Assembly (NCBI GenBank): GCA_964587725.1
Contig: CAZPLO010000017.1
Span: 1 to 22,514, forward strand
DNA from: an uncultured archaeon
Lineage (GTDB): Archaea > Altiarchaeota > Altiarchaeia > IMC4 > SCGC-AAA252-I15
Reading direction: 5' to 3'
Length of the DNA stretch: 22,514 bases
This document shows, one piece after another, positions 1 to 22,514 of the stretch. The translations under genes and the position numbers were made by a program. Every line of letters starts with the position of its first letter. Within the stretch, counting starts at the first letter, position 1. The notes beneath the pieces are model-generated. The model had not been told where the DNA came from. It was given only the letters and a program-made list of their open reading frames with translations, and did not search any database.

Positions 1-56
1 AATTTAACCCTACGAATAGAGAAAGAAATCCCGCCTGCGGGCGCACCCAAAAAAAA

Positions 57-96
57 GGCAATTCATCCCATGCCTAAAGGCACGGGATTTCTTGCC
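57..96 (-). mobile_element. IS200/IS605-family (or derived non-autonomous element) subterminal hairpin end
   Basis: Minus strand reads GGCAAGAAATCCCGTGCCTTTAGGCATGGGATGAATTGCC: stem ATCCCGTGCC-TTTA-GGCATGGGAT with one G-T pair, framed by GCAAGAA...GAATTGC, the pattern I recall for IS605/IS1341 ends. No transposase in the window. Confidence 0.65.
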
Positions 97-143
97 CAGG
101 ATTATTTAAACAAAAGTATGAATAGTTTAAAGAAAAGTTTAAA

Positions 144-181
144 ATGCTGACTAAGCGTATCATCCCCTGTTTGGACTGCGA
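144..181 (+). repeat. 38-bp exact direct repeat, copy 1 (duplicate of the hisF 5' end)
   Basis: ATGCTGACTAAGCGTATCATCCCCTGTTTGGACTGCGA occurs at 144-181 and again at 260-297. Confidence 0.97.
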
Positions 182-240
182 GTCGGAGTTTGCCGACGAC
201 AAATGGGCCGTCTTCGCACCCTGCGGGTACTCGACGACCC
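182..240. repeat. REP/MITE-like hairpins between the two direct repeats
   Basis: GTCGG(182-186)/CCGAC(193-197); GGGCCGTC(205-212)/GACGACCC(233-240) with one mismatch, enclosing ACCC-TGC-GGGT (218-228). Confidence 0.5.
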
Positions 241-259
241 TGAACGTGAGGAAACAACC

Positions 260-1036
260 ATGCTGACTAAGCGTATCATCCCCTGTTTGGACTGCGACTT
301 GACTGTCCCGCAGGGGCGGGTGGTGAAGGGGGTGAAGTTCAAGCAGATAAAATACGCGGGGGAGCCCGCCGAACTCGCGGCAAAATACTCCCGGGACGGC
401 GCAGACGAAATCGTGTTTCTGGACATAACCGCCAGCCACGAAAGACGGGAGACCATGGTCCACGTGATAGAGAAGACGTCTGAGGAGGTGTTCATGCCGC
501 TGACCGTCGGAGGAGGCATCAGGACAAACCAGGACATACAGCGGATACTGAAGGCCGGCGCCGACAAAGTCGGCGTAAACACCGCAGCCATAAAGAGGCC
601 GGATTTTGTGAAAGATGCGTCGAAGAAATTCGGGAGCCAATGCATCGTGGTGGCGATAGACAGTAAACGCACCGACAACACGCCCTCCGGCCACGAGTGC
701 TCTATATACGGAGGCAGGGAAATGACCGGCGTGGACACCCTCGAATGGGCCAAGCAAGTTGAGGAGCTGGGGGCCGGCGAGATACTGTTGACCAGTATGG
801 ACCGGGACGGCACCAAGGAAGGATTCGACCTCGAATTGACCAGACTCGTATCTGAGGCAGCCGGCATACCTGTAATAGCGTCCGGCGGAGTCGGCAAGCC
901 GAAACACATGCTCGACGCGTTCACAGAAGGCAAGGCGGACGCCGCATTGGCCGCAAGCATATTCCACTTCGACGAATACCCCATACCCGTAGTCAAAAAA
1001 TACCTGAAAGAACACGGCGTGGCCGTCAGAATATAG
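260..1036 (+). CDS. hisF: Imidazole glycerol phosphate synthase, cyclase subunit
   Basis: [52 protein letters not shown] and [10 protein letters not shown] motifs. Start placed at ATG 260 (GAGG at 248-251) instead of 203. Confidence 0.97.
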
Positions 1037-1069
1037 TTTTTCTTTTAAGGATTCCCTATCTCTAACGTA

Positions 1070-2170
1070 ATGGCTGCTTTAAGGCGTAGGGACCCTCGGG
1101 AACTCCAGGAGCCGGGGAGATTTGAGGAAGCTGTTAAGGCTGAGAGAAGGCTTTTTTGGCCGATAAGAGTCAACCGTGAGATGCTGGAGTGGATGGCCCA
1201 AGAACGCATTAAACTCGAGGCCGCCATGCCCCCGGAGGCCGATAAACTCACTGTCTCGCTCAAGGATTTGACGGAAGGGGAGTTCAAGTCGTTATCGGAG
1301 GGGGAAATTTTCATGGAAGACGGAGAACCCTTCCGGCTGTCGGGGAGCAGCATGGACATGTACCGCACCCTCCGGAGGAACCTCCCCCGGTTACCAGTCT
1401 ACACAATACCCTCCCTGCAGATGCTGAGTGAAGTGGAGAGGGAGCAGGACGTCACCATGGAGGGAATGGCGTCTGAGGTGAGCGTGCACACGAAAAAATT
1501 CAGCCCGCCCTCCGGCAACAAACTCATGCTCCTGTGGAACATGATAGGCGTTGTGAAGGGAGTTAGGCAGCCCATCATGGGTTTCATACGGGAGGACAGG
1601 GAACAGGGCATGCTCTACACCGTAGAGCCCAAGACCCTCAGTTTCAGGGAACACGTGCAGGCGTTGATGGCAGCGGGACTGGATGCAGACAAGGAGGCTC
1701 ATGTGGGCCTGAACCTGGCCGACCTCCTGGTCAGAACCGCGAACAAAAGCATTATACCGCGGGGGGCGTGCAACGACCGGAACATAGGCGTGAGAGACGA
1801 CGGCCAGATGTTCTTCAGGGTGACCGTGTTTCAGGCGGTGAACACGCCACAGGAGAGTATGAACTTCATGCTCAAGAACATGTCGCCGAGCAGCCTGTCG
1901 TTCATGGCAGGCGAAACACCACCTTCAGCACAGGAGTTGTTCCTGACCCGGAAAGGCATTCCCTTCGACCCACTGAAAGTCGAACATAGCGTCTTCACCG
2001 AGGGGATGCAGAAGGCATTCCTCAGACAGATAGACGACGCCGGACTCCTCGACACAACGCTGTTCGAGGAGATGAAGGCCAATAACCCCGGATACTATGC
2101 GAGGATACCCAGGGTTTTCAGAGAATACGCTGAGAAGCGGATGCGCGGAGACCTGCCGCCGCCAAAGTAA
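1070..2170 (+). CDS. Hypothetical protein, possibly a degenerate protein-kinase-like fold
   Basis: 366-aa ORF filling the hisF-ilvB gap, TTTTAA about 25 nt upstream. SIIPRGACNDRNIGVRDDGQMFF resembles a kinase catalytic-loop region but lacks canonical HxD and DFG. Confidence refers to the ORF; the fold is tentative. Confidence 0.75.
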   Translation: MAALRRRDPRELQEPGRFEEAVKAERRLFWPIRVNREMLEWMAQERIKLEAAMPPEADKLTVSLKDLTEGEFKSLSEGEIFMEDGEPFRLSGSSMDMYRTLRRNLPRLPVYTIPSLQMLSEVEREQDVTMEGMASEVSVHTKKFSPPSGNKLMLLWNMIGVVKGVRQPIMGFIREDREQGMLYTVEPKTLSFREHVQALMAAGLDADKEAHVGLNLADLLVRTANKSIIPRGACNDRNIGVRDDGQMFFRVTVFQAVNTPQESMNFMLKNMSPSSLSFMAGETPPSAQELFLTRKGIPFDPLKVEHSVFTEGMQKAFLRQIDDAGLLDTTLFEEMKANNPGYYARIPRVFREYAEKRMRGDLPPPK

Positions 2171-2171
2171 A

Positions 2172-3872
2172 TTATTTCAGGTGCTCTTTCTCTATCATCC
2201 TGTCTATCTGGCCTGTTGAGGGCACCATGGGGAGGATGTGTTCTTCTGGGTCGACTACGACATCCAGTACGTAGGTTTCGTCGGATTTCATCGCCAGCTT
2301 CAATGCCTCCTTGATTTCGCTGGGGTGTTCTATGCGGAGGCCTTTGGCTCCGTAGGCTTCCGCCAGTTTCACGAAGTCCGGCAGCTCCCCTAGGTAGGTG
2401 TGGGAGCGGCGTTTGTCGTAGAACAAATCCTGCCACTGCTTCACCATGCCGAGGTAGCGGTTGTTCATCAGCAGCACGGTGACCGGGATATTCTCTATCA
2501 CGCAGGTGGCGAGGTCCTGGGATGTCATCATGAAGCTACCTTCGCTGCCCACGTCCACCACCTTATGGTCGGGTTTAGCGGTTTTAGCTCCGATGGCGTA
2601 GGGGAAGCCCGCACCCATGGTGCCGAGTCCGCCGGAGCTGATGAAGTGCCGGGGGTTCCTTATGTTGAGGAAGTGTGCTGCGAACATCTGACACTGCCCC
2701 ACCTCCGTGGTGACAACCGTCTTCGAGTCTATGAGGCTGTCGAGTTCACGCATCACACACTGCTGTTTCACCGGGACGCATTCATCGTAGTCCCACTTTG
2801 ACGCATACTCTTTCTTGTATTTCTCCAGCTTCCGGTGCCATTCCGTCCCACCCTTCTTTTTCTTCTTCCCGATGATCCTCAGAAGGTTTTTGAGCACTGG
2901 TTTGGCGTCGCCGACTATCGGCAGGTCCACACCCACGTTCTTCCCTATTTCGGCGGAGTCTATGTCCACGTGTATCTTCTTCGCCTTCGGCGCGAAAAAA
3001 TTGACGTCGCAGGTGACGCGGTCGCTGAACCGGACGCCTACCGCAAACACCACGTCTGCCTCGTTTATCATCTTGTTGGCTGCTTTCCGACCGTGCATCC
3101 CCCACATCCCCAGCGACAGAGGCAGGTTTTCGGGGTAGCATCCCTTGCCCATCAACGTGGTGGCTACTGGAATGTTAAGGGAGTCGGCGAGTTTCTTCAG
3201 CTCCGGGCTTGCGCCGGAGATTATGACGCCGCCGCCCGCCAGTATCACCGGCCGTTCAGCGCCCATCAACATTTCAGCAGCGCGCTTCAACTGCACGGGG
3301 TGGCCTTTCGAGACCCTGGTGCTGTACCCCGGCAGCTCAACGTCTTTCGGGTACGTGAACTTCCGCAGCTTCCCCTGCTGGACGTCCTTGGGCAGGTCTA
3401 TTAACACGGGTCCGGGACGTCTCGTAGCCGCTATCTTGAACGCGGCCCTGAACGTCCGGGGTATGTCTTCGGGGTTGGTTATCTGGAAGTTGTGCTTGGT
3501 TATGGGCATCGTAATGCCGATTATGTCCGCCTCCTGGAAGGCGTCGTTGCCTATGGCGCACGTCGGCACCTGACCCGTCAACGCCACAATAGGTGTTGAG
3601 TCGCAGTAGGCGTCCGCTATCCCTGTTACGAGGTTGGTTGCGCCGGGCCCGGAGGTGGCCATGCAGACTCCCACGCCACCTGACACGCGGGCGTAGCCTT
3701 CCGCGGCGTGGGCGGCGCACTGCTCGTGCCGCATCAGAATATGGCGGAGGTCGCCTTCGTCGAACCCGTAGAGGGCGTCGTAGACCTCCATTATAGATCC
3801 GCCGAGGATGCCGAAGATGTGTTTAACGCCCTCCGCCTGCAGTGATTTAACGATAGCTTCCGAACCCTTCAT
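2172..3872 (-). CDS. ilvB: Acetolactate/acetohydroxyacid synthase large subunit
   Basis: RHEQ, ATSGPGATN, AFQEAD, RPGPVLIDLPKD, SGGLGTMG, ThDP motif variant SEGSF...MNN, LGMVKQWQ. Confidence 0.97.
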   Translation of the reverse strand: MKGSEAIVKSLQAEGVKHIFGILGGSIMEVYDALYGFDEGDLRHILMRHEQCAAHAAEGYARVSGGVGVCMATSGPGATNLVTGIADAYCDSTPIVALTGQVPTCAIGNDAFQEADIIGITMPITKHNFQITNPEDIPRTFRAAFKIAATRRPGPVLIDLPKDVQQGKLRKFTYPKDVELPGYSTRVSKGHPVQLKRAAEMLMGAERPVILAGGGVIISGASPELKKLADSLNIPVATTLMGKGCYPENLPLSLGMWGMHGRKAANKMINEADVVFAVGVRFSDRVTCDVNFFAPKAKKIHVDIDSAEIGKNVGVDLPIVGDAKPVLKNLLRIIGKKKKKGGTEWHRKLEKYKKEYASKWDYDECVPVKQQCVMRELDSLIDSKTVVTTEVGQCQMFAAHFLNIRNPRHFISSGGLGTMGAGFPYAIGAKTAKPDHKVVDVGSEGSFMMTSQDLATCVIENIPVTVLLMNNRYLGMVKQWQDLFYDKRRSHTYLGELPDFVKLAEAYGAKGLRIEHPSEIKEALKLAMKSDETYVLDVVVDPEEHILPMVPSTGQIDRMIEKEHLK

Positions 3873-3887
3873 CCTTGAAAACCCTCA

Positions 3888-3908
3888 TATATACGTTTAA
3901 CGGCAAAA
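3888..3908 (-). promoter_or_regulatory. Upstream motif shared with cimA (TTTTGCCGTTAAACGTATATA)
   Basis: 19/21 identical to 13088-13108; ends 15 nt before the ilvB ATG; contains the palindrome CGTT-A-AACG. Confidence 0.6.
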
Positions 3909-3945
3909 TATATACTAATAAGGGCCACAGGTTTATAAGCGGACG

Positions 3946-5085
3946 ATGAAAAAGCCTTCTAGCAGCGAATCAGACACGGGATACGGCAAATTCAAAAACT
4001 ACGTCCTCGGCGTATTGCCTCTGCTGGAGCTGAACGTCTCCTCCGTGGAATCCGACGGGGAGAACAGTGTCAATGCCACCGCCAAGTCGACTGGGAAGGT
4101 GGTGGAGAACACAGTGTTGGTGGCCGGTAGGAAGCAGAAGAGGAAGGTGGGGGTGAAGAACATCAAGGATTTGTCCGAGCGCATGGACGATAAGAACATC
4201 ACCCAGGGGGTTTTCATCTCAACCTCAGGTTTCACCGAGGACGCCATAGAGTACGCCGGGGACAACGGCATAACCCTGCTGACGCCCGGCGACGTGGAGA
4301 AACTTCGCAACCCCGTCAGGCATGAGGAGGAGCACAGCATATTCGAGCGCGTCTTCGCAGGCGACATGACATTGGACGACGCGACAGAGTATTTCATTGA
4401 TAGGAGGGGGAAGAGGCTTTTCGGTCTCGCGGGCACAGCGGAGAAGGTGGACGCGGTGGAGGGGAGGTACACGCCGGTAGGCCGATTCAGACTGAAGAAG
4501 ACGCGGGGCGGGTTTGAGGCTAATGCAGAGGGAGAAAACAGCGTGTACGCGAACCTCGCGACCTGCGAACTATACTACGTGTACACGGGCGTGGCGGGCA
4601 GGGGGATGCGGTTGAATGCCAGCAACGTCCTGCGGCGTCTGCTGGACCTGCCCGCCGAGGCCGTGCGGATTCTGTCGGAGATAATGGAGAGGGAGGAACT
4701 GCGGCTGGACAAGATGGACGAGCGGACGCGCATGTATTATCAAGGGAACCTCCAGAGCCTAGTGGCACTGGAAAACCTGGGTTTAATCGGGTTGCGGGAT
4801 GACGCCAGAGGATACCTGTCCAACCTGAACCTTCCCCGCTTCAACGACCCCAGATACGACCTGGAGAGGTTTCTGGAAACCGGCGAGTCGGTTGAGAGCG
4901 AATACGCGGTGGATCCGGTGGTTTACAGGCCCGCGGATGTGCTGGGGCTGCTGAAAAACTTCTACGCCGCCGAAGGCGTATTCGAGGGCGTGGTTTATAT
5001 GCGATACTACAGGTGCAGGTACGTTGGGGAGGGGGACAGGGTTAGACTGGATGCTGTGGAGGACATAAGGTTCAAAAATGGGTGA
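3946..5085 (+). CDS. Mrr-like (type IV restriction endonuclease fold) N-terminal domain protein, degenerate active site; paralog A
   Basis: GVFISTSGFTEDAIEYA...ITLL matches the C-terminal part of Mrr_cat; the catalytic D...(Q/E)xK is replaced by VN...VAGR. Confidence 0.8.
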   Translation: MKKPSSSESDTGYGKFKNYVLGVLPLLELNVSSVESDGENSVNATAKSTGKVVENTVLVAGRKQKRKVGVKNIKDLSERMDDKNITQGVFISTSGFTEDAIEYAGDNGITLLTPGDVEKLRNPVRHEEEHSIFERVFAGDMTLDDATEYFIDRRGKRLFGLAGTAEKVDAVEGRYTPVGRFRLKKTRGGFEANAEGENSVYANLATCELYYVYTGVAGRGMRLNASNVLRRLLDLPAEAVRILSEIMEREELRLDKMDERTRMYYQGNLQSLVALENLGLIGLRDDARGYLSNLNLPRFNDPRYDLERFLETGESVESEYAVDPVVYRPADVLGLLKNFYAAEGVFEGVVYMRYYRCRYVGEGDRVRLDAVEDIRFKNG

Positions 5086-6460
5086 CATGGAAGACAGGGA
5101 GATGGACTTTCAGGAGGTCATAGGCAAGTTCATCACCAAAATGGGGTTTGAAGTAGACTCCACCGAACCCCTCATGGACGGGAGCGTGGACTTCAAAGCC
5201 AAGACCACCAACCCCATGGGCGGCAAGGTACTGTCTCTGATACGGGCTTCAAGCTTCAGCCGCCTCGTAAACGAAGACGACATAGGAAGCCTCCACGACA
5301 GGATGGAAGACATCGGCGCAGTCCGATCAGCCTACATAACAACGTCCGGCTTCACAAACGAGGCGGTGGAGACAGCGAAAGACAAGCCCATAAGCCTCAT
5401 AAACAAGTACCAGCTGATGGAGAGCATAAGCCGGAGGGGGCTGGCCTCCGACAAGGACTTGATGGAGTCCCTGGAGAGGTATGGGATGGCGGAGAAGTAC
5501 TTCCAGGGGTACGAGCAGTCATTCGTCAACGGCAGAAGCGACAGCGAAGCAAGGGAGTACTTCGAGTCGAAGGCCAAAAAAGGCGAGAACCCGGTTAGGA
5601 TAAGGCTGAGGTACGCTCCCGTCTCAGTGCTGAACGTGAGAACCACAAAGGATGTGTGGACCCGGGACCAGACGCTCCGGACCATAGAGAAGAAGGATTA
5701 CCTGTTCATCAACCTAACCAACATGGACCTCTACTACGTGATGCAGAAGAGGAAGAAGAACAGGACCGAGAACCGGCTTATGCGGTCGGACATCATACGG
5801 AAGATAAACGACCTGCCGGAGTACTCGAAAGAACACCTACTGCACCTGCTTGAGCACGGGGACCTGCCGGTGGAGGATTTGGAGGGGAAGGAACTGTCGA
5901 TACTGAAGAACAAGAAGGTCATCAACATCTACGAGGGCAGGAAAGGGGGGGCGGGGACGCTGATGGAGTATGCGGAGATGTTCCTGGAGGGGCTTATTGA
6001 GACCATCAACATGCTAATCGACGAGATAGTGTCAGGCATAGGGAGCATGGGGGAGGGGGGCCGGGAGAGGCCGGAGGAGAAGCCGCCGAAGAAGGTGACG
6101 GCGGAAGTCAACATGCCCCACCTGTACGGCGGAAAATACGACATATGGAAGTATCTTGAAGTGGAGAAAGGCATTAAATCCTACGCCGAAGTGGACCCCA
6201 TAGTGTACAGCAGCACGGAAGTGGGTAAGCTGCTGAAGAGCATATTCAACGGCACCGTTAAGAAGGAGGGGCTCATATTCCTGCCCTACTACAGGGCCAA
6301 GTACGTGGACCAGAGGAGCAACCGCACCAAATACGAGATACTGGTGGCGCCGAATTTCAAGGGGGAGGAGGCGCCGGAGAAGAAACGGGACGTCCGCAAG
6401 GGCCCCAGGATAAAAGCGAAGAAGAAGCCGCTGGCCGGCGATTTCAAGCTTATCAAATAG
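5078..6460 (+). CDS. Mrr-like N-terminal domain protein, degenerate active site; paralog B
   Basis: FQEVIGKFITKMGF, DGSVDFKA, YITTSGFTNEA...ISLIN; the (Q/E)xK position reads IRAS. Overlaps paralog A by 8 nt; the start could be 5087. Confidence 0.8.
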   Translation: MGDMEDREMDFQEVIGKFITKMGFEVDSTEPLMDGSVDFKAKTTNPMGGKVLSLIRASSFSRLVNEDDIGSLHDRMEDIGAVRSAYITTSGFTNEAVETAKDKPISLINKYQLMESISRRGLASDKDLMESLERYGMAEKYFQGYEQSFVNGRSDSEAREYFESKAKKGENPVRIRLRYAPVSVLNVRTTKDVWTRDQTLRTIEKKDYLFINLTNMDLYYVMQKRKKNRTENRLMRSDIIRKINDLPEYSKEHLLHLLEHGDLPVEDLEGKELSILKNKKVINIYEGRKGGAGTLMEYAEMFLEGLIETINMLIDEIVSGIGSMGEGGRERPEEKPPKKVTAEVNMPHLYGGKYDIWKYLEVEKGIKSYAEVDPIVYSSTEVGKLLKSIFNGTVKKEGLIFLPYYRAKYVDQRSNRTKYEILVAPNFKGEEAPEKKRDVRKGPRIKAKKKPLAGDFKLIK

Positions 6461-7397
6461 CCTCCAGCACCCATATGCGGCGGGTGAGGCTCCTGTGTAT
6501 CCTGACGTCGAATGTGTCGGCGACACTGAAGCCTTCTGTGTCAACGTCGTTTTCACGCGGCAGCATCAAAGCCATTCGGGAGCCCTCGTCCAACATGCCT
6601 CTCGCGTTGGATGTGAACTTAGTGTAGAGTCCACCCACCCCCTCCGTCGTGTATGATGCGCGGCCGTAAGGAGGGTCGGTGGCTACGGCGTCCGCCTTCG
6701 CGGACGACTCCAGCGCATCTGAAACCGTCACGTTCCCGCCTACGCCGTATGCGTCAAGGTTTCGTCTGCACCCCTCCACCATCCGCTCGTCCACGTCCCA
6801 GCCGACCACCTCCAACCCCATCAACCCGGCCTCAATCAGCACGCCACCGGTGCCGCAGAACGGATCCAGCAAACGGTCGCCTGCGCGGACTCTCGTCAGG
6901 TTAACGAGGGCGCGGGCTAGCTTAGGGTGCATGCTCGTGGGGTGGAAGTAGGGGCGGTTCTGGGGCTTACGGGATTCATAGTCCCGTTGGAGGGGGATGT
7001 TGGCTCCAGCATACAGTCTGCCATCCAACTCCAACACCATCACGTCTACTTCCGGATTGTTCAGGTCCACCTTCAACCCAAATCCCTTGAGGACACTGCC
7101 CATTTTCCTCTGAATGTTCGGAGACGACGTGACCCTGAAGGATGAGATATCCGACAGCTCATCGTATACTGGACCCGATAGGCCGCTTACGTTTTCCGCG
7201 CCGGCCAGGTATTCGGCGGCCTTCAGCGTGTACGCGAGCCTCTGGAGAAAGGAGTTGTCTGCGGTGTTCGCGTCCACTAGGAGGGTGCGGCCGCACTCTG
7301 AGATAGAGTATTCGAAGCCTTCACCTTCCAGCACCGCCTCCAACTCCGCCCTGGGAAGCGTGGGGTGCTCCCCCGACAGCCGGAGGATGTACTTCAT
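6453..7397 (-). CDS. trm11: tRNA (guanine10-N2)-methyltransferase, THUMP plus SAM domains
   Basis: LSGEHPTLP, RPYFHPTSMHPKLARALVNL, DPFCGTGG, TDPPYGR, HRSLTR. True start MKYILRL at 7397. Confidence 0.92.
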   Translation of the reverse strand: MKYILRLSGEHPTLPRAELEAVLEGEGFEYSISECGRTLLVDANTADNSFLQRLAYTLKAAEYLAGAENVSGLSGPVYDELSDISSFRVTSSPNIQRKMGSVLKGFGLKVDLNNPEVDVMVLELDGRLYAGANIPLQRDYESRKPQNRPYFHPTSMHPKLARALVNLTRVRAGDRLLDPFCGTGGVLIEAGLMGLEVVGWDVDERMVEGCRRNLDAYGVGGNVTVSDALESSAKADAVATDPPYGRASYTTEGVGGLYTKFTSNARGMLDEGSRMALMLPRENDVDTEGFSVADTFDVRIHRSLTRRIWVLEAI

Positions 7398-7451
7398 GTG
7401 AGTATACTGGAGGCGAATGTTTTTATCTGACACATCCATAAGATAAAGACC

Positions 7452-8819
7452 GTGAAAGACGACGTAAACGCTAAAATCGGCCTGGAGATACACGTGCCGT
7501 TGAAGACGGGGAGGAAGCTGTTCTGCGACTGCCCCACCAACTACTGGGCTACCGGGGAGCCGAACGTCAACACCTGCCCCGTCTGCACCGGCATGCCAGG
7601 CAGCAAACCGTATCCGTTGAACGAGGAGGCTGTGAAGACGGTTGTCATGATAGCGGAGCTTCTGGAGTGTGAGGTGGTGAGGGAGAACGTGTTCGTGAAG
7701 CGGAAACACTACAACTACCCTGACCTGCCGTCTGGGTACCAGAGGACCAGCGAACCAGTGGGGGTTAAGGGGAACCTGGAGGGCGTGGGCATATGGGAGG
7801 TGCATTTGGAGGAGGACCCTGGAAGATATGATTTGAAGACGGGGCGCGTGGACTACAACCGCAGCGGGGTGCCGTTGATTGAGATAGTCAGTGCGCCGGA
7901 CATGAAAGGCCCCGACGACGTGAGGAACTTCATGCGGGCGCTGGTGAACATACTCAAATACACGGAACGGGTGGTGGATGTCGGCGGCGTAATGCGTGCG
8001 GACGTGAACATAAGCATCGAAGGCGGTGCGAAGGTGGAGATAAAGAACGTCAACTCCGTGGCTGGCGCTTTCAAGGCCATACAGTACGAGATAATCCGGC
8101 AGAAGAACATGATGAAGAGGGGGGCGGTGGTGAAACAGGAGACCCGTGGATACAACGAGAAGACCATGGTGACGGTCGCCCAGCGGACGAAGGAGACCGC
8201 CGCCGACTACCGCTACATACCAGACCCCGACATACCACCGCAGCAGTTCAGTCCAGATTATGTGGAGTCCATTGAATTGCCGGAGACACCGCAGCTGCGG
8301 AAGAAACGTCTGGTGGATGAGTACGGCGTCCGCGACGACTACGCGTCCACCATGGTGCGGGACAAGGACATGGCCGACTTCTTCGAGGGGATAGCGGGTG
8401 AAGTGGACGTGGAGACTGCGGCGACGTGGATGACCCGGGAAGTCCTCAAGCAGCTGAACTACCGGAACATAGAATTGCGGGAGTCGAATCTGACGGCCGA
8501 GATATTCAAGGAGCTTATAACGCTAGTGTCAGGAGGCACGGTCACCGAGAACGTGGGTAAGAAGCTGCTGGAGCGCGTCATAGACTCTGGGGAAAGCCCC
8601 GCTAGGATAGTGGAGGGGGAGAAGCTGGGGCGGGTGAGCGACGCCGACAGACTTTCAGAGGTGGTGGACGAGGTGCTGGAGGAGAACCAAGACGCCGTTG
8701 AAGACTACCGCGGAGGAGAAGAGAAAGCCCTCAACCACCTCATGGGTCGGGTGATGGCGAAGATGCGGGGGCGTGCGGACAACAAGGTGGTCGCCCGGCT
8801 GCTCAGGGAGAAACTATGA
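7452..8819 (+). CDS. gatB: Aspartyl/glutamyl-tRNA amidotransferase subunit B
   Basis: KIGLEIH, KLFC, CPVCTGMPG, RKHYNYPDLP, HLEEDPG, DYNRSGVPLIEIV, VEIKN, QETR, DYRYIPDPD; GTG start. Confidence 0.96.
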   Translation: MKDDVNAKIGLEIHVPLKTGRKLFCDCPTNYWATGEPNVNTCPVCTGMPGSKPYPLNEEAVKTVVMIAELLECEVVRENVFVKRKHYNYPDLPSGYQRTSEPVGVKGNLEGVGIWEVHLEEDPGRYDLKTGRVDYNRSGVPLIEIVSAPDMKGPDDVRNFMRALVNILKYTERVVDVGGVMRADVNISIEGGAKVEIKNVNSVAGAFKAIQYEIIRQKNMMKRGAVVKQETRGYNEKTMVTVAQRTKETAADYRYIPDPDIPPQQFSPDYVESIELPETPQLRKKRLVDEYGVRDDYASTMVRDKDMADFFEGIAGEVDVETAATWMTREVLKQLNYRNIELRESNLTAEIFKELITLVSGGTVTENVGKKLLERVIDSGESPARIVEGEKLGRVSDADRLSEVVDEVLEENQDAVEDYRGGEEKALNHLMGRVMAKMRGRADNKVVARLLREKL

Positions 8820-9880
8820 AGGACGAGGAAGACCCGTTCCTGAACCTGATGAGATTCCTGGAGGGGAGAGACAGCAGGGCCCGGCAGGCAGCTGTGAAAC
8901 TCGATTCCCTTCTGGAGAAGGTAATCCACCACATCTTCATGACAGTATACCTTCTGTACGTGGGCTTCGTGCTGCTGCTCCTAACAGCACATGTTATGCT
9001 GGATTCCCCGGACCCTGGTTTGAGGGGTGTGGGGGCGGCCATGCATGTGAGCGCCGGCATACTCCAGCTGTGCCACCAGCTGCCGTACCGGAGCTTCATA
9101 TTCAATGGCATACCAATGGCTGTGTGCGCCCGCGACGTTGGCATATACCTTGGCTCAATATTGGGGGCGGCGACGTTCGCGCTGAAGAAGAAGCCGGAGA
9201 TACTGTCCAGATTCAAACTCCCCCTCCTCGCCACAGTACCGATTGCCTTGGACGGGATGACGCAGACCATACTGATGGTGAGGGAGAGCAACAACCTGGT
9301 GAGGGTCGCCACCGGCATGATATTCGCGTTCGGTGTGACAGCATACGCTGTCAACCGATTTCTACTCAGGAAATACCCCCTGTTCAGGGAGAACGTACTC
9401 GATCTCCGGTTCCTGGCCGCGGACGTTGCAGTGGTGCTGGCACTCTATTATCTGCTGTTCACCCCCCTAGGATCTGGAGTGGAAAGGGAGTACCTGGGCA
9501 GGGACGCCGCTGTTTCAAAGTCGTTGGAGATGACGGCTTTAAAGCCGGTGGCTGTGGAATCCTATTACGTGAGCTCCAGGGCGCCGGTGAGCGTCAAACT
9601 AGACCCCTTCTACACTAGACACCGGGACAACGTGTTGGACGACATCAGAAACACCGAGTGGGCTTTGGAGGATGAGGATTCCTCGGACGACGGCAACAGA
9701 ACCCTAGACGACGTACTCTACGACGTGACGGGGAAAACCCACCGCCTTGGGATATGGGCCGTGGTAGCATACAGTGAGGAGCCGGTGAGGGACGGGTCGG
9801 CGTACGTGGCCGAGGGTTCCGGAGAATACTTTTACTACGACGCCTACACAGGCGAACTCATCATGAAGGTGGAACACTAG
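8816..9880 (+). CDS. DUF2085-family membrane protein with C-terminal soluble extension
   Basis: CHQLPYRSF...MAVCARDVGIY, PIALDGMTQ, RESNNLVRVATG; several hydrophobic helices; ATGA overlap with gatB. Confidence 0.8.
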   Translation: MKDEEDPFLNLMRFLEGRDSRARQAAVKLDSLLEKVIHHIFMTVYLLYVGFVLLLLTAHVMLDSPDPGLRGVGAAMHVSAGILQLCHQLPYRSFIFNGIPMAVCARDVGIYLGSILGAATFALKKKPEILSRFKLPLLATVPIALDGMTQTILMVRESNNLVRVATGMIFAFGVTAYAVNRFLLRKYPLFRENVLDLRFLAADVAVVLALYYLLFTPLGSGVEREYLGRDAAVSKSLEMTALKPVAVESYYVSSRAPVSVKLDPFYTRHRDNVLDDIRNTEWALEDEDSSDDGNRTLDDVLYDVTGKTHRLGIWAVVAYSEEPVRDGSAYVAEGSGEYFYYDAYTGELIMKVEH

Positions 9881-9912
9881 CTTTTTAAAGGGGTTATGCC
9901 TTATTATTGAAC

Positions 9913-10734
9913 ATGCGTTCCATCGTCACCTTACTGGCTCTGGTGGTTGCAGGCTTGTTGGTTTCAGGTTGCACGCAGCCCAGCTGCGACGACGGCGTCC
10001 AAAACGGGCTTGAATCCGGGGTGGACTGCGGGGGACCCTGTGAGCCCTGCACAACATCCACCACACAACCGGAGACGGAGTGCAGCGTGCTGTCCGGGGA
10101 AGAAAAGGATATCTGCTTCTGGAACATAGCGGTAGACTCTCTTAGAGCGGATTTATGCGGGCGAGTTAGCGACAGCTTCAGACGCGACCACTGCATACGG
10201 AGCATAGCGCCTGAACTCAACGACTCCCAGTTGTGCATGGAAATCAAAGACCGTTTCGAACAGATTGAGTGCCTTAAGGAGGTTGCCGTGAAGAAGAAAG
10301 ATGCCGGCATATGCGAGGGCATCGACGACACAGCACAGAGGGACACCTGCCTGTACCGGGTAGGCTACGACACCAAATCAAACCAGACCTGCGGCAAAAT
10401 AGGGGCTGACGCGTCCCGGCTCAGGTGCCTGGCCCTCATCAACAAAGACGAGAGCTACTGTGAGAGGATAGAGAACGCTAGGGGGAGGGACTACTGCTAC
10501 AGCCGGCTGGCGACGGTGACCCCGGAGGTCTGGCTGTGCAGGACCATAAACGACACCGATGCGGCGGACGAATGCTTCATGTACGTGGCGGAGAAGAACC
10601 TCAACAACAAAACCTGCCTGGAGCTCAACGACAAAACCAGGATGCCTGAGTGCACCGCGAACGTCGCAGAGGTGGTGGAGAGGATGAACGAGCTCGTGTC
10701 AGGCATAGAAGGCGGCCGGATAGAGCCGGTTTAG
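9913..10734 (+). CDS. Cys-rich repeat surface lipoprotein
   Basis: Signal peptide with lipobox LVSGC; CDDGVQNGLESGVDCGGPCEPC module; Thr-rich linker; eight ~25-aa two-Cys repeats. Confidence 0.85.
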   Translation: MRSIVTLLALVVAGLLVSGCTQPSCDDGVQNGLESGVDCGGPCEPCTTSTTQPETECSVLSGEEKDICFWNIAVDSLRADLCGRVSDSFRRDHCIRSIAPELNDSQLCMEIKDRFEQIECLKEVAVKKKDAGICEGIDDTAQRDTCLYRVGYDTKSNQTCGKIGADASRLRCLALINKDESYCERIENARGRDYCYSRLATVTPEVWLCRTINDTDAADECFMYVAEKNLNNKTCLELNDKTRMPECTANVAEVVERMNELVSGIEGGRIEPV

Positions 10735-11705
10735 CCGGGGAACTCGACGCCCGAATCCTTCAGACGCTTCCGCACAGGCTCCAAGACCGTGTTTAGGCCG
10801 TTGTGTGCGAGTTTCTTCAGGTCCGCGGGATGCAGGTCACCGGACGAATAATCCGAATCCAGTTCAGCCACGGACGAGTATTCGACGTCGCCGCCGTATT
10901 TCTCCGGCCTAGACACAGAAAGGGTGCGGAGACGGGGGAAGAGTATAAGCTTGCACACATCCAAGACGGGGTTGTTTTCCGTCTCCGGCGGACAGTACGC
11001 GGAGTTGATTTTCTTCTTCACGCTATCGGGGCCCTCGTCCACGGCTATGATGGTCTCCGGCCTGCTGGAGGACATCTTGGAGTCCGGGCCCTGGAGGGAG
11101 CATATGAGAGGGGTGTGGATGCACACCGGCTTACGGAATCCTATTTCAGGCAGCGCCTCACGGGCGAGCATGTGTATCTTCCGCTGCTCTATGCCCCCGT
11201 ATGCGACGTCGACTTCCAACGCCTTGATGTCGACCGCCTGCATCAGAGGGTAGATTACCTGGGATACGCGGGCGTTCTCTATGTCGCGGGCGACCTCCTG
11301 CATGCTCCGGAGGGCGCGGTTCATGGTCACCTTCAACGCAACCGACAGCACATCCTCCTGGTAGCTTCTGTCGAACTGGAAGTCGGAGCCTCTAACATAA
11401 TCGGCCTTCTCCAACCCCAACGCCTTGAAGCATTCCGTCCAGTACGCCAGCATTTTTTCCAGCCACTCCTCACCGCCCTTGCGGTTCAGCATGGTGTGGA
11501 CGTCCGCCAGCAGTATCTTGACCTTGAAGCCGGCTTCCTGCATGTCCGACAGTTTGGTGGCGGTGACCATGTGGCCTACGTGCACCCTGCCGGACAATTC
11601 ATAACCGCAGTATACGGAAGGTGACTTCTTCTTAAGAACCTCCGTTAACTCGTCCTCTGTGACGACTTCGACTGTGTTCCGCGTCACAAGGCCTGCGTCG
11701 ATCAT
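10731..11705 (-). CDS. tyrS: Tyrosine--tRNA ligase (archaeal type)
   Basis: HVGH (HIGH), YPLMQAVD, GGIEQRKIH, KMSSS, LHPADLK. Confidence 0.96.
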   Translation of the reverse strand: MIDAGLVTRNTVEVVTEDELTEVLKKKSPSVYCGYELSGRVHVGHMVTATKLSDMQEAGFKVKILLADVHTMLNRKGGEEWLEKMLAYWTECFKALGLEKADYVRGSDFQFDRSYQEDVLSVALKVTMNRALRSMQEVARDIENARVSQVIYPLMQAVDIKALEVDVAYGGIEQRKIHMLAREALPEIGFRKPVCIHTPLICSLQGPDSKMSSSRPETIIAVDEGPDSVKKKINSAYCPPETENNPVLDVCKLILFPRLRTLSVSRPEKYGGDVEYSSVAELDSDYSSGDLHPADLKKLAHNGLNTVLEPVRKRLKDSGVEFPG

Positions 11706-11947
11706 TTCTTCAATGCTTCCAGCTCGCTTATGATGTCCCAGATGATGGTTTTAACGTGCATGCTTATGTTGACGTCGTTGGTTATGCTGTCTAGCGAGTA
11801 GATGGCGGATGTGACGACGACGTCAACGTCCTTGTTTTCTTTACTCAGGTCGGCCTTTATCTGGATGAGGGCTGCCTTAACCCGCTTAGGCATCGAATAG
11901 TCCTCCGACACCTCATCTATCTTGTCTATGACGCCCTGTATATCCAT
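11702..11947 (-). CDS. UPF0147 family protein
   Basis: 81 aa; D-x-SMPKRVK, AIYSLDSITNDVNI and TIIWDIISELE match the archaeal UPF0147 pattern. Confidence 0.85.
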   Translation of the reverse strand: MDIQGVIDKIDEVSEDYSMPKRVKAALIQIKADLSKENKDVDVVVTSAIYSLDSITNDVNISMHVKTIIWDIISELEALKK

Positions 11948-11995
11948 ATCAACCGCCTGTTGGACAGAAACTAGGATACTTATATGCTTTATTCG

Positions 11996-12322
11996 TTAAA
12001 AAAGGGTTCTTTTACGGGGTACGGTGACCTCGAGGACCTCGTTCCTGAAGGTTATGGACGCTTGGTCTCTGCCGAGGCCTCGGGCCCTGAAGAAGCCGGA
12101 ATACATTTTGAATCCGTTTTCGACTACGGAGACGCGGACGCCATCTTCAAGGACGATTACGCGTATGTCGTCGGGCCTTATGCCGGGCAGCTCCGCAGTC
12201 AGGGAGACGCTGTCTTCGGACTCCCGGAACTCCACATACGGTTCCAAACCGTAGTTTTGGACGCTCATGAAGTCCATGATGTGCCTGCCCAGCCGCCACA
12301 GAAAGTCGTCTAAGTCTTCCAC
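11996..12322 (-). CDS. Small heat-shock (Hsp20/alpha-crystallin-like) protein
   Basis: EPYVEFRESED, AELPGIRPDDIRV and FRNEVLEVTVPR (cf. NGVLEV); GTG start. Confidence 0.75.
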   Translation of the reverse strand: MEDLDDFLWRLGRHIMDFMSVQNYGLEPYVEFRESEDSVSLTAELPGIRPDDIRVIVLEDGVRVSVVENGFKMYSGFFRARGLGRDQASITFRNEVLEVTVPRKRTLF

Positions 12323-12357
12323 AGGGTATTAATAACGCAGGCCCCTATTTAAATGAC
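12323..12357. promoter_or_regulatory. Overlapping divergent TATA promoters for hsp20 and bud32
   Basis: 35-bp gap with TATTAATAA (12327-12335) and TATTTAAAT (12346-12354), each about 24-31 nt from the far start codon. Confidence 0.55.
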
Positions 12358-12945
12358 GTGAAACTCTACAGGAAGGGGGCGGAGGCGAACCTCTACCTCG
12401 GCGACAGCCAGCTGGTGAAGAAGCGGGTTGAGAAAAAATACAGGCTGCCCGCCTTAGACAAACGGCTGAGGAAGCGGCGGACCCGCGGAGAGGCTAAGAA
12501 CATCGAACGCGCCCGGAAAGCAGGGATAAAGGCGCCGCGCGTGTTGAGGGTGGATGAGAAAGCCTACACCATAGAGATGGAGTACGTGGAGGGGAGGCTG
12601 GTGAAGGACGTGTTCGACCGCGGCGAACGCATTGAAGAACTGTCCCGTGAAATAGGGTCCATGCTCCGGCGCCTCCACGACAGCAAACTCGTACACAACG
12701 ACTTGACCACATCCAACCTCATACTCGGCGACGATGGCGTGTACGTGATAGACTTCGGCCTAGCATACCACACCACCCGCCTGGAAGACAAGGCCATGGA
12801 CCTCGTCGTGTTCAAGAAAAGCATTATGGCCACGCACACCATCCACGCAGACAAAATATGGGTGAACCTCGTCGAAGGCTACCAGCCCGGCAAGGAAATG
12901 CTGAAACGCGTGGAAACCATAGAGAACAGGGTCCGATACAAGTGA
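12358..12945 (+). CDS. bud32: KEOPS complex kinase/ATPase Bud32
   Basis: KGAEA, VKKRVEKKYR..LD..LR..RT..EA, HNDLTTSNLI, IDFGL, EDKAMDL. Confidence 0.95.
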   Translation: MKLYRKGAEANLYLGDSQLVKKRVEKKYRLPALDKRLRKRRTRGEAKNIERARKAGIKAPRVLRVDEKAYTIEMEYVEGRLVKDVFDRGERIEELSREIGSMLRRLHDSKLVHNDLTTSNLILGDDGVYVIDFGLAYHTTRLEDKAMDLVVFKKSIMATHTIHADKIWVNLVEGYQPGKEMLKRVETIENRVRYK

Positions 12946-12958
12946 AAAGGCTTATATA
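12944..12958 (+). promoter_or_regulatory. BRE-TATA promoter for the leader peptide/cimA transcript
   Basis: GAAAAGG followed by CTTATATA; the TATA ends 28 nt before ATG 12987. Confidence 0.65.
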
Positions 12959-12986
12959 CTCTTCCCTCCTAATTCATTGTTGTAGG

Positions 12987-13049
12987 ATGGATTCCAGCAC
13001 AGCCGATAGGGCTTTGGAAGGCATCATATTCTGCATTATTGGAGCTTAG
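12987..13049 (+). CDS. Putative Ile-rich leader peptide of the cimA operon (MDSSTADRALEGIIFCIIGA)
   Basis: 20 codons, with 4 Ile in 6 codons (ATC ATA TTC TGC ATT ATT) just before the stop; upstream TATA; precedes citramalate synthase. Confidence 0.65.
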   Translation: MDSSTADRALEGIIFCIIGA

Positions 13050-13091
13050 GCTCCACACTACTATTCCTCCATCCGGTTTCGAAGGTTTTTT
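13040..13091 (+). terminator. Candidate attenuator: stop-codon hairpin plus downstream U6 tract
   Basis: TGGAGC-TTAG-GCTCCA (13040-13055) and TTTTTT (13086-13091). Confidence 0.4.
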
Positions 13092-13108
13092 GCGGTTAAA
13101 CGCATATA
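13088..13108 (+). promoter_or_regulatory. Upstream motif shared with ilvB (TTTTGCGGTTAAACGCATATA)
   Basis: 19/21 identical to the minus strand of 3888-3908; ends 18 nt before the cimA ATG. Confidence 0.6.
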
Positions 13109-13126
13109 ATATGGAGTTCACATACG

Positions 13127-14608
13127 ATGGCTAGGATATTGTTTTTGGACACGACGTTGCGGGACGGCGAGCAGACGCCGGGGGTTTCGCTGGCGCCGGA
13201 GGACAAGCTTAGGATAGCTAAGGCCCTTGATGACTTGGGTGTGGACGTGATAGAGGCTGGGAGCGCATGCACCAGCGAAGGCGAACGGGAGGGCATAAAG
13301 GAGATAGCCGCCGAAGGGTTGGATGCGGAGGTCTCAAGCTATGCGCGGCTGCTGAAGAACGACGTCGACCTGGCCCTCGAATGCGGCGTAGACAGCGTGT
13401 TCCTAGTGGCGCCTACGTCGGATTTGCACATCAAATGGAAGATTAAAAGCACCCGGGAGAAGGTATTGGAGAGGGTGGCCGAACTCACACGGTACTGCAA
13501 GGACCAGGGCGCGCTGGTGGATTTGTGCTGCGAAGACGGGAGCAGGACGGACGTCGAATACCTTCGTAAGGTGATGAATGCGGCCGTGGACGCTGGCGCC
13601 GACCGCTTCACGGTGGCGGACACCGTCGGCGTCTTGAACCCGGAGAAGACGGAGGAAATGTTCACTGAACTCAGCAAAAAAGCTAAGGTGCCGGTGGGGG
13701 TGCACTGCCACGACGACTTCGGCATGGCCACAGCCAACACCGTCACCGCCGTAAAAGCCGGCGCGAGGGTGGTGAATGTGACGGTTAACGGCTTGGGCGA
13801 ACGGGCGGGAAACACACCATTGGAGGAGGTTGCCGTCGCCCTACGGCTTACCACCGGCCACAAATTCAACCTCAGGATAGAGGGCGTGAACAAGGTCAGC
13901 CGATTGGTGGAGAAGTTAACAGGCATATCGGTGCCGCCGAACAAGGCGATAGTCGGCGAGAACGCGTTCACCCACGAGGCAGGCATCCACGTCGACGGCA
14001 TACTTAAGAAGCCCAGCACCTACGAACCCATCAAACCGGAGATAGTCGGGGCGAGGAGGAGGTTCGTTTTGGGGAAGCACGTGGGCTTCAAGAGCGTGAA
14101 GAAGATGCTGGAGGAGTCCGGCTTCAAGGTGAACGACGAGCAGGCCAAGGAAGTGTATGAGCAGGTGAAGTACATAGGCGACAAGGGGAAGAGGGTCACA
14201 TCAGTGGACCTAGACACCATAGCAAACAGCGTCCTCGGGCTGGAGAAGGAGAAACCCATCAAATTGGTTGAGCTGAGGGCTGAGGCGGGCAACAGGATAA
14301 CGCCGACGGCGACGGTGAAACTGAAGATAAACGGAGACACCATCACCTCTAAGGGCAGCGGCACCGGCCCCGTGGACGCCGCCATAAACGCCATAAAGGT
14401 GGCGACAAAGGACGTGCCGTTCGAGCTCGCAGAATACCACGTGGACGCCGTGTCCGGCGGCACGGACGCCGTGGTGCGGATACTGGTGAAATTGAAGAGC
14501 AGGGGCAAGATAGTCACGGCGGAGGGGGCGGGCGCCGACATCGTGTTGGCGTCGGTGGACGCGATGATAAACGGCTTGAACGCCATCATACTCCGGCAAC
14601 AGAGTTAA
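13127..14608 (+). CDS. cimA: (R)-citramalate synthase (LeuA/CimA family)
   Basis: DTTLRDGEQTPG, HCHDDFGMA, GLGERAGN, HEAGIH and a C-terminal regulatory domain with GPVDA. IEAGSA..SEGEREGIK matches methanogen-type CimA rather than LeuA (EAGFP). Confidence 0.85.
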   Translation: MARILFLDTTLRDGEQTPGVSLAPEDKLRIAKALDDLGVDVIEAGSACTSEGEREGIKEIAAEGLDAEVSSYARLLKNDVDLALECGVDSVFLVAPTSDLHIKWKIKSTREKVLERVAELTRYCKDQGALVDLCCEDGSRTDVEYLRKVMNAAVDAGADRFTVADTVGVLNPEKTEEMFTELSKKAKVPVGVHCHDDFGMATANTVTAVKAGARVVNVTVNGLGERAGNTPLEEVAVALRLTTGHKFNLRIEGVNKVSRLVEKLTGISVPPNKAIVGENAFTHEAGIHVDGILKKPSTYEPIKPEIVGARRRFVLGKHVGFKSVKKMLEESGFKVNDEQAKEVYEQVKYIGDKGKRVTSVDLDTIANSVLGLEKEKPIKLVELRAEAGNRITPTATVKLKINGDTITSKGSGTGPVDAAINAIKVATKDVPFELAEYHVDAVSGGTDAVVRILVKLKSRGKIVTAEGAGADIVLASVDAMINGLNAIILRQQS

Positions 14609-14636
14609 ATATTGTGAAAACACATTAGTTTGGAAG

Positions 14637-15887
14637 ATGCCGACGATTTCGGAGAAGATACTGGCCGCCAAAGCGGGCGTGAAGGAGGTGACGCCGGGGG
14701 AGATTGTGGAGGCCGAAGTAGACTACGTCATGGTAAACGACGTCACCGGCCTGCCGGCGTTCGAGGCCATAGAGGAGCTGGGGCACCCGCCGATACGCGA
14801 GAAGACGGTGCTGATACCCGACCATTACGTGCCGAACAAGGACATACCCAGCGCCGAGCAGGCGAAGAGCATGAGGGTGTTCGCCCGCAAATACGACATA
14901 GAAAACTACTTCGAAGTCGGCCGCGGTGGCGTATGCCATCAGCTGATGATAGAGAAGGGATACGTCGCACCCGGCCGGCTCATCATAGGGGCTGACAGCC
15001 ACACCTGCAGCTACGGCGCCCTCGGAGCCTTCGCAACGGGTGTCGGCAGCACCGAGGCTGCGTGCGCGATGGCTTCCGGCAGCCTGTGGTTCAAGGTTCC
15101 TGAAACCCAACGATTCACCGTCGACGGCGAACGGAAAGAGTATGTGATGGGGAAGGACATCATACTCCACGTCATAGGAGACATAGGCGTGAAGGGCTCA
15201 CTGTATAAGACGATGGAGTGGTACGGCAGCACCATCGAAGAACTTCCGCTGGCGGACAGGATAAGCATATCCAACATGGCCATCGAAGCGGGCGGGAAGG
15301 CTGGAGTAATACCTGCGGACAAGAAGGTGGACGAATACCTTGAGGGTAGGGTGCGAGGACAGTACAAGCCCGTGTACAGCGACGACGATGCGAGATACTG
15401 TGAAGAGTTCACGTACGACGCCGGTGAAATAGAGTGCACGGTGGCGGAGCCGTATCTGCCGGAGAACGCTAAACCCGTCAGCGAAGTGGATGTGGAGATA
15501 CAGCAGGCTTACCTTGGCTCATGCACCAACGGCCGCATAGAGGACATGCGGGTGGCGGCGGAGATAATCAGGGGGAGGGAGGTGCACCCTTATGTCAGGA
15601 TGATAGTTGTTCCCGCAAGCCAGGACGTCATGGACAAGATGATAACAGAGGGACTGTACGAAGTATTCAGTAAAGCGGGGGCGTACGTGTCTGGACCCAC
15701 CTGCGGAGCCTGTCTCGGAGGATACATGGGGGTGCTGGCGGAAGGCGAAGTCGCCGTGTCCTCGACGAACAGGAACTTCATAGGCCGGATGGGCCATAAG
15801 GAAAGCAGAGTGTATCTCGCCAACCCCGCGGTGGTGGCCGCGTCCGCGGTAACGGGGAAGATAACGGACCCGGGTGATTTGAAGTGA
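14637..15887 (+). CDS. leuC: 3-isopropylmalate/citramalate dehydratase large subunit
   Basis: [40 protein letters not shown]. Confidence 0.95.
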
Positions 15888-16375
15888 AGGACAGAATCAA
15901 AGGACGTGTGTGGGTGTTCGGAGACAATGTCGACACGGACCAGATAATCCCCGCCGAATACCTGGTCACCGGAGACCCGGTGGAGCTGGGGAAACACGCG
16001 TTCGAACGGGTGAGGCCGGAGTTCACCGAAGGCGTTAAAGAAGGGGACGTAATAGTGGCGGGGGAGAACTTCGGGTGCGGAAGCAGCAGAGAGCATGCGC
16101 CGAGGGCACTGATGGGCTGCGGCGTACAGTGCGTGATAGCCAAAAGCTTCGCCCGCATATTCTACAGAAACAGCATCAACATCGGCCTGCCGCTGGTGGA
16201 GTGTGCCGTCGACGTGGAAGAAGGCGGCGAAGTGGAAGTAGACTACAAGAAAGGCACGGTCAAAAACCTAAAAACGGGGGAGGAATACGAGTTCAAGGCG
16301 CTGCCCGACTTCCTGCTGAAGCTTATAGAGGCTGGGGGACTGATAGAATACACGAGGGGGAAATTAGCCCGGTGA
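15884..16375 (+). CDS. leuD: 3-isopropylmalate/citramalate dehydratase small subunit
   Basis: [31 protein letters not shown]; GTGA overlap with leuC. Confidence 0.95.
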
Positions 16376-18379
16376 TTCCCTCCTCTGCCTGAACAAATCC
16401 AGTACCGAGTGGGTGGCCTCCAATCCACCTTCAGCGTTTTTCCTGAAGCCTTCTCCCAGGTCGTATGTCAGAAGGATGTGGTGTCCCGAGGGGTTGAGGT
16501 TTTCATATCCTGCTTCACGCAGCCGCCTGGACTCCCTCGCCTGCAGGTCGAAGTAGTCTTCCTCTCTAAGGGACCCCAGCACACGCGCCCGGTAGGAGTC
16601 GACTCCGAGCGTCACCTTCGGCGTGCCGTCTTCGTTGAGATTCAGCCTCCCCTCCTCGGTGAAGGTCATCAGCAGCTTATGCGGCTCATCCTCGGAGTCC
16701 AAACCGACTTCCGCAAGCTGCTGTTTACTCGTTGAAAGGATTTCCTTGTAGCCTTCCGGGGTGACCACGTCTTTTTCAAGCGCGTGCACCAAGTCTATGT
16801 AACCCCAGTGCCCCTCCTGCCGGTAGCCTTCAAGGGGGTCCAGTCCGCCCCAATAACCCCATATTGTTATGTAGGCGCGGTCCGGGCGCAGGACAGGGTG
16901 GCCTGACGGATTTAGTATTGCATCAGGGGCCATGAACCTGCTTTGGTCTGAAGGCTGCGAAGGCAGCATCTCGTTGCCGCACATGTAGATTGCCCGCGGG
17001 TAAGTTGTCCTTATTCCGCGTTTCCTCAGCTCCTCCGCAATCCTTGCCTCCTCGAAGGGGCTGTTGAAGCCGTGGCCGGCGGCCTCACCCGCGGATTCGC
17101 CGTACTCGGCCGCAGGGTCCAAACCCACCCTCGACATCTGCCACACCAGGTGTACGTCGTCCCTTGTTTTCGTGTGGTAGATTTCATGTGTGGGGGACAG
17201 CTTTGTCTTGGAAGCCCAGTACCACCTCTCAGGGCGGAAGTAGTCGAACAAGTCAGGGTCCCTTCCGACCACGAAGAGCTCTCCGCCGGTGCTTTCCGTA
17301 GGCCCCCACACGTAGTCGACACCCAACACGTTATGGGGCCTCAGGTTCTGGGGATACCTGGTCTGCGGAGGCGGGGTGAAACGGTTGATCAGATGACGGA
17401 AGTATTCGGCGCGCCTCTGATGCTGGTGATAGACTTCATGCTCCCTTGTCCGCTCAAGAAGCTCAAAGTCCACCAGCGCATACACTGGCTTCCCCTCCCG
17501 GTCCCGTAGGATGGAACCGTCCTTACTTCTCCTCCGTAGTATGAAGTGGTGGGGTTTTGTGTCAGCCACCGTATAGCCTTTCCGCTCCATGTCGTCGATC
17601 ACGGTGTGCATGAGCGAGACCACATCCTCCTTGGTGAACACTCCAGCAGCCATCATTTCTGCCGCGTCCTCCCCCTTAACCCAGCCGTACAATACCGCGT
17701 ACTGGCGTTGGAGGTCTATGCCGACGGACTCGCTCTCCGCCTTCCCCGCCTGATCCTCCCTCATCGTCTTCTGATGCGATTCGAACACATACTTCCGCCG
17801 CCCCATCCTCAAGGGCTCAACCTCCCCACGGGGGGAGAATATGGCCAGCGGCCTCTGGGTGAGAATCTTCACACTGGGGTTGCCGTGCTCGCCCGCCCGC
17901 AACTCCATGAGAAACCCGAACTCCTCGAAGGGGCTGTTGAATCTTGCAGAATAAGAGTTTAGTCTCCTCATCTTACTCGCAAGCTCAGGGTGTTCAATAC
18001 TCAATGCCGGGTCCATGGGGTCGCCGGGTATGTCGCTGCCCACCCGGTTCCATTTAACGACGATGTCTGCGGATTTGCCGTCCACTTCGTTGGTCTGAAC
18101 ATGATATGATGTGCCTGTTCCACCCAGCCTCTCACCCCCCTTATGGTAGCGGCCGTCGGCGTACCAGTTCTCTGGCTGAAGCTGGTTCCTCCACGGCCAA
18201 CCCCACCTGCTCAGGTAGAGGTCGCCGTGTTCCGTTTTCATGTGGACGTAGTCTACGTCGAACACCCGGACCATGCGGGCGTTCTCCGGAAGCGCCTTAA
18301 GGCCCACCGGGAAGTCCCCGGCGCTGTGGGGAATGTATCTGGGGTCGCGTTCACGGGGGTCCCCCCTGGCCTGGGCCAT
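16364..18379 (-). CDS. Hypothetical protein with tandem-duplicated atypical kinase-like domains
   Basis: 671 aa. Domain 1: GGTGTSY, IVVKW, FNSPFEE, DTKPHHFIL, LVDFELL. Domain 2 repeats VDYV, F/Q-x-PE-x-WY, SRVG, FNSPFEE and P-x-AI but lacks the catalytic residues. Confidence 0.85.
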   Translation of the reverse strand: MAQARGDPRERDPRYIPHSAGDFPVGLKALPENARMVRVFDVDYVHMKTEHGDLYLSRWGWPWRNQLQPENWYADGRYHKGGERLGGTGTSYHVQTNEVDGKSADIVVKWNRVGSDIPGDPMDPALSIEHPELASKMRRLNSYSARFNSPFEEFGFLMELRAGEHGNPSVKILTQRPLAIFSPRGEVEPLRMGRRKYVFESHQKTMREDQAGKAESESVGIDLQRQYAVLYGWVKGEDAAEMMAAGVFTKEDVVSLMHTVIDDMERKGYTVADTKPHHFILRRRSKDGSILRDREGKPVYALVDFELLERTREHEVYHQHQRRAEYFRHLINRFTPPPQTRYPQNLRPHNVLGVDYVWGPTESTGGELFVVGRDPDLFDYFRPERWYWASKTKLSPTHEIYHTKTRDDVHLVWQMSRVGLDPAAEYGESAGEAAGHGFNSPFEEARIAEELRKRGIRTTYPRAIYMCGNEMLPSQPSDQSRFMAPDAILNPSGHPVLRPDRAYITIWGYWGGLDPLEGYRQEGHWGYIDLVHALEKDVVTPEGYKEILSTSKQQLAEVGLDSEDEPHKLLMTFTEEGRLNLNEDGTPKVTLGVDSYRARVLGSLREEDYFDLQARESRRLREAGYENLNPSGHHILLTYDLGEGFRKNAEGGLEATHSVLDLFRQRRESPG
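17048..17941. repeat. 21-bp exact direct repeat pair (17048-17068 and 17921-17941)
   Basis: CTCCTCGAAGGGGCTGTTGAA in both copies; encodes FNSPFEE on the minus strand. Confidence 0.9.
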
Positions 18380-18418
18380 GTTAAAAATACGGAATCACGC
18401 GAATAAATGCTCTTTTAA

Positions 18419-19492
<1,074 letters not shown>

Positions 19493-19522
19493 TTTTTACT
19501 CCAGTATACACATTATTATTCT

Positions 19523-20647
19523 ATGGGCGCCATCAGAGTCGGGGTCGTGGGGCCGGGGACCATAGGCCACAAGGTGGTGTGGGCGCTGGAGCGGCAGAAG
19601 GACATGACCGTGTCCGGCGTAGCCAAGACATCCCCTGACTGGGTTGCCAAGTGGGTGGCCAGCAAAGGCATCAGACTCTACCCTTCCTCCAAGGAGGGAA
19701 AAAAAGGGGTTCCCGCAGCCATAAAGGCGTTCAAGGACAGCATCGGGGAAGAGCACGTAGGCGGCACAATAGAAGACCTTCTCGAAGCCTCGGATGTTAT
19801 AGTGGACTGCACCGGCAGCCGGTTCGGAGCCAAAAACAAGGAGGAACTCTACGAACCATATAACAAGGAACACGACGGCAGGCTTAAGGTGCTGTTTCAG
19901 GGCGGCGAGGACGCCGGCATAGGGTGCAGCTTCAACACCCGCACCAGCTACGACAAATGCGTGAAGTCCGGGACCCCATACTTCCGTGTGGTGTCCTGCA
20001 ACACCACAGGGCTGGCGAGAATCGTGGGCGGGCTACTGGAGAACGGGTACGAGATAGACTACCTGACAGCCGCCTTGCTGCGGCGTTCCACCGACCCTGG
20101 GATGCCGCGGAAGATGCGGTTGGACGACTTCGAAGTCAGCCTGAAGATTCCGTCGCACCACGCACCCGATTTGAAGGAGGTGGTGGACGTGGAAGCGTAT
20201 TCGCGGGCCTATAAGGCGCCGGTGAGCGCCATGCACATGCACGACATCCACATAACATTCAAAGACAAGGTTCCTTCGAAGGATGATTTCATGGAAGTAT
20301 TCCGTACGGACGGGCGGGTGGCGCTGCTGGAGCGGTTCAGCTCCACCATAGAGCTGCGGGAGCGGGTTCGGCGGCTGAACAAGATAGAGGAGGGGATGTT
20401 CCCCGGCGGCGACGTCTTCCTCACCACCGTGTCCACGGGGTCATATCAGATATACAGGAAGAAGAAGCTGTGGCTGACGCAGGGTATACCGCAGGACAGC
20501 ATCGTCGTCCCCGAAACAATAGACGCCGTACGGGCTGCGACATACGGAGTGAACAAGGTGGGGAGGGACGCGAGCATGAAGATGACCGACGACAGCCTCA
20601 GCCTCCCTGGGATGAAACGCATACTGGAGGACAGCTACAGCAGCTGA
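19523..20647 (+). CDS. gap: Archaeal type II glyceraldehyde-3-phosphate dehydrogenase (divergent)
   Basis: GPGTIG, GVAKTSPD, FQGGE, RVVSCNTTGL (catalytic Cys), RRSTDP, PSHHAPD, SIVVPETIDAVRA. Confidence 0.88.
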   Translation: MGAIRVGVVGPGTIGHKVVWALERQKDMTVSGVAKTSPDWVAKWVASKGIRLYPSSKEGKKGVPAAIKAFKDSIGEEHVGGTIEDLLEASDVIVDCTGSRFGAKNKEELYEPYNKEHDGRLKVLFQGGEDAGIGCSFNTRTSYDKCVKSGTPYFRVVSCNTTGLARIVGGLLENGYEIDYLTAALLRRSTDPGMPRKMRLDDFEVSLKIPSHHAPDLKEVVDVEAYSRAYKAPVSAMHMHDIHITFKDKVPSKDDFMEVFRTDGRVALLERFSSTIELRERVRRLNKIEEGMFPGGDVFLTTVSTGSYQIYRKKKLWLTQGIPQDSIVVPETIDAVRAATYGVNKVGRDASMKMTDDSLSLPGMKRILEDSYSS

Positions 20648-20648
20648 A

Positions 20649-21272
20649 ATGGACGCGGAGCTGATTAACCGGGCGGGCGAGGACCTGCGGATGCTATTGG
20701 ACCGCGGATACCGGAAAGACTATGCGCTCCGGTTCGTGGGCGACCACTATGAGCTGCCGAAGAAGCAGCGGAACCTTATCATGCGGGCCGTTTATTCTGA
20801 GGCGGAGGTGCGGCAGACCAGGGAGAAGCTCCGGCCTGTGGCGGCCATGCAGGGGCATCCGCTGGCGATAGACGGCTTCAACGTCATCATAACCGTCGAG
20901 ACGGGCTTGGAGGGCGGGGAGATTTTCATGAGCCAGGACGGCATCCTCCGCGACAACACCATGGCGTTCGGCAGCTACCGCGTCGGCTCCTCCACGAGGG
21001 AGGCGGCGGACAAGGTGTTGGAGGTGCTGAATGAGCATCCGCCGTCTCAGGTGACGTGGGTGTTCGACAGCCAGATTTCTAGGAGCGGCCGGCTGGCCGC
21101 GTACGTGGGGGAGAAGATGGATGAGCTGGGTTTGGACGGGGCTGCGATGACATGCCCCACAGCAGACCACCGGCTGGTTAAGATGAACGTGTTGACCGCG
21201 ACATCCGACTCCGCATTGATTGAACGGTTAACGGCTATAGTCGATTTACCCGGTGAAATCATAGACTTTTAA
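20649..21272 (+). CDS. DUF434 domain protein (PIN-like C-terminal domain)
   Basis: DLRMLLDRGY, FVGDHYEL, R-x4-R, IDGFNVIIT, DGILRD, FDSQISRSG, ATSDS. Confidence 0.88.
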   Translation: MDAELINRAGEDLRMLLDRGYRKDYALRFVGDHYELPKKQRNLIMRAVYSEAEVRQTREKLRPVAAMQGHPLAIDGFNVIITVETGLEGGEIFMSQDGILRDNTMAFGSYRVGSSTREAADKVLEVLNEHPPSQVTWVFDSQISRSGRLAAYVGEKMDELGLDGAAMTCPTADHRLVKMNVLTATSDSALIERLTAIVDLPGEIIDF

Positions 21273-21316
21273 CGTAGCACGCGGAAATAGTAACCTCAAC
21301 ATTTTGGGTGATTTGT

Positions 21317-22378
21317 TTGGCTAAGAAACTGTTCATACCAGGGCCCGTGGATGTTTCAGAGGACGTTGCCGCGAAGATGGTTGAGCCCATGATAGGGCAC
21401 AGGAGCAGGGAGTACGCGGAACTCCACGGCAGCTGCGTCGACGGACTGAAGAAGATTTTGAAGACCGAATCCAATGTTTTCCTGGGGCCGATGTCCAGCA
21501 GCGGTTGGATGGAGGCCGCGGTTAGAAACTGCGTCGGCAGGAAGGCGCTGCACGTGGTGAACGGCGCGTTCAGCCAGCGGTGGCATAAGATGTCCGTCGC
21601 CAACGGCAAAGACGCTGAGGCGTTGGAGGTCGCCTGGGGGAGCGCCGGGAAACCGGGTGACGTGGAAGACAGACTGGGTTCAGGGGACTACGATGCGTTG
21701 TTTGTGACGCATAACGAGACTTCGACGGGTGCCATGACGCCCCTGGAAGGCTTCGGGAAGTTGTGCGCAGACAACGACGTGATATTCTGCGTGGACGCCG
21801 TCTCCAGTGCCGCGGGCGTCGACATTGAAACAGACAAACTCGGCATAGACGTGTTGGTCACCGGCACGCAGAAGGCGTTCGCGGTGGCTCCGGGGCTGGC
21901 GATGACGGTGGTTAGCGAACGCGCCTTGGAGAAGTCCAAGAACGTTCCCGACAGAGGCTACTACTTCGACTACCAGGTGGTTTTGAAGAAGGCTGAGAAA
22001 GACAATACGCCGAGTACGCCGCCGATTCCGCAGATCAGGGCGTTGGATTACCAGTGCGGGAAGATACTAGCTGAAGGCTTGGAGAGCCGGTTCAAACGCC
22101 ACGCGGAGATGGCCGAGTACACGCAAAACTGGGTTAGGGAAAACTGGGAGCTGTACTGCGAGGACTGGTGTTTATCCAACACCGTCACCTGCGCGAAAAA
22201 CACGAGGGGTGCTGATTTGGCGGACCTCGGCAAGAAGCTGGGCGAACGCGGATACGTGTTCAGCAACGGCTACGGCAAACTCAAAGGCGAAGCCTTCCGC
22301 GTCCCACACATGGGCGACAGACGGCTGGAAGAAGTCAAGGAATACCTGGACACCATAGAAGACATACTCGACATGTAA
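21317..22378 (+). CDS. Class V PLP aminotransferase (serine-pyruvate/alanine-glyoxylate family)
   Basis: LFIPGP, MIGHRS, HNETSTG, VDAVSS, GTQKAF (PLP Lys), TPSTP, GYGKLK..FR..HMG. TTG start at 21317 preferred because GGTGA (21307-21311) is SD-like; 21308 is the alternative. Confidence 0.92.
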   Translation: MAKKLFIPGPVDVSEDVAAKMVEPMIGHRSREYAELHGSCVDGLKKILKTESNVFLGPMSSSGWMEAAVRNCVGRKALHVVNGAFSQRWHKMSVANGKDAEALEVAWGSAGKPGDVEDRLGSGDYDALFVTHNETSTGAMTPLEGFGKLCADNDVIFCVDAVSSAAGVDIETDKLGIDVLVTGTQKAFAVAPGLAMTVVSERALEKSKNVPDRGYYFDYQVVLKKAEKDNTPSTPPIPQIRALDYQCGKILAEGLESRFKRHAEMAEYTQNWVRENWELYCEDWCLSNTVTCAKNTRGADLADLGKKLGERGYVFSNGYGKLKGEAFRVPHMGDRRLEEVKEYLDTIEDILDM

Positions 22379-22389
22379 CCCATTAAACA

Positions 22390-22414
22390 GTGGGGCGAAC
22401 AAAGTGAGCCCCAC
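22390..22414. repeat. REP-like GC hairpin or possible terminator
   Basis: GTGGGGC-GAACAAAGTGA-GCCCCAC, a 7-bp perfect stem 11 nt after the aminotransferase stop. Confidence 0.6.
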
Positions 22415-22452
22415 ACATTTCTACTTGGAGACAATGGATTGTTTCTGGGGAT

Positions 22453-22488
22453 TTGAAATTATTTATGTTTTTTTATAGATAATTTCAA
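22453..22488. repeat. AT-rich inverted repeat
   Basis: TTGAAATTAT(22453-22462)/ATAATTTCAA(22479-22488), extendable to 14-bp arms with one mismatch around an 8-nt spacer. Confidence 0.65.
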
Positions 22489-22514
22489 CTTTTCTTTAAA
22501 TTATTTGTGTTTTT

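What the first reader, a model, noticed from the sequence alone, without database searches (positions are those of the whole stretch)
12944..13126. Candidate archaeal isoleucine-sensing leader-peptide attenuator upstream of cimA-leuCD
Seen: a BRE/TATA (12944-12958), then a nearly leaderless 20-codon ORF MDSSTADRALEGIIFCIIGA (12987-13049) with four Ile codons clustered at its end, covering all three Ile codons. Its stop lies in the loop of TGGAGC-TTAG-GCTCCA, a U6 tract follows (13086-13091), then cimA. Established: CimA starts the threonine-independent Ile pathway; cognate-codon-rich leader peptides define bacterial attenuators; archaea couple transcription and translation. I know of no well-characterised amino-acid leader-peptide attenuator in archaea. 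Inference: ribosome stalling at the Ile codons controls termination or initiation for the operon. The gap is 181 bp, while most gene junctions here overlap or are under about 75 bp.
Basis: partly seen in the sequence, partly recalled or inferred. Interest (0 to 1): 0.9.

Follow-up and report, generated by a model that had tools for sequence, protein, structure and literature searches.

The report
Archaeal isoleucine leader peptide before cimA
A tiny upstream reading frame packed with isoleucine codons, ending inside a conserved RNA hairpin, sits before the isoleucine-pathway gene cimA in a family of Altiarchaeota, and a leucine-rich twin sits before leuA, which looks like bacterial-style amino-acid sensing by ribosomes in an archaeon.

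Summary
It covers the TATA box, the 20-codon ORF 12987-13049, the hairpin with TAG in its loop, the T6 tract and then cimA-leuCD.

In this one genome the Ile bias is unremarkable: it ranks 165 of 1730 short intergenic ORFs. Comparison with relatives is what makes it convincing.
- A leaderless uORF ending Ile-Ile-(Ile)-Gly-Ala/Gly-stop stands before the cimA orthologue in 14 of 19 readable genomes of one Altiarchaeota family, and on 6 more metagenome contigs.
- No Ile-rich uORF (4 or more Ile in 8 residues) turned up among about 70 genome-record orthologues of other lineages. The leader was also absent from the 14 genomes of other families of the order.
- The Ile codons vary synonymously and the hairpin covaries.
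- A covariance model finds one copy per genome, always at cimA.

The paralogue, which JGI names leuA, carries its own leader with 5-7 consecutive Leu codons. These use all six Leu codons, and the stop again lies in a covarying hairpin. It occurs in 18 genomes.

The output is unresolved. The T-tract could be a terminator or part of a second promoter, folding gives no conserved alternative structure, and no RNA data exist. Eight literature searches found no archaeal precedent.

The parts
12944..12958 (+). BRE-like purine stretch plus TATA box (TTATATA, 12952-12958) of the leader promoter
   Evidence: An A/T run of 6 or more lies between -45 and -22 from the uORF ATG (box itself about -38 to -25) in 14 of 14 Ile leaders. 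The 18 Leu leaders show the same arrangement by eye. In this genome TATA-like motifs peak at -35 to -26 from gene ATGs, so the geometry fits a leaderless mRNA.
12970..12977 (+). A/T-rich promoter-proximal element (TAATTCAT), about 14 nt upstream of the ATG
   Evidence: a (c/g)TATaT-like element occupies the same place in most of the 32 leader promoters. This was seen by eye and not tested statistically.
12987..13049 (+). Leader ORF of 20 codons plus TAG: MDSSTADRALEGIIFCIIGA
   Evidence: Orthologous uORFs of 12-26 codons occur in 14 genomes and on 6-7 metagenome contigs. Only the C-terminal I-I-(I)-G-[AG] is conserved.
13023..13040 (+). Regulatory codon block: ATC ATA TTC TGC ATT ATT (Ile13, Ile14, Ile17, Ile18)
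   Evidence: the codon at -3 from the stop is Ile in 14 of 14 leaders (ATT 13, ATC 1). The codon at -4 is Ile in 13 of 14 (ATT 7, ATA 6). Positions -5 and -8 are Ile in 8 and 9 of 14. Overall 62 Ile in 291 internal codons, against about 4.9% in the proteome.
13040..13055 (+). Stop-codon hairpin: stem TGGAGC/GCTCCA, loop TTAG, with the stop TAG at 13047-13049
   Evidence: the hairpin is predicted in 14 of 14 leaders, dG -7.9 to -11.3 kcal/mol, with the stop in the loop in all 14; 98.6% of cells are paired, 3 of 6 pairs show changes on both sides, and 1 of 500 shuffles reaches the observed score; one covariance-model hit per genome, always here.
13056..13074 (+). G-free C/A/U-rich tract (CACTACTATTCCTCCATCC) after the hairpin
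   Evidence: the 20 nt after the hairpin hold 0-1 G in 8 of 14 loci. In the RNAfold models, CCTCCATCC pairs with the cimA GGAG..GATGG region in this locus only.
13086..13091 (+). T6 tract: candidate oligo-U terminator / aCPSF1(FttA) site, or the T-rich half of a cimA-proximal promoter
   Evidence: a T-run of 6 or more lies in the last 75 nt before cimA in 10 of 14 leader loci against 0 of 15 loci without a leader; the end of the T-run is 31-38 nt from the ATG in 10 of 12; the spacer scores as promoter-like.
13096..13116 (+). TTAAAC, CATATAATA and the SD-like GGAG (13113-13116) ahead of the cimA ATG
   Evidence: SD-like GAGGT/GGAGG precedes cimA in about half of the leader loci. TTAAAC-like hexamers lie 21-27 nt from the ATG in several loci (counted by hand).
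13127..14608 (+). cimA, (R)-citramalate synthase family, 493 aa with the C-terminal LeuA-dimer regulatory domain
   Evidence: TIGR02090 and NF002085 over their cut-offs. Pfam PF00682, PF22617 and PF08502. JGI names the orthologues citramalate synthase. The nearest methanogen relatives, at 55-57% identity, are named CimA by NCBI.
14637..16375 (+). leuC (14637-15887) and leuD (15884-16375), isopropylmalate/citramalate isomerase subunits downstream in the same direction

Best explanation
The 181-nt gap holds a ribosome-mediated amino-acid sensor of the leader-peptide type.

How it is built:
- A promoter (TATA 12952-12958) makes an essentially leaderless transcript.
- Its first 20 codons end in Ile-Ile-Phe-Cys-Ile-Ile-Gly-Ala-stop.
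- The last Ile codons abut the 5' arm of a 6-bp hairpin, and the stop codon lies in the hairpin loop.

What follows for the ribosome:
- A ribosome waiting for Ile-tRNA at codons 17-18 covers the 5' arm. That keeps the hairpin open and leaves the 3' arm free.
- A ribosome that reaches the stop covers both arms, and the hairpin snaps shut when it leaves.
- Hairpin open or closed therefore reports Ile-tRNA supply to whatever lies downstream.

Shown here: the ORF, its Ile codons, the hairpin and the stop-in-loop geometry are conserved with synonymous and compensatory changes. They are specific to cimA, and the leuA paralogue has the same device written in Leu codons.

Inferred: the uORF is translated; stalling occurs; and it raises cimA-leuCD expression when Ile is short.

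My best guess for the output is regulated read-through of the oligo-U tract 31-38 nt before cimA, by intrinsic and/or aCPSF1/FttA-dependent termination. I give that guess about 0.35-0.4. I give about 0.65 to the wider claim that this is a cis-acting Ile-sensing leader peptide, whatever the output.
For: (1) Conservation.
- The genome search relatives plus reading of the upstream regions give a uORF ending I-I-(I)-G-[AGTL] (EG in one) in 14 of 19 family-f1 genomes whose cimA upstream could be read, covering 7 of 9 genera.
- It is absent from 0 of 14 genomes of other families of the order.
- Among 80 genome-contig loci it occurs only in 7 Altiarchaeota records, and in none of about 70 orthologues from Methanoperedens, Hadarchaeota, Bathyarchaeia, Methanothrix and others.
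- Among 77 metagenome loci it occurs in 6, all at 78% CimA identity or more.

(2) Coding-type constraint.
- Positions -3 and -4 are Ile in 14 of 14 and 13 of 14 leaders, with ATT/ATA/ATC interchange.
- Ile makes up 62 of 291 codons.
- The N-terminal parts and the lengths (12-26 codons) are not conserved.

(3) Hairpin.
- Arms differ between loci while pairing is kept: GGAGC/GCTCC, GGGGGC/GCCTCC, GGGACT/AGTCCC, GAAGGC/GCCTTC, GGGGCC/GGCTCC.
- 98.6% of cells are paired and 3 of 6 pairs change on both sides. Slid controls give 23-53% paired.

(4) Specificity. Models R1 and R2 hit each genome once, always upstream of cimA.

(5) Paralogue control.
- leuA carries a 30-40 codon leaderless uORF with Leu at positions -5 to -9 in 16-18 of 18 leaders, using TTG, TTA, CTT, CTG, CTA and CTC. 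Leu makes up 149 of 573 codons.
- Its stop lies in an 11-bp hairpin with compensatory changes at 6 pairs.
- It is single-copy, and at leuA in all 18 confident matches; the two extra weak matches were false positives.
- Ile is only 19 of 573 codons in Leu leaders.

(6) Promoter geometry matches the genome's leaderless class.

(7) Output.
- T-runs of 6 or more occur in 10 of 14 leader loci against 0 of 15 loci without a leader.
- U-tracts are archaeal terminator and aCPSF1 signals (PMC8716108, abstract).
- An FttA terminator optimally has U-rich RNA at -30 to -36 from the RNA 3' end (PMC11616081, passages read). That would place termination at about the cimA start.
- In L007 and L177 the spacer is only 35-37 nt, so co-transcription is hard to avoid there.
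- The strong SD GGAGGUG before leuA implies a leadered mRNA.
Against: There is no expression, TSS, Term-seq or Ribo-seq evidence. No RNA run holds the locus.

In this genome alone the Ile bias is ordinary, rank 165 of 1730.

No conserved mutually exclusive structure was found.
- Folding with a ribosome footprint on the Ile or stop codons gives no consistent change at the cimA RBS.
- It also gives no consistent change just before the T-tract.
- The free 3' arm has no conserved partner.

Native leader ORFs do not pair with the cimA RBS more than shuffled ORFs do. Mean P is 0.17 against 0.21 over 14 loci.

I could not find a logic by which a ribosome stalled 45-90 nt upstream would prevent termination at a hairpin-less U-tract.

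The T-tract is at a fixed distance from the ATG (31-38 nt in 10 of 12; about 36-37 nt in 4 further contigs, hand count). It also scores as promoter-like (5-11 bits in 12 of 14 against a 99.9th percentile of 3.3). Both fit a promoter element better than a terminator.

T-runs of 5 or more are missing from 4 leader loci (L007, L013, L177, L185), including the closest relative. They are also missing from nearly all leuA spacers.

In L175 the stop lies 9 nt beyond the hairpin, so stop-in-loop is not absolute.

Several Ile leaders are hydrophobic enough to be small membrane peptides.
Confidence: 0.62

Rival explanations
1. Same leader-peptide sensor, but the output is post-transcriptional. A stalled or queued ribosome changes translation initiation at cimA, as in erm-type or mycobacterial poly-Cys attenuation. 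Alternatively it protects the mRNA 5' end from 5'-to-3' decay, so no terminator is involved.
For: - The leuA spacers lack T-runs of 5 or more but carry a strong SD.
- L007 and L177 have 35-37 nt spacers with no T-tract.
- In the window, CCTCCATCC (13066-13074) is predicted to pair with the cimA GGAG..GATGG region in every state.
- Mycobacterial leaderless poly-Cys sORFs work by blocking RBS-sequestering structures (10.1101/834739, abstract read).
- The stability model has the right sign and needs no alternative structure.
Against: - RBS accessibility does not change consistently between the free, stalled and stop states (for 14 Ile loci; for only 5 of 18 Leu loci before the script failed).
- Native leader ORFs sequester the RBS no more than shuffled ones do (Ile loci only).
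- SD-like motifs precede cimA in only about half of the leader loci.
- In the two leaders of this genome the freed 3' arm is complementary to the SD region. That would repress expression on starvation, which is the wrong sign.
Confidence: 0.2
2. The uORF is a separate small transcription unit that ends at the T-tract, and cimA is driven by its own promoter in the spacer. Either the small ORF encodes a short hydrophobic peptide with a role of its own, or the link to cimA is interference between tandem promoters rather than attenuation.
For: - The best match in the spacer to a matrix built from the 32 leader promoters scores 5-11 bits in 12 of 14 loci. It places a start 4-10 nt before the cimA ATG in 9 of 14.
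- The T-run end is 31-38 nt from the ATG, the same place as the TATA box in f1 relatives without a leader: L015, L016, L028, L029, L031.
- TTAAAC/TATAAAC hexamers lie 21-27 nt from the ATG in several loci.
- Peptides such as MAGKNGFWMVFLGIVLVASAIIIGT look like a membrane helix.
Against: - Only the last 4-5 residues are conserved, lengths run 12-26 codons, and several peptides are polar.
- Pfam and NCBIfam give no hit, and the exact sequences are not in the protein collection.
- A free-standing peptide does not explain why Ile-rich goes with cimA and Leu-rich with leuA, nor the covarying hairpin on the stop codon.
- The T-tracts lack the A-rich 3' half of this lineage's TATA consensus TTTTTAWA.
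- T-runs of 6 or more are absent from the 15 promoters of loci without a leader.
- The SD before leuA argues for a long transcript.
Confidence: 0.1
3. The nascent peptide senses the free amino acid at the ribosome, as TnaC, the fungal arginine attenuator peptide and SpeFL do. With Ile present, ...IIGA stalls termination at the stop codon in the hairpin loop and this shuts off downstream expression.
For: - The conserved part is the C-terminal peptide that lies in the exit tunnel and peptidyl-transferase centre when the stop codon is in the A site.
- The stop position relative to the hairpin is conserved in 14 of 14 genome loci.
- The sign would be right, with high Ile giving repression, and no starvation stall is needed.
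Against: - Known small-molecule-sensing arrest peptides do not consist of repeats of the cognate residue (my recollection, not checked here).
- Runs of 4-7 cognate codons are the signature of tRNA-charging sensors.
- G-[AGTL] and R-L-R-[AEV] before the stop are explained by the hairpin sequence.
- In L175 four extra codons follow IIIIGG.
Confidence: 0.05
4. The conserved hairpin is the operator of an RNA-binding protein or another factor, and the reading frame over it is incidental.
For: The hairpin is the only structure predicted consistently. No Rfam family matches, so an undescribed RNA element is possible.
Against: - An ATG about 30 nt after a TATA box, an open frame and a stop in the loop are kept in 14 of 14 genome loci.
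- Variation at the Ile and Leu positions is synonymous, including TTR/CTN switches that change the first base. An RNA motif would not tolerate that while keeping the amino acid.
Confidence: 0.03

Closest known systems
Classical bacterial leader-peptide transcription attenuators (E. coli trpL, leuL, ilvL/ilvGMEDA, ivbL, hisL, thrL, pheL)
   Same: - A short ORF sits upstream of, and in the same direction as, a biosynthetic operon.
- Cognate codons cluster near its end: Ile for the Ile branch, Leu for leuA.
- 2-4 further codons precede the stop.
- The stop lies in or next to a hairpin right after the regulatory codons. From my recollection this is like the 1:2 structure of trpL.
- In most Ile loci a U-tract follows before the structural gene.
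   Different: - The domain is Archaea.
- The leader mRNA is leaderless, with an archaeal TATA/BRE promoter.
- No conserved antiterminator/terminator pair was found.
- The U-tract is 36-78 nt from the hairpin, has no conserved stem, and lies at a fixed distance from the gene start.
- There is no match to Rfam leader families or to Pfam/NCBIfam leader-peptide families.
Leaderless leader ORFs of Actinobacteria: mycobacterial poly-Cys sORF attenuators (Canestrari et al., 10.1101/834739) and the Corynebacterium glutamicum ilvBNC leader (PMC11857589; Morbach et al. 2000, seen only as a citation)
   Same: The first ORF of the transcript starts at or next to the 5' end without an SD. It has a run of cognate codons. 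It gives operon-level control with one sensor per operon, and several operons share the same amino-acid signal, which those authors call a 'ribulon'.
   Different: In mycobacteria the stalled ribosome blocks a structure that sequesters the downstream RBS (abstract). The equivalent test here gave nothing: native and shuffled ORFs behaved alike. C. glutamicum uses a three-hairpin terminator model (abstract). Those are bacterial systems with bacterial RNA polymerase.
Factor-dependent leader-ORF attenuators (Salmonella mgtL/mgtA and E. coli tnaC with Rho), as an analogue for archaeal aCPSF1/FttA
   Same: A leader ORF followed by an unstructured G-poor tract and a factor-dependent termination zone. 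FttA binds U-rich RNA 30-36 nt behind the RNA 3' end. The authors suggest that a coupled ribosome excludes it (PMC11616081, passages).
   Different: Nothing here shows FttA involvement. The mgtL and tnaC details come from my recollection. The leuA leaders lack clear U-tracts.
Known archaeal cis-regulatory RNAs and amino-acid regulation (riboswitches; Lrp-type and TrpY-type transcription factors)
   Same: They control biosynthetic genes in archaea.
   Different: Those act through ligand-binding RNA or DNA-binding proteins. No Rfam family matches here. The defining feature of this element is codon content in a translated frame.

Membership tests
Ribosome-mediated (leader-peptide) attenuator | Short ORF directly upstream of, and co-oriented with, an amino-acid biosynthetic gene or operon | tested here: met
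   ORF 12987-13049, 77 nt before cimA-leuCD. The same arrangement holds in 14 genomes and 6-7 metagenome contigs.
Ribosome-mediated (leader-peptide) attenuator | Enrichment of codons for the amino acid made by the regulated pathway, conserved as codons rather than as nucleotides | tested here: met
   Ile is 62 of 291 codons. Positions -3 and -4 are Ile in 14 of 14 and 13 of 14 leaders, with synonymous variation. The leuA leaders have Leu at 149 of 573 codons and use all six Leu codons.
Ribosome-mediated (leader-peptide) attenuator | Specific association of codon type with pathway across paralogous targets | tested here: met
   The Ile leader occurs only at cimA. The Leu leader occurs only at leuA. 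The gene names come from JGI annotation and not from an enzyme assay.
Ribosome-mediated (leader-peptide) attenuator | RNA structure placed so that ribosome position decides whether it forms | tested here: met
   The covarying hairpin starts at the last Ile codon and has the stop in its loop. The Leu leader has an 11-bp hairpin over its stop. It also has an outer helix ending just before the Leu run, predicted in most of the 18 leaders (not more stable than shuffles, mean z -0.5).
Ribosome-mediated (leader-peptide) attenuator | Mutually exclusive terminator/antiterminator (or RBS-sequestering/anti-sequestering) structures | tested here: not met
   Searches give no conserved alternative pairing. 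This rests on thermodynamic folding only and included no co-transcriptional or experimental probing.
Ribosome-mediated (leader-peptide) attenuator | Terminator between leader and structural gene | tested here: inconclusive
   A T-run of 5 or more occurs in 12 of 14 genome loci, and of 6 or more in 10 of 14 against 0 of 15 controls. However, the spacing to the ATG is fixed and the context is promoter-like. The T-run is absent from 4 leader loci and from the leuA spacers.
Ribosome-mediated (leader-peptide) attenuator | Downstream expression responds to supply of the cognate amino acid through translation of the leader | not testable with these tools
   No RNA runs are available. The organism is known only from metagenome bins.
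Rfam / Pfam / NCBIfam leader families (e.g. Leu, Thr, Trp, His leaders) | Match to a curated model | tested here: not met
   Searches (window; four Leu-leader loci): no Rfam match up to E = 1-10; no Pfam or NCBIfam match up to E = 10.
(R)-citramalate synthase CimA (the regulated gene) | Orthology to characterised archaeal CimA rather than LeuA | tested here: inconclusive
   NCBIfam gives subfamily-level hits only. Solved structures do not discriminate. JGI names the orthologues citramalate synthase and the 45-50% identical paralogue 2-isopropylmalate synthase. NCBI names the closest methanogen relatives CimA. I built no tree with characterised enzymes.

The most novel reading that the evidence does not exclude
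One lineage of Altiarchaeota has independently invented ribosome-mediated amino-acid attenuation. It consists of a pair of leaderless leader peptides, an Ile sensor on cimA-leuCD and a Leu sensor on leuA, that read tRNA charging through a stop-codon hairpin. The result is passed to the archaeal, eukaryote-like transcription machinery, for instance by gating U-tract/aCPSF1(FttA)-dependent termination just before the structural gene. This would be the first natural regulatory device in Archaea that depends on transcription-translation coupling, and its output logic would differ from the bacterial terminator/antiterminator switch.
Probability: 0.35. Interest if true: 0.95.

Novelty: new variant of a known kind. 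Interest (0 to 1): 0.85.

Why it matters
Leader-peptide attenuation is the textbook consequence of coupled transcription and translation in bacteria. Archaea also couple the two processes, but I found no amino-acid leader-peptide attenuator described for them. This rests on eight full-text searches (and, on termination factors, 87) and on passages read in three reviews or papers.

A conserved pair of codon-specific Ile/cimA and Leu/leuA leaders gives a concrete natural substrate for testing three questions:
- whether an archaeal ribosome can instruct an archaeal RNA polymerase, or the fate of an mRNA;
- how oligo-U and aCPSF1/FttA termination respond to a leading ribosome;
- how leaderless translation initiates fast enough to be used as a sensor.

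It also has practical uses. It offers annotation rules for telling cimA from leuA paralogues in this lineage. It also shows that searches for short conserved uORFs can reveal regulation in uncultured archaea.

Tried and rejected
1. tRNA or known RNA family. ARAGORN found none. Rfam at gathering and E-value thresholds found none.
2. Bacterial-type terminator/promoter scan. It found no terminator-like site and is not informative for archaea.
3. Other leader peptides in the same genome. Two composition screens gave top hits that were artefacts.
   - A Trp-rich frame is the alternative frame of a small real gene.
   - MTRTTTDT lies before a spermidine-synthase-like gene.
   - Phe-rich and Thr-rich ORFs have no co-oriented downstream gene or lie inside a gene.
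   - Only the Ile and Leu leaders remain.
4. Weak R3 matches in G018:C38 and G036:C135 are not leaders.
5. RBS occlusion.
   - Footprint-constrained folding showed no consistent effect (for 14 Ile loci). One search covered only 5 of 18 Leu loci because the script stopped with an error, and I did not repeat it for the other 13.
   - The native-versus-shuffled leader ORF test showed no effect (Ile loci only; not run for Leu loci).
6. Antiterminator search between the hairpin and the T-tract found no conserved scheme.
7. A stem enclosing the T-tract is not different from shuffled flanks: 6.8 against 5.8 pairs over 16 loci.
8. The first 20 codons of the leaders are no more stable than shuffles.
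9. Solved structures did not separate CimA from LeuA. The control genomes of the genome search include M. jannaschii but gave no handle, so I built no reference tree.
10. No RNA holder is listed for the locus: 4 DNA runs from one study.
12. I did not use structure prediction, fold search, complex prediction, the search of protein representatives, the protein-atlas search or search_dna_similar, because none bears on a 20-codon leader.
13. Supplementary files of papers were not opened, and none seemed needed.


Full report
**What is in the sequence**

One search confirms every element of the finding at the stated coordinates.
- The Bud32 kinase gene ends with TGA at 12943-12945.
- TTATATA lies at 12952-12958 behind a purine-rich stretch.
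- An ATG at 12987 opens a 20-codon frame, MDSSTADRALEGIIFCIIGA, that ends with TAG at 13047-13049.
- Its four Ile codons are ATC, ATA, ATT and ATT, at codons 13, 14, 17 and 18.
- TGGAGC (13040-13045) pairs with GCTCCA (13050-13055) around the loop TTAG, so the stop codon is in the loop.
- A 19-nt stretch without G follows (13056-13074), and T6 lies at 13086-13091.
- The next gene (13127-14608) belongs to the isopropylmalate/citramalate/homocitrate synthase family and keeps the C-terminal regulatory domain. leuC and leuD follow it.
- No tRNA and no Rfam family is found in the window.

**Is it more than chance?**

Not on the evidence of this genome alone.
- Among 1730 intergenic ATG-ORFs of 10-45 codons, the uORF ranks 165th for single-residue enrichment in its last 12 codons.
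- The region folds only 1.5 sd better than shuffles.
- A T-run of 6 or more occurs upstream of 7% of genes.

**Relatives**

Record titles of the nearest public contigs place the organism in Candidatus Altiarchaeota/Altiarchaeales.

I searched 41 related genomes with the synthase protein and read the DNA upstream of each orthologue.
- In the window's own family (f1, 21 genomes), 20 have an orthologue and 19 of those have readable upstream sequence.
- Of the 19, 14 carry a short ORF that starts about 30 nt after a TATA box and ends I-I-(I)-G-[A/G/T/L] (E-G in one), with the stop in the loop of a hairpin.
- The 14 come from 7 of the 9 genera with readable upstream sequence.
- The four genomes of genus g8 and the one of g9 lack it.
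- None of 14 genomes from other families of the order has it.

Wider sets give the same picture.
- Among 80 genome-collection loci, such an ORF occurs only in seven Altiarchaeota records. It occurs in none of about 70 orthologues from Methanoperedens, Hadarchaeota, Bathyarchaeia, Methanothrix and others.
- Among 77 metagenome loci with enough upstream DNA, it occurs in six, all at 78% protein identity or more.
- A seventh contig (L179) has a weaker version.

**The leader is constrained as a coding sequence**

The leaders run from 12 to 26 codons and their N-terminal parts are unrelated. The codons counted back from the stop are conserved as amino acids.
- Position -3 is Ile in 14 of 14 leaders (ATT 13, ATC 1).
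- Position -4 is Ile in 13 of 14 (ATT 7, ATA 6).
- Positions -5 and -8 are Ile in 8 and 9 of 14.
- In all, 62 of 291 internal codons are Ile, against about 4.9% in the proteome.

**The hairpin is constrained as RNA**

The arms differ between loci while pairing is kept: GGAGC/GCTCC, GGGGGC/GCCTCC, GGGACT/AGTCCC, GAAGGC/GCCTTC, GGGGCC/GGCTCC and GGGC/GCCC.
- On a model-guided alignment of 12 sequences, 98.6% of cells pair.
- Three of six pairs show changes on both sides, and only 1 of 500 column shuffles reaches the observed score.
- Sliding the 3' partner by 1-3 columns gives 23-53% pairing. That alignment was fitted to the structure, which favours it.
- Covariance models R1 and R2 find exactly one site per genome, always before cimA, in 10 of 21 family genomes at E of 0.05 or less. 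The four more divergent copies were seen only by eye.

**The paralogue**

Each genome also has a 45-50% identical paralogue. In the window's genome it lies at the end of contig C38.

Upstream of it is a second leaderless ORF, MKEGSCIYGCVTLDEEFFSGNPVLRLLLLLRA. The relative G016 has MEGGSYIYWTVEADEYSRGNPILQLLLLLRLRA.

I fetched the upstream regions of the paralogue from 32 further genomes, two of them too short to read.
- Counting this genome and G016, a Leu-rich leader is present in 18 genomes: 15 of family f1, including genus g8, one of f4 and two of f3.
- Positions -5 to -9 are Leu in 16-18 of 18 leaders. All six Leu codons are used, so the first codon base changes between T and C while the amino acid stays. 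An RNA motif would not behave like that.
- The stop codon lies in the 5' arm or loop of an 11-bp hairpin that RNAalifold predicts, with compensatory changes at 6 pairs.
- A helix joining codons 3-5 to the codons just before the Leu run is predicted in most leaders, with quite different sequences in family f3. It is not more stable than shuffles.
- Model R3 finds one copy per genome in 18 genomes plus two weak false positives. It finds none in the 12 genomes of the phylum outside the order.

JGI annotation calls the window's orthologues citramalate synthase and the paralogue's orthologues 2-isopropylmalate synthase. NCBI calls the nearest methanogen relatives of the window's protein CimA.

So Ile codons guard the entry to the Ile branch and Leu codons guard the entry to the Leu branch. 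I regard this as the strongest single argument that codon identity is the signal.

**Promoter**

All 14 Ile leaders have an A/T-rich box about 25-38 nt upstream of the ATG, and the 18 Leu leaders show the same by eye. A second A/T element sits near -14 in most of the 32. In this genome TATA-like motifs peak at -35 to -26 from gene starts. Leaderless mRNAs therefore appear to be common here, and the uORF fits that class.

**How it most likely works**

The geometry is that of a ribosome-position sensor.
- With the A site on the last Ile codons, a footprint reaching about 12-15 nt downstream covers the 5' arm but not the 3' arm.
- With the stop codon in the A site, both arms are covered.
- The same holds for the Leu leader, where the Leu run is flanked by two helices about one footprint apart.

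I therefore take hairpin formation as the read-out of Ile-tRNA (or Leu-tRNA) supply. This part is inference from conserved anatomy.

**What the hairpin controls is not settled**

For a transcriptional output:
- T-runs of 6 or more lie in the last 75 nt before cimA in 10 of 14 leader loci and in 0 of 15 loci without a leader.
- Oligo-U is the archaeal terminator signal and is read by aCPSF1/FttA (PMC8716108, abstract).
- An FttA terminator has U-rich RNA 30-36 nt behind the RNA 3' end (PMC11616081, passages). With the T-run ending 31-38 nt before the ATG, this would put termination at the very start of cimA.

Against it:
- That fixed spacing is equally what a promoter element would show.
- A matrix made from the 32 leader promoters scores the spacer at 5-11 bits in 12 of 14 loci, where the 99.9th percentile of coding DNA is 3.3.
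- Relatives without a leader have their TATA box at the same distance.
- Four leader loci, including the closest relative L185, have no T-run of 5 or more.
- The leuA spacers have none, apart from one inside a loop.
- I found no conserved antiterminator.

For a translational output:
- leuA has a strong SD, and two cimA loci have spacers of only 35-37 nt.
- However, footprint-constrained folding changes RBS accessibility in no consistent direction.
- Native leader ORFs pair with the RBS no more than shuffled ones do.

A stabilising effect of stalled ribosomes on the mRNA has the right sign and needs no second structure, but nothing here tests it.

My estimates:
- about 0.65 that this is a cis-acting leader-peptide sensor of Ile supply;
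- within that, roughly 0.35-0.4 for regulated passage of the U-tract;
- about 0.2 for a post-transcriptional output;
- about 0.1 for tandem units with a separate cimA promoter.

**Comparison with what is known**

It works like the bacterial trp, leu and ilv leader peptides. In its leaderless start it resembles the mycobacterial poly-Cys sORFs (10.1101/834739, abstract) and the C. glutamicum ilvBNC leader (PMC11857589, abstract).

It is not a member of any curated family.
- Rfam gives no hit.
- Pfam and NCBIfam give no hit.
- The peptides are not in the 15-billion-protein collection.

It fails the one classical criterion I could test, mutually exclusive structures.

Eight literature searches and the passages read turned up no archaeal amino-acid leader-peptide attenuator. 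The library lacks most subscription journals, so this is not proof of absence.

**Verdict**

The element is real, conserved and specific to this lineage. The effector half remains open. I class it as a new variant of a known kind, the first candidate of its type in Archaea, and rate its interest high.

**Limits**
- All genomes are metagenome bins, so absences are "not found in those searched".
- Relatives are not independent samples.
- The cimA and leuA labels rest on annotation names, not on a tree or an assay.
- Several spacings for the metagenome contigs were counted by hand.
- The Leu-leader folding tests are incomplete.

Noticed in passing
own genome contig C38, minus strand, about 1120-1218 (locus L042); leuA fragment at C38:2-1048: A second leader sits upstream of the leuA paralogue. 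It is a leaderless 32-codon ORF ending VLRLLLLLRA, with its stop inside a long hairpin. It is conserved in 18 genomes of three families. The contig ends inside leuA, so the gene is incomplete in this assembly.
   Followed up: yes
L041:6771-8291 and orthologues: leuA proteins of lineages that bear the leader are about 507 aa and carry a conserved N-terminal extension, M-[DN]-Q-F-W-Y-[DN]-[KR]-K. leuA from families without the leader is about 491-496 aa. The extension may be linked to the regulatory region.
   Followed up: no
L015 and L016 (genus g8), 100-190 nt upstream of cimA: The genus that lacks the Ile leader shares a different conserved upstream block (ACGAAACGATAATG...CATTTTTTC..CCAAAATC). 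It has an open frame rich in Phe: M..HIFSNPKSFFPQLFPSF in one and MNLHFFKPKSFFPHEF in the other. Its meaning is unknown.
   Followed up: no
L175 (metagenome contig), about 85-110 nt upstream of cimA: In this one leader the hairpin loop reads TCC instead of a stop codon. The frame runs on for four more codons (IIIIGGSASN) to a TAA just after the hairpin. This natural variant separates the hairpin from the stop position.
   Followed up: partly
L004, L008, L009, L013, L017 (Ile leaders): These leaders share ATT AGC ATA G(G/A/C)C upstream of the final Ile codons. In L004, AGCATAGGCTCCA repeats the 3' half of the hairpin unit in another frame, as if the unit had been duplicated in tandem.
   Followed up: no
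window 13041-13046 versus 13112-13117, and C38 leader versus leuA SD region: In both leaders of this genome the 5' arm of the stop hairpin resembles the SD region of the downstream gene (TGGAGC against TGGAGT; GCGGGCG against GCGTGAG). The freed 3' arm could therefore pair with the SD. This is not conserved in relatives, and it would give the wrong regulatory sign.
   Followed up: partly
window 16364-18379 (-), 9907-10734 (+), 11984-12313 (+): Three ORFs of 671, 275 and 109 aa have no Pfam or NCBIfam match.
   Followed up: no
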